Source: a virus
Taxonomy: Duplodnaviria > Caudoviricetes
IMG/VR virus record: IMGVR_UViG_3300025889_000166
Span: 1 to 52,174 of that record
Length of the DNA stretch: 52,174 bases
Reading direction: 5' to 3' (one strand)
Positions 1 through 52,174 of the stretch are shown here, in pieces. The translations under genes and the position numbers were made by a program. Within the stretch, counting starts at the first letter, position 1. Every line of letters begins with the position of its first letter. Below the pieces are notes generated by a model. That model was not told the origin of the DNA, ran no database searches, and saw only the letters and a program-made list of their open reading frames with translations.

Positions 1-1425
1 GTTGGCACCACCTTCTTTAGTTGGGATGGCACGGGGGTCAGCCGGATGAAGAAGATCACCAACCAAGGTGGCTTCTCTATGGGGGCAGACTCGTCCATCG
101 TCATTGCTGCCGGGGATAATGTCGATACCTACGTCACTGGTCGTGGCATCGTCGCCGCAACGACTGCGGAGAACTTGCATTTGGTCGCAGACTCCAATGT
201 GTACATCGCACCCAACCAGCAAAGCGGATATACGACCGCTGCCCAATGGGTGTTCACGACAAGCGGTCAAGTTCAGCCCGCATACAGTGGAGGGAACTCG
301 ACTCCGACGTATTCGTTTAGCGCCGACACCGACACCGGGATGCGCCTAACTACTGCTGGAAACTTACGTCTCAGTGCAACCACTGACGCCGCTTTTTTAG
401 ACGTAGACGCTGTAAACTTGCGAATCAATACAAATCGGTATCTCACCATTTCGGAGGCACGCAACGAATTACTGCTTCTAAACCACACATCTACCACTGG
501 AAGCCCCTACATCTCTTGGAATCAAAACGGCACTCGCCGGATGTACCTCTCGTACAACAACAGCAACGCCCATACCTACCTCGTCAACGAAAACGGCGGG
601 ACGATTGAATTGCAGACTACGGCTGACGAAGCCCTGACGGTGCGAGTCAGTAACACAACCGGGAACCCTTACATCTCGCTTGCCAACAACGACGGCTACA
701 AAGCGTATTGGCAAGTCTATGACGACGGGACGACCTACTTCGGCACGGCTGTCTCAAACCAGAAACTTTACCTCCGCGACTTCGGCCAATCGTTCAACCT
801 CGCTGCCTTTGAACGTGACGCGACCTACATGGCGGTGTTCAACTCGGTTAACAGCGGAGTGCTCCGACTCAACAACACCTCGGCTACAGGCGATGTCAAT
901 TTCGCTTTCTCACAGGCTGACACCGATAGGGCGTACCTCCAATGGAACAATGCGTCGAGCCTGTTGCGAATCAACCTGAGTAGCTCCAACACCCACAATT
1001 TCGCTGTCCAGACAGGTGGGCAGAATCGGTTCTATATCAACGGCACCAGCACCGCCACCGGACGCTACTGGTTTGACCTCGGTCAGGTCTACAACATGGA
1101 GGGCGATGAGGTCACGCGCACGACTGCCGGTTCCGTCACACTGGATTGGGACAGATACAACCAAGTCGATCTCCGCAACGACGGGAACATCGACACCATC
1201 GATATTGATGATGTCTCAATGCAGGACGGCGGTCACTACTGTCTGGTCATCCGGTACGCGACTAGCGGTCAAACTTCCATCACGTTCAGCGCGGCGGGTA
1301 CGCTGCAATGGCAGGGCGGCTCCGCGCCGACGCTCCCGAACGCGACAGTCGGAGATCGCACCGTCATCACGTTCGTCAAGACGGGTGGTATCACGCTCGG
1401 CTATTACGCGGACGCACCCGCATGA
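1..1425 (+). CDS. Tail fibre / receptor-binding protein, C-terminal part (5'-partial; probable continuation of 46593..52174)
   Basis: Frame 1 is open from base 1 (VGTTFFSWDG...); Thr/Asn/Gly-rich beta repeats (PYISWNQNGTRRMY / PYISLANNDGYKAY / VNFAFSQADTDRAY), 'PTYSFSADTDTGM' fibre motif, C-terminal 'WQGGSAPTL' fibre-tip-type domain. Confidence 0.8.
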   Translation, partial: VGTTFFSWDGTGVSRMKKITNQGGFSMGADSSIVIAAGDNVDTYVTGRGIVAATTAENLHLVADSNVYIAPNQQSGYTTAAQWVFTTSGQVQPAYSGGNSTPTYSFSADTDTGMRLTTAGNLRLSATTDAAFLDVDAVNLRINTNRYLTISEARNELLLLNHTSTTGSPYISWNQNGTRRMYLSYNNSNAHTYLVNENGGTIELQTTADEALTVRVSNTTGNPYISLANNDGYKAYWQVYDDGTTYFGTAVSNQKLYLRDFGQSFNLAAFERDATYMAVFNSVNSGVLRLNNTSATGDVNFAFSQADTDRAYLQWNNASSLLRINLSSSNTHNFAVQTGGQNRFYINGTSTATGRYWFDLGQVYNMEGDEVTRTTAGSVTLDWDRYNQVDLRNDGNIDTIDIDDVSMQDGGHYCLVIRYATSGQTSITFSAAGTLQWQGGSAPTLPNATVGDRTVITFVKTGGITLGYYADAPA

Positions 1426-2012
1426 GTCCGTTTCCTCTTTCTGGTGCGTTTCCCGGCTTACTGTCAGGCAACCCACTAGACGAAACGATATGGGCCGATA
1501 GCGACAACCTCACCTCTGGCTGGGAGGACGAGGGTGGCGCGACGACCAACCTGTATCAGTCTGTCGATTCGGACAGTGATTCGGATTGGGTCGAGCTAAC
1601 AACCGCGAACCGAATCCCTGACACGGCAACGTGTGGAGGCAGTGAGGTCACGCGCACGTTGCGGTTCAACCTGCAAAACCCATCAGGTGAGCCGACGCCG
1701 AACCAGACGGTCGAGGTACGGTGCAAAATGGAGTACGTCGTCCTGCTCGCGGGTAACGGATCGGAGTCTCATACTGTGGACATCCGACTGCGCGAGGGAA
1801 CGACGAGCCGCGCCGTCGATACGAACAACACGCTGACCACGACCCCTACTGAGTTCTCCCTGTTCTTGAACACCACGCAGATCAATAGCGTTACTGATTG
1901 GGACAACCTGAACGTCAGTCTGGAGTTCACTTCGTGCTCTGGTGACACGATCCCGAACAGCGGCGAGTTCGACCTACTGTGCTATCGATGCAGACTGATT
2001 TTCTCACCCTAA
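1422..2012 (+). CDS. Hypothetical virion-associated protein (beta-sandwich-like, 196 aa)
   Basis: ATG overlaps the fibre stop (ATGA); acidic, Thr-rich; directly after the fibre gene. Confidence 0.65.
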   Translation: MSPFPLSGAFPGLLSGNPLDETIWADSDNLTSGWEDEGGATTNLYQSVDSDSDSDWVELTTANRIPDTATCGGSEVTRTLRFNLQNPSGEPTPNQTVEVRCKMEYVVLLAGNGSESHTVDIRLREGTTSRAVDTNNTLTTTPTEFSLFLNTTQINSVTDWDNLNVSLEFTSCSGDTIPNSGEFDLLCYRCRLIFSP

Positions 2013-2026
2013 CCCCTTGAAGACTC

Positions 2027-2287
2027 ATGGCGATCACACGCACACGCATTTCGATTTGTTTCGACCTTGACCCTGACACGGGTGAGGTTGCGATGGCGCA
2101 CATCGGGTATCAAGACGCTTTCCCAGACGAGCCGTCGAATCCGGGATACACGCCCCCGCCTATCGCTAATCGCATCGGCTACAGCCGCGCCGATTTCACT
2201 CAGGGCGAACAGGCAATGATGGACGCCATCATCCCGCTGCTTGGCGACAAGCTCGACGCCGACAGGCCGATCAACTCTGGCTCGTAG
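2027..2287 (+). CDS. Hypothetical protein (possible fibre accessory/chaperone)
   Basis: 86-aa ORF in tight operon after the fibre genes. Confidence 0.55.
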   Translation: MAITRTRISICFDLDPDTGEVAMAHIGYQDAFPDEPSNPGYTPPPIANRIGYSRADFTQGEQAMMDAIIPLLGDKLDADRPINSGS

Positions 2288-2342
2288 TAACCTGCGAGGG
2301 TTAGATTCCATAACCACCCAAACGCATCACAAGGTGATCCAC

Positions 2343-2480
2343 ATGGAAACGTCTGAAATCTTCTCAATCGTCATCGCACTGGTGATCGTTGGCGGCATCG
2401 CCACGGTCGGGCTCAAGTGGGTCCGTCGTGCGAAGGGTGGCCGCGCTGAGGGAGGCGCACCGCAGGACCGCAAGAAGTGA
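2343..2480 (+). CDS. Small single-TM membrane protein (lysis region)
   Basis: METSEIFSIVIALVIVGGIATVGLKWVRRAK: hydrophobic helix followed by basic tail; AAGGTG upstream. Confidence 0.6.
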   Translation: METSEIFSIVIALVIVGGIATVGLKWVRRAKGGRAEGGAPQDRKK

Positions 2481-2641
2481 TCGACGACAAGATGCTTACC
2501 CTAATCGCGTTTGTTGTACTCGTCGCGGTCATAGGGTGGGCTCTTGATCGCTTTGTAAGCGGCAGCAGTACGACGGTAACGCGAAACATTCATCAAGACG
2601 TAAAGGAGGCAGTGGCCGCAGATGAAAACGGTGACAATTAG
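2477..2641 (+). CDS. Small single-TM membrane protein (54 aa, below ORF-track cutoff)
   Basis: GTG overlaps previous stop (GTGA); MIDDKMLTLIAFVVLVAVIGWALDRF... Confidence 0.5.
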   Translation: MIDDKMLTLIAFVVLVAVIGWALDRFVSGSSTTVTRNIHQDVKEAVAADENGDN

Positions 2642-2939
2642 CGCAGAGATGTTCCGGGGCGTGGTCTGGCCCGTGTGTGCCTTCGGCAGCGCCGAAGGCG
2701 GCATCGCAGAGCTAAGGACGGGCGTGCGCGTCCTCGACAAACTCGAAGAACCAGCCGAAAAGATTCAGACAGCGGACTCGCTGGAGTGGCGTCTGCCGTC
2801 TGATTGTCTGGCGCACGAGTTCGAGTTCGAGGACGAAGAGGCAGCGTTCTTGCACAAGGTACTGGAGGGCTCCGTCAGCAAATTGCCGATGTTTCAGGCG
2901 AAGGACTTGCTGCCGATCCTCGACGGGCTTCAAGGCTGA
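2622..2939 (+). CDS. Hypothetical protein
   Basis: 105-aa ORF with AAGGAGG upstream. Confidence 0.6.
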   Translation: MKTVTISAEMFRGVVWPVCAFGSAEGGIAELRTGVRVLDKLEEPAEKIQTADSLEWRLPSDCLAHEFEFEDEEAAFLHKVLEGSVSKLPMFQAKDLLPILDGLQG

Positions 2940-2948
2940 CGCAGAACG

Positions 2949-3362
2949 ATGAAAGCAACGTCCGCGGCTCTACTGCTAACTACTTCAGGAGTAGCCATCG
3001 GATCAGTGACAATCATCGAAGCGAGCGCGGTAGCTAGTACAGTCGCCGCACAGGTAGGACCAGATACACCAGTGCAAGGACTGACCCTCGGGGCGCTGAT
3101 GGTGGCGGCGGTGTTCGCTGTCGGCGCAGTAATACGCGGGGGTCAGCACCTTGTCAAACTTGGCCGAACCCTTCAGCAGTGGCAGGACGCGCTCGACGGC
3201 GTATCGGCAGTAGACAGCGATCTCAAGACGCTTGCGGATGCAGTGCGACAACAGGGCGAGAAGGTGGACGCTCTCACCGGCTGGAAAGCTGAGGTTGATG
3301 CACTCATACATGACATTCGTGCAACCGTGAGAGACGCACATGACACACATACAGGTACCTGA
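2949..3362 (+). CDS. Putative holin-like membrane protein
   Basis: Two hydrophobic segments plus C-terminal coiled coil; upstream of endolysin. Confidence 0.5.
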   Translation: MKATSAALLLTTSGVAIGSVTIIEASAVASTVAAQVGPDTPVQGLTLGALMVAAVFAVGAVIRGGQHLVKLGRTLQQWQDALDGVSAVDSDLKTLADAVRQQGEKVDALTGWKAEVDALIHDIRATVRDAHDTHTGT

Positions 3363-3618
3363 CCACATCCCACCAGAGGACGTGGACGGCTACATCGCTA
3401 GGATCGTGAAGGAAGCAGAAGCGGATCAAGCCGATGAGCGTGCGAAACTCAAGACCATCGGGCAAGCCGTCACGGGCTTCGCTGGCGTGGGCGTCGCGGC
3501 CTACGCTGCGCTCTGGGAAGGTGAGCCGATGATCGCGCTCGGCGGCATCTTGACGGCGTTCGTCGGCTTCGGACTCATCACGGTCGAGCAAGTCCTAAGC
3601 TACTGGCGCAAGGACTGA
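3340..3618 (+). CDS. Putative holin (2 TM)
   Basis: 92 aa, two TM helices, charged C-terminus, immediately before endolysin. Confidence 0.55.
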   Translation: MTHIQVPDHIPPEDVDGYIARIVKEAEADQADERAKLKTIGQAVTGFAGVGVAAYAALWEGEPMIALGGILTAFVGFGLITVEQVLSYWRKD

Positions 3619-3619
3619 C

Positions 3620-4072
3620 GTGCAGATCCGCGTGAACCGCTTCGGGTATGGGTCAGACTCGACAGTCGGTCGGCTGTACGTCGATGATATGCCCCTCATG
3701 TACACGCTGGAGGACGAGGTGCGCGACGGCCCGAAAGTCCCCGGCGAGACAGCGATCCCTGCGGGCTACATCTATGACGTGACGCCTCGCACGACAGGAG
3801 GCATGACTCAACGATATGCCGAACGCTTCCCCGACCTCCATCGGGGCATGGCGTGGCTGCGAGACGTGCCGGGGTTCAGCTATGTGTACATACACATCGG
3901 CAACACCGACGACGACACCGAGGGATGCCTGCTGGTCGGCTATAACTATCGCGAATCGGACGGCGAGTTCACTGTGAGTTCTTCGACGGACGCATACGTG
4001 GCGCTGTACAAGCTGATCGCAGAAGCGTGGGCTCGCGAGGAGCGTGTCACAGTAGAGGTGCAAGACACATGA
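3620..4072 (+). CDS. Putative endolysin, DUF5675 family (L,D-transpeptidase-like)
   Basis: STVGRLY..YTLED..KVPGETAIPAG.Y and IHIGNTDDDTEGCLLVG signature. Confidence 0.8.
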   Translation: MQIRVNRFGYGSDSTVGRLYVDDMPLMYTLEDEVRDGPKVPGETAIPAGYIYDVTPRTTGGMTQRYAERFPDLHRGMAWLRDVPGFSYVYIHIGNTDDDTEGCLLVGYNYRESDGEFTVSSSTDAYVALYKLIAEAWAREERVTVEVQDT

Positions 4073-4269
4073 GCCACCACAAGCACACGGTCACGATGGT
4101 CGTGCGCGGCACCGTATGGACCGAGGACGGCCTGAGCGAAGCGGATGCGTCTGCGAGCGTTGCATCTACGGATCGCCTCTCTGATCTCATGGTGATATCC
4201 GATCCCCGCAATCTATTCGCGGAGCTTGTCAGCCTGACTGTGGATAGCACAGAGGGCGAGGAGGACTAG
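4069..4269 (+). CDS. Hypothetical protein (66 aa)
   Basis: ATGA overlap with endolysin stop; abuts the next gene. Confidence 0.55.
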   Translation: MSHHKHTVTMVVRGTVWTEDGLSEADASASVASTDRLSDLMVISDPRNLFAELVSLTVDSTEGEED

Positions 4270-5952
4270 GTGGCGACCGCAACCGTATCGGGCATGACCA
4301 ACTTCGGCGGCTCGGCCTCTGGGACTGATGCGGGTTGGGGTGACATTGGCGGCGGCCCCGGTGGTGGTCAGAACACCGATGACTTCATCGAAGGCACTGA
4401 TTCGTTCGGAGGTCGGAAGACCGCTTCCGGAAGAGGTCTAGCCTACACGGCGGGCGCGGGCGTAGACATGAGCACCACCTCCACCCATATCTACACGTGG
4501 ATCAACTGCAAGTCGATTGGTGCGCTTGACCTAATTTCAAACGGCGGGATCATCCTGCGTGTCGGTTCTAGCGCGACCAATTACCGCAGCTTCTATATCG
4601 GTGGCAGTGATACGGTCAAAGCTGGCTGGCAGGTATATGTCATTGATCCGACCAAGACAGGAAGCGCAGCCGACACTGGCACGCCAGACATGACGAGCGT
4701 GACGTACATAGGCGTCGAGCTAACTCTGTCGGGCACGGTGGGAGGAACGTCCGACAACATCCTTATGGATGTCATTCGCTATACGACCGGCCCATACGTG
4801 ACAGGTGGCACGACAGGTGATCGCTTGCTCTGGTCGGACATCGCCGCGACTGACGCCAGCAACGCATACGGAATCATACAGGAACGATCGGGGGTGTACT
4901 TCGCAGCGGGGCAGGTGGCGCTCGGGGCACCGTCTGCAACCGCTGGCGATTGCTACCTTGACGATGCTGGGCAGGTAGTTGTCTGGGAGCCGAAAGAGTA
5001 CCACAACGGCACCGCAGTCGTGACCGCTCTGGCTACCGATTTTAACGCGCTGGTGATACAAGAGGGGACTGGAACGACAGACGTAGAAGACGGCAACCTC
5101 GTCGGCACAGGCGATGCCCGAAGCGGCACAGGGGGCTCAGTGTTTCAGAAAGCTACCGAAGGCATCCTCGGCGCAGCGAATACGAACGACTTACGGCTGT
5201 CCATAGAGGGCGCGATCACGGCAGTCGATTGTCATGGTAGCACCTTCAAAAGATTCGACCGAAGCGTCACGATGTCGAACGATGCTACCGATGGACCGAA
5301 TCACGTCTTCGCGGGCTGCGTGTTCACAGAATCCGAGCAAGTTGTCGCCAACCGTCCGGTCTATCGTAACTGCGTTTTCTCCAGCTACAGCGGCACCGAC
5401 GCAGCTTTCCTATGGAACGCCAACGTCGACATCAAGAACAGCAGCTTCCTCGCCAACACGGACGGCACGAACGACCCAGCAGGTATTGAGCACCCGAGCA
5501 CCGGCACGTTCACGCACGACGGGCTCACTTTCAGCGGTAACGACTTCGATGTGTACAACTCCAGCGGTGGACTTGTCACGATCAACGTGACCAACGGATC
5601 GAACACATCGACCGACCGGACACCTACCGGCACGACTACCATCAACGTGTCTGTACCCGTAAGTTTCACAGCAATAGATAGTGACGGCAGTGCGATCCAA
5701 TCGGTGCGCGTGACCGCGTACCTAGTGGCCGACAACAGCGAGGTGGTTAACACGACGACGGACGCAAGCGGAGTGGCATCGACGAGTTTCGCAGGGACAA
5801 CGCCTGCCGATGTGTACTATCGCTTCCGCAAGTCGTCACCGGGCGCGACGAAGTATGTGAACCTGTCCGGGTTGGACACCATCGCTAGTAGCACAGGACT
5901 CAGCGTCAAGCGCACGATGCGCGAGGACGATACAGCGGACCCGTCACTATAG
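4270..5952 (+). CDS. Large Thr/Gly/Asp-rich putative virion/adhesin protein (lectin-like N-terminus, beta-helix-like middle, Ig-like C-terminus)
   Basis: 560 aa, GGAGGA RBS, composition typical of fibre/spike proteins; repeated 'xCxF' beta-helix-like rungs. Confidence 0.65.
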   Translation: MATATVSGMTNFGGSASGTDAGWGDIGGGPGGGQNTDDFIEGTDSFGGRKTASGRGLAYTAGAGVDMSTTSTHIYTWINCKSIGALDLISNGGIILRVGSSATNYRSFYIGGSDTVKAGWQVYVIDPTKTGSAADTGTPDMTSVTYIGVELTLSGTVGGTSDNILMDVIRYTTGPYVTGGTTGDRLLWSDIAATDASNAYGIIQERSGVYFAAGQVALGAPSATAGDCYLDDAGQVVVWEPKEYHNGTAVVTALATDFNALVIQEGTGTTDVEDGNLVGTGDARSGTGGSVFQKATEGILGAANTNDLRLSIEGAITAVDCHGSTFKRFDRSVTMSNDATDGPNHVFAGCVFTESEQVVANRPVYRNCVFSSYSGTDAAFLWNANVDIKNSSFLANTDGTNDPAGIEHPSTGTFTHDGLTFSGNDFDVYNSSGGLVTINVTNGSNTSTDRTPTGTTTINVSVPVSFTAIDSDGSAIQSVRVTAYLVADNSEVVNTTTDASGVASTSFAGTTPADVYYRFRKSSPGATKYVNLSGLDTIASSTGLSVKRTMREDDTADPSL

Positions 5953-5963
5953 GGACAGAGTAA

Positions 5964-8441
5964 ATGTCGGACACAATTCTTGGCGGCGACTTCACGGTCT
6001 ATTGGATCGACGAGAACCGCCAGAAGCACATCGAATGGACCGGGACCGCGACGGGCACGCGCACGGTCAACGAACTATACTCCGCGATGGCGAACCTCCA
6101 AGATGAGGCGACCACCGGAGATGACGCGACGTTCATGTCTGCGGAAACGCCCACCGAGTACACCATCGGCCTAATCGACGCCAATGATAGCGAACCCGCT
6201 TACATCCAGTACGAAGCTGTCCAGCATCTGACGGGTGGCGCGATCAAGACTTCCGGGTGGACACGCACACCGGGGTCGGCTACGGGTATCGTCGTCGTTC
6301 CTGTGACGAATAGCACCAACACCATTGTCACAGCAGATGTCGGATTTGACATCACTCACGCTGACGGTGACTCGGGCACTTTGCTCGAAGTCCTGACACC
6401 GAACGGGACGACTGACTACCTCGTCATCCGGCCCGATTCGTCAGCCGCCGCGAACAACTTCGACTCGACCTCTGGCACTCTCACGTGCAACGCGAACACA
6501 GCCACACAAACAGCCGCCAGCAAAACCGGCGAGCAGGTCTGGGCGAACCTCTTCAACGTCACCCCGATTGAAGCCGACACTCACGTCTATATGTACCAAG
6601 GCGCAGTTGCTGACGCTTCACGCGCTCGCATCTCGGACATTAACGACTCGACTCAGGATTGGTGGGCAGAGGGCTCTTTCGACCGTCTCATCTACATCCG
6701 CGACTTCACGAGCGCGTCAAATCCGATCATCGACGGCGGTCGTGTCACCGCTTTTGCCCGCAAGGCGAATACGCTTTACGACAGCTTTGAGGTGTCTACC
6801 AGCACGACATCTGGCGGTCGGAACCCCGTACCGCTTTCGTCTGCTGCTGACCTGAACCACACCACCGGATACAGGTCGATCACGCTGTCCGGTGACAGCG
6901 GAAACTTCACGGTAGGTGACGAGATTCAGGACGACTCCAACGGTGCGCGTGGAATTATCACACTCATCACGGGATCGTCTCCGACACGGACGTTGCACTA
7001 CTACATCATCGGAGATCCGCAGACGGATTTCGACGGTGGGGCAATCACGAACAACGACGACACAGGTGCGGCGACGGGAAGCTCTTCCCCGACCAACCAA
7101 GGCCCTGCGCTCGCAACGTGGTTCACGTCGAACAGCTTCCCGACGATTACCCACGCGAACACGACCGCAGACATTGACGACGATGGAACAGCGGAGTTCT
7201 ACGGCATCACGATCGATTGCAACCAGAACCCGCTGACCGAGGTGTACGAGTGGCTTCAGCACGTCACGCGAAACGGTGAGACAGGGACAACCGCCACGGA
7301 CGGCATTGAGGGCGAGCAGTACGTCGGGCCGACTGTGTACCTCGCCTACAGTGGCACGGTCACGGGAACCGTCTCGGAGGGTAGTGATGTCACGCAAGCG
7401 ACATCTGGCGCGACAGGCATCGTCGTCAGTCACGACACGACCAACAAGGTTCTGCTGCTACGAGACACGCGAGGCACGTTCAACACGGCCAACGTGGTCA
7501 CAGATAATGACGCGGGTGGCACGTTTACGCCTAACAGCGCAGCGGTGACGTTCAACGCTAATAAGCAGAGCCCGTTCGGGAGCTTGGCTGGTGGCCGTTT
7601 CTTCGGCGCTCGCGGTGTCGTGCTGACCGACTACCTGTCGAGCGACGAAAATAATTTTCAGCTAATCGACGCCCCCGGCGACACGAAGCAGCGACCCATC
7701 GCCATTTCGCTGTCAGTCTCTAACCTCGTCGGAACAGACGAGACGACGGCTACGGACGATTATGTCGTCAGCCATCGCTTGCTCGGTGCAGGGCTCGCGA
7801 TTGACAAAGAGGAGTACAGCGCGGCAGGTGGAGAGGCGCAGGGTGCAAACACGTTGGTCGTGGATACCGCAATCACGGCAGACACTCCCGGCAAGAGCAC
7901 GGGCGGCGTCCTCAACCTCCGCGATGCGTCGGACAACGACAAGCACTATCGGCTGCGGTTCTCAAGCTGGGCGACATCAACGTTCACGCTGGCGTCCATC
8001 GAGAGCATCACGCTAGATGCGGCGACGGACAGCGACACGGTGGTCGCAACCGGCTCGCCTTTCACCAACGCCAAGCGTGGCGATCTTGTCCTCAACCAGA
8101 CGCAGAACGCGGTGAGCTACGTCACGACAGTCGATGACGCGAACACGCTGCAAATCAGCCCAGCGATTACCGGACAGAGCAGCACGGACACCATTGAGAT
8201 TAATACCTGTCCGGTCGCGATTGATACGGCTGATGATGTCTACGTGAGCCTCATCGACGAGTTCGCAACGAGCAGCAGCGCATCGGTTAGCATCGTCTAC
8301 GTCTCGCAAATCGACTACCGCGTGAAGGTCAGCAACACGAGGAACGCGACCAAGATCAAGCGTTTCGTGACCGACGATGCTACGACCGGGACAGACCGGA
8401 ACGTGGCTACGATTCGCAACGAAGACACGATTCATACCTAA
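5964..8441 (+). CDS. Large Thr/Asp-rich putative virion structural protein
   Basis: 825 aa; repeated motif SGNFTVGDEIQDDSNGARGII / TGTVSEGSDVTQATSGATGIV. Confidence 0.65.
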   Translation: MSDTILGGDFTVYWIDENRQKHIEWTGTATGTRTVNELYSAMANLQDEATTGDDATFMSAETPTEYTIGLIDANDSEPAYIQYEAVQHLTGGAIKTSGWTRTPGSATGIVVVPVTNSTNTIVTADVGFDITHADGDSGTLLEVLTPNGTTDYLVIRPDSSAAANNFDSTSGTLTCNANTATQTAASKTGEQVWANLFNVTPIEADTHVYMYQGAVADASRARISDINDSTQDWWAEGSFDRLIYIRDFTSASNPIIDGGRVTAFARKANTLYDSFEVSTSTTSGGRNPVPLSSAADLNHTTGYRSITLSGDSGNFTVGDEIQDDSNGARGIITLITGSSPTRTLHYYIIGDPQTDFDGGAITNNDDTGAATGSSSPTNQGPALATWFTSNSFPTITHANTTADIDDDGTAEFYGITIDCNQNPLTEVYEWLQHVTRNGETGTTATDGIEGEQYVGPTVYLAYSGTVTGTVSEGSDVTQATSGATGIVVSHDTTNKVLLLRDTRGTFNTANVVTDNDAGGTFTPNSAAVTFNANKQSPFGSLAGGRFFGARGVVLTDYLSSDENNFQLIDAPGDTKQRPIAISLSVSNLVGTDETTATDDYVVSHRLLGAGLAIDKEEYSAAGGEAQGANTLVVDTAITADTPGKSTGGVLNLRDASDNDKHYRLRFSSWATSTFTLASIESITLDAATDSDTVVATGSPFTNAKRGDLVLNQTQNAVSYVTTVDDANTLQISPAITGQSSTDTIEINTCPVAIDTADDVYVSLIDEFATSSSASVSIVYVSQIDYRVKVSNTRNATKIKRFVTDDATTGTDRNVATIRNEDTIHT

Positions 8442-8653
8442 TGAGCGGCTATTCGGTTGACGGACTGAAGCATGGCATTGAGAGGGCACGACACAACATC
8501 GTGGTCCTCGAAGAAGCAATAGAACGCGAGGAGCGCACTATCGCGGACTATCGCATCATGCTGGCCGACATCAAGCGAGCAGGTGAGAAGAAGGCCGAGG
8601 CAGAGGCGAACATTCGCATAGAGGTGGTCAGAGACGATGGCGGTTCGGAATGA
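8441..8653 (+). CDS. Small coiled-coil protein
   Basis: 70 aa, TAATG overlap with upstream stop. Confidence 0.6.
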   Translation: MSGYSVDGLKHGIERARHNIVVLEEAIEREERTIADYRIMLADIKRAGEKKAEAEANIRIEVVRDDGGSE

Positions 8654-10874
8654 CATCAGCGTCCGCTTTGATCTCAGTCCGCGCCTAGCGGAGGTCGAGC
8701 CGGGGTCCAACGAGATCACGGTACAGGACAGTCACGACACGCTGACCGGGATTCAGGACAGTGTGGAGGGTAGCGAGTTTCCTGACCTCGTGGACACTGC
8801 CGGCGGCGAGACGCTAGGCGGTGGCGTCTTCGTCGGCCTGACTACCACGCTCGAAGATGTCCAGTACGCACCCGCCGCGACCTCACCACGCACGACGGGA
8901 ACCGTCACGACTAGTGATCCTGCTGGTATCACGCTGATCGACTCGGGCGCGACTTTTATTACCAGCGGAGTCGTGCGTGGCGATTGGGTCATCAACTTCA
9001 CAGACCAGAGCGTCAGCGAGATCCTCAGCGTTGACAGCGAGACGCAACTGACGACTCGCGGACTGCGTGACGGCACCGGAAACACGTTCGATGTCAGTGA
9101 CGCCTACAAGCTGTGGGAAGTCGATCAGTTCAAGCTCGACGGCGGGAACTTCGTCGCAGTGGACTCTCTCGGCTCTAACATCGAACCTCTGTTCAGTAGT
9201 TTCGGGAGGTTCTTAATTAAGACCAGCGCATCGTCTGCGACCTCGCTAGACAGTGAGGCAATCCAATTTTCATCCTATGCGGAGTCTAGCGTATGGATGA
9301 ACGTGGCTACGGGGTCGGCTGGCACGGTTTACCCAATCGGCACATCGCGGTCCCCAGTAAACAACACCACCGATGCCCAAGCCATCGCAGATGAAAAAGG
9401 GCTAGAGACAATCCGCATCACCGACAACACGACCGTTGATGTCGGACCGGATCACACCAATATGCTTTGGATCGGTCGGTCGCCCAGAACGACGCACCTC
9501 ATAATCCCCGACTCGGGGCTCGCGACAGTAGCCGGTGGCGAGTATCGGAATATGTTGCTCACGGGTCCGCTATCCGGTGGCACTTACATCACGTCAGTCG
9601 CCATGAAGGGCGTGGACAACTTCGCAGGACACGCAGAGCAGTGTGTTCTTCGTGCTGACCTGTACCCCGGTCTGAGCTACTCTGTGCGAGGCAACGGTGC
9701 GGGCATCATGATGTTCAACAAATGCTCAGCGGTCGATGCTTTCAACGTCGGCGCACCCGCAATCATCGACTGCAATGGTGACTCAATGGTGGCGGCTCGT
9801 CAGTTCACGGGCGAGATGAAGATCGTGAACAAGACCGGCACTAAGAACATGAGCATCGACATGGTGGCCGGTACGCTTGAGCTAGATTCGACTGTCACGG
9901 GTGCTTGTACCATCTACATCCGTGGCGTCGGGAAGCTGATCGACAACTCTGGCCCGAATGTTACGATTGTCAACGATCTAGTCGATGGTGCTTTTCAGCA
10001 GGATATGAGCTTCGACGGCGCGGTCCATATCGACGCGGTGAACGGTACCGCTGGTACGCGCTACCCGCAGGGCACGATGCTGTACCCAGTCAACAATTTC
10101 GATGACGCGGTGACCGTCGCGAACCTGCACAACATCACGACGTTTCATCTGGTCAGCGACTTCACGATACCGGCAAGCGCGAACCTGACCGGCTTCCATA
10201 TCGTCGGTGAGGGGCGGCGGCTGACCACGGTGTCGATTGACCAAGACGCCACACTAGAGGAGTGCATCATCCGCGACTGCTACGTGACGGGTGTGCTGGA
10301 CAATGAGTCTACACTCGTTCACTGCACGGCAGAGGATGTCGAGCTACGCAACGGCAACCTTGAAGACTGTACACTGCTTGGCACAATCACGCTGGCCGGA
10401 AACGTGACCGCAGTCGCCAAGGTCATCGACTGCTGGTCCGGTGTACCGGGTACGGCGACACCCGTCATCGACATGGGCGGCGCGGCGGGAGGGCTCTCTG
10501 TGCGCGGCTATCATGGCGGTCTGACGCTACGGAACAAAACCGGCGCGTCATCAGTGTCGGTAGACATGGCAAGCGGCCAGCTAATCCTCGACGCGACCGT
10601 GACCAACGGTACCATCGTGGCGCGTGGTATTGGTAAGCTGCTCGACAGCTCTGTCGGTGCGACTGTCGTCGATGAGATGGTCGATGCTCGCCGCCTGACA
10701 CTGATCGAAAAGATCCAACGCAACCGGCTGGAGACAGACCCGACCGGAGGCACGCTGACCATCTACGATGACGACGGCGTGACGCCTCTCGTCACGGCTC
10801 CGATCTACGAGGACATCGCCGGGACGCAGACCTATCGTGGTCAGGGAGTAGACCGCAGGGATCGACTGACATGA
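8637..10874 (+). CDS. Large putative virion protein with two tandem beta-helix-like domains
   Basis: 745 aa; internal duplication (GSAGTVYPIGTSRSPVNN...IYIRGVGKLIDNS vs GTAGTRYPQGTMLYPVNN...IVARGIGKLLDSS). Confidence 0.7.
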   Translation: MAVRNDISVRFDLSPRLAEVEPGSNEITVQDSHDTLTGIQDSVEGSEFPDLVDTAGGETLGGGVFVGLTTTLEDVQYAPAATSPRTTGTVTTSDPAGITLIDSGATFITSGVVRGDWVINFTDQSVSEILSVDSETQLTTRGLRDGTGNTFDVSDAYKLWEVDQFKLDGGNFVAVDSLGSNIEPLFSSFGRFLIKTSASSATSLDSEAIQFSSYAESSVWMNVATGSAGTVYPIGTSRSPVNNTTDAQAIADEKGLETIRITDNTTVDVGPDHTNMLWIGRSPRTTHLIIPDSGLATVAGGEYRNMLLTGPLSGGTYITSVAMKGVDNFAGHAEQCVLRADLYPGLSYSVRGNGAGIMMFNKCSAVDAFNVGAPAIIDCNGDSMVAARQFTGEMKIVNKTGTKNMSIDMVAGTLELDSTVTGACTIYIRGVGKLIDNSGPNVTIVNDLVDGAFQQDMSFDGAVHIDAVNGTAGTRYPQGTMLYPVNNFDDAVTVANLHNITTFHLVSDFTIPASANLTGFHIVGEGRRLTTVSIDQDATLEECIIRDCYVTGVLDNESTLVHCTAEDVELRNGNLEDCTLLGTITLAGNVTAVAKVIDCWSGVPGTATPVIDMGGAAGGLSVRGYHGGLTLRNKTGASSVSVDMASGQLILDATVTNGTIVARGIGKLLDSSVGATVVDEMVDARRLTLIEKIQRNRLETDPTGGTLTIYDDDGVTPLVTAPIYEDIAGTQTYRGQGVDRRDRLT

Positions 10875-11020
10875 TCCCGACCTACGGATACGCTCGGGGC
10901 GGGCAGGGCAGCATCGCGACCTACGGGTACGGCAAGAGCTTGATCGTCGAGATCATCGGTGCCGTTAGAGCGTTCGTCAGGTCATGCGTACCGTTGCGCG
11001 CCTTCCGGGAGTCATGCTGA
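10871..11020 (+). CDS. Small hypothetical protein (49 aa)
   Basis: ATGA overlap; MIPTYGYARGGQGSIATYGYGKS... fills the operon gap. Confidence 0.55.
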   Translation: MIPTYGYARGGQGSIATYGYGKSLIVEIIGAVRAFVRSCVPLRAFRESC

Positions 11021-11172
11021 TGGCCTTGCGTGGATACGCGACCTCACGAGTATCGGTGCGCGAGTTCTACCAGTCACGGGTGCTCGTCCGTATTTTCAGA
11101 TCATCGACGTGGGCGCGAGGCTTTCGAGATAGCCTCGTCGGCCTGCGTCTTTTCAAGGAGTCAAGGCTGTGA
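11020..11172 (+). CDS. Small Arg-rich protein with ~10-aa repeats (50 aa)
   Basis: TGATG overlap; SRVSVREFYQ-SRVLVRIFRS-STWARGFRD-SLVGLRLFKE. Confidence 0.5.
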   Translation: MALRGYATSRVSVREFYQSRVLVRIFRSSTWARGFRDSLVGLRLFKESRL

Positions 11173-11537
11173 GCTGCACGGACTGTCGATTCAAGGTCGG
11201 CCAGATCGGCGCGATCCTCGTCATCGACTTGGTACAGGTAGACGAGAATGGCACGGAGTCACCGTTCGATGTGTCGTCAGCTTCGACGCTTCAAGTCGTG
11301 GTGGGCAAGCCTGACGGCGCAGCGTCTAGCCCGCAGACATTCACGGCGGCGTTTGCTGAAGCTGCTGACGGCGGGAACGGCACGGGCACGGATGGCAAGA
11401 TCAAGTTTACGACGACGCTCGCGACGGACTTCGACGTTGCCGGAGACTACATCGCGGAGCCCTACATCGTTGATCCGGTGACCGGCTTCAACGGTCGCAC
11501 TCAGCGGATCAGCTTCGCGGTCGAGGCGACGATCTAG
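11169..11537 (+). CDS. BppU-N/Ig-like virion accessory protein
   Basis: VVGKPDG...GTDGKIKFTT...DFDVAGDYIAE pattern of baseplate-upper N-terminal-like domains; AAGGAG RBS. Confidence 0.55.
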   Translation: MSCTDCRFKVGQIGAILVIDLVQVDENGTESPFDVSSASTLQVVVGKPDGAASSPQTFTAAFAEAADGGNGTGTDGKIKFTTTLATDFDVAGDYIAEPYIVDPVTGFNGRTQRISFAVEATI

Positions 11538-12200
11538 GTGGACCGCATCGCGGCGGTCGTCCTCTTGGTCATCCTGATGGTGACGCAGTGGCAACTCGTC
11601 GCGACTCGCGAACGCCTTGCTCGGGCCGACACGATAGCTGACAGCATAGCCGCAGACGCGGCCATTGACGCGATCCGGCGAGATAGCGCATGGAGCGCGG
11701 CGGTCGCATCGACTCGGCGCGATCTGGCGCAAGCGATCAGCGAGAGGGACAGCACGAGCGCGGCTCTCGTCGCTCGTCTGGATGACGCGAATATCCGTAT
11801 AGCGATGCTGACTGATCTGTCAGCGACAGCAAAGGGCGAGGTCGAGTCACTAGCGCACCGAGCGACGGTGCTCACGGACTCTCTCGCGGCTCTCGCGGAT
11901 ACGGTCGAGCGTTGGGAAGGCGAGATCGACGACGGGGTTCTCACGGCGAGGTGGCGGTTCGACCTACCACCCGCTCGTCATACGCTGACCTACGGAGTCA
12001 CGATACCCGGCGAGCTTGTCGTGTCTGAGACGGGCGACGGCAGGACGGTCGTGCTCGCGAGATCGACGCACCCGAGAGCATCGCTCGACATCGGAGAGGT
12101 CGTCGTATCCGAGCCAACCAAAGACGAGCAGCCTGTCGCGTGGCGTCGGTATCTGTGGGCCGCGCTGGCTGGCGCTATCGCTTGGGAGATGGCTCGCTGA
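11538..12200 (+). CDS. Putative spanin-like lysis protein
   Basis: N-terminal TM helix, long coiled coil, beta region, C-terminal hydrophobic helix; last gene before poly-T and early promoter. Confidence 0.5.
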   Translation: MDRIAAVVLLVILMVTQWQLVATRERLARADTIADSIAADAAIDAIRRDSAWSAAVASTRRDLAQAISERDSTSAALVARLDDANIRIAMLTDLSATAKGEVESLAHRATVLTDSLAALADTVERWEGEIDDGVLTARWRFDLPPARHTLTYGVTIPGELVVSETGDGRTVVLARSTHPRASLDIGEVVVSEPTKDEQPVAWRRYLWAALAGAIAWEMAR

Positions 12201-12217
12201 TTTTTTTTGTATTGAGG

Positions 12218-12278
12218 TGTTGACACCCGCAACAGTCTGTATAGATTGATAGCATCAACCACCACTTAGGAGATTAAA
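12218..12278 (+). promoter_or_regulatory. Repeated early promoter module P1
   Basis: TTGACA 12220-25, 16-bp spacer, TAGATT 12242-47; inverted repeats TGTTG-N7-CAACA and TTGAT-AGC-ATCAA; leader CCACCACTTAGGAGATT; T8 tract upstream. Confidence 0.85.
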
Positions 12279-12647
12279 ATGAACGTCATCACTCTCACAC
12301 CCGGCTCGGCCCGCCTCCTCCAAGACCTGCGCCAAATGGATCAGTTCGACGGCGAGATCATTCTCCGCGAAAAGAACCTGACGGCCTCGCAGCGTGGCAA
12401 CCTGTCCGACCTCAAGAAGAAAGGTCTGGTCGATCTCGTGTGCGAGGACCAAGATGCAAAAGGGAATCTTAATTGGTACGTCGTGGACATGACGACCGAG
12501 GTCGTCTCGCCTGAGCCGGATTACAGCGACATCGACGAAGCAGATTTGGCTGCACTGCGCGTGTCCGTTGATCGGATGACCGACAGCGCGTCCGCTGCCG
12601 CTCGTATGCTCGACGCATTGGTGACTACGCTTCGCGAGAACCGCTGA
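12279..12647 (+). CDS. Hypothetical early protein (possible winged helix)
   Basis: First gene after P1 with TAGGAG RBS; 'RGNLSDLKKKGLV' wHTH-like segment. Confidence 0.7.
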   Translation: MNVITLTPGSARLLQDLRQMDQFDGEIILREKNLTASQRGNLSDLKKKGLVDLVCEDQDAKGNLNWYVVDMTTEVVSPEPDYSDIDEADLAALRVSVDRMTDSASAAARMLDALVTTLRENR

Positions 12648-12656
12648 CGATTTACC

Positions 12657-12684
12657 GGGGTCGGGCCTACACGGGCTCGGCCCC
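12657..12684 (+). other. GC-rich intergenic hairpin before a second copy of the conserved leader
   Basis: GGGGTCGGGCC-loop-GGCTCGGCCCC then CCACCACTTAGGAGATT at ~12689; no U-tract. Confidence 0.5.
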
Positions 12685-12714
12685 ACAGCCACCACTTAGG
12701 AGATTAAAGAGAAA

Positions 12715-12906
12715 ATGAACTACATCCACGCCCTTCAAGTCAAAGTCGAGAAACTGGAAGCCGAGAAGCGCGAAGCGAAGGAGGCCGCGCACGAGATCCT
12801 GATCTACCTCGCCTCCTCAAAGTTCTCCGCTCCGGAAGATCGCTGGGTGAACGTGGACGACATCCGTGCGCGCCTTGAGCCGGTCATCTCCCCTCTGAGG
12901 GGTTGA
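12715..12906 (+). CDS. Hypothetical early protein
   Basis: 63 aa after the conserved leader; 'YLASSKF...WVNVDDI' motif typical of small phage proteins. Confidence 0.65.
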   Translation: MNYIHALQVKVEKLEAEKREAKEAAHEILIYLASSKFSAPEDRWVNVDDIRARLEPVISPLRG

Positions 12907-12929
12907 AGGAGAGAGAAAGGAGCTGTGAG

Positions 12930-13031
12930 ATGAGCCAGCCAGATTTGAACGAGCGCGTCATCATCGGCCTGCTGCGAGCCCTCGCCATCTTCGGCCCGCT
13001 GCTCGTCATCGGGCAGCTTGTACGGCTATGA
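12930..13031 (+). CDS. Small membrane peptide (33 aa)
   Basis: AAGGAG RBS; MSQPDLNERVIIGLLRALAIFGPLLVIGQLVRL; stop overlaps next ATG. Confidence 0.5.
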   Translation: MSQPDLNERVIIGLLRALAIFGPLLVIGQLVRL

Positions 13032-13213
13032 GAGAGACGACGTGGACCGCATTCCTCGCTTACGAGAGAGCGGTGTTGCGATGGGAGGCAGCAACCGGGG
13101 CCGAGCGCGGCAAGCTGATGGACGAGAGAGCCGAGGCTCGCCAGCGACTGAGAGACAGTATCCTTGCCGCCGAGACGCGGCACAACGACGGAGGACATGA
13201 TGGGAAGGTTTGA
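13028..13213 (+). CDS. Hypothetical protein
   Basis: 61 aa helical ORF, ATGA overlap. Confidence 0.5.
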   Translation: MRETTWTAFLAYERAVLRWEAATGAERGKLMDERAEARQRLRDSILAAETRHNDGGHDGKV

Positions 13214-13691
13214 CCTGAAAGACTACGTGGAGGTCAAAGATCGGATTCCGCTTTTTCTGGAGTCGCACCCAGACGGCAGGATCGTAACCGAGATCGTACA
13301 CCTCGACTTCGCGGCCACGCCACCGACGTGCGTGATCCGCGCAGAGCTTTACCGCGACCACGAGGCGACCGAGCCGATGGCGACGGGTCTGGCCTACGAG
13401 CGCGAGACGGGCATGATAAACAAGACGAGCTTCGTGGAGAACTGCGAGACGAGCGCGGTCGGTCGTGCGCTCGCGAACGCGAACTTCGCGGGCACGGGTC
13501 CGCGTCCATCTCGTGAGGAGATGGAGAAGGTCGAGCGCGCTGAGGCCGAGCTTGATATGATGGTCGATCGCGTGAGGAGCCTGTACGCAGACGAGACAGG
13601 CAAAGCGCGACAAGCTGCTGACGCAGCGATTCGCGAGAGGAACTTTTCACGGCTGCAAGCAGCCATCACACACAAGGAGGCGGGAGCATGA
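13197..13691 (+). CDS. Putative single-strand annealing (recombination) protein
   Basis: DYVEVKDRI..F...HPDGRI.TE and INKTSFVENCETSAVGRAL motifs; GGAGGA RBS; directly upstream of SSB. Confidence 0.6.
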   Translation: MMGRFDLKDYVEVKDRIPLFLESHPDGRIVTEIVHLDFAATPPTCVIRAELYRDHEATEPMATGLAYERETGMINKTSFVENCETSAVGRALANANFAGTGPRPSREEMEKVERAEAELDMMVDRVRSLYADETGKARQAADAAIRERNFSRLQAAITHKEAGA

Positions 13692-14017
13692 AGATCGACG
13701 GCAAGGTCGTACACATCCTCGACGAGCAGAACGGAGAAGGGCGACGAGGACCGTGGCGCAAACAGGACTTCGTGGTCGAGATCCCCGGCGAGTACCCGAA
13801 GCCGGTATGCTGCACGATGTGGGGCGACAACATCGACGGCTTCGCGCTTCAGGTTGGCGACGACGTTTCGGTGAGCATCGACATCAAGAGCCGCGAGTAC
13901 AACGGACGCTGGTACACAGACGTGACAGCGTGGAAGCTCGACAAGCGGGCAGCGGTCACGGCACCATCGTCACCACCAGCGCGGATGTCCGACCCTGACG
14001 ACGACCTGCCGTTCTGA
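13688..14017 (+). CDS. Single-stranded DNA-binding protein, DUF3127-like OB fold
   Basis: WRKQDFVVE..GEYPK, IDIKSREYNGRWYTDVTAWKL, acidic DDDLPF tail. Confidence 0.85.
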   Translation: MKIDGKVVHILDEQNGEGRRGPWRKQDFVVEIPGEYPKPVCCTMWGDNIDGFALQVGDDVSVSIDIKSREYNGRWYTDVTAWKLDKRAAVTAPSSPPARMSDPDDDLPF

Positions 14018-14283
14018 TGGCGACGACACCGACGCCCGGTAGCCAGTGCCACACCGTGCTGACCTACCTCAAACGGCACGGCAGCATCACGGCGATGCAG
14101 GCCATGACGGACTTCCGATGCTATCGGCTGGCTGCGCGGATCAAGGACTTGCGTGACATGGGCTACGACATCGAAACGCACACGGAGGATCACGGCAACG
14201 GCACGCACGCGAGGTACGAGCTACGCATCACCGACGCAGACTTGGAGGCGGCAGGGCAAATGTCGATGTTCGCCAGTGGGTGA
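14017..14283 (+). CDS. Winged helix-turn-helix DNA-binding protein
   Basis: VLTYLKRHGSITAMQA...YRLAARIKDLRDMGYDIET. Confidence 0.8.
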   Translation: MATTPTPGSQCHTVLTYLKRHGSITAMQAMTDFRCYRLAARIKDLRDMGYDIETHTEDHGNGTHARYELRITDADLEAAGQMSMFASG

Positions 14284-14545
14284 GGTATTCGGTGAGCACG
14301 CCGAGTACATCCGCACGTTGCCGTGTGCGGCGTGTCACAAGCCGGGACCGTCCGACCCCCATCACGTCAGGAGTCGAGGGGCTGGCGGCAAGGACGAGGC
14401 AAACTTGATCCCCCTCTGTCGCGTCCATCACACGGAGATCCACCAGATCGGCAAAGCGACTTTCGCGAAGAAGTGGTGCATCGATCTCGCGGAGCAGGCA
14501 AGCCGCTACGAGGAGATGCGACAGCGCGGGGATTTACCGTTTTGA
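14276..14545 (+). CDS. DUF968-like HNH nuclease
   Basis: YIRTLPCAAC...DPHH..SRGAGG...IPLCRVHHTEIH; start uncertain. Confidence 0.75.
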   Translation: MGEVFGEHAEYIRTLPCAACHKPGPSDPHHVRSRGAGGKDEANLIPLCRVHHTEIHQIGKATFAKKWCIDLAEQASRYEEMRQRGDLPF

Positions 14546-14883
14546 GCAAGCTCAGCCGCACGAAAGGACACGGATTCGAGCGCCGGGTCGCCCGCGACAT
14601 GAGCGAGGCGAGTGGTCGGACATACCGGCGCGTGTTAGTCGAGACGCAGCAGGGTAATAGCGGCGATGTAAGGGCTGACGACGAGCGCGCCGACCCGATA
14701 GCCGTGGCAGCGATCCGCAGGACGCACAGGGGCGGCGAGCAGTTCGCAGCGGTGCCGTGGGATGACTGGCTGGAGATCGTCAGCGCGTTAGACGCCTACG
14801 ACTTCGTGGTGCAGTGCAAATGCGGCAAACGACCGGACATCTATGCAGCTATAAGAGAAGCCGAGGAGGCTAGAGATGATTAG
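14542..14883 (+). CDS. Hjc-like Holliday-junction resolvase (PD-(D/E)xK), apparently with permuted segments
   Basis: SRTKGHGFERRVA, GD, VVQCK motifs; TTG start overlaps previous stop. Confidence 0.65.
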   Translation: MSKLSRTKGHGFERRVARDMSEASGRTYRRVLVETQQGNSGDVRADDERADPIAVAAIRRTHRGGEQFAAVPWDDWLEIVSALDAYDFVVQCKCGKRPDIYAAIREAEEARDD

Positions 14884-15148
14884 CAGGTTCAGCAGCTATA
14901 TAGGCTGCGATCACGGCTCGACCGGGTGGATCGTCGTCGAGCACGAGGAGGGCCAGTGCGAGAAGGTCGAGTGGACTCGCGAGGGTCCGATCTACACGCA
15001 GGGCGAGGCGTTTGCCGAGGGCGTCAGAATCATCCTCGCTGATCGCGTACACGACGCCATATATGGCGACAGGCAGGACGACGTGCTGAAGGAGGTGTGG
15101 GAGTACCTGCGTCGGCCTGCCATCATCGTGACGGGTACGGTACACTGA
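14876..15148 (+). CDS. Hypothetical protein
   Basis: 90 aa, GGAGG RBS, overlapping neighbours. Confidence 0.6.
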   Translation: MISRFSSYIGCDHGSTGWIVVEHEEGQCEKVEWTREGPIYTQGEAFAEGVRIILADRVHDAIYGDRQDDVLKEVWEYLRRPAIIVTGTVH

Positions 15149-15771
15149 TGGCTACCGACATCACGATCGAACAGCGCATCAAACTGGCTGCGTCTCGCTA
15201 CGGTAGCGAGGCTCCGAGCTTCGATGATGTGCTGGCGGCGATCACGCCTGACTACGGCAGCGACGAATCTCACACGATGCTCTGGCACGATTTAGCTAGG
15301 GAAGCGCAAAGCGTACCGCCAAGCATCAAGCTAGACTTCAAGGCTTGCGGTCACCTTCTCCATCACCGAGGGACGTGCAAGTGCAAGGGCACGACCTACG
15401 CGAACCGAGGCAGTGCGCCAGACAAGGGCACGATCGACGACATCGTTGAGCGGTACCGAGAGGGGCGCACGGTGCAACAGGTCGCGAAGGAGTTCGGGAT
15501 CTCTGCTGGTCGGATACGTCGGTATCTCAGCAAGCGCGGCGTCGAGTTGCGAGAGAGGACACCGAAGCACACGGGTCAGCCGTTCTGCATCCGCGCAGGG
15601 TGTGAGAGGACAGTCAAGGGAGACGACCTGTATTGCTCACTGCGATGCGCTAGTAAGTCGGGCGCAGGGTCAGGCCGGACTTGTGCAGCCGAGGGATGTA
15701 GCGAGCCGACCTTCCGCTCGACGTACAAATACTGCGGCACAGAGTGCCGAGAGCGATCTCGGAATGGTTGA
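15148..15771 (+). CDS. HTH + Cys-rich zinc-binding protein
   Basis: YREGRTVQQVAKEFGISAGRIRRYL HTH followed by two CxxxGC...YC(S/G)xxC modules. Confidence 0.7.
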   Translation: MATDITIEQRIKLAASRYGSEAPSFDDVLAAITPDYGSDESHTMLWHDLAREAQSVPPSIKLDFKACGHLLHHRGTCKCKGTTYANRGSAPDKGTIDDIVERYREGRTVQQVAKEFGISAGRIRRYLSKRGVELRERTPKHTGQPFCIRAGCERTVKGDDLYCSLRCASKSGAGSGRTCAAEGCSEPTFRSTYKYCGTECRERSRNG

Positions 15772-15834
15772 GGGTTCCAACAGCACGCGGATGGGTTTAG
15801 ATTCTCAACCCTCGACACCTATGACGGAGGGATC

Positions 15835-16035
15835 GTGGATGATTTGGACCGGGCGATCAGAGAGACGCGAGCGCGTCTGGAGGACGTTCTGATGCGCTGC
15901 GACGAGACAGACCTGTGGCAGGAGTTGGCCGCGATCGTGGACCGGCGAGAGGAGGACGGAGAGTTCGGCGGCGGCGAGTTCATCCTTGAGACGTGGAAGG
16001 CGCTCGTCATATCGCGAGGTCTTGCCGATGGGTAG
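15835..16035 (+). CDS. Hypothetical protein
   Basis: 66 aa, GGAGG RBS. Confidence 0.55.
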   Translation: MDDLDRAIRETRARLEDVLMRCDETDLWQELAAIVDRREEDGEFGGGEFILETWKALVISRGLADG

Positions 16036-16801
16036 ACTGCGCGTGCATGACTGGGAGAGCTGGCAGACATATCGCAAGGATCGCGACCCGCCGCCGTGGA
16101 TCAAGGTCCACCGGAGGATCGTTCACAACGTCAAATGGGCGAGCCTATCGGACGCCGAGCGGGGTCAGCTTCTAGCGATCTGGGTGCTTGCGGCAGACGA
16201 CGACGGGTACATTCCAGACTGCCCGGTGATCGTCCGCAAGCTCTGCATGATGGACAGTGAGCTAGATCTGTGGCGTCTAGTTGACCTCGGTTTCCTCGAC
16301 ACGGTGACGACAAGCCGACGTCAGCGTGACGCCAACGTGACGGCATCGGGCGGTCAGGGTGCCGTCACAAGTGCTCACGAATCACACGACGATGAGGGCG
16401 TAAGCGACGGCACGGGAACACGTTACGAGCCTGACGTCAACGTGACGTCATCGTGGCGTCAGCATGACGCCCTAGAAGCAGAGGCAGAGGCAGAGACAGA
16501 AGATATATCGGTGCCCTCGCAGTTGTTCTCGCTGATGAGATCGGGAGACACGATCTACACCGTCGAGAAAGCCTACGCACTGGTGAAAGCGGCAGGCTTG
16601 TCGGACGAGGAGGTGATCGCGGCGAGGCGTGCCGTATGCGAGCAGACCGAGCGGCGGTACTGGAAGGCTCTGCCGACGTGGCTGCGTGAGATCGCCAGCG
16701 GCGGGCTGGTCAGACCGGACACTAGCGCAGCCGATGCCCGCAAGCAGCGCCGGGAGTACGAGCGCGAGCTTGAGGCACGCATACAGGGCGACATCGCATG
16801 A
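16028..16801 (+). CDS. Phage replication initiator (replisome-organiser type)
   Basis: LRVHDWESWQTY..RDPPPWIKVHR N-terminus, internal iteron array, EAEAEAETE linker, followed by helicase. Confidence 0.75.
   Translation: MGRLRVHDWESWQTYRKDRDPPPWIKVHRRIVHNVKWASLSDAERGQLLAIWVLAADDDGYIPDCPVIVRKLCMMDSELDLWRLVDLGFLDTVTTSRRQRDANVTASGGQGAVTSAHESHDDEGVSDGTGTRYEPDVNVTSSWRQHDALEAEAEAETEDISVPSQLFSLMRSGDTIYTVEKAYALVKAAGLSDEEVIAARRAVCEQTERRYWKALPTWLREIASGGLVRPDTSAADARKQRREYERELEARIQGDIA
16304..16474 (+). repeat. 11-bp iteron arrays, putative replication origin
   Basis: Six tandem 11-mers at 16304-16369 and four at 16431-16474, consensus GTGACGTCA(A/G/T)C, followed by a purine-rich tract and ATATAT. Confidence 0.75.
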
Positions 16802-17685
16802 GCGACATTTTCTCGCCGGAGTTCCGCGAGGCTTTTACCGCGCGCCAGATGTCGCCAGTCTCAGCGGTGCCGAGCCCATTCCCGATGCTCAACGAGTTCA
16901 GCGGAGATGAGGGCGGCAAGGTCGGGACAGCGGACGGCTGGTTCGTCGTTGTCGGCGGCAACCCGAAACACGGGAAGACGATTCTCGCGATCAACTGGCT
17001 ATGGTCGGCACTCGCATCGGGACGAAAGCCGATGTTCGTATCGTTGGAGATGAGTCAGTGGCAAGTCGCGACGAGACTGTACGCGATGATGACGCGCACC
17101 GATCTCTGGAAGGTTGAGAAGCGCGGGTTCCGGCGTGAGCAGTTCAACCAGATATGGCGTGAGCTTGACCCGATTCGAAACGACTTGACGCTGTACGTGG
17201 ACGATACGCCTCTGGTCCGCACCGACGAGATCATCGCGTCGATGCAGAGGCACGCCGACGAGGGCGCAGACTTTTTCGTCGTGGACTATCTGCAACTCGC
17301 TGCGCTCGGCAATTCCGAGCAGATCAACGAGGCGGTCGTGATCGCGACGACTAACCTGCGACATTTTGCCAAGACGGTCGGCAAGCCGGTCATCGTGCTA
17401 AGTCAGTTCAACAGGCAGACGAGCATGAACTACACCGACACGCCGATGCCTCAAGGGCTGCACGGCGGCATGATCGTCGAGGCGTCGGCAGATCAGATCC
17501 TGCTCATCGACCATAGCCGCTACGAGAAACTACCGGGCAAGGCGCGGACGTGGCTCACGGTCACAAATCGCCACGGCCCGAGCGACGATATTCCGATCGA
17601 ATACATCTGGGAGACTCAGACCGTCCAGCAGGGCGACGAGGATCTCGAAGAGCAGTGGCCTACAAACACCCGAACCAACTTCTGA
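16798..17685 (+). CDS. DnaB-like replicative helicase (C-terminal RecA-type domain)
   Basis: Walker A GNPKHGKT, SLEMS, VVDYLQL, LSQFNR, NRHGP. Confidence 0.9.
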   Translation: MSDIFSPEFREAFTARQMSPVSAVPSPFPMLNEFSGDEGGKVGTADGWFVVVGGNPKHGKTILAINWLWSALASGRKPMFVSLEMSQWQVATRLYAMMTRTDLWKVEKRGFRREQFNQIWRELDPIRNDLTLYVDDTPLVRTDEIIASMQRHADEGADFFVVDYLQLAALGNSEQINEAVVIATTNLRHFAKTVGKPVIVLSQFNRQTSMNYTDTPMPQGLHGGMIVEASADQILLIDHSRYEKLPGKARTWLTVTNRHGPSDDIPIEYIWETQTVQQGDEDLEEQWPTNTRTNF

Positions 17686-17687
17686 CG

Positions 17688-17891
17688 ATGGCAATCACAA
17701 AGACCAAAATCCTGCAAGCTCTCCCCAAGCTCACTGACCAGCAGCGCGACATCATCACGCGCTACTACGGGCTGGGCCACGACCTACCCGAGTCGATGAC
17801 ACAGATCGCGACGAGGTATGGCGTCAGCGCACAACGCGTCTCGAAGATCCGCACAGACTGTGAGCAAAAGATCCTCGAAGGTACTCTGTGA
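17688..17891 (+). CDS. Sigma-70 region-4-like HTH protein
   Basis: ALPKLTDQQRDIITRYYGLG....SMTQIATRYGVSAQRVSKI. Confidence 0.8.
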   Translation: MAITKTKILQALPKLTDQQRDIITRYYGLGHDLPESMTQIATRYGVSAQRVSKIRTDCEQKILEGTL

Positions 17892-17897
17892 ATTAGG

Positions 17898-17958
17898 TGT
17901 TGACATCTCCAACGTGATGTATAGATTGATAGCATCAACCACCACTTAGGAGATTCAA
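17898..17958 (+). promoter_or_regulatory. Repeated early promoter module P2
   Basis: TTGACA 17900-05, 16-bp spacer, TAGATT; 38 bp identical to P1 (TGTATAGATTGATAGCATCAACCACCACTTAGGAGATT). Confidence 0.85.
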
Positions 17959-18327
17959 ATGATCGACACGACCTACACGCGCCTCGCCCAGCACGACCGC
18001 CCAGTGACCCGCTTCCTCGAAGGGCGCGAGTCCGCTCGCTCGACGATCGTGGTGATGCGCGACGGCAAGGCCACCAGCCTTCGGGTCTACTCCGACGACG
18101 CCGGTCACTACTACGTGAGGACGGGCAAGCGGGGCGCGACGAAGGAGCTGGTGGTCGGCCACACCTCGATCCACCCCGGACGCTACTCCTTCACGATCAA
18201 GCCACAATGGGAGATCGATAACGAGTGGATGGAGGAGCGCCGGTCGGAACGACGCCGGAACCGCCTCTATCGGATTGAGGCGCTGGCCCGCCAGATGGAG
18301 AGTCCGGCGCAGGAGGTGACAGCATGA
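17959..18327 (+). CDS. Hypothetical early protein
   Basis: First ORF after P2. Confidence 0.7.
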   Translation: MIDTTYTRLAQHDRPVTRFLEGRESARSTIVVMRDGKATSLRVYSDDAGHYYVRTGKRGATKELVVGHTSIHPGRYSFTIKPQWEIDNEWMEERRSERRRNRLYRIEALARQMESPAQEVTA

Positions 18328-18548
18328 GCGCCTCGGTCTGCGTAGGCTGCGAGGGTGAGGGCTGGGTGATCGCATGGGGCCGCACGAGCGCCCCAGTCGC
18401 GAGCCCGCCCGAGGTGAAGGTCGAGTGCGGTGACTGCGACGGCGAGGGAATCGACTGGTCGCAGACGTGTGAATATTGCGGTGACGCTGCGAGTGCTACG
18501 GTGAAAGACGACACTCGGTACTGCGTCACCTGTGCGAAAGAAGTGTGA
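18324..18548 (+). CDS. Small zinc-finger protein (CxxCxGxG)
   Basis: CVGCEGEG...CGDCDGEG...CEYC...CVTC; AGGAGG RBS. Confidence 0.7.
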   Translation: MSASVCVGCEGEGWVIAWGRTSAPVASPPEVKVECGDCDGEGIDWSQTCEYCGDAASATVKDDTRYCVTCAKEV

Positions 18549-18702
18549 TGTATGTCGGTCCTCGGAGGGACAAATCTCAAAGACCACAGCGGTTGCCACA
18601 TCCCGCTCGTCGGATCTCCTAGTCCCGGACGTGGTGGTCCTGCCGACTTGTTAGCGGTCGCGATTCGAGGCGCGACCCTGACCTCTAGCTAGGAGGTGAA
18701 GC

Positions 18703-18924
18703 ATGACGGTACGAATCCGATGCGCTTGCTGTGGCTCGTCAGTGAGCTTCGACGTTCCGAAAGGCGCGACCTACTGCGAGGAGGAATACCAGTGCGCCGC
18801 GTGCTGGCGCATGATGACGGTCAGCTTCGCGGTGCATCACGAAGCGCCGAGCACTTGGTGGCTTGAGATCAGCCATCACGACGAGACGCTCGCGCCACGC
18901 ACATACACCACAGGAGGACGATGA
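18703..18924 (+). CDS. Small zinc-ribbon protein
   Basis: CACCG...CAACW; AGGAGGTG RBS. Confidence 0.65.
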   Translation: MTVRIRCACCGSSVSFDVPKGATYCEEEYQCAACWRMMTVSFAVHHEAPSTWWLEISHHDETLAPRTYTTGGR

Positions 18925-19898
18925 TGCAGCACCCGACTCAGATGACGGACGACGAGTTCCGGGTATGGCTTGACGGCAAGCGTCGAGGGATCGGCGGCTA
19001 TGACATCGCGGTGCTCATGGGAGCAGGTGGCGAGCCCTACGATGTGTATGCGAAGTTCGTGGACCTTCGCGACGAGGTTCGCCCGACGCCAGCCATGAGG
19101 CGCGGCCTCGCGATGGAGACGGCAGCGATTGAGGTGATGAGCGAGGCGAGCGGTATCGCCGTGACGCCATCAACCGACGACGACCGATGGCTGCGCGACG
19201 GCAAGCTCGTCGGCACCGTGGACGGCTGGGCCGAGCCTGACGGAAAGCTCGTGCCGTTAGAGTGGGGCACCGGCATCTGCGAGGCGAAGGTTCCCGACTC
19301 GTACACGTGGCCGCGCTACGTAGAGCAGGGAGTCACCGACACGAACTACCTTCAGCTTCAGTGGTATCTCGGACTCAGCGGAAAGCGGTGGGGCTGCTTC
19401 GCGGTGTTGTCGTACGAGGACTGGCGAACGCTCGGCGGCTCGACTCCTCCGATCGTGGAGTTCGACCCGGTATTGTACGAGACGATGCGCGAGACAGCCG
19501 AGGCGTTCTTGCACGATCACGTGTATCCGAGAGTTCCTCCTCCGCAGGTTGGTGGCGTGGACCCGCTCGACATTGACCGCGCACCTGTAGGCAAGGAGCA
19601 GGCGCAACTCGAAGCGCACGAGCACATCGCAGCGGTGACTCGCTACTTCGAGGCACTCGCCCGAAAAAAGGCGGCAGAGGCCGACGTGAAGGTGTACCGG
19701 GAAGAGGTCGAGCAAATCTTCACAGACCTCGACGCAGTGACTCTCGCGCTCGACGATCGCAAGCTACACTGGTCGCCATCGACACGGAGATCACTCGACA
19801 CGAACGCGGTCAAGCGGTTCCTGAAATCGAACGGCGTAGACGTGGACGAGTTCATGCGCGAAACCAGCACGCGGTCGATGCGTGCGGTCGGTATCTAA
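18921..19898 (+). CDS. YqaJ-like viral recombinase exonuclease
   Basis: WL..RRGIGGYD, MRRGLAME, GTVDG, EAK, YLQLQWY. Confidence 0.9.
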   Translation: MMQHPTQMTDDEFRVWLDGKRRGIGGYDIAVLMGAGGEPYDVYAKFVDLRDEVRPTPAMRRGLAMETAAIEVMSEASGIAVTPSTDDDRWLRDGKLVGTVDGWAEPDGKLVPLEWGTGICEAKVPDSYTWPRYVEQGVTDTNYLQLQWYLGLSGKRWGCFAVLSYEDWRTLGGSTPPIVEFDPVLYETMRETAEAFLHDHVYPRVPPPQVGGVDPLDIDRAPVGKEQAQLEAHEHIAAVTRYFEALARKKAAEADVKVYREEVEQIFTDLDAVTLALDDRKLHWSPSTRRSLDTNAVKRFLKSNGVDVDEFMRETSTRSMRAVGI

Positions 19899-19915
19899 CA
19901 GTGAGGAGAAATGAT

Positions 19916-20038
19916 ATGAGCCTGACGACCATATTCTTTGTGGGACTGTTTCTCGGGTCATTAATGGGTCTGTTCTCAGCAGCACTTGCGTGTATCGCCA
20001 AAGACTCGGACGACCGCATGAGGCGCTGGTACGAGTGA
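19916..20038 (+). CDS. Small membrane protein (40 aa)
   Basis: GAGGAG RBS; MSLTTIFFVGLFLGSLMGLFSAALACIAKDSD. Confidence 0.55.
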   Translation: MSLTTIFFVGLFLGSLMGLFSAALACIAKDSDDRMRRWYE

Positions 20039-20520
20039 GCATCGCGATCACACGTAGAGGCTACTACCGCGTCATCGTAAACGGTGGTCAGTTTAGCCAG
20101 CACGCGGACCCGAACGAGGCGATCGAAAACGCTGCGGAGGTGTTGGCGACTGACCCGAGCGTCATGGTCGAGATCCTGCCTCCGCGCATCACGGTCGAGT
20201 CGAAAGCTGCTGGCCCAGTCACGCTACCGAGTACACCGCCACCACAGTCCGATGGCGGGATGGATCTGGTGGACTTCTTGACCATGCTCGACGAACAGGC
20301 GCACGGTCCTCTCGTCGTCGGTACGGTCGTTGATGCTCCCGACTTCTACACAGGCATCCAGAAGCTCACGGTCGATCACCGTGACTCGGGCTCGTGGTTG
20401 GCACAGCGGTTGGCGGTCATGGACGCAGACGGCATCCCGCAGCGCGTCGGCCTGACGTGGCGAGGGTACGTGCTGCTCTGGAATCTGCGAGACCGAGACG
20501 CCATCAGAGTCGGGACGTAG
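20035..20520 (+). CDS. Hypothetical protein
   Basis: GTG start overlapping upstream stop; 161 aa. Confidence 0.6.
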   Translation: MSIAITRRGYYRVIVNGGQFSQHADPNEAIENAAEVLATDPSVMVEILPPRITVESKAAGPVTLPSTPPPQSDGGMDLVDFLTMLDEQAHGPLVVGTVVDAPDFYTGIQKLTVDHRDSGSWLAQRLAVMDADGIPQRVGLTWRGYVLLWNLRDRDAIRVGT

Positions 20521-20521
20521 C

Positions 20522-20938
20522 GTGTTCGTCTCCGATGAGGACGAGGACAACGAGCGCGAGGTAGCCGCGATTCTCGAACGGCGCTGGCGCTGCAAGCTGC
20601 GGAAGTTCGGCAAGCTCGACCCGATCGACTGGTGGGCCGAACGAGACGGCAAGGTCGTCGCGTTCGTCGAGCTGAAGTGCCGGAAGATCCCATCGACGAA
20701 ATACGCGACCGTGTTCGTGACGCTGCGGAAATGGCTCGACCTGCTCCGCGCTCACGAGTGGACGATCGACGGCGTTCCCTCTTTGATCGTCGTGCGCTGG
20801 ACAGACCGGATCGGCTACTACGAGATCACCGACCTGCCGCCCGGTCGCCTGTCAGTCCTACGCCGACGAGAGCACCGCGTCGAGCAAGACACCGAGCCAG
20901 CGTGGGAGCTTCCGATCAGCGGGTTCACGTGGTTGTGA
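20522..20938 (+). CDS. PD-(D/E)xK-type nuclease
   Basis: NEREVA...PIDW...FVELKCR. Confidence 0.7.
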   Translation: MFVSDEDEDNEREVAAILERRWRCKLRKFGKLDPIDWWAERDGKVVAFVELKCRKIPSTKYATVFVTLRKWLDLLRAHEWTIDGVPSLIVVRWTDRIGYYEITDLPPGRLSVLRRREHRVEQDTEPAWELPISGFTWL

Positions 20939-20945
20939 AATTAGG

Positions 20946-21008
20946 TGTTGACACCATCAACGCCATGTGTATGTTTCAGTTATCAACCACCACCAAGGAG
21001 ATCGAAAG
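20946..21008 (+). promoter_or_regulatory. Repeated early promoter module P3 (second operator degenerate)
   Basis: TTGACA 20948-53, 16-bp spacer, TATGTT; GTTGA-CACCA-TCAAC palindrome; ATCAACCACCACCAAGGAGAT leader. Confidence 0.8.
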
Positions 21009-21251
21009 ATGACTCAGGAACTCGTAAACGCACTCAGCAACGCCCGCCACCACGTCGAGTGCCTCGTACCACAGGTACTCCTGACCACCAACGCCCTCAA
21101 CTACACGTGGGTCGATGGTGGCGCAGTCATGGATGCGGTGGAGGGCCATGTCCGGTATCTGCACGCGGAGCCTGCTGCCGACAGCCTGACCGCAGTGCTG
21201 CCGGGGCACGGTCTTTTCACAGTGACCAAGACCGGGGAGGTGTACCGATGA
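21009..21251 (+). CDS. Hypothetical early protein
   Basis: First ORF after P3, AAGGAG RBS. Confidence 0.65.
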   Translation: MTQELVNALSNARHHVECLVPQVLLTTNALNYTWVDGGAVMDAVEGHVRYLHAEPAADSLTAVLPGHGLFTVTKTGEVYR

Positions 21252-21637
21252 GCGCGTTCATCTGCGACCCTCGCACGATCGGAGCCGCTGCCGCGTACAT
21301 CGCCAGCACAGAGCGAGCAGACGAGCAAGAGGCGCGGCGTCTAGCGGTCAAGCTCGCCGTCGCGAACATCGTGAGCATCGACGCTCGGTACGGAGAGGGC
21401 GAGGGCGAGAAGTGGGCCGGAGACGGTTTCGCCTTCGAGTGTGCAAGTGCAGCCTCGCAGATCATCGCGGCACCTGTATCACGGGAACGTGCCCTCGGCG
21501 CTCTTCAGTGCCTTCAGTACCAGAGCTGCGAGTTCGAGGGCTACGCCGGAACGGAGCAGGGCAAGATCACCGAGGAGGCCATCGTCGGCCTCGTAGATGC
21601 GGGCGTGAAGCCCGAAGGATGGGATAGCTGGGTATGA
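21248..21637 (+). CDS. Conserved phage hypothetical protein
   Basis: MSAFIC...N..SIDARY...LQCLQYQSCE pattern; GGAGG RBS. Confidence 0.7.
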   Translation: MSAFICDPRTIGAAAAYIASTERADEQEARRLAVKLAVANIVSIDARYGEGEGEKWAGDGFAFECASAASQIIAAPVSRERALGALQCLQYQSCEFEGYAGTEQGKITEEAIVGLVDAGVKPEGWDSWV

Positions 21638-23844
21638 GCGATTATTCCGACTTCTTGGCAAGTAAGGCGATCACCGATCTGCCCACGGGCATTTCGATCT
21701 CAGGAGCACTTAACACCCACCTGTTCCCGTTCCAGCGAGATGTCGTCAGATGGTCTTTACGACGCGGCAGGTCAGCGGTGTTCGCTGATTGCGGCATGGG
21801 AAAAACGCTCATGCAGCTTGCATGGGCTGAACACGTACCCGGACCTGTTTTGATTTTGGCCCCGTTGGCTGTTGCACAGCAAACAGTACGCGAGGGTCAA
21901 AAGTTTGGGATCGACGTGGAATACGTTCGCCAGCAACCGAAAGATCACGGGAGTCGCGTCTACATCACGAACTATGAGATGCTAGATCACTTCGATGCCT
22001 CGAAGTGGCACGGTGTCGTGTTGGATGAGTCAAGCATAATCAAGCACAAAGATGGAGCGTTTCGGAGACAACTGATCGAAGATTTCTCATCTGTGCCGTT
22101 TCGACTGGCCTGCACTGCGACGCCTGCTCCAAATGACTTCACTGAGTTGGGCAATCATTCAGAGTTTCTTGGGGGACTCTCAATGACTGAGATGCTCAGC
22201 ACGTTCTTTGTGCATGACGGCGGCTCGACACAAAACTGGAGACTGAAAGGGCACGCTGTTTCTGAGTTTTGGCGATGGGTGTGTTCATGGGCTGTCATGC
22301 TCCGCAAGCCTTCGGATCTCGGATACGATGATGAAGGTTTCAATCTTCCGGGCTTGGTCTATCACGATCATGTAATCCGCACAGAGACGGCACCTGAAGG
22401 CTTCCTCTTCCCGGTGCAAGCCGAAACGTTGCAAGAGAGACTAGCGGCTCGTCGATCCACAATCGCGGAGCGGGTCGCAGAGTGCGCGGCTCACGTAAAC
22501 AACTCAACCGAGCCTTGGGTTGTCTGGTGCAACCTGAACGATGAATCGAAGGCCCTCGCAGATGCGATCCCTGACGCGGTTGAGGTGAGCGGCTCTGATT
22601 CTAACGATGTCAAAGAGGATCGCTTGCTTGGTTTTTCAGAGGGTCGTTTCCGCGTACTCGTCACGAAGCCGAAGATCGCTGGTCATGGTATGAACTGGCA
22701 GCATTGTTCCAATGTGGCTTTCGTCGGATTGTCTGATTCGTGGGAGCAGTATTACCAAGCCGTGAGGCGATGCTGGCGTTTCGGGCAAGAGCAGGATGTG
22801 GACGTTCACATTTACACTGCTGAGACGGAGGGTGCAGTTGTCGCAAACATCAAACGCAAAGAAGCAGATGCACTCACGATGGTCGAGGAAATGACGGCGC
22901 AGATGAGAGACTTGAACAGAGAGGACGTGCGAGGCATGGAAAAAGAATCCGTTGAATACGTGACAGATCACGAAAGTGGCGCAGGATGGGATCTCCACCT
23001 CGGGGACTGCGTTGATGTGGTCAAGTCTCTTGAAACAGACTCAATCGACTTTTCGGTTTTTTCGCCACCTTTCGAGAGCCTGTACACGTACACGGCCACG
23101 GATAGAGACATGGGGAATTGTCGATCCTCAGAGGAGTTTGCCGAGCACTTCAAGTTTCTTGTGGATGACTTGTTCCGCGTCATCAAGCCGGGGCGATTGG
23201 TTTCTTTTCACTGCATGAACCTTCCGACTTCTAAGGTCCGTGACGGGGTGATTGGTATTCGAGACTTCCGCGGTGAGTTGATCCGTATGTTTCAGGCTGC
23301 TGGGTTCATCTATCATTCAGAGGTCTGTATCTGGAAAGATCCAGTCACGGCGATGCAGAGGACCAAGGCGCTCGGATTGCTACACAAGCAGCTAAAGAAA
23401 GACGCCTGCATGAGTCGTCAGGGAATCGCAGACTATCTCGTCACGATGCGGAAGCCGGGAGAGAACCCGAACCCCGTCACAAACACGAACGAGACTTTCC
23501 CGGTACAGCTATGGCAGAACTACGCATCTCCTGTATGGATGGACATTAACCCCTCCGACACACTGCAATACCGGAGCGCAAGGGAGCATGACGACGAACG
23601 CCACATCTGCCCGCTTCAGCTTGAAGTGATCCGTCGTGCTATTCGGCTTTGGACGAACGAAGGGGATCTGGTATTGTCCCCATTCACGGGTATAGGCTCC
23701 GAAGGCCATGTTGCCATCGAGGAGGGGCGCAGGTTCGTAGGCGCAGAGCTGAAGGAGTCTTACTTCAAGCAGGCTTGTAAGAATCTGGACGCTGCCCAGT
23801 CCTCTCGTGTGGACTTGTTCGCTTCTGCTGGCGTAGTGGTATGA
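21634..23844 (+). CDS. SNF2-like helicase fused to N4/N6 DNA methyltransferase
   Basis: ADCGMGKT, LDESS, TATPAPND, QAVRRCWRFGQ; then FSPPF catalytic motif and VLSPFTGIGS SAM-binding motif. Confidence 0.9.
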   Translation: MSDYSDFLASKAITDLPTGISISGALNTHLFPFQRDVVRWSLRRGRSAVFADCGMGKTLMQLAWAEHVPGPVLILAPLAVAQQTVREGQKFGIDVEYVRQQPKDHGSRVYITNYEMLDHFDASKWHGVVLDESSIIKHKDGAFRRQLIEDFSSVPFRLACTATPAPNDFTELGNHSEFLGGLSMTEMLSTFFVHDGGSTQNWRLKGHAVSEFWRWVCSWAVMLRKPSDLGYDDEGFNLPGLVYHDHVIRTETAPEGFLFPVQAETLQERLAARRSTIAERVAECAAHVNNSTEPWVVWCNLNDESKALADAIPDAVEVSGSDSNDVKEDRLLGFSEGRFRVLVTKPKIAGHGMNWQHCSNVAFVGLSDSWEQYYQAVRRCWRFGQEQDVDVHIYTAETEGAVVANIKRKEADALTMVEEMTAQMRDLNREDVRGMEKESVEYVTDHESGAGWDLHLGDCVDVVKSLETDSIDFSVFSPPFESLYTYTATDRDMGNCRSSEEFAEHFKFLVDDLFRVIKPGRLVSFHCMNLPTSKVRDGVIGIRDFRGELIRMFQAAGFIYHSEVCIWKDPVTAMQRTKALGLLHKQLKKDACMSRQGIADYLVTMRKPGENPNPVTNTNETFPVQLWQNYASPVWMDINPSDTLQYRSAREHDDERHICPLQLEVIRRAIRLWTNEGDLVLSPFTGIGSEGHVAIEEGRRFVGAELKESYFKQACKNLDAAQSSRVDLFASAGVVV

Positions 23845-24062
23845 TTGGAGTCAAGGGAGCGCCACGGCACGTTGGACTAATGGATCGTACAAAGATCTGC
23901 GAAGCGTGCGGCGACATCTTCGCAAAGCCCTCGAATCAGCCGTGGGGCCGATGGCGTAAGCGTCGGTTCTGCTCACACGAGTGCTGGTGGATGACGAGGC
24001 CCAACTGGAACAGGTACGCAAACCAGAATGTGCCGCTCCAAGAGGATGAGCGGGATGCTTAG
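23841..24062 (+). CDS. Small Cys-rich protein
   Basis: CEACG..F.....RRFCSHEC. Confidence 0.6.
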   Translation: MIGVKGAPRHVGLMDRTKICEACGDIFAKPSNQPWGRWRKRRFCSHECWWMTRPNWNRYANQNVPLQEDERDA

Positions 24063-25242
24063 GGTCGGTAGCCTGTTCTCAGGGATCGGAGGATTGGAGC
24101 TTGGCCTAGAGCGGGCAGGGATGGAGGTGGTGTTCCAAGCCGAATACGACAAACAACCGCGTCGGGTGCTCGCGAGGCACTGGCCCGACGTCCACAGATA
24201 CGAGGATGTGCATGATGTCAGGATTTCACGAGAACTTGTCCGCGAGCGTAACGACGGAGTCGATAGCGAAGGCTCTCCGCGCTGGCGCCAGCGCGAACTA
24301 TCAAGGGGTGGTCCCCGGAATGGTGGAGGACCGACAGCCAATGCCGGACCAGTTGACGTTATTTGCGGAGGATTCCCGTGCCAAGATTACAGCGTTGCAG
24401 GAAAGCGCGGCGGCTTGGCTGGAGACCGTGGCGCGCTCTGGTGGGAAATGCACCGGATCGTTGCTGAGCAGCGCCCCACGTGGGTTGTCGGAGAAAATGT
24501 GTCTGGCCTCCTCTCATCGAACGGAGGAGCCGACTTCCGTACCATCATCGCCTCGCTTGTACAACTCGGGTATGGCGTCACATGGGCTACTATGGACAGC
24601 CAATACTTCGGAGTGGCGCAACGACGGAGACGCCTGTTCATTATCGGACATTCTGGAGGAGTCCCCAGACCCGAAATACTCGCTATCTCCGAGGGCTTGT
24701 TCGGGCATCCTGCGCCGAGCAGAGAAGAGGGGCCGGGTGCTGCCGAAGGCGTTGAGGCTCGCACTTACAGCAAGACAACAGCACAACCAGACTACGACAA
24801 TTGGGACGCAGCAGCAGTGAACCGAACGCTATCAACCTTCGAGAACGCGAGCGATGTGCGGGCGAGCACGATAGTCCTCGCAGGTGACGGTGCCAACGCA
24901 GAGATCACCACGGACTCGTCACCGGGGCTGGGTCCGACGCTGAAGGTGGGGTCCGGTATCGGGATTACCACGATCCCTCGCCGCCTCACCCCGAAAGAGT
25001 GCGAACGCCTACAAGGCTTCCCAGACGGTTGGACAGCACGATACGACGACGGGACAAAAGTAGCTGACGGCCCACGATATCGGATGCTCGGCAACGCGGT
25101 AACTGTGAGCGTGGCTGAATGGATCGGGAGACGAATCATGCAAGCCGAGAAACAAGACAGGGCGCGGATAGGATTCGACGCTTCGCAAGACTCGCAAGAG
25201 AACGGAGCGGACCCCGGTTCGACTCTGGGCGCGTCCATGTAG
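24055..25242 (+). CDS. C5-cytosine DNA methyltransferase (alpha polypeptide)
   Basis: SLFSGIGG, GGFPCQ, ENVSG, QRRRR, RRLTPKECERLQGFPDGWT, RYRMLGNAV; start could be 24046. Confidence 0.92.
   Translation: MLRVGSLFSGIGGLELGLERAGMEVVFQAEYDKQPRRVLARHWPDVHRYEDVHDVRISRELVRERNDGVDSEGSPRWRQRELSRGGPRNGGGPTANAGPVDVICGGFPCQDYSVAGKRGGLAGDRGALWWEMHRIVAEQRPTWVVGENVSGLLSSNGGADFRTIIASLVQLGYGVTWATMDSQYFGVAQRRRRLFIIGHSGGVPRPEILAISEGLFGHPAPSREEGPGAAEGVEARTYSKTTAQPDYDNWDAAAVNRTLSTFENASDVRASTIVLAGDGANAEITTDSSPGLGPTLKVGSGIGITTIPRRLTPKECERLQGFPDGWTARYDDGTKVADGPRYRMLGNAVTVSVAEWIGRRIMQAEKQDRARIGFDASQDSQENGADPGSTLGASM
24341..24820 (+). CDS. Nested out-of-frame MTase beta polypeptide (M.EcoHK31I-beta-like)
   Basis: Own GGAGGA RBS; SLSDILE...KYSLSPRACSGILRRAEKRGRVLP..L..AL motif in the +1 frame inside the MTase gene. 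Confidence 0.7.
   Translation: MPDQLTLFAEDSRAKITALQESAAAWLETVARSGGKCTGSLLSSAPRGLSEKMCLASSHRTEEPTSVPSSPRLYNSGMASHGLLWTANTSEWRNDGDACSLSDILEESPDPKYSLSPRACSGILRRAEKRGRVLPKALRLALTARQQHNQTTTIGTQQQ
25160..25237 (+). ncRNA. Minimal tmRNA: tRNA-like domain only, no mRNA-like domain
   Basis: Acceptor GGGCGCG/CGCGTCC-A with G3.U70 and A73; stemless D-loop GATAGGATTCGA; helix 2a CGCTTCG/CGGAGCG; GAC linker; T-arm CCCGG-TTCGACT-CTGGG; interior only CTC-GCAA-GAG. Confidence 0.85.
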
Positions 25243-25339
25243 AACAGGCTCGGGAAGCGCGTCTGATATGTCATGCAGAGCTTAACCGTGGGACGCGCAC
25301 GGCACGGGGGTGGTTCCTCGGTAGCCATAAGACAGCGCA

Positions 25340-25372
25340 GCCCTCGTCAGCTTCGGCGGGCGGGGGCTTCGC
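25340..25372 (+). terminator. Putative terminator hairpin
   Basis: GCCCTCGTCAGC-TTCG-GCGGGCGGGGGC, weak U-tract; before terminase genes. Confidence 0.5.
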
Positions 25373-25439
25373 ACTTCACAGAACCCACTCGCGCGTCCTA
25401 CCTTTGAGACTCAACCCAACCCCAACACGGAACGGGTGG

Positions 25440-26111
25440 ATGAGTCCTAAGAAGCACAAGCTCGACCACGAGAACGATCTCTGGCTCCAGCAGCCGGGAG
25501 AGAGCCCGCAAGCCTACGAGGCGTTCTGCACGTTTCGCGACCTGCCGCGTCAGAGGCGCACGCAGAATCTCGTTGCCTTGAGGTTGGGAAAGAGCGGGAC
25601 GATCATAAACCGATGGGCGCAACGCTGGTCATGGCACGATCGCGTCCTGCCGTGGGACCGCGAGGACGACCGCGTGGTCCTCGAAGAGCATTGGGACCGC
25701 CTGCGCGAAATGTCTGCGCGACAGTCTGACGAGGCGATGACGATGGCCTCGACTTTGATGGAGCCAGCGAGAGCGATCCAGAAGCTGATGCTCGAACAGC
25801 CTGACGCTTTCTATGATTATTTTATGGCCGACGATGGCGAGGGCGGCAGGGTGCTCGACTTCGACCGACTCGACCGCGTGCTTCACATGGTCTACACGTC
25901 GGCGCGGTATCTGCCGATGATCGCTGAGATGGAGCACAGGGCGCGAGGTATCCGTGGCGAGGTGGTCGAGCAGGAGTTCGGGAGCCAGCACGCCTCGCCG
26001 GTCGTCGGTCGCATCGAAGTCGGGCGCGACACCGCTGCCGCTTCTGAGTTATTCGCCAAGCTGGTCGGGCGCACCGCTCCGCAGATCGCTGTCAGTGATC
26101 GCGCTGGCTGA
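25440..26111 (+). CDS. terS: Terminase small subunit
   Basis: W.QQPGES..AYEAF..FRDL...RW..RWSW.DR pattern; immediately upstream of TerL. Confidence 0.75.
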   Translation: MSPKKHKLDHENDLWLQQPGESPQAYEAFCTFRDLPRQRRTQNLVALRLGKSGTIINRWAQRWSWHDRVLPWDREDDRVVLEEHWDRLREMSARQSDEAMTMASTLMEPARAIQKLMLEQPDAFYDYFMADDGEGGRVLDFDRLDRVLHMVYTSARYLPMIAEMEHRARGIRGEVVEQEFGSQHASPVVGRIEVGRDTAAASELFAKLVGRTAPQIAVSDRAG

Positions 26112-27588
26112 CATTGATGACGCGGTGCTCGCTCGCAGCTACCCTGCGGGCTTCGCCCGTTATGCGAGCTTCGGGAAATGGGAGATCGCGGATCACCTGC
26201 TGCTGATTCAAGCCTACCTGTTAGAGCTTGTTTACGGAGACATCGACAACCTCATCATCTCCATGCCGCCACGGCACGGGAAGTCGATGTTCGTGAGCAC
26301 GTATTTCCCATGCTGGTATCTGGGCACGCACCCAAATCACAACGTCATCCTCGCGTCATACGAGGCAGGGCTCGCGTCGATGTTCGGGGGACGTGTCCGC
26401 GATCTGATGGCAGAGTTCGGCGCGAGTCTATGGGGCCTGCGGGTCCGACCTGACAAGCGAGCCGCGAGCGATTGGGAGCTAGTCGGCAAAGGCGCGGACG
26501 GCACGCCGGTCGTCGGCGGCATGAGATCAGCAGGCGTCGGGTCGGGTGTTACAGGACGAGGCGCGAACCTCGTCATCATCGACGACCCCGTGAAAGACGC
26601 GGAGCAGGCGCAGAGCGAGAGGTATCGGCAGCGGGTCTGGGACTGGTATCTCGCCACGCTGTTCACACGTCGCGAACCCGGCTGCAAGCAGTTGTGTGTG
26701 ATGACTCGCTGGCATGAGGACGATCTGGCTGGACGGCTCAAGGATCGGGCCGAGGAGCAGGCGGGCATCCAGTGGCACGAACTCTCTCTTCCCGCAATCG
26801 CTGAGGAGAAAGACGAGGGCGACGAACTCGGGCGCTCGCTCAACGATGTTCTATGGCCGGAACGCTGGCCGATCGACCAGTTGGAAACGGTACGCGGTAC
26901 CATGTCGGCCTACTGGTTCGGGGCGCTGTATCAGCAGCGACCGGCACCAGCCGAGGGTAACATCTTCCGGCGCGACTGGTGGAGGTTCTGGGTGCCGCCA
27001 GAGCTAGAGGGCAAGCTGCCGCCTGTGCGCCTGTCGGGTACAGACAAAGCCGCTGAGGTCATTGTGCGTCCCGAGATGCAGCGCGTGGCGCAGTCGTGGG
27101 ATCTGACCTTCAAGAAGGGCGAGGACACCGCGTTCGTCGTCGGGCAGACGTGGGGGCGAGCAGGGCCTGACGCTTACCTGCTCGACGAGGACCGCGCTCG
27201 TCGTAGCTTCCCCGAGACTGTCGATGCCGTGCGCTCGTTCGCGCAGCGATGGGATGAGGTGTCGGCTATCTGGATCGAAGACGCGGCAAACGCGCAGGCA
27301 ACGATGGCGGTCTTGGCTGGCGAGGTGCCGGGGATGATCCCGGTGCGTGTTGAGGGCAGCAAGGAGGATCGTGCTCTGGCGATCAGCGCGTACCCGGAGG
27401 CGGGCAACGTCGTCCTGCCACATCCTGCGGTCGCTCCGTGGGTGGTCGATTATATTGAGGAACTCGCTAGTTTCCCTAATGGCCGATACGCAGACCGTGT
27501 GGATTGCACGAGTCAGGCGCTCCGCAGAATATTTACGACGGAGGAGAAGAAGCGCCTCGTCTGGGGGAAGCGACATCATCGGAGGTAG
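26095..27588 (+). CDS. terL: Terminase large subunit
   Basis: SMPPRHGKS, TGRGANLVIIDDPVK, MTRWHEDDLAG, ALYQQRP, SWDLTFK, FPNGRYADRVD; start approximate. Confidence 0.95.
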   Translation: MIALADIDDAVLARSYPAGFARYASFGKWEIADHLLLIQAYLLELVYGDIDNLIISMPPRHGKSMFVSTYFPCWYLGTHPNHNVILASYEAGLASMFGGRVRDLMAEFGASLWGLRVRPDKRAASDWELVGKGADGTPVVGGMRSAGVGSGVTGRGANLVIIDDPVKDAEQAQSERYRQRVWDWYLATLFTRREPGCKQLCVMTRWHEDDLAGRLKDRAEEQAGIQWHELSLPAIAEEKDEGDELGRSLNDVLWPERWPIDQLETVRGTMSAYWFGALYQQRPAPAEGNIFRRDWWRFWVPPELEGKLPPVRLSGTDKAAEVIVRPEMQRVAQSWDLTFKKGEDTAFVVGQTWGRAGPDAYLLDEDRARRSFPETVDAVRSFAQRWDEVSAIWIEDAANAQATMAVLAGEVPGMIPVRVEGSKEDRALAISAYPEAGNVVLPHPAVAPWVVDYIEELASFPNGRYADRVDCTSQALRRIFTTEEKKRLVWGKRHHRR

Positions 27589-27591
27589 GAC

Positions 27592-28920
27592 ATGGCAGTC
27601 GGTATGATGCGGGCGCTAGGCGATTTGGCGACCCGCATGGGCATCTCGGGCAAGCTCGGGCAGACCTACAAAGGCGACCGGGATCTATACACGACATTCG
27701 GGTATCGTCGTGACCCCGACTTCAACACGTATCTCGACTACTACCTGCGCGGCGACATCGCTGCGCGTGTCGTGGATATGGCACCGAAGGCGTCGTGGCG
27801 ACACGCTCCGATCGTGAGAGCCTACGGAGACGACGGTGGCGCGTTCGGTGACACGATCGCGATGCTCGACGACCGAGTGCGTTGTTGGCATCACCTGTCG
27901 CGCTTGGACGAGATCAGCGGCATCGGTCAGTTCGGGGTGGTGCTGATCGGGACGCGAGGCGGGCCGGTCACACAAGAGCCGGTCGGCCTGACTTCGCCCG
28001 AGGACATCATGTACCTGCGGGCATACCATCAAGGCTCGGTCGAGATCAAGGAGTGGGAGGAGGACACCACCTCGTCGCGCTACGGACTGCCGAAGGTCTA
28101 CGAGATCCAGATGCAAGGCACGACGACCGACTCCTCCTCACGCACGACGACAAACCCGTCCCTGCTCGTGCCGTGGCAGCGGATCATCCACGTGGCCGAG
28201 CAGACGATTGAGGATCAAGTCTACGGACAGCCGAGACTCGCTCGCGTGCTCAACCGAGTCGATGATCTCAGCAAGGTTCTCGGCGCGTCAGCCGAGTTGT
28301 ACTGGCAGAACATCGCGGGTATATGGCACGCCAACGTCGGCGCAGACATCGACGTGTCCGACGAGGATCTCGAAGCGTTTGAGGACGACATTCTCGCGGC
28401 TCGGCATGGCCTTACCCGACTCATCCAGACGCGAGGCGTGGACCTCGACGCGATCACTGGAGCGCCTGTCGATCCGCGTGGCGTGTACGACTCGCTGCGT
28501 CAGGTGATCTCTGCGGCTGCGGACATCCCCGAACGTGTCCTGTTCGGTAGTGAGCGCGGCCAGCTTGCCGCCGACCAAGATCAGCGCGAGTGGCAGGCAC
28601 GCATCGCGTCAAGACAAGAGCAGCACGTCGAGCCGAACATCGTGCGTGCGTTCATCGACCGGCTGATCGACTTGGGCGCGATTGAGACGCCCGCAGACGG
28701 CTACGATGTGATGTGGCCTCCGATCGATGCGCCATCGACGGCAGACCGCGCAGAGACGGCTCAGAAGTTCGCAGACGCGATCGCGAAGGTTGCGCCAGCG
28801 GGCGCAGCGGATCTCGTCATGCCGTCGTGGGAGTTCCGGCAGCACGTGCTCGGGCTCGACCCGGTGCCGCCTGAGATGCCCGAAGGCTTCGATCTGATGA
28901 TCGACGATGAGGAGGACTAG
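27592..28920 (+). CDS. Portal protein (DUF1073-type)
   Basis: DIAARVVD.AP..SWR, RYGLPKVYEI, AAADIPERVLFG..RG; follows TerL. Confidence 0.9.
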   Translation: MAVGMMRALGDLATRMGISGKLGQTYKGDRDLYTTFGYRRDPDFNTYLDYYLRGDIAARVVDMAPKASWRHAPIVRAYGDDGGAFGDTIAMLDDRVRCWHHLSRLDEISGIGQFGVVLIGTRGGPVTQEPVGLTSPEDIMYLRAYHQGSVEIKEWEEDTTSSRYGLPKVYEIQMQGTTTDSSSRTTTNPSLLVPWQRIIHVAEQTIEDQVYGQPRLARVLNRVDDLSKVLGASAELYWQNIAGIWHANVGADIDVSDEDLEAFEDDILAARHGLTRLIQTRGVDLDAITGAPVDPRGVYDSLRQVISAAADIPERVLFGSERGQLAADQDQREWQARIASRQEQHVEPNIVRAFIDRLIDLGAIETPADGYDVMWPPIDAPSTADRAETAQKFADAIAKVAPAGAADLVMPSWEFRQHVLGLDPVPPEMPEGFDLMIDDEED

Positions 28921-29100
28921 GTGCCGCTCTATCACTACACCTGCACAAGCTGCGGCAAGAGTCTGGAAGCCTTGCGACCTATCAACCAACGCAACGAGCT
29001 ACCGCGCTGCTCATGCGGCAGTGTGATGGAACGGGCAGGGATCGAACTACAGAAGCGACCCCGCGTGCAGGGCGGCACGTCGATCAAGTACCGGAACTGA
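28921..29100 (+). CDS. FmdB-family zinc-ribbon protein (59 aa)
   Basis: MPLYHYTCTSCG...CSCG..MER; GGAGGA RBS. Confidence 0.75.
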   Translation: MPLYHYTCTSCGKSLEALRPINQRNELPRCSCGSVMERAGIELQKRPRVQGGTSIKYRN

Positions 29101-29109
29101 GGATGCTAG

Positions 29110-29304
29110 ATGTCAGCATGGCACACGCGGACCTACACCGACCCATCGACCGGCGAGATCGTAGCGCGGTACGTCAGCCTCGACGGCGAACTCTGGATGC
29201 AGGCGCTCACCGATGATGATGTCGTTAAGCGTGAGGAGTCGCGGCGGTCTGTCCGCAGCGCAGCACCTCAAGCGGATCAGGGCGAGCGCCCAGCACAGGA
29301 CTGA
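29110..29304 (+). CDS. Hypothetical protein
   Basis: 64-aa ORF with GAGGA upstream; overlaps start of minor head gene. Confidence 0.4.
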   Translation: MSAWHTRTYTDPSTGEIVARYVSLDGELWMQALTDDDVVKREESRRSVRSAAPQADQGERPAQD

Positions 29305-30115
29305 CCCGTCAGGTACATCGGGGATCGTCCGGTCATATCAAGCGGACCTGAAGCGTCGATGGGCTCGGATCGAATCGCTGATCTGGCAGACGCTCGTCAG
29401 GAACGATGCGCTCAACCCGCTGCCCCGTGCGGCGGCGAATCCGGCGCGACGGTTCCCGAGCGATCCCGGCCTCCAGAACGAGGCATTCATGGCGTGGCTG
29501 AACAACGCGCTAGACGACGAGGTACTCGAAGTTGTGCGCGGCCCACAGGGCGCGATCACACGCAACACGCGCTGGCAGGATGTCTATGTCCGCGCAGGCT
29601 TCTCTCGTGGCGCACAGCACGCCGAGGAGGCCATGAGACGCGCAGGGATACCGTTCCCCGAGCAAACAGCCGAGCAACTGTTTCGCATCCCTACGAACGC
29701 CGCCACGCTCGCGAACCTCTACTCGCGTCAGTTCAACGAGCTTCAGGGTATCACGCAGTCGGCCAGCCAGCAGATCGGGCGCATCCTGACGCAAGGGCTC
29801 GCGACTGGTCAGGGTCCGCGTGAGATGGCTCGCGAGATGCGGCGAGCGGTGCAGACGATCGGCAGGAATCGCTCGGTCACGATGGCCCGCACAGAGATCA
29901 TCAACGCGCACGCAGAGTCTACGCTGAACCGTTACGCGGACGCAGGCGTCGATGGCGTGACCGCGCAGGCCGAGTTCCTCACAGCACAGGACGATCTCGT
30001 CTGCCCCGAGTGCCAAGCCCTAGAGACGGGCGAGGCGTTGGCGCTCGACGAGGCACGCGGGGTCATCCCCGTCCATCCGAATTGCAGGTGTGTATGGCTT
30101 CCAGTGGTAGGGTGA
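29213..30115 (+). CDS. Minor head morphogenesis protein (SPP1 gp7 / Mu gpF-like)
   Basis: RSVTMARTE, DDLVCPEC, IPVHPNCRC. Confidence 0.9.
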   Translation: MMMSLSVRSRGGLSAAQHLKRIRASAQHRTDPSGTSGIVRSYQADLKRRWARIESLIWQTLVRNDALNPLPRAAANPARRFPSDPGLQNEAFMAWLNNALDDEVLEVVRGPQGAITRNTRWQDVYVRAGFSRGAQHAEEAMRRAGIPFPEQTAEQLFRIPTNAATLANLYSRQFNELQGITQSASQQIGRILTQGLATGQGPREMAREMRRAVQTIGRNRSVTMARTEIINAHAESTLNRYADAGVDGVTAQAEFLTAQDDLVCPECQALETGEALALDEARGVIPVHPNCRCVWLPVVG

Positions 30116-30117
30116 CG

Positions 30118-30351
30118 ATGAGCAAACGACGGGCAGACATCGGACAGACAGCGAACGAGATCGTGGCCGAGCGGATCGTCGCGTTCCTGAATGGCTCGAA
30201 CTTCACGGGCACGATCGTCTTCAACTGCAACAGCGGACAGATCCGCAACATCGAAACGCATCACAAGACCCGCACCGACGATCTGGTCGAGGAGTACCAC
30301 AACGGGAACGGCAAGGTGGACACTGCGGAGCTTCTCGCGAAGTATTTGTGA
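30118..30351 (+). CDS. Hypothetical protein
   Basis: 77 aa; FTGTIVFNCNSGQIRNIE. Confidence 0.6.
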   Translation: MSKRRADIGQTANEIVAERIVAFLNGSNFTGTIVFNCNSGQIRNIETHHKTRTDDLVEEYHNGNGKVDTAELLAKYL

Positions 30352-30411
30352 TGAACTGACCGCGAGCGTGACGGCACTCGCGGCGACTCCGACTCGAAGG
30401 GTGAGGCAGCT

Positions 30412-31671
30412 ATGCCGTCAGCTTGGACAGATGAGCAGGACCAGTTCATTCGGCACCGCGTGGATCTCGGATATACCAACGCGAAGATATGGGCCGAGTT
30501 CCGAGACAGGTTCCCCGGAGAGCGATCGCTCCCGGCAGTCGCGAAGCGTCGAACGGCGCTCCAAGCAAGGTTGGATAAGCCAGCCAAACAAATCTCGGAA
30601 GACATCACGATCAACGAGGATAAAGACGACCTAGAGATACAGGTCGCAGCCTCGTGCAAGATCAAGACTGTCGATGATCTGATTGCGGCAGCGAAGATCG
30701 ACCTGACGATCTGGGATATGCGCGACGGTGAGGCTCGCTCGCATTACGTGCCGATGCGGATTAACGACGAGCCCATCGTAGTCGAGACGAGATACGTGAG
30801 GGTTCGCTTCCGCAGGAAAGCCGCTGACCTGTTCGATCTCGCGCCAGCAGTCGTCAAAATCGTGCGGCCCAAGATCGCCAGACAGCGCAAACCGACCGCA
30901 GATGTGTCGGTCCACTTCGGAGACGTTCATTACCCGCACCACGACGAGCGATGCCTGTCTATCCTGCACCAGATCCTAGAGATCACTGACCCGACCGTCG
31001 TCGTCGATCACGGTGACACGCTCGACGCCGAACAGCTCGGGCGCTGGGCGAAAGATCCTCACAACCGGGTCACGCTTGCTGACGAGATCCGCATGGGCGT
31101 TGAGCACTTCGGGCGCATCTCCTCGTTGACCCGATCGGACTGTCAGCACATCTGGCTAGAGGGCAACCACGAGGACCGACTGAGGCGCACGATCTGGGAC
31201 ATGGCCGACCGTCGTGCGGCGGGTGAGCTACTGACCCTTCCGACTGTTCGCGACGCGCTCCAGTGGGGCAGCTTGCTCGGGCTCGACTCGCTCGGCTGGG
31301 AGCAGTACCCGTACCAAGCGACACACGACCGCCGCAACTTCTGTCTGCTGTTCGACCGCATCGTCTGCAAGCACGGCGCATCGACCGGGGCGCATCCAGC
31401 ACAGGCGGAGTTCAAGAAGTACGGCAAGAGCGGCATCAGCGGACACACGCACAAGATGGCGAGCCACCATCACCGCGACTGGAACGGTCAGCTACGCTGG
31501 ACGTGCCTCGGGCTCATGGGCCGCATCCGCGAGGACTACGTGGATCACGCAGCTTGGCAGCAATCGCTCGCGGTCGTCACGTGGTCGAAAGACAAAAGCC
31601 GGTGGGGCATGGAGCACGTGCAGATCATCGACGGTGAGTGCCACTTCCGAGGCCAGCGTCTCGTCGGTTGA
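30412..31671 (+). CDS. Calcineurin-like metallophosphoesterase with N-terminal HTH
   Basis: GDVHYP, GDTLD, EGNHEDR, HG, GHTH. Confidence 0.85.
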   Translation: MPSAWTDEQDQFIRHRVDLGYTNAKIWAEFRDRFPGERSLPAVAKRRTALQARLDKPAKQISEDITINEDKDDLEIQVAASCKIKTVDDLIAAAKIDLTIWDMRDGEARSHYVPMRINDEPIVVETRYVRVRFRRKAADLFDLAPAVVKIVRPKIARQRKPTADVSVHFGDVHYPHHDERCLSILHQILEITDPTVVVDHGDTLDAEQLGRWAKDPHNRVTLADEIRMGVEHFGRISSLTRSDCQHIWLEGNHEDRLRRTIWDMADRRAAGELLTLPTVRDALQWGSLLGLDSLGWEQYPYQATHDRRNFCLLFDRIVCKHGASTGAHPAQAEFKKYGKSGISGHTHKMASHHHRDWNGQLRWTCLGLMGRIREDYVDHAAWQQSLAVVTWSKDKSRWGMEHVQIIDGECHFRGQRLVG

Positions 31672-31678
31672 AACAGGG

Positions 31679-31743
31679 TGTTGACATCCTCAACAGTATG
31701 CTTAAGTTGATACCATCAACACACCACCACTAAGGAGATCACG
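31679..31743 (+). promoter_or_regulatory. Repeated early promoter module P4
   Basis: TTGACA 31681-86, 16-bp spacer, TAAGTT; operators TGTTGACATCCTCAACA and GTTGATACCATCAAC; CACCACCACTAAGGAGAT. Confidence 0.85.
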
Positions 31744-31920
31744 ATGACGAACCCGACCGCTAGCCAGACCGAGCAGATGAACTTTGAGATGTTCTGCGAG
31801 CTTTGCTGGAGGATTCACCTGCGCGATGGTGGCACGGTGCGCGAGGCGATGGACACGGCGCTAGAGATGATGGTGGAGACTGCTCGCGAAATGGTCGCCA
31901 AGGCCGAGGGAGGCAACTGA
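31744..31920 (+). CDS. Cassette gene 1 (58 aa, ends AKAEGGN)
   Basis: MTNPTASQTEQ...MVAKAEGGN*; AAGGAG RBS; below ORF-track cutoff. Confidence 0.7.
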   Translation: MTNPTASQTEQMNFEMFCELCWRIHLRDGGTVREAMDTALEMMVETAREMVAKAEGGN

Positions 31921-31921
31921 G

Positions 31922-32128
31922 ATGAGCACCCCCCGAGTCACTTCCGCACCGAACATCGAAGACACCGACTGCGCCACCTGCGGCAAGCTCCTCGACGCCG
32001 ACGGCGGCACCGTCTGGATCGTGGACCCAGACGGCTGGGGCAACGTCACCTGCTCGCCCGACTGCGCCGACGAGGAAGCCTACGCACTGGCTGACCTGAA
32101 CCCTGACACCAACTGGAGAGGGAACTGA
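31922..32128 (+). CDS. Cassette gene 2, small Cys-rich protein
   Basis: MST start from linker; CATCG...CSPDC; ends RGN*. Confidence 0.7.
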   Translation: MSTPRVTSAPNIEDTDCATCGKLLDADGGTVWIVDPDGWGNVTCSPDCADEEAYALADLNPDTNWRGN

Positions 32129-32129
32129 G

Positions 32130-32324
32130 ATGAGCACCTACCACTCATTCAAGGAGACTACGGTGCCCGGTCTTTCCGACGCCGACCGTGGCAAAGTCCA
32201 CGCCCTCAACCCCCAGACGTTCAACGCGCTCTGTGGGTTCACAGGGGCATATCCCTGCGCCCCGCTTTCCATCACCTGCCAGAAGTGCGCGGCGATCATG
32301 GCGAAAGCCGAGGGAGGCAACTGA
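32130..32324 (+). CDS. Cassette gene 3, small zinc-binding protein
   Basis: MST start; VH......ALCG...ITCQKC; ends AKAEGGN*. Confidence 0.7.
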   Translation: MSTYHSFKETTVPGLSDADRGKVHALNPQTFNALCGFTGAYPCAPLSITCQKCAAIMAKAEGGN

Positions 32325-32359
32325 GATGAGCACCGACCTACGAGCCGAGGAGTCGATGG

Positions 32360-32572
32360 ATGGATGAGCACCGGCACGACTTCATCAACCGCAAGTGCAT
32401 CATCTGCGGGATCGGTCAGTGGCGATGCCTCACGTGCGGGCACTGGCTAGAAGAGGGGCAGAACTGCTACTTACCGTGGTGCGTAGAGAATCGGATCAGA
32501 GCTGCGCGGAGCATGGGCTGCTACGAGCTACCGAAAGATGACGCGATGCCAGACTCAACCGGGACGCCGTGA
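32360..32572 (+). CDS. Small Cys-rich protein
   Basis: HDF...CIICG...CLTCG; GAGGAG RBS. Confidence 0.6.
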   Translation: MDEHRHDFINRKCIICGIGQWRCLTCGHWLEEGQNCYLPWCVENRIRAARSMGCYELPKDDAMPDSTGTP

Positions 32573-32814
32573 AGATCGTCACTGCCGACGAGTTCGACGA
32601 GTCGTCGGTCGAGCACGTATTGCTCGCGATGCTGATGAACCTCGAATGGCACGGCGTTGCTCTCGGCGCTGAGGCGAGTTCAGGCGCAGAGGTGCCGCCG
32701 TGTAACGCCTACGTTCTCTGGCGTGCCGTGTGCGATCAGCTAGGTATTAACCATCGTGATAGATATGCGTGTCTAGTAGACGCGGGCGAGTACCGAACTG
32801 GAGGCAGCGGATGA
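32569..32814 (+). CDS. Hypothetical protein
   Basis: GTGA overlap; 81 aa. Confidence 0.55.
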   Translation: MKIVTADEFDESSVEHVLLAMLMNLEWHGVALGAEASSGAEVPPCNAYVLWRAVCDQLGINHRDRYACLVDAGEYRTGGSG

Positions 32815-33335
32815 GAGTCGTAGTGATGGCGGCTACGATCGTCAGCGCAGCGTGTCACGCAGCGGAGCCCGAGCCGGTAGTGCTTGACCCGATCTACGCG
32901 GAGCCTGACCCGATCGCAGAGTACCTGCTATCCGCTCGCTGGCATTGCGAGTTCGATCACTGCGCGGACAGCGACGACATCGACCGCATCGCTGACGCGA
33001 TCCATCGACACAGTGCTCGTCTCGGCTTGCCCGTCGATCTGATGGTCGGCGTGATGATGGTCGAAGACCCGTGGCTCGACACTCTCGTCGTAAGCTCGGC
33101 AGGCGCTCGCGGTCTGTACCAAGTCATGCCGATGCACGCCGACGCTTGGGCCGAGTGTACTACGCCGCTGACGACGATAGAGGGCTCGGTCTGTCGCGGT
33201 GCCGAGGTGCTAGCCGACTTCCGACGCGGACGCACGCTGACGCAGAGCCTCCTGCGCTACAACGGATGCAACCGACCGGGGCCGTGTCGCTCCTACCCAG
33301 ACAAGGTTCTCCGAGAGGCCGCTCTGGTCGATTGA
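32811..33335 (+). CDS. Lytic transglycosylase (SLT domain) with putative lipoprotein signal
   Basis: MRVVVMAATIVSAAC lipobox-like; VMMVE catalytic Glu, SSAGARGLYQVMP, LLRYNG. Confidence 0.85.
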   Translation: MRVVVMAATIVSAACHAAEPEPVVLDPIYAEPDPIAEYLLSARWHCEFDHCADSDDIDRIADAIHRHSARLGLPVDLMVGVMMVEDPWLDTLVVSSAGARGLYQVMPMHADAWAECTTPLTTIEGSVCRGAEVLADFRRGRTLTQSLLRYNGCNRPGPCRSYPDKVLREAALVD

Positions 33336-33351
33336 TTTTTTTTCTCCGCAC

Positions 33352-33418
33352 CTGTTGACACCCTCAACAGTATGCTTAAGTTGATACCATCAACCACCAC
33401 TTACAGGAGACCAGACAG
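33352..33418 (+). promoter_or_regulatory. Repeated early promoter module P5
   Basis: TTGACA 33355-60, 16-bp spacer, TAAGTT; 33 bp identical to P4; T8 tract upstream; CCACCACTTACAGGAGA. Confidence 0.85.
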
Positions 33419-33649
33419 ATGACCGACCGCAACGCGAACCTCACCGCCGACATCCAGCTGGCCGCTGACTTCACCGCCGCCGCCTTGGACGAGACCCGCG
33501 ACACCGCCGCCTGCCTCCGTCTGGCAGCGGACTTCATCGGCTCCGCGCTGGCCCACTTCGACGGCGACTTGGACTACGTGCTCGGCTCGATCCGCACGAG
33601 CTTCGAGAACTCCACCGCCCGTCTGGCTGAGGCCGAGTACGGGGTCTAG
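33419..33649 (+). CDS. Small Ala-rich helical early protein
   Basis: First ORF after P5; internal repeat LAADF. Confidence 0.7.
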   Translation: MTDRNANLTADIQLAADFTAAALDETRDTAACLRLAADFIGSALAHFDGDLDYVLGSIRTSFENSTARLAEAEYGV

Positions 33650-33713
33650 TCGAAACGCCTCGACAGGGGCGTCCGGTGCCGGGTGGCTCCCGGCCCGCTG
33701 ATGAGACAAGCCA
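33649..33713 (+). ncRNA. Type II hammerhead ribozyme with pseudoknot
   Basis: GTC-GAAA-stem III (ACGCCTC/GGGGCGT)-C cleavage triplet GUC 33671-73; stem I CGG.GCCGGG/CCCGGC.CCG; CTGATGA 33698-704; GAC closing stem II; loop TGGCT complementary to AGCCA 33709-13. Confidence 0.92.
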
Positions 33714-33735
33714 TCACCACTTAGGAGATACTGAG

Positions 33736-33990
33736 ATGAGCACCAAGGAATGCTTCTACTGCACGGGCACGGGCGCCATCGAAGTCAACGACGACTTCGA
33801 GCGGACGTGCGGGCACTGCGGCGGGACAGGGCTCGACGGCAACACTCTGCGGGATGCCGCACCGTATCTACTGGAGGCGGCGAGGGCCGTCATCGCTGAC
33901 ATTGACGGGGCTGGGGTGCCGATGTCCAAGTCGCAGATCGACACGAAGGCACTCCGCGCAGCCATCGCCAAAGCCGAAGGAGGCAACTGA
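33736..33990 (+). CDS. Cassette gene, CxxCxGxG zinc finger + AAP.LL...AAIAKAEGGN tail
   Basis: MSTKECFYCTGTG...CGHCGGTG; TAGGAG leader. Confidence 0.75.
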   Translation: MSTKECFYCTGTGAIEVNDDFERTCGHCGGTGLDGNTLRDAAPYLLEAARAVIADIDGAGVPMSKSQIDTKALRAAIAKAEGGN

Positions 33991-34019
33991 GATGAGGGGC
34001 ACGTCATTGATGGTGGACA

Positions 34020-34053
34020 GCCCTCGGCCCTTCGGGGTCGGGGGCTTTGTCGT
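34020..34053 (+). terminator. Intrinsic terminator ending the accessory island
   Basis: GCCCTCGGCCC-TTCG-GGGTCGGGGGC followed by TTTGTCGTT. Confidence 0.75.
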
Positions 34054-34065
34054 TAGGCTAGAGAA

Positions 34066-34482
34066 ATGGCGACAGACTTTCCACGTAAAGGCGACGACCA
34101 GAAGGTCAGCCTCCGCAATTCGCAGTGGCAGCTATTCCCGCTCGCCTACGCCGAGGATCTGAAAGAGAACTACCCGTCGATCTGGAGACGAGGCGGCAAC
34201 ATTCGCGGCAACGACCAGTTCAGGAAGCTCGCTCCGATCGCTCGCCGGGGAGGCAGCGTCGAGAGCGAATCGGAGGAGAACGCCGTCAGGTTGCGCGAGG
34301 CATGGGTCGCTCGTCACTACGAGGATCATCGACTCGCTGGCGTCGTCGCGCAGATCAAGTGGCTGGCTGTCGGCTCACGTGGGCTCAGTCATATGAAGCA
34401 AGTCATCAACGAGGCGAAGCAGCGCGTTAGAGACAATCGCTGCCTGACGTGCGGACGACGGTTGACACGGCCCGAGCAGTAG
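34066..34482 (+). CDS. Conserved phage hypothetical protein (head-module associated)
   Basis: YP.IWRRGGNIRGN.QF...REAWVARH...GVVAQIKW. Confidence 0.7.
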   Translation: MATDFPRKGDDQKVSLRNSQWQLFPLAYAEDLKENYPSIWRRGGNIRGNDQFRKLAPIARRGGSVESESEENAVRLREAWVARHYEDHRLAGVVAQIKWLAVGSRGLSHMKQVINEAKQRVRDNRCLTCGRRLTRPEQ

Positions 34483-34552
34483 CGCAAGATTCCCATTACC
34501 GGGAACCCCATACAGGGAACCTCGGTCAGTCACGTGACCGCAGAGTTCCCGT

Positions 34553-35890
34553 ATGTCCAGACATATCAGCGCAGCCCATGCTCGCTTGAATGGTGTCATC
34601 GACCCGGCGCTCGTCCAGATCGAAACGCTCTCGGACGGCACCGAGATTTTGTCGTTCCCGGTTAAGGCGCTTCGCGAGCAGATCCTTGAGTGCATGACCT
34701 GCCTTCCCGGTGGCGAGTTCGTCAGCGGCACGGAGATCAAGAAGTCGATCTCGGAATGGGACGGGATGCCATTGACGATCGACCACCCGCGCAACGAGCG
34801 CGGCGTGCTTGAATACGCGAACCGCGATGCTCAGTTCTTGGAAGCGGTGAAGGTCGGAGAGATCAGCGACCCGCAATGGCGCGACGGTTTCCTCTGGGTG
34901 ACTGCTCGCCTCAACCGCACGCTGGCGACCCGTAGCACCGAAGGTCGTGGGATCGTTCGCGCACTGCTCAACGGCAGCGCCGACGTGGAGGTCAGCACTG
35001 GATACGGTGCCGAGCTTCGTCCGATGGAGGGCGAGTTCGAGGGATCGAAGTTTGACTACGAGCAGGTCGGTATTGAGCCGGATCATCTGGCGTTGCTACC
35101 GATCGGCACAGTCGGCGCGTGTAGCGTCGAGATGGGCTGTGGAGCAGCGCGAGCAGCGCAGGCGATGCAACAGCCCGAGCAGGAAGACAACGCAACGGAG
35201 AACGCCGTGAGCGGGATCAAGAGATTGGCGCAGGCAATCCTCGAAGTGCTTGAGGGCGGCTCGTCAGAGGCCACCGAACCTCTCGCCTTGAACAGCGAGG
35301 CCGAGAGCAACGACGACACACCGGGCGATGGTGGCACCCCGGAACCAACAGAGGAGGAAGCTGTGAATCGTGACGAACTGATTCACGCCCTCGTCGGCGC
35401 TGCGTCACTGCCTTTCGATGCGGAAGAGCTGGGCGCGATGGACGACGAGAAGCTGACCAGCCTCGCGACTCTGGCCGGTGTGTGTGGTTGCGCTGATGAG
35501 CCGACCGCCAACGCTGAGGAGATCGACGAGATCGTCGAGACCGAAGCGGCACCCGAAGAGGTTCAGATGGTGTCTGTCACGCCCCAGCACGTCGAGTTCC
35601 TCGACGCACTGATGCGCGGCGAGCACCCGCTGATCGACGCGGCCAATGCAGCGCAGGCTGCTGCGGACGCGGAGCGCGACGAGCTTGTCGTGGAGTTGCT
35701 TGCCAATGAGGCAGTGGCTCTGTCCGAGCATGATCTGAAGGGCCTCGGCCTCTCGGCTCTGCGCGGTCTTTCCAAGTCCTTCAAGGCTGTTGACTACAGC
35801 GGCCTCGGTGGACCCCGTTCCAACGCACTCGGCGTCGGTGAGGACGACGGCTATATGCCGCTGCCTTCTCACGATGCCATCCCCGCCTAA
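34553..35890 (+). CDS. Prohead protease/scaffold, DUF2213-like
   Basis: PLTIDHP, EVSTGY, DHLALLP..VGACS...GCG, acidic scaffold-like C-terminus. Confidence 0.85.
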   Translation: MSRHISAAHARLNGVIDPALVQIETLSDGTEILSFPVKALREQILECMTCLPGGEFVSGTEIKKSISEWDGMPLTIDHPRNERGVLEYANRDAQFLEAVKVGEISDPQWRDGFLWVTARLNRTLATRSTEGRGIVRALLNGSADVEVSTGYGAELRPMEGEFEGSKFDYEQVGIEPDHLALLPIGTVGACSVEMGCGAARAAQAMQQPEQEDNATENAVSGIKRLAQAILEVLEGGSSEATEPLALNSEAESNDDTPGDGGTPEPTEEEAVNRDELIHALVGAASLPFDAEELGAMDDEKLTSLATLAGVCGCADEPTANAEEIDEIVETEAAPEEVQMVSVTPQHVEFLDALMRGEHPLIDAANAAQAAADAERDELVVELLANEAVALSEHDLKGLGLSALRGLSKSFKAVDYSGLGGPRSNALGVGEDDGYMPLPSHDAIPA

Positions 35891-35907
35891 CAGGAGAAGC
35901 ATGAAGA

Positions 35908-36342
35908 ATGGCTAACGTCATTTTCCTGAAGGGCTCCGGCATCATCAAGGAGGCGGTCGCTGCTGCTTCGGGCATCAAGCCCGGTCACAGACTCGACCTC
36001 TCCCTGAACGCTGGAGTTCTCGAAGTTGGGGTGGGCGCTGCTGGTGGTGCCGCCGATGGTGGCCGGGCTGCTTTCGCTGTCGAGAACAGCGAGATCGGCT
36101 ACGACAACACCGACGCCTATCCTGACAACGCGCAGGTCAAGTACGTCGTCGCCCATAAGGGTGACGAGGTTCTGGCCCGTGCCGCGACCGGCCTCACGTG
36201 GGCGACCGGCGCACCCCTCTATTCCGCAGCCAGTGGTCAGGTGACTGACGTGCCGGGTACTGCGGTGACTCCCATCGGCTATGCTTTGTCGGATGTCACG
36301 TCGAGCACTGCCGATCTTCTTGTACCGATGGAGGTGGCCTAA
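35908..36342 (+). CDS. Head decoration/cement protein
   Basis: Ala/Gly-rich 144 aa between protease and capsid. Confidence 0.7.
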   Translation: MANVIFLKGSGIIKEAVAAASGIKPGHRLDLSLNAGVLEVGVGAAGGAADGGRAAFAVENSEIGYDNTDAYPDNAQVKYVVAHKGDEVLARAATGLTWATGAPLYSAASGQVTDVPGTAVTPIGYALSDVTSSTADLLVPMEVA

Positions 36343-37356
36343 ATGTCTGACACGACACAGGGCGCTCCGGGGCACGTGTTCGCCGGTTCGCCGGGTAAGA
36401 CGCTCGCCGCGAACGGCTGGGATCTGAAAGCCCTCCGTCCGGTGCTGCGTGACAACGGGCCTCTGCGGGCGAACGACCTTCTTCGGAAGGACGAGTGGAA
36501 GGCGCTCGACGATGCGGTCGTCGAAGTTGCCAAGCGTCAGCTGGGCGCGATTGAGGACTTGCAGGCGGCGGGCCTGACCCGCAACCTCGGAAGCCTCGGC
36601 GTCCTGCTCGACGAGTACGAGGCAGTCTCGTACATCGACGAGGCCGAGCAGAACATGTCCGGTGTCGCACCGGGCCAGCGCGACCTCGCGAAGTTCACGC
36701 TCAACAGCGTGCCCATCCCGATCACGTATCGGGACTTCCAGATTCACATGAGGCACCTTGAGGCTTCGCGCCGGGGTGGTTCCAGCATCGACACGACGAA
36801 CGCCGATCTGGCTGCGCGTCGGGTTGCTGAGAAGCTGGAGGATATGCTGTTCAATGGTTCGACCGTTGCGATCGGTGGCAACACCGTCGCCGGTTACACC
36901 ACCGCGTCGAGCCGGATCACCGGCTCCCTCACGGGCGACTGGGCGACCTTCCCGACCGTGACGGGCGAGAACATTGTCAGCGACGTGCTGGCGATGATCG
37001 CTGCCGCAGAGAACGAGAACTACTTCGGTCAGTTCATGTTCTACGTTCCGGTGACCTATATGCAGGTCCTGCGGAACGACTTCAAGGCGAACTCGGACAA
37101 GACGATCATGCAGCGTCTCGAAGAGATCGACGCCTTCCAAGGTGTTCGGGGAACCACGTCACTTACGTCTGAGGTCGTCGCTGTTCGGATGACCCGTGAC
37201 GTTGTGGACCTCTCCGTAGCAGCGCCCATTACCACCGTCCAGTGGGACGAGATGGGCGGCATGATCCAGAACTTCAAGGTCATGGCTGCGATGGCACCGC
37301 GCATCAAGATCCCCGACACGGCTAACGCCAAGACGGGACTGGTGCATTACACCTGA
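36343..37356 (+). CDS. Major capsid protein (HK97 fold, encapsulin/Linocin_M18-like family)
   Basis: LRKDEW..LD.AV, VPIPITYRDFQI..R.L.ASR, VAEKLE.MLFNG; GGAGG RBS; strongly biased codons. Confidence 0.9.
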   Translation: MSDTTQGAPGHVFAGSPGKTLAANGWDLKALRPVLRDNGPLRANDLLRKDEWKALDDAVVEVAKRQLGAIEDLQAAGLTRNLGSLGVLLDEYEAVSYIDEAEQNMSGVAPGQRDLAKFTLNSVPIPITYRDFQIHMRHLEASRRGGSSIDTTNADLAARRVAEKLEDMLFNGSTVAIGGNTVAGYTTASSRITGSLTGDWATFPTVTGENIVSDVLAMIAAAENENYFGQFMFYVPVTYMQVLRNDFKANSDKTIMQRLEEIDAFQGVRGTTSLTSEVVAVRMTRDVVDLSVAAPITTVQWDEMGGMIQNFKVMAAMAPRIKIPDTANAKTGLVHYT

Positions 37357-37379
37357 CCGTAGTCAGGTGATCTGAGATT

Positions 37380-37418
37380 CCGGGGGTGGGGGTACGCCCC
37401 TGCCCCCGGTTTCGTTTC
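37380..37418 (+). terminator. Intrinsic terminator after capsid gene
   Basis: CCGGGGGTGGGGG-TACG-CCCCTGCCCCCGG then TTTCGTTTC. Confidence 0.8.
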
Positions 37419-37443
37419 ACACGACGGCAAGAGAGAGAAGAGA

Positions 37444-37785
37444 ATGGCAAAGAAAAGTCACACGCACGTGCTTGCGAAGCCTCACGTCATGGTGCAGGGC
37501 AACGGCATCAGAAAGATGATGCCGACCGGCACGCCATGCTCGCCCACGGAGCGGCAGGTATTGAATATGCCTGACGTGTTCCTGCGGGCTGATGGTGGCG
37601 AGGATCGCGAGGAGTCGCGAGAGCACGGCATGAAGTTCCACTCGGTCGGCCACATCAAAGATCTGGCTGAAGAGACGGAGGACGTGGACACCCTCACCGC
37701 GATGCTCTCCGAGGAAGAGACGGGGCGCGACCGGAAGAGCGTGGTGCAGGCCCTCAAGAAGCGCATCAAGGAATTGAAGGCATGA
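37444..37785 (+). CDS. Hypothetical head-associated protein
   Basis: C-terminal E..GRDRKSVVQALKKRI helix pair typical of genes following MCP. Confidence 0.65.
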   Translation: MAKKSHTHVLAKPHVMVQGNGIRKMMPTGTPCSPTERQVLNMPDVFLRADGGEDREESREHGMKFHSVGHIKDLAEETEDVDTLTAMLSEEETGRDRKSVVQALKKRIKELKA

Positions 37786-37975
37786 AGCATCCGAGGGGAA
37801 TCAACTGGGAGCCGTCGCCCAGTCCCCAAGGCCCCGCTATGTAAAACCGAGCAGGCGTGCGGCCACGGTCTGCGGATACCTCTGGCGGGTGTTTTATATT
37901 TAGGCTGACGCCTACGTTCGGCGTCATTGACAAGCGGCACCTCGCCACGATCGCGAGTCCGCAGGGAGATAGCAG

Positions 37976-38392
37976 ATGGCTCGGACAACTACGTCGCGAG
38001 TGTGCAGTGTCATGGACACGACGCTCACCGAGGATGAGGTCGCACCGTTCGTAGAGACGGCGAACCTCATGGTGACCGCGTACCTCACTAGCACCGACCA
38101 GACTGCCGATGCGCTGCGAGAGGTAGAGACGTACCTCGCCGCGCATTTCGTGTCTCTGCGCGACCGCCTCGTCAAGAGTGAGGCAGCGGGCGGTGTCCGG
38201 TTCGACTATCAAGGCGAGACAGGCATGGGCCTCGACTCGTCGCACTATGGACAGACCGCCAAGCTGCTCGACTCCTCCGGGGTGCTCAAAGAGATTGACG
38301 GTAAGACCCGCATCACGTGGAAGCATCGAGCCGGTAGCGAGCGCACGAACATCGACTACCGGACACTGCTGCCTGACGTGGATCTGCTATGA
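37976..38392 (+). CDS. Head-tail adaptor (DUF4054-like)
   Basis: YLAAHFVSL...GLDSSHYGQ. Confidence 0.75.
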   Translation: MARTTTSRVCSVMDTTLTEDEVAPFVETANLMVTAYLTSTDQTADALREVETYLAAHFVSLRDRLVKSEAAGGVRFDYQGETGMGLDSSHYGQTAKLLDSSGVLKEIDGKTRITWKHRAGSERTNIDYRTLLPDVDLL

Positions 38393-38835
38393 GCAAGATC
38401 AAGTTCACCGGGCTCCAGCAGCTTGCGCTGTTCTTCAACCAGCTAGGCCGCATCAAGAACTTCGATGATGCGTATGTAGGCTCGGCGGTTGAGTACGGAC
38501 CATACCAAGAGTTCGGCACCTCGCGGATGCAGGAGCGCCCACACTGGCGCGTTGCGATCCCCGAGGTCATTGCTGCCGCTGGTAGTGGAGGGCTGAAGCG
38601 AGAGATGGAGGAGTCGCTGATGGAGGCCGTCACGGGTGGCGCGTCTGCGGAGATCGACAGCGGCGGGAACCCTCCATACGTCATGGCTCTCGCGATTGAG
38701 CGCAGGGTCAAGCAGGTCATCACTGCCAAGAAGATCATCGACACGGGCAACTACCGCGCCTCAGTTGCGGCTGGCCGGTCGGAGTCCGAGGCATACTCGA
38801 CATCTGTTTCACGTGCAACAACGATCGACGCATGA
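38389..38835 (+). CDS. Neck / tail-completion protein (HK97 gp10-like)
   Basis: YGPYQEFGTSRMQERP, IIDTGNYRAS. Confidence 0.75.
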   Translation: MSKIKFTGLQQLALFFNQLGRIKNFDDAYVGSAVEYGPYQEFGTSRMQERPHWRVAIPEVIAAAGSGGLKREMEESLMEAVTGGASAEIDSGGNPPYVMALAIERRVKQVITAKKIIDTGNYRASVAAGRSESEAYSTSVSRATTIDA

Positions 38836-39224
38836 GCAGGTCGGCGGCTGTGCGGATGCTGAAGCGGTCGGGCGAGTTATTCACACTGACGACATACAGC
38901 GCAGGAGCCCGTGACGATTACGAGGATGTCTCGTACACGTCTAGCACAGGGTTCGCCAAGGTTCGCGGCTTACGGCTCAACAGAGACGCTGAGAGGCAGT
39001 ACATAGACCAGACCGGCGAGGTGTCGGTCGCAGATGTCGCTGTGCTGTTCGCGTATCCGGTCAAGGACGAGCAAGGCAACGAGGTCACGATCTCGGATCT
39101 GACGACATCGCGCTTGCCCACGCTGACGGACACATACGGGCGCTCGTACACGATCGTTTCTCAGCGACTCGAATCTACAGCGGTCGGCGGGCTGATGCTC
39201 TACGGTCGCCGGGAGTTTGACTGA
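38832..39224 (+). CDS. Putative head-closure (stopper) protein
   Basis: Size and synteny; beta-rich. Confidence 0.55.
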   Translation: MSRSAAVRMLKRSGELFTLTTYSAGARDDYEDVSYTSSTGFAKVRGLRLNRDAERQYIDQTGEVSVADVAVLFAYPVKDEQGNEVTISDLTTSRLPTLTDTYGRSYTIVSQRLESTAVGGLMLYGRREFD

Positions 39225-39685
39225 TGCCGGTTCCTAGCGTGGACCCGATCGTATCGGTCAAGGATCTGGTCAAGACGAACTGGGTAGCTGCGAACGTTAC
39301 TGGCACGACGACCCCGGACTTTCATACGGGCTGGTTCAATCCGAAGTCGAGTTCGCCACAGATGACGTTTAGCGGACGCAGCGAGGCGTTCGAGGGCCAG
39401 ACCGGCTACGGTGCGATCGGGGCGAGTGGTCCGGTCCAGATCGCGAACGGCGTCCTGTTCGTGAACTGCTGGGCGTACCGAGACGACAGTGGCGTATCAC
39501 CGAAGAAGCTCGTGCATGATATGGCCGAGGAGGTTCGTCGGATCGTGCTCGCGAACTACGACACGATCGCGGATCTCGACTATGTGTCGATCACGTCAGT
39601 CGATGATGTTGCACCACCAGAAGGGATAGATCCGATGGTCTTTCGGAAGGCTATCACAGTCGGGTTCAGATGGAGGACCACATGA
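39224..39685 (+). CDS. Putative tail terminator
   Basis: Size and synteny before tail tube. Confidence 0.6.
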   Translation: MPVPSVDPIVSVKDLVKTNWVAANVTGTTTPDFHTGWFNPKSSSPQMTFSGRSEAFEGQTGYGAIGASGPVQIANGVLFVNCWAYRDDSGVSPKKLVHDMAEEVRRIVLANYDTIADLDYVSITSVDDVAPPEGIDPMVFRKAITVGFRWRTT

Positions 39686-39876
39686 AGATCAAATGCAGCA
39701 ACGAAGGAGTACGGGCGCTCGTCATCACCGTCGATGGCAAGAGGTGTGAGGCGACGTTCGACAAAGGCATCGCGAGCGTTGATGCCGAAACGGGAGAGGC
39801 ACTGGTCGCTGCGTACCCGGACATCATGGAGGTCGTCAAGAAGACGGCCCGCAAATCATCCACACGTAAGGAGTAG
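39682..39876 (+). CDS. Small hypothetical protein
   Basis: GGAGGA RBS, ATGA overlap, 64 aa. Confidence 0.6.
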   Translation: MKIKCSNEGVRALVITVDGKRCEATFDKGIASVDAETGEALVAAYPDIMEVVKKTARKSSTRKE

Positions 39877-39881
39877 CCGCC

Positions 39882-41078
39882 ATGTCATTCGAGAGTGGCA
39901 TCGGTGCGCTGCGGGCGAACTTCATTCGGGAGACGACCGCAGGCACGACACCAACCAACCCAGCGTGGCTTCGGTACAGCGACGAACTTGATAGCGTCGG
40001 GAATTGGGTACCGAACACGAACATCGCTGCACGCACGGCGATCGGTACGCCAGACATCACTGGCTTCAGCATCGGCGCAGAGGACCACGAGTTCTCGGTC
40101 GCCTACAAGCTGCAACGCTGGCCTTCAGCGAGCGGCGATGCGTCATACGACGGTCTAATCCGTGACGCGAACGGATACCTCCCGGCGACTCACTCTTTCC
40201 TGTCGCGTCAGATTCTCTCTGGCGAAGGGAACCAGAGTGGGGGCGACTTGCACGTCTACACCTACGGGACGGGCGGCAAGATCGACACCGTAACCGTAAG
40301 CGGTGATCCGGGCGACAGCGAGCCGGTCGCCGTCGAACTCGGATACCGCTTCGAGAAGATCCGCTCCTATGCGGTGAGCCAGCCAACAGCGGGCACGACG
40401 ATGACGGTCGTATCGGCATCTGCGAGCGATACCACGCAGGACGTGACGGTCGAGAACCTGACCGGCGCGACCAGCGAGACGATCTCCCTGTCGGGGACCA
40501 CGCCAGTAGCCGGTGTTACCTCGTTCTCCGATATCGGTGCGGTGCGACTGTCTGCTGAGACGGTGGGAGACGTGACGGTCACGTTCACGACAGGCGGCGA
40601 GACGTGCGTCATCATTCTCGGCTCGGATTCGCAGCAGGGCATCGAAGGTGACTACGGCCTGCCGTTGCTCGGCTCGGGTTCGTATGAGTCGGCGCTCGGT
40701 ACCGCGCTTGAGCACATTCTCGGTGACACGATCAACAAGGGTGGCAGTGCGCTCGACGTGAACGTGATGACGCTCTCGTTCGAGGTGCAGAACAACATCC
40801 AGAGCGATGCGGTCACACGCGGCAAGCTCAAGGTGCAGAACGAAGGACTCCGCAACTGTTCGGCCAGCGCGACGGTGTTCAGCGCACGAGGTTCGCACGA
40901 CTCGACGATCGACCACCTGAAGGCCACGCAGGCGAATATCACGTGGCAGATGGCAGGCGGCACGCTCCAGCTTGACAGCGCAGTGCTGACCGAGCCGGGT
41001 CCGCGTACCTACGAGAAAGGCAGCGCGACCATGCAGCGTGATAACACGTTCACGGGCACGGGCATCACGATCACTTGA
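39882..41078 (+). CDS. Major tail tube protein
   Basis: ETTAGTTPTNPAW N-terminus, Thr/Gly-rich, precedes chaperones and tape measure; no sheath gene. Confidence 0.8.
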   Translation: MSFESGIGALRANFIRETTAGTTPTNPAWLRYSDELDSVGNWVPNTNIAARTAIGTPDITGFSIGAEDHEFSVAYKLQRWPSASGDASYDGLIRDANGYLPATHSFLSRQILSGEGNQSGGDLHVYTYGTGGKIDTVTVSGDPGDSEPVAVELGYRFEKIRSYAVSQPTAGTTMTVVSASASDTTQDVTVENLTGATSETISLSGTTPVAGVTSFSDIGAVRLSAETVGDVTVTFTTGGETCVIILGSDSQQGIEGDYGLPLLGSGSYESALGTALEHILGDTINKGGSALDVNVMTLSFEVQNNIQSDAVTRGKLKVQNEGLRNCSASATVFSARGSHDSTIDHLKATQANITWQMAGGTLQLDSAVLTEPGPRTYEKGSATMQRDNTFTGTGITIT

Positions 41079-41093
41079 TAGGGAGACGACGGC

Positions 41094-41471
41094 ATGACAA
41101 AGAAGAAGCGAGCGGCGAACGGACAGGGGGCCGACCTCAAGATTGAGGACTTGTTCGTTCGTCGCACAGCGGAGGGCGAGATCGTACCGATCTCGGTTGA
41201 GGTTCCGGGCCTGAAGGGCAAGAAGATCAAAGTCTTACCGACGACGATCGGATCGGTCAAAGGGCTACAGAATCTCGACAAGGATGCAGTGACTTGGCCG
41301 ATTGAGGAGAAGGTGCGCTACGTGCGGGAGCACGTGGTTGACCCTGCTCTCTCAGAGGTCACGATGGACGAAATCATCGACAACATGACGATGTGGGATC
41401 TGGACATGGTGCTCATCGCCGCGATTCAGGCCGGTAGCGCACTCAGGAGACAGCAGCAGGGAAAAGGGTAG
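41094..41471 (+). CDS. Tail assembly chaperone (gpG-like)
   Basis: Between tube and tape measure; ends on slippery G GGA AAA. Confidence 0.8.
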   Translation: MTKKKRAANGQGADLKIEDLFVRRTAEGEIVPISVEVPGLKGKKIKVLPTTIGSVKGLQNLDKDAVTWPIEEKVRYVREHVVDPALSEVTMDEIIDNMTMWDLDMVLIAAIQAGSALRRQQQGKG

Positions 41472-41683
41472 GCCCGCGAAGGAGCTTCGAGGACAGTATT
41501 CTCGAAGTCGAGGCTTGGCTCCACACGCAGGGGTACAGGTACACTGGACCGGGCAATCTCTACGGGGTCACATTCGCGGAGATCGACAACCTCTCGGAAG
41601 GGCAGCGGCTTCTATCTCTGACAGCGGACGGCGTGACTAAGGGCGAGGAGGAAATGTTCAACCGTCTCGCTGAGGAGCTATAG
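41459..41683 (+). CDS. -1 frameshift extension of tail chaperone (gpGT-like)
   Basis: Heptamer GGGAAAA 41459-65; -1 frame open to TAG 41683, just before the tape measure start. Confidence 0.8.
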   Translation, partial: GKRVGPRRSFEDSILEVEAWLHTQGYRYTGPGNLYGVTFAEIDNLSEGQRLLSLTADGVTKGEEEMFNRLAEEL

Positions 41684-41684
41684 G

Positions 41685-44126
41685 GTGAGCCTGCTAACGA
41701 TTGGCGCGAAGATCACAGCCGACACCGGGGCGTTCGTCTCCGGCATGGCGCAAGGCACGCGAGGGCTGCAAGCGTTCGCAGGTGCCGCAGGACTCGCTAC
41801 GGGTGCGCTCGGCGCGTTCGCTGGTGCTCAAGCGATAGGAGCCGCGATACGGCGCACTCGCGAGTATCAAGCCGAACTCATCAAGCTCAACACGTTGGTC
41901 GGTATCAGCGTAGACGAACTTGATGGATTCGACCAAGCGTTCAGAGACATCTCAGCGGTAACGGGCACCGCTGCGTCGGATGTCGCCCGCGCTGGCTTTG
42001 CGATCACGTCGGGTGGTGCGCGTGGCGCAGAAGCGATCGAAGCAATCGAACAAGCCGCCAAGCTCTCTGCGATCGGTTTGGGTGATATGCAGACGATCGG
42101 GCGCACGCTGACCGCTGCGTTGCAGACGTTCGGCAGCACAGGCTTGACCGCATCGAAGGCAGCAGACACGCTCGCGGCTACGGTGCGAGAAGGAAACCTC
42201 GAAGCCTCAGAGCTTGCGGGCGCACTGTCGCGTGTGTTGGGTCCAGCGCAAGCACTCGGCGTATCGTTTGAAGATGTCGGCGCGTTCATGGCGACGTTCA
42301 CCAGACTCGGAGGTGACAGCGCACAAGCTGCCACGGGCCTCCTAAACGTGTTCAACTTGCTAATCGCGCCACCCAAGCAAGCACGCGAGGCGATGGAGGA
42401 GTACGGCGTCAGCGTGGAGCGTCTGAGGCAGATAGCGGGTGAGCAAGGATTACAGCAAGCGTTAGAGGCACTCAGCACGGCACTCGGCGGCAACATTGAC
42501 AAGCTAGGCGAGACGGTGCCGAACGTGCGAGCCAGCAACGCGGTACTCTCGACCGCTGTCGTTCAGGCCGAGGAGTATGCTCGCATTCAAGAAGATGTAC
42601 GAGATGCGACCGGCACAGCCGCGCAAGCGTTCGCCACGTACTCGGAAACAGCTGACGCGAAGTTCGCGAGGTTCGGATCGGCAATCGAAGGCTTGGGCCT
42701 CGCTATTGGTTCGGCCTTGTTGCCGAGCTTGGCTCTGATGGTTACGGGGTTACAGACGGCAATCGCACCGTTCACCGGGTTGATTGAGCACTTCAACGAA
42801 TTAGCTGCGATTCTCGCACGCGACCTAGACGGTCCTTTGCAGGACTTTGTGGATTGGCTGCACGATCTTGACCCGAATCTCGACAGTGCCACGCAATCGC
42901 TCTACGACTACAACCAAGAACTCGCGAAGCTAGGCCGTGAGCCCGTAGACATTACGCCATACCAGCAACTTCAGAAAGAGCTTTCAGATTTAAGCGAGCA
43001 AGAACTCACCACGAAGGTCGAAGAACTGCGTCAAAGCATCCGGAATCTCACGCCGATGACCGAAGGATGGACGCAAGGCGCGATCGAGGCCCGCCGCGAA
43101 CAGAAAAAGCTGGCCGAGGAACTGGTGCAGGTCAACACGCATCTGCAACAACGCACGGCAAGGACGAACGCACAGGCCGAAGCGGAAAGGCAGTTGACCG
43201 AGGAACAAGAGCGAGCACAGGCTGCGATCCGCACTCAGTTAGAACAACAGCGAGATGCAGAGCGACGAGACGCGATTGACCAGCTTCTTGGATCGCTAAA
43301 ACAAAAAGCTGATCTGCTAGAGAAAGGCGAACGCGCCATGCTGGCGAATCAGCTAGAAACACTCGGAGCGACAAACGCGGAGATCAGTCATGCGCTGGCA
43401 CTGTATGACAGCGCCGAAGCACAAAAGGCCAAGACTGCGGAAGAAGAACGAGCGCGTGCGGTGCGGGCTCGTTTGCGGCGACAAGATTTAGCAGACCGGA
43501 TCGCAGCAAGTGAGCGTGCCGAAGATCGACGCAAGAAGCTACGGCAGAAGCTAGAGGAACAAGAAGAGAAACGTCGCCAAGCAGAGCAGCGCATGGCGCA
43601 GTTAGCGGAGCAGAATAGGCTGCGCGAAATCAGTCAGGCGGCGGGTGAGATGGCCGACGCTTTCACTGATGCGTTTGAGTCGTTGGTGAGCGACATCAAT
43701 AACGCAGAGGATGCTTTCAAGAGCCTACTGCGGACGATTGCCCAACAAGCCCAGCGGCAATTAGTCACGAGGTTCATTACACAGCCTCTGACCGACGCGA
43801 TCTCGGGCGCGATTGATTCAATTACCGGAGTCAGTCTCGACACTACCATGACCGGCCCAGACTTGTCTGGCATGAGCAAGCTGGAGACGGGCACCGCAGT
43901 GGGGTCGCTACGAGTCCAGCCGGTGCAAACGCCTTCTTCAGTTCGCGTGCAAACGAACCAACCGCAACCGCAGACAGTCGTGCAGCAGTCAATCACGTTC
44001 TCGCCCTCGTTCATCGACGGCGCAGACGGTGCGGCTTGGCTGCGTAGCAACTCGCAGGAGATTATGACCATTATCAGCGACGGTGCTCGTCGCAGTTCAA
44101 GCTACGCGACAGCGTTGAGAGGTTAG
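41685..44126 (+). CDS. Tape measure protein
   Basis: 813 aa, Ala-rich TP901-like core, long coiled coil. Confidence 0.92.
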   Translation: MSLLTIGAKITADTGAFVSGMAQGTRGLQAFAGAAGLATGALGAFAGAQAIGAAIRRTREYQAELIKLNTLVGISVDELDGFDQAFRDISAVTGTAASDVARAGFAITSGGARGAEAIEAIEQAAKLSAIGLGDMQTIGRTLTAALQTFGSTGLTASKAADTLAATVREGNLEASELAGALSRVLGPAQALGVSFEDVGAFMATFTRLGGDSAQAATGLLNVFNLLIAPPKQAREAMEEYGVSVERLRQIAGEQGLQQALEALSTALGGNIDKLGETVPNVRASNAVLSTAVVQAEEYARIQEDVRDATGTAAQAFATYSETADAKFARFGSAIEGLGLAIGSALLPSLALMVTGLQTAIAPFTGLIEHFNELAAILARDLDGPLQDFVDWLHDLDPNLDSATQSLYDYNQELAKLGREPVDITPYQQLQKELSDLSEQELTTKVEELRQSIRNLTPMTEGWTQGAIEARREQKKLAEELVQVNTHLQQRTARTNAQAEAERQLTEEQERAQAAIRTQLEQQRDAERRDAIDQLLGSLKQKADLLEKGERAMLANQLETLGATNAEISHALALYDSAEAQKAKTAEEERARAVRARLRRQDLADRIAASERAEDRRKKLRQKLEEQEEKRRQAEQRMAQLAEQNRLREISQAAGEMADAFTDAFESLVSDINNAEDAFKSLLRTIAQQAQRQLVTRFITQPLTDAISGAIDSITGVSLDTTMTGPDLSGMSKLETGTAVGSLRVQPVQTPSSVRVQTNQPQPQTVVQQSITFSPSFIDGADGAAWLRSNSQEIMTIISDGARRSSSYATALRG

Positions 44127-44127
44127 T

Positions 44128-44751
44128 ATGGCGACGTTCCCGAGGACCAGACTACCGGAACGGGTTGGCTTGCCGTGGCTACCGGGCGCGATCAAGCAAC
44201 GCTCGCAGGCCGGTCTGCTACAGATCCGCAACACGAAACAAGTCGGCTGGACGTGGACCGAGGAGTGGAACCTTCTGAGTGTCCGCAACGCGGACGACAT
44301 GGCGCTCATCGCGTTCGTCACGAAGATGTGGAACCGAGGCGAGATCCACGACTTCACGCACCCGCTATTACCGGGTAGCGGTGTCGCTCGCAACGGAACG
44401 GGTACGGGCACGCCGGTAGTCAATGGCGCGAGCCAGACCGGCGACACCTTGAACGTGGACGGCTGGGGCGCATCGCAGTCGAATGTCATGCGGGCAGGCG
44501 ATGTCTTTACGATTGGCACAACCGACAAAGCGGTCTACATGGTCGGCGCAGACGCAAGCTCGGATGGCGCGGGCGCGGCTACGTTGCAGATCAGCCCTGC
44601 CTTGCGCGTCTCGCCAGCAGACGGTGCGGCCCTGACGATCAGCGGTGTGACGTTTCGCGCTACTTGTCTCGACCGTTCGCAATTCGAGGGGTCGGAGGCA
44701 CCGCAATACTATGGCGGGCTCACGCTGACCATAACGGAGGCGCTGCCATGA
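44128..44751 (+). CDS. Distal tail protein
   Basis: After TMP; VNGASQTGDTL..DG....V.RAGD.F, ISPALR.SPAD. Confidence 0.75.
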   Translation: MATFPRTRLPERVGLPWLPGAIKQRSQAGLLQIRNTKQVGWTWTEEWNLLSVRNADDMALIAFVTKMWNRGEIHDFTHPLLPGSGVARNGTGTGTPVVNGASQTGDTLNVDGWGASQSNVMRAGDVFTIGTTDKAVYMVGADASSDGAGAATLQISPALRVSPADGAALTISGVTFRATCLDRSQFEGSEAPQYYGGLTLTITEALP

Positions 44752-46187
44752 CTCGGACACTGAACAGTCCGATAGGCGATCAGCGCGGCGAGTTCGCCTA
44801 CCTGTATGAGATCAATTATTCAGGCGGGACGCTGTACCTGACAAACTCGTCGGCAGACGTGGATACAGCGGTACCGGGTGGCACGGGCGCGGCGAGCGTG
44901 GCGACGGACTCCAACGGCGTCAAAACGGGCGCGATGGATTTTTCGGAGTTCTCTGTTCAAGCAACGCTACCGACCGGCCTATCGTACATCGGAGACAACG
45001 GCGGTCAGACGATGGGCGTCGGCAATGATGCCACGGAGGGCAATTACGTCTACATGACGATGACTGCCTTTCAGTCGAGCGGCATATCCTTCGACGCTTT
45101 CGATAGCGTCATCACCGACAAGCAGAACAGCAGCATCGAAATGCTTGCGCGTATCTGGGTGCCGGGTACTTACGAAGACAACCGCCGCCTCGGTGGGCCG
45201 AACGGCTATATGGGAGGCACGACTGAAGCCACGCTCGACTTCCTCGGCGGCGATGTCTATATGCGTACGTCAGGCACGACGGACATCGAATCCGGGGTGC
45301 TCGAGCTAATCAACAACGTCGGCGGTGTCATCAACGCTGACATCCAAGAAGCGGATCAGCTCGGCGTGTGGATGTGGGTCCGCGTCAGGATCGAAGACGA
45401 GGGCGCGACGGACGGCAGGTACGCGAAGGCTTGGTATGGCTCACTCGCCAACGAGCCCGCCGGGTGGGACTTCTCCAATACGGGGGTCTTCAAGCGCGAC
45501 CACGCGAACCTCGGTGACAAAATCGGATGGGGTGTTGCACAGCAGAACTATCGCGAGAACAGCGAGTCAATGAAGTGCGCGTTCCTTTCGTTCAGCTACG
45601 CGCCAAGCGGTGAGACGTTGACCGAGCCTCCTATCGCAGCAGTCCAGACATTCACGGCGGCTGGTGCCCAGCTTGTCCACGGACCAGCCGCCGAGACGGT
45701 AGACCGTAAAGCGCAGGGCGTCGAACTCGAACTCTACGGGATCGACCAGACAATCACGGACGCCATACAAGCGAACAACTTTCGCGGCCATGTCTTGCGG
45801 ATCTATCTCCTGCACTTCGATCAGACGACCGGGGCACAGGGGACACCGGACTTGCTATTCGTCGGACGGCAGAACGGCGAGTGGCGCGTTCAGGAGACGC
45901 GGGATCATAGCAATCAAGAGAGCGGCGGCACGGTGTCAGTCAGGACTCGCGTAGCTGCCGACCTAGCACAGATCAACGCGAAGGTTTCCACGAGGTCGAA
46001 CGTCCTCTCTCACGAGGAGATGATTCGCCGCTCGGGTGTCGCGAGTCCGAACGATCTCTTTTTCTTCCGAGTCAAGTCGCTCGCGAACAAAGAAATCTGG
46101 TGGGGTCCGACGAACCCCGAGAGGTCCGACTATACTACCCCGCGCAGAGAACCGGGCGGCGAAGGCGATGCGGAGGTGGTGTGGTAA
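44748..46187 (+). CDS. Tail hub / minor tail protein with inserted lectin-like domain
   Basis: N- and C-terminal hub segments (LYLTN...; DLFF.RV..LA.KEIWWG) flanking a ~270-aa insertion (WVRVRIE...AKAW..LANEPAGW). Confidence 0.65.
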   Translation: MTRTLNSPIGDQRGEFAYLYEINYSGGTLYLTNSSADVDTAVPGGTGAASVATDSNGVKTGAMDFSEFSVQATLPTGLSYIGDNGGQTMGVGNDATEGNYVYMTMTAFQSSGISFDAFDSVITDKQNSSIEMLARIWVPGTYEDNRRLGGPNGYMGGTTEATLDFLGGDVYMRTSGTTDIESGVLELINNVGGVINADIQEADQLGVWMWVRVRIEDEGATDGRYAKAWYGSLANEPAGWDFSNTGVFKRDHANLGDKIGWGVAQQNYRENSESMKCAFLSFSYAPSGETLTEPPIAAVQTFTAAGAQLVHGPAAETVDRKAQGVELELYGIDQTITDAIQANNFRGHVLRIYLLHFDQTTGAQGTPDLLFVGRQNGEWRVQETRDHSNQESGGTVSVRTRVAADLAQINAKVSTRSNVLSHEEMIRRSGVASPNDLFFFRVKSLANKEIWWGPTNPERSDYTTPRREPGGEGDAEVVW

Positions 46188-46600
46188 GAGTCGCGAATCA
46201 TGAGGTACTCGTCATCGACCTCGCAGAGCGTATGCGTGGCGAGCCGTTCGTCTGGGGGCAGACCGATTGTGCGTCGATCTGTCGCCGCACGCTGACCGTG
46301 ATGCTAGGTGTTGATCCGTGGCGTGAGGCGTTGCCGAGCTACACTAATTTGCGCGAGGCGCGACGTGCGTTCGGTAAGGTAGACATGACGAGGATCTGGG
46401 ACGATGCAAGCGAAGTCCGCGATCGTCTGATCGTGACGGGCGACATCGGCATCGCTCCGCAGCTAGACGGTCACCGCCTGCCGTCGTTGTATGTAGCACT
46501 GCCGCGCTCGCTGGCTCTGATCGCGAACCCGTCAGAAGGCACAAGGACTATCCCGAGGGCTCAACTCCTAGAGGGGACGAGGTGGTATAGATATGGCTAG
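46181..46600 (+). CDS. NlpC/P60-like tail assembly protein (DUF6950-like)
   Basis: PFVWGQTDC, GDI; between hub and tail tip. Confidence 0.7.
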   Translation: MVRVANHEVLVIDLAERMRGEPFVWGQTDCASICRRTLTVMLGVDPWREALPSYTNLREARRAFGKVDMTRIWDDASEVRDRLIVTGDIGIAPQLDGHRLPSLYVALPRSLALIANPSEGTRTIPRAQLLEGTRWYRYG

Positions 46601-49600
46601 TGTCACAGCGGCGACTATCATCAAAACAGGGCTCGTACTCGTCGGTCAGTGGGCGCTCGGGAAGCTACAGGATGCGCTAGACTCAGCGGGCGCACTCGGC
46701 GGCAAGAATCGCGAGTCGGTTGTTCGTCGCATTGAGGCGCAGAAGGTCAACGTCCGAAGCACGCAGGCATCGCTGCCGGTAGTGTACGGTATCCAGCGGG
46801 TCGGGTTGATCGTCAACGATGTTCGCAACGCCAGCAGCCCCAGTACGTTCTTCAGCGGAGCGACCGGCAAGGACGTGCTGGTAAAATCCGGTGCCATCGC
46901 TATCGGCTCCGAGGACGGGTCTGGTATACAAGCGGTAGACAACATCCGCGTCTACGACGACGGCGACTACGCCATCACATCACCCGCGTCGTTCCCCTCG
47001 TCGGCTGTCAACACCAACGTGGCGCTGCCGTACACGAACTATCTGAAGTACATCATCCAAGACGGTGATGATGCTCAGACGGTACCGAGTGACCTCGGGA
47101 CGGCGATGGGTTGGAGTGCGGACTACAAAGCGCGAGGCGTAGCATACGGGGCGTTCTTCTGCCTGTACAACGAGAACGTCTGGAAGCGCGGCGTCCCGCA
47201 GATCACGATGGATGTGACCGGGAACAGAGTTTACGATCCACGCACCTCGTCATGGATCGGCTACAACGCATCGGGCGCATCCTCTGACAATCCCGCACTC
47301 TGCATCCTCGACTATCTAACCTCGAAGCGGTACGGGGCGGGCATCCCCTACGCAGCGCGGGACGGTGGCACGCTCGACTTCATCGACGAGCAGAGCTTTG
47401 AGGACGCAGCAGACTACTGCGACGTGTTGGTCAACACGTACACGGCAGGACCGCAGGAGAAGCGGTTCCGCATGAACGCGGTGGTCGATACTTCGCGGGT
47501 CGTGTCCGCGAACCTCGTCGAGATGTTGGCGACTTGCCGAGGCGAACTCGTCTGGCAGAACGGCAAATATCGGCTCATCATCCGACAGCCGCAGACGGCT
47601 CAATCTTTTGAGTTGACCGAGGACAATATCGTCGGCGCGTTGGATTGGACACGGCAAGGAACCAGCGTACCGAACCTTATTGAAGCCACGTTCCCGAACG
47701 GCTCGGGCGACGACTATGTGGCCGACAGCATCCAGTTCCCGCCAGTAGGCACGACGACCTATCTGGACGAGGACAACGGCATCGAAAACCGGCTGGAGAT
47801 CGCGCTGCCGTACACGACGAGCATCTACCAAGCGCAGCGCACCGTGGAGACGATGCTCAAGGAGTTGCGTGCGGACGTGTACGTCACTCTAACGGCCACG
47901 CAAGCCGCGTACACCTTGCAGGTCGGAGATGTCGTCAACGTCACTCACAGCGGCCCTCAGTGGTCGCAGAAGCCATTCGTGGTGCGTAGCGTTGCGCTTA
48001 CGGCTGACGGACTCGTGGGGCTCGGCTTGCAAGAGTACGACTCGACCGCGTACACCCTGACGACCCCGGATCAAGAGTCGTCGGACGATGCCATCGACTT
48101 GCCCGATCCGCAACGTGCGTTCATCACGATCGGTATGTCTGGCGACCGCTTCGTGTCGCAGGGTGCGACGACGAGCGGAGGAGTGGCAGCGCAGCAGTGG
48201 AAGCGGCGGCTCCAGTTCCGCACGGGGATCAACACGCGGTCGGTCAACATTGTATACGACTTCGACCGGCCCGGTCTGGCTGGGGGAGCCGCGACCAACT
48301 TCTCGCGCAACTACGTCCTCAACGTCACGCCTGACACTGAGGTCACGCACATCCTGCAAGACGGTGCGAGCGCCGATCAGATTTTCCTCGCTCGTGACGA
48401 CAACGGCACGACCAGATACGACGAGGCGATCAGTGTCACGATCACGCCGAACGATACGACGGGCGGCGGCGGGCAAGACGGGACAGTCGTCACGACACAG
48501 ATCCTCGACCTCGCACTAGAGGATGATCTCGGGTTTCGGGTAGACGCTGAGGTCGAAGTCGTCGAGGCGAACTACGCGGAGGCGAACGGTGATGCGTGGT
48601 TCTCGTTTACGACCTCCATCGCATACTTCGCGCAAGGCTTCACGATGCCAGCCGGTACCGACCGCGATCTGGCGTCGGTCGAGGTGTACCTGCAACGGGT
48701 CGGATCGCCAACTGGCGACGTGAACCTGTACGTCTACGACAACAACGCTACGCCGACACCGGACGAGCCAAACGCTTCGGTCGCTGCGGCAACGACATCA
48801 TTCACGGCATCTAGTCTGAGCGCATCGGGTCAGGTCGTTCGTCTGGACATGGACCGCGTGAGCCTGACCGCTGGCGGTTCCTATTGGGTGGTCGTCGAAC
48901 ACATCGACAGCAGCGGAACCGACTACGTGCAGATCCGCGTGGACGAGTCGAGCCCGAACGGTTCGGACATGACCGACACGGCTACCTCGCCAGAGATCGT
49001 ATCGTGGACCGTGACGAGTGCCTCGACCAGACAGGCGGCGGGCTTCTACGTGCGGCGGTTCGGCACGCAGGTCGTCCCGACCCGACAGCTTGCGCCCGCT
49101 GCGGACAAGAGTGCGAAGTTCACATGGCAAGCGGACGGCACCGTTGCACTCGCCAGTCTCACCAGCGGAGGCGGTGGTGGTGCGACCACCCTCGCCGGCC
49201 TGACCGACACCACGATCACGGCACCGGGCGCTGGCGACTTCCTCCGCTACAACGGCTCGACGTGGCTAAACACCACACTCGTCGCAGGAGACATCCCTAG
49301 CCTAGACGCTGCCAAGATCACGACGGGGACGTTCGCTACTGCGCGTATCCCCGACCTCGACGCCGCCAAGATCACGACAGGCACGTTCGCCATCGGGCGC
49401 ATCCCGGTTGCATCGATTGACCACGATTCGTTGCTCAACTTTGTCGCAAACGAACACGTCGATCATTCAGCCGTGGCGATTACTGGAAGTTCAGGACTCA
49501 CAGGTGGCGGCGATCTTACCGCGTCTAGCAGTATCACGGTGAAATACACGTCGGGCTCCAACCTCATCGACAGTGCCGCAGACAACGGGGATGTCGTCGC

Positions 49601-52174
49601 GGCTGATTACATCCTGTATCAAGACTTAGACACGGGAGAGGTTCGTAAGGACACCGTGGGCGCTCTGCCGTTTACGAACAACACGGGAGACGTCGAGAGC
49701 GTAGCTAATGCGACCAACGGCGGCTTGACCGCTACGGACAGCGGCGGGCCAGACGTTACCCTCGCGCTCGCTGTTGACAACCTATTAGATCATTCTGGCA
49801 CTCTAGCTGCCGCTGACCGTTTTGCTGTTTGGGAGTCAGGCGCGGGGACGCGCAAGATCGCTGCATCATCTATTGGGTTGAATCTTTTCAACAACAACCT
49901 GTCCTTAGACGCAACCGACATTGCTGCTGGACAGTTCGCAACCGTAGGCGGGACGTACACGTTCGCGGGGGCGGCTGTTCTGCGGATGGGAAGCAACACC
50001 ACGCAGCCGACCCTTCAATTCTGGGATCGTGATACAGTAGGAGGTGCGTACAGGGATGTCATCACGGTTCCCGACGTCGAGGAGCTAGACATCGGGTCAC
50101 TCGGTTGGGCTGTAGACATTCTCGGCTCATCGGTGCTCGTCAATGGTGCCGCAATAGGTACAGTCTCATCGGTCAGTAATGCGACGAATGGCGGCATCAC
50201 GGTCACAAATAACACGACCACGCCAACGCTCGCGGTTGACGCGAGTGATTTGCCCAACTTCACTGCCGCTACCTCTATGGAAGCGACGGATAGGTTCGTC
50301 GTCCACGAGGCAGGGCAAGCATCCCCAAGTGCGAGGCAGATCGCTCCTGTCGACATCCCGTTGAGCATCTTCAACAACAACTTGGGCCTCGGGCAGAACG
50401 TCCAAGGTGCGGGGATCACTCTTAGTACCACGACGGTCACGAACGACACAATCGCCATCGACTACCAGACCACATCGAACGTCATCTCCGATGCGAACAA
50501 TTTCGCGGGCCTGAGCGTCGATGCTGCGAATGACAGGATCTTGATTGACGATGTGAGCGCAGCCGGTACGAGCGTCGATCCCAGAGTCGGGTACATCAAC
50601 GTCAATGATCTTCCGTTCGCCACCCCAACCCACACACACCCCGCTTCCGATATCACTGCGGGTACATTCGGCTCTGGCGACTACACGTTCCCCGCCGACT
50701 TGACGGTTCAGGACCAACTTCAGGTGACCGGCACTGGCCCACACTCCATTGGTGGCGCGGCAGTTGGCAGACACCAAGTTCTCCAGTACGGTTCATTCAC
50801 CAGTGACGGGAGCTTAACATACGCGTCGGCCTTCCTTCTGGATACGGCTCTCGAAGGGGCGTCTGGTGACACCGACAGCTTGGTGGGGATGTATCTAAGC
50901 GCGAACATCACTACGCAAGGCGCAACGCAAACGGTCACCGACGTAGCTCAGCTTCTGATTGAAGAACCAGCGATAGTGGTGGGCACGGGTGACACGATCA
51001 CCAATGCCAGCACTCTCAAGATCAACAGTGCGCCTGATGAGGCTACCAACAATTACGCCCTGTGGGTCGCGAGCGGGCTGTCGAGATTCTCTGGCGACCT
51101 ACAGGCGTCGGGGGATCTGTTCGTGAATGCCGGACTCAGCCTCCAGAACGAGACATCGGCCACCGATCCTACGGCAGCAAACTCAGGCTACCAGACGCTC
51201 TACTCGTTCGACAACGGCAGCACATTTGAGCTTCGGACGATCGTGTCCGATTCTCCGAACCCAGATCTGGTCCGCAACATCCCTCTCGTCACCGGCTCGG
51301 CAGCTAATAACGAGCTGCTCGTCTCTACCGGCACAGACCATGAAGCAGAGTGGTCAGGCAGCGGACTAACGTGGAACGGCACGACACTGAACGCCACGAA
51401 CTTCACCGGAAACGGGTCGGGGCTTAGTGGTGTGTCTGCCAGTGGTCTGACGCTCAACGCGACAGTCGCCACGAACACCTACTATCCGGTATGGTCCGAC
51501 GCCACTTCGGGTTCGGGCCAGACGACCTTTGGTGACAACGTAATAAGAGTCGTCATCGGTACGCCGGATGAGGTTACGATTGCGGGGAATCTCACGACCG
51601 ACGAGGTAGACACGACCACCGGGGGAATCCTGACCGGAGGCACCCAGCGCGTTCAGCAGGACGGGGATCTCGTCAACATCGGTTCCATCACAGCGACGGG
51701 AAACTTGATAACCAGTGGAGCGGGTCCGCACTCAATCGGCGGCTCAACTGAAGATCATGTACAGGTGCAAATTGCAGGAACCTTTACATCCGGTGGCAGT
51801 TCTTTCTCTAACTCGTCTTTACGCTTGGACTCGACCCTAATCGGAGCGTCGGGCGACACCAGCTTCCAAGCCCAATTCGCCGCTGGAATCGCGGTATCTA
51901 ATGGGTCAATAACAACCCAAGCAAACGACACGGTGACCGATGTCGCCACGATGATCTTGGGTGAGCCAAACATCACAGTTGGCACCTCGGGAGCGGTGAC
52001 AAATGCGTCAACCCTGAAGATCACTGGTGCGCCGGATGAAGGTACCAACAACTACGCGCTTTTCATCGATTCCGGTGACGTTCGGATGGAGAGCGTTGTC
52101 TACACGGGCAATCTCCAACCGCTCTCTAACTCGACCTTCGCGGTCGGCACGGCGATCAATCGGTGGTCTACCGT
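46593..52174 (+). CDS. Tail tip / host-specificity protein fused to long fibre (3'-partial, >=1860 aa)
   Basis: ATG 46593, open to the window end (absent from ORF track because it has no stop); LPVVYG.QRVG, GNRVYDPR, DNPALCILDYLT..RYG; later LDAAKITTGTF x2 and HTHPASDITAGTF fibre repeats. Confidence 0.88.
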   Translation, partial: MASVTAATIIKTGLVLVGQWALGKLQDALDSAGALGGKNRESVVRRIEAQKVNVRSTQASLPVVYGIQRVGLIVNDVRNASSPSTFFSGATGKDVLVKSGAIAIGSEDGSGIQAVDNIRVYDDGDYAITSPASFPSSAVNTNVALPYTNYLKYIIQDGDDAQTVPSDLGTAMGWSADYKARGVAYGAFFCLYNENVWKRGVPQITMDVTGNRVYDPRTSSWIGYNASGASSDNPALCILDYLTSKRYGAGIPYAARDGGTLDFIDEQSFEDAADYCDVLVNTYTAGPQEKRFRMNAVVDTSRVVSANLVEMLATCRGELVWQNGKYRLIIRQPQTAQSFELTEDNIVGALDWTRQGTSVPNLIEATFPNGSGDDYVADSIQFPPVGTTTYLDEDNGIENRLEIALPYTTSIYQAQRTVETMLKELRADVYVTLTATQAAYTLQVGDVVNVTHSGPQWSQKPFVVRSVALTADGLVGLGLQEYDSTAYTLTTPDQESSDDAIDLPDPQRAFITIGMSGDRFVSQGATTSGGVAAQQWKRRLQFRTGINTRSVNIVYDFDRPGLAGGAATNFSRNYVLNVTPDTEVTHILQDGASADQIFLARDDNGTTRYDEAISVTITPNDTTGGGGQDGTVVTTQILDLALEDDLGFRVDAEVEVVEANYAEANGDAWFSFTTSIAYFAQGFTMPAGTDRDLASVEVYLQRVGSPTGDVNLYVYDNNATPTPDEPNASVAAATTSFTASSLSASGQVVRLDMDRVSLTAGGSYWVVVEHIDSSGTDYVQIRVDESSPNGSDMTDTATSPEIVSWTVTSASTRQAAGFYVRRFGTQVVPTRQLAPAADKSAKFTWQADGTVALASLTSGGGGGATTLAGLTDTTITAPGAGDFLRYNGSTWLNTTLVAGDIPSLDAAKITTGTFATARIPDLDAAKITTGTFAIGRIPVASIDHDSLLNFVANEHVDHSAVAITGSSGLTGGGDLTASSSITVKYTSGSNLIDSAADNGDVVAADYILYQDLDTGEVRKDTVGALPFTNNTGDVESVANATNGGLTATDSGGPDVTLALAVDNLLDHSGTLAAADRFAVWESGAGTRKIAASSIGLNLFNNNLSLDATDIAAGQFATVGGTYTFAGAAVLRMGSNTTQPTLQFWDRDTVGGAYRDVITVPDVEELDIGSLGWAVDILGSSVLVNGAAIGTVSSVSNATNGGITVTNNTTTPTLAVDASDLPNFTAATSMEATDRFVVHEAGQASPSARQIAPVDIPLSIFNNNLGLGQNVQGAGITLSTTTVTNDTIAIDYQTTSNVISDANNFAGLSVDAANDRILIDDVSAAGTSVDPRVGYINVNDLPFATPTHTHPASDITAGTFGSGDYTFPADLTVQDQLQVTGTGPHSIGGAAVGRHQVLQYGSFTSDGSLTYASAFLLDTALEGASGDTDSLVGMYLSANITTQGATQTVTDVAQLLIEEPAIVVGTGDTITNASTLKINSAPDEATNNYALWVASGLSRFSGDLQASGDLFVNAGLSLQNETSATDPTAANSGYQTLYSFDNGSTFELRTIVSDSPNPDLVRNIPLVTGSAANNELLVSTGTDHEAEWSGSGLTWNGTTLNATNFTGNGSGLSGVSASGLTLNATVATNTYYPVWSDATSGSGQTTFGDNVIRVVIGTPDEVTIAGNLTTDEVDTTTGGILTGGTQRVQQDGDLVNIGSITATGNLITSGAGPHSIGGSTEDHVQVQIAGTFTSGGSSFSNSSLRLDSTLIGASGDTSFQAQFAAGIAVSNGSITTQANDTVTDVATMILGEPNITVGTSGAVTNASTLKITGAPDEGTNNYALFIDSGDVRMESVVYTGNLQPLSNSTFAVGTAINRWST

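Follow-up and report, generated by a model that had tools for sequence, protein, structure and literature searches.

TLD-only tmRNAs described to date

Trans-translation is the main ribosome-rescue pathway in bacteria. Its RNA, tmRNA, is released by RNase P and 3′ processing, receives a CCA end, is charged with alanine by alanyl-tRNA synthetase (AlaRS) through the G3·U70 pair, is bound by SmpB at the elbow and, delivered by EF-Tu, enters non-stop ribosomes at their empty A site. The standard bacterial form (Rfam family RF00023) comprises, besides the tRNA-like domain (TLD), a resume codon, a tag ORF and the pseudoknots PK1–PK4. The CDS-less tmRNAs of organelles, i.e., those of jakobid and oomycete mitochondria (RF02544) and of plastids (PMC11915505), consist of the TLD only, with no tag frame, and are thought to work together with SmpB but short of full trans-translation. 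Most of the mitochondrial genes are permuted, and these RNAs are cellular and co-occur with an SmpB of their own.

Among phages, this kind was first seen in DS6A, listed as “Mycobacterium phage DS6A (TLD only)” in PMC4131195. The same RNA is described, together with CDS-less mitochondrial forms and the ~65-bp plastid forms of Mallomonadaceae, in the paper on the 2025 tmRNA database (PMC11915505), whose Tables 2 and 3 count nine sequences of the type “Standard, no CDS” and, over all types, 79 tmRNAs from bacteriophages. Both papers state, citing Mao et al. 2009, that a DS6A-like TLD strongly inhibits the endogenous tmRNA in E. coli. What a message-less tmRNA does has been asked ever since the forms of DS6A and of jakobid mitochondria came to light.

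The window analyzed here, a stretch of 52,174 nt from a virus of the class Caudoviricetes (IMG/VR record IMGVR_UViG_3300025889_000166, a 52-kb contig that is ~75% complete), carries at positions 25160–25237 of the plus strand a complete TLD without tag template or pseudoknots. It is a DS6A-type TLD-only tmRNA, an already known form; more unexpected is the large unannotated phage family to which it belongs. The TLD-only ssrA gene of DS6A (tmRNA Website ID 11587) was located at positions 28478–28560 of JN698994. Both RNAs are phage-borne, ~80 nt long and do not encode CCA, and they share the 7-bp acceptor stem with G3·U70, A73, the stemless D-loop, a helix 2 capped with a short hairpin and the T-arm; their RF00023 scores are 43.2 bits for DS6A and 42.8 bits for the element. 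There is, however, no similarity between them detectable by blastn, and the phages are unrelated. The D-loop and the linker read GGUGGUCGA and GCAC in DS6A but GGAUUCGA and GGAC in the element, and the DS6A copy is intergenic (between gp33 and a Pol III gene), whereas the copy in the window lies under the tail of a DNA methyltransferase (MTase) ORF, ahead of the packaging genes. The organellar RNAs, also consisting of the TLD only, differ from the element in their usually permuted mitochondrial genes, their own SmpB and their cellular, not viral, origin.

Structure and detection of the element

Read as DNA, the element is composed of GGGCGCG, GATAGGATTCGA, CGCTTCG CAAGA CTC GCAA GAG AA CGGAGCG, GAC, CCCGG TTCGACT CTGGG, CGCGTCC and A, which gives the RNA GGGCGCG-GAUAGGAUUCGA-CGCUUCG-CAAGA-CUC-GCAA-GAG-AA-CGGAGCG-GAC-CCCGG-UUCGACU-CUGGG-CGCGUCC-A. 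Its parts are listed in Table 1 together with the neighboring genes.

Table 1. Parts of the TLD-only tmRNA gene and adjacent features of the 52,174-nt window
Feature	Position	Strand	Remarks
C5 cytosine DNA methyltransferase ORF, 404 aa	24028..25242	+	PF00145, E 1e-61; stop TAG 25240–25242
TLD-only (tag-less) tmRNA gene	25160..25237	+	78 nt; RF00023 42.8 and 38.0 bits; R1 76.9 bits
Acceptor stem, 5′ strand GGGCGCG (G1, G2, G3)	25160..25166	+	7/7 pairs with 25230–25236
Stemless 12-nt D-loop GAUAGGAUUCGA	25167..25178	+	Aligned with GGaUUCGA of the Rfam tmRNA consensus
Helix 2 (7 bp, CGCUUCG/CGGAGCG), internal loop CAAGA/AA and CUC-GCAA-GAG hairpin	25179..25209	+	MFE fold
GAC linker 5′ of the T-arm	25210..25212	+	Agrees with GGAC in the Rfam consensus
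T-arm CCCGG UUCGACU CUGGG, G57·U67 wobble	25213..25229	+	5/5 pairs
Acceptor stem, 3′ strand CGCGUCC, and discriminator A73	25230..25237	+	7-bp pairing including G3·U70
Trailer conserved with the RNA in relative L004	25238..25328	+	Window–L004 alignment
ORF preceding TerL, 223 aa	25440..26111	+	Small terminase by position only; homologue in L004
Large terminase (TerL)	25954..27588	+	PF03237 and PF17289

The features of AlaRS identity (the 7-bp acceptor stem with G3·U70 and A73) are present, and the Rfam alignment and the fold also place the D-loop that carries GGAUUCGA without a D-stem, helix 2a, GAC and the T-arm with its UUCGA loop. The element likewise has the structural characters of the DS6A type, i.e., a full TLD in non-permuted order, a short connector, no tag frame and a length (78 nt) within the range of about 65–95 nt. 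The 3-bp CUC-GCAA-GAG hairpin occupies the place of the tag template and the pseudoknots of a tmRNA. After A73 come UG and then UAG (25240–25242), and CCA is not encoded. The minimum free energy (MFE) fold reproduces exactly the TLD structure, its energy being unremarkable and not below that of shuffled sequences (z = −0.97); the structural support is thus comparative, not thermodynamic. The downstream trailer (25238–25345) has no significant fold (z = 0.06).

Standard detection tools pass over the element. No gene and no tag were reported in the window by ARAGORN, Rfam at gathering thresholds gave no match in the window, and tmRNA was not among the matches of a permissive E-value scan of 401 nt around the element. 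When the whole record was searched with RF00023 under loose filters, positions 25160–25240 were matched at 42.8 bits (E 2e-17), and on a 101-nt stretch the match covered 25160–25237 at 38.0 bits (E 1.8e-14) and model positions 1–371. In this alignment the TLD corresponds to that of a standard tmRNA from end to end (model positions 1–26 and 337–371), and 17 nt of the element stand in for 310 internal model positions. The gathering cut-off of RF00023 is 47 bits, and both the element (38–42.8 bits) and the DS6A ssrA (43.2 bits) fall under it. A full member of RF00023 has a resume codon, a tag ORF and pseudoknots and scores at least 47 bits; the element has none of these parts and a lower score. 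It cannot provide a trans-translation tag. The similarity to tRNA-Ala comprises G3·U70, A73, the 7-bp acceptor stem and the T-arm, but the element has neither the anticodon arm nor the D-stem, and no match in the window was obtained with the cloverleaf model RF00005, which includes the anticodon arm. The mitochondrial model RF02544 did not match the element, nor did it match the control genomes. Megablast and blastn searches of a phage collection with the region and with the element gave nothing useful, and another member of the family described below (L158) likewise had no match.

The preliminary description of this locus, made from the letters alone, had proposed a 78-nt TLD-only tmRNA beginning at 25160, with G3·U70, A73, a stemless D-loop, helix 2a, GAC and a TTCGACT T-arm, a GCAA-capped 3-bp hairpin in place of the pseudoknot and tag region, and no encoded CCA. 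The RNA, scoring on a par with DS6A, and each of these hallmarks were recovered at those positions, and the hairpin and the missing CCA agree with both the sequence and the RF00023 alignment. The two detection tools named there gave different answers, since RF00023 recognizes the element, albeit below its cut-off, and ARAGORN does not. Its statement that tmRNAs without the message-like part (MLD) occur in mobile elements is confirmed by phage DS6A (PMC4131195, PMC11915505); by the same token the novelty of the RNA kind was overrated, TLD-only tmRNA having been in print since 2009.

Two further signals were rejected. A weak tmRNA_permuted match at the trailer (9.7 and 17 bits) consists of the T-arm and a chance complement only. 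At 20 related loci, all 19 TLD-only elements escaped ARAGORN; the 343-nt “tmRNA” that the program predicted in one of the loci (L002) ends at the element and is taken as an artefact, because the predicted “tag” passes through the element's own 5′ half.

A family of TLD-only elements in phages

Relatives were sought in IMG/VR with a pattern forcing the TLD halves to lie 15–45 nt apart. It matched 26 contigs, and in 25 of these viral contigs a 7/7 acceptor stem and a 5/5 T-arm are formed. As a control, the same pattern was applied to 596 Gb of genome contigs from bacteria and archaea, where only 2 of the 120 matches listed (L037 and L098) pass this stem test. Given these proportions, 25/26 in viral contigs against 2/120 among the listed genome-contig matches, a chance origin of the element is excluded. 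A second, looser pattern gave at least 119 stretches in IMG/VR, and of the 116 new viral loci among the matches listed, 110 form both the acceptor stem and the T-arm in full. With the window included, the family comprises at least 136 loci, i.e., at least 135 further viral contigs, with at least 108 unique sequences and a median length of 79 nt. Against this stand the nine “Standard, no CDS” entries of the database tables (PMC11915505). No report of a widespread phage family of TLD-only tmRNAs was found in the literature searched, most subscription journals lying outside the search. The family is worth following for its unexpected size, its lack of annotation and its invariant alanine identity elements.

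A covariance model, R1, gives 76.9 bits to the window element and 66.2 bits to the DS6A ssrA, both of which are in its seed. Among sequences outside the seed, the two genome-contig elements L037 and L098 score 77.5 and 77.8 bits, respectively, and an unannotated element of the cultured Streptomyces phage LuckySocke, located at 17977–18054 of OR725497.1 between the genes for tRNA-Val and tRNA-Ser, scores 65.4 bits. In a model-guided alignment of 21 sequences, 97% of the cells are paired, in comparison with 36–54% when the partners are slid. Changes on both sides occur in 13 of 19 pairs (3/7, 6/7 in helix 2, and 4/5 in the three helices), and double changes are found in 121 cells versus 39.7 in shuffles, with 0 of 500 shuffles reaching 121; these values are to be read with the alignment having been fitted to the structure and the sequences being related. 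The TLD-only RNAs are a covarying family almost confined to viral contigs, and the covarying TLD-only homologues to which the preliminary description had looked for confirmation thus exist.

The search patterns left the acceptor stem free, and the filter required any standard pair only. Nonetheless, among the matches listed G1–C72, G2–C71, G3·U70 and A73 are found in all 108 unique sequences, whereas acceptor pairs 4 to 6 are free to vary, with four to six pair types each. Parts of the D-loop, the GGAC and the T-loop were fixed by the patterns, and the invariance of motifs there is partly imposed. The middle part is a single hairpin in 107 of the 108 listed sequences; 66 of them share the modal shape, in which the stem has two tiers and an A-rich internal loop on the 5′ side, and the element of the window has this shape as well. 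As CCA is encoded in only 31 of the 108, its absence from the window is ordinary.

Overlap with the methyltransferase gene

The preliminary description presented the RNA as hidden in the 3′ end of the DNA methyltransferase gene. The last 27 codons of the C5 MTase ORF (RARIGFDASQDSQENGADPGSTLGASM) indeed span the RNA gene, but the Pfam C5-MTase domain match stops at residue 371 of 404, i.e., at nt 25140, ahead of the RNA. In the closest relative, locus L004, the C5 MTase terminates in ...MQAEKQDMYAIKP, its stop following shortly on ...MQAEKQD. Between the C5 MTase and the element lies a separate N6/N4 MTase gene, and the intergenic RNA begins 26 nt 3′ of the stop of this gene. The homology of the two contigs is lost upstream, restarts ~3 nt 5′ of the RNA and runs through the ~90-nt trailer to the packaging genes. 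Since it resumes just before the RNA and continues to these genes, the RNA travels with the downstream block. The 27-codon tail of the MTase in the window is, judged from L004, a read-through from a module junction, and the overlap, although real in the window, is on the same grounds incidental and not a conserved feature. “Hidden in the gene” is thus accurate for the position but has no functional sense.

The elements of L004 and the window differ in three places, the internal loop, the T-loop and the G57·U67 wobble, which is G–C in L004. This last variant, 25226 T>C, is also present in the sequencing runs X12 and X16. The direct MTase–RNA junction is kept in a marine-plankton contig of run X16. 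Of 23 differences listed between X16 and the window at 24975–25328, 22 fall in the MTase part and one, the change from G·U to G–C, in the RNA; seven further, unlisted differences in the X16 piece are possibly within the RNA. The 22 versus 1 split of the listed differences suggests purifying selection on the RNA. The X16 contig also contains an insertion of 525 nt at 25328/25329.

These variants bear on whether the element could be a non-functional remnant. Such a remnant could descend from a complete phage tmRNA gene that has decayed, or from a piece of a host ssrA, of attP type, that stayed behind after integration. tmRNA genes are common integration sites according to PMC11915505, and the Rfam score under the cut-off would also suit such an origin. 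An attP site, however, needs the 3′ part only, while the element has the two halves and these covary, and neither an integrase nor a resolvase was found in the window, a contig only 75% complete. The variants of the relatives keep or improve the pairing, and the tight clustering of sizes around the median is unlike the outcome of random deletions. A remnant is on this evidence very improbable.

Genomic neighborhood

All annotated genes between 19990 and 28920 are on the plus strand. Their order is an SNF2-helicase/N6-MTase fusion, a small ORF, the C5 MTase, the RNA, an unannotated ORF without a Pfam match, TerL and portal. The element is located 203 nt upstream of the packaging-gene block, and no promoter-like or terminator-like site was found on the plus strand in 24600–25700. 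Among the loci listed, the recurrent same-strand neighbors are late genes, namely prohead protease (20 loci), portal (19) and TerL (15) upstream and capsid (14) downstream. tRNA genes lie within 1 kb of the element in 25 of the 136 listed loci and are on the same strand in 24 of these 25. In two loci (L022 and L027) the element is situated within arrays of 20 tRNA genes, and in LuckySocke it also lies within a tRNA array.

Such positions could be explained if the element served as tRNA-like punctuation, recruiting RNase P and 3′ nucleases to cut the transcript between the modification and the packaging genes, with no role for the freed RNA. The same-strand placement at module borders or within late operons in the listed loci, and in the window the short distance to the packaging genes with neither promoter nor terminator found there, agree with this. 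Any tRNA-like fold would serve RNase P, though, and the stemless GGAUUCGA D-loop, GAC and G3·U70 are kept across 108 listed sequences (in the first two motifs partly through the search patterns); nor does punctuation explain why the element is placed among ordinary tRNAs in arrays. We regard this explanation as unlikely. The tRNA-adjacent loci, the tRNA arrays, the negative result for promoter-like and terminator-like sites in 24600–25700 and the gap of no more than 26 nt to the preceding stop in L004 are the features from which we infer that the RNA is processed in the manner of a tRNA.

Proposed function

The reading that we prefer, with a probability of roughly 0.55, is that the element is a working phage gene whose product, a TLD-only tmRNA, is processed like a tRNA, charged with alanine and, together with host SmpB, competes with the host tmRNA. 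The RNA, presumably without a promoter of its own, would be transcribed together with the upstream DNA-modification genes, excised by host RNase P and 3′ trimming enzymes in tRNA fashion, provided with CCA by the host CCA-adding enzyme and charged by host AlaRS through G3·U70 and A73. Host SmpB would bind its elbow, and EF-Tu would bring the charged RNA–SmpB complex to ribosomes stalled at mRNA ends, in competition with the host tmRNA. As there is no resume codon, the nascent chain would gain alanine but no degradation tag, and the RNA would either uncouple rescue from proteolysis or jam rescue. SmpB titration and tag-less rescue or jamming, the functions suggested in the preliminary description, have likewise been put forward in the literature. 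Tagging by trans-translation may in this way be blocked or bypassed in late infection.

SmpB (PF01668) was found in none of 50 viral records, 48 of them with a filtered element, and in none of the 16 records that are at least 90% complete. The window, ~75% complete, contains neither SmpB nor a tRNA gene. From this we infer dependence on the SmpB of the host, but the same absence would also suit a pure sponge, an RNA that would only take up host SmpB, and possibly also RNase R, without acting on the ribosome at all, its charging being irrelevant. The E. coli result cited in PMC4131195 and PMC11915505 shows that acting as a sponge is enough to inhibit tmRNA. What speaks against a sponge is the AlaRS identity set (G3·U70, A73, G1–C72 and G2–C71), present in 108 of 108 listed sequences while the adjacent acceptor pairs vary, which argues that alanine charging is under selection. 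The EF-Tu-binding parts, i.e., the 7-bp acceptor stem and the 5-bp T-arm, are also always kept, though they are needless for binding at the elbow. Because the charging determinants are invariant, action on the ribosome is favored over a pure sponge, which we consider possible but doubtful; the invariant identity set makes the preferred reading a testable departure from the “SmpB sponge” view.

By analogy, the RNA might also be a decoy against RNA-directed host defence or nucleases, such as RNase R or SmpB-like domains of defence proteins. The phage protein AcrIIIA1 is described in PMC11662646 as using fragments of t(m)RNA to which RNase R is bound, and SmpB-like domains are reported for the CoCoNuT defence systems in PMC11090510. 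Among the neighbor clusters that were annotated, ten of the top ones, however, none links the element with a gene for defence or anti-defence, and a decoy has in our view little probability.

Returning to the alanine-charged, SmpB-bound RNA, a further consequence was drawn in the preliminary description, namely that RNase P cleavage would remove the MTase stop codon and create a feedback through a non-stop mRNA. In this phage such an event is plausible: excision of the RNA (25159/25160) would leave the MTase mRNA without a stop, after a complete catalytic domain. It is not a conserved design, as shown by the intergenic RNA of L004. More broadly, the elements might form a large phage-specific class of alanine-charged, SmpB-dependent RNAs that take over rescue in infected cells without a degradation tag, adding one or several alanines or none, and thereby shield phage proteins whose mRNAs have been processed or cleaved, here with a self-contained MTase loop. 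This extended proposal is speculative and on balance improbable. If it were true, the fate of the MTase product in this phage would depend on the very RNA whose excision had made the mRNA non-stop.

Occurrence in metagenomes

The TerL of the window has at best ~40% identity to those of cultured phages, and its matches are spread over many host genera. In a metatranscriptome run (X24) one contig covers 24886–25036, outside the element. Eight freshwater-metagenome runs contain the window almost in full, and some of them may be its source; parts of it are also present in estuary, salt-marsh and marine runs.

Distribution in viral genomes

The tag-less tmRNA gene of the phage window, which consists of the tRNA-like domain (TLD) only, belongs to a viral family. 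Beyond the window, TLD-only elements are present in at least 135 viral contigs (IMG/VR loci L002-L027 and L151-L266), and at least 108 unique sequences, including that of the window, were distinguished; both counts are lower bounds, as they come from the listed matches of two narrow pattern scans. The 'Standard, no CDS' class of the 2025 tmRNA database comprises only nine sequences (PMC11915505).

ARAGORN detected none of the 19 TLD-only elements on which it was run. At the viral locus L002 (2976-3318) it reported a 343-nt 'tmRNA', the 30-aa tag of which ends in AA. The 3' end of this call is the TLD-only element, and the frame of the 'tag' runs through the 5' half of the element itself; the 343-nt 'tmRNA' is therefore probably an artefact.

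Among the listed loci, 20 (e.g., L214 and L190) carry the element between the prohead protease and major capsid genes, all on the same strand. In the large group of contigs with this setting the element lies inside the head-morphogenesis operon. In two viral loci it is embedded in a tRNA gene array (see the table).

Positions of TLD-only elements in tRNA arrays and bacterial contigs, and of the methylase fusion gene of the window
Feature	Location	Position	Strand	Setting
TLD-only element	L022 (viral)	8619-8698	-	Same-strand array of 20 tRNA genes, between tRNA-Thr and tRNA-Gln
TLD-only element	L027 (viral)	806-884	+	Same-strand array of 20 tRNA genes, between tRNA-Glu and tRNA-Val
TLD-only element	L098	220-300	-	Bacterial genome contig, pattern match
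TLD-only element	L037	1497-1573	+	Bacterial genome contig, pattern match
SNF2/DEAD-type helicase + N6/N4 DNA methylase domain fusion, 736 aa	Window	21634-23844	+	Immediately 5' of the C5 methyltransferase gene

Cultured phages and bacterial contigs

A clean TLD-only element, scoring 65.4 bits with our covariance model R1, was found in Streptomyces phage LuckySocke (OR725497.1, 17977-18054, corresponding to L267, 1501-1578), where it lies, unannotated, within the tRNA array; phages GiJojo and pSt2308 gave full-length blastn matches to it. Microbacterium phage Dismas, where the element adjoins tRNA-Gln, and Salinibacter phage M31CR41-2 carry weaker variants of 26-28 bits. Only two of the 120 pattern matches listed for bacterial genome contigs are TLD-only elements; L098 was binned with an Acidimicrobiaceae MAG and L037 with a Butyrivibrio MAG, and either contig may be a prophage or mis-binned phage DNA.

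Neighborhood of the element in the window

L004, the closest relative of the window, encodes an additional stand-alone N6/N4 methylase, so that the methylase sets differ between close relatives.

The heptamer GCGCGTC occurs twice in the stretch 25229-25300 of the window, at 25229, overlapping the 3' strand of the acceptor stem, and at 25258, and its complement, GACGCGC, lies at 25293. The latter two could pair over 7 bp and enclose a 27-nt loop; the fold predicted for the trailer was not significant (z = 0.06). This potential stem belongs to the trailer that is conserved in L004, directly 5' of the packaging genes. The junction 25328/25329 is an insertion hot spot: a contig of the marine-plankton run X16 has 525 additional letters there, and L004 diverges from the window within approximately 40 nt after it.
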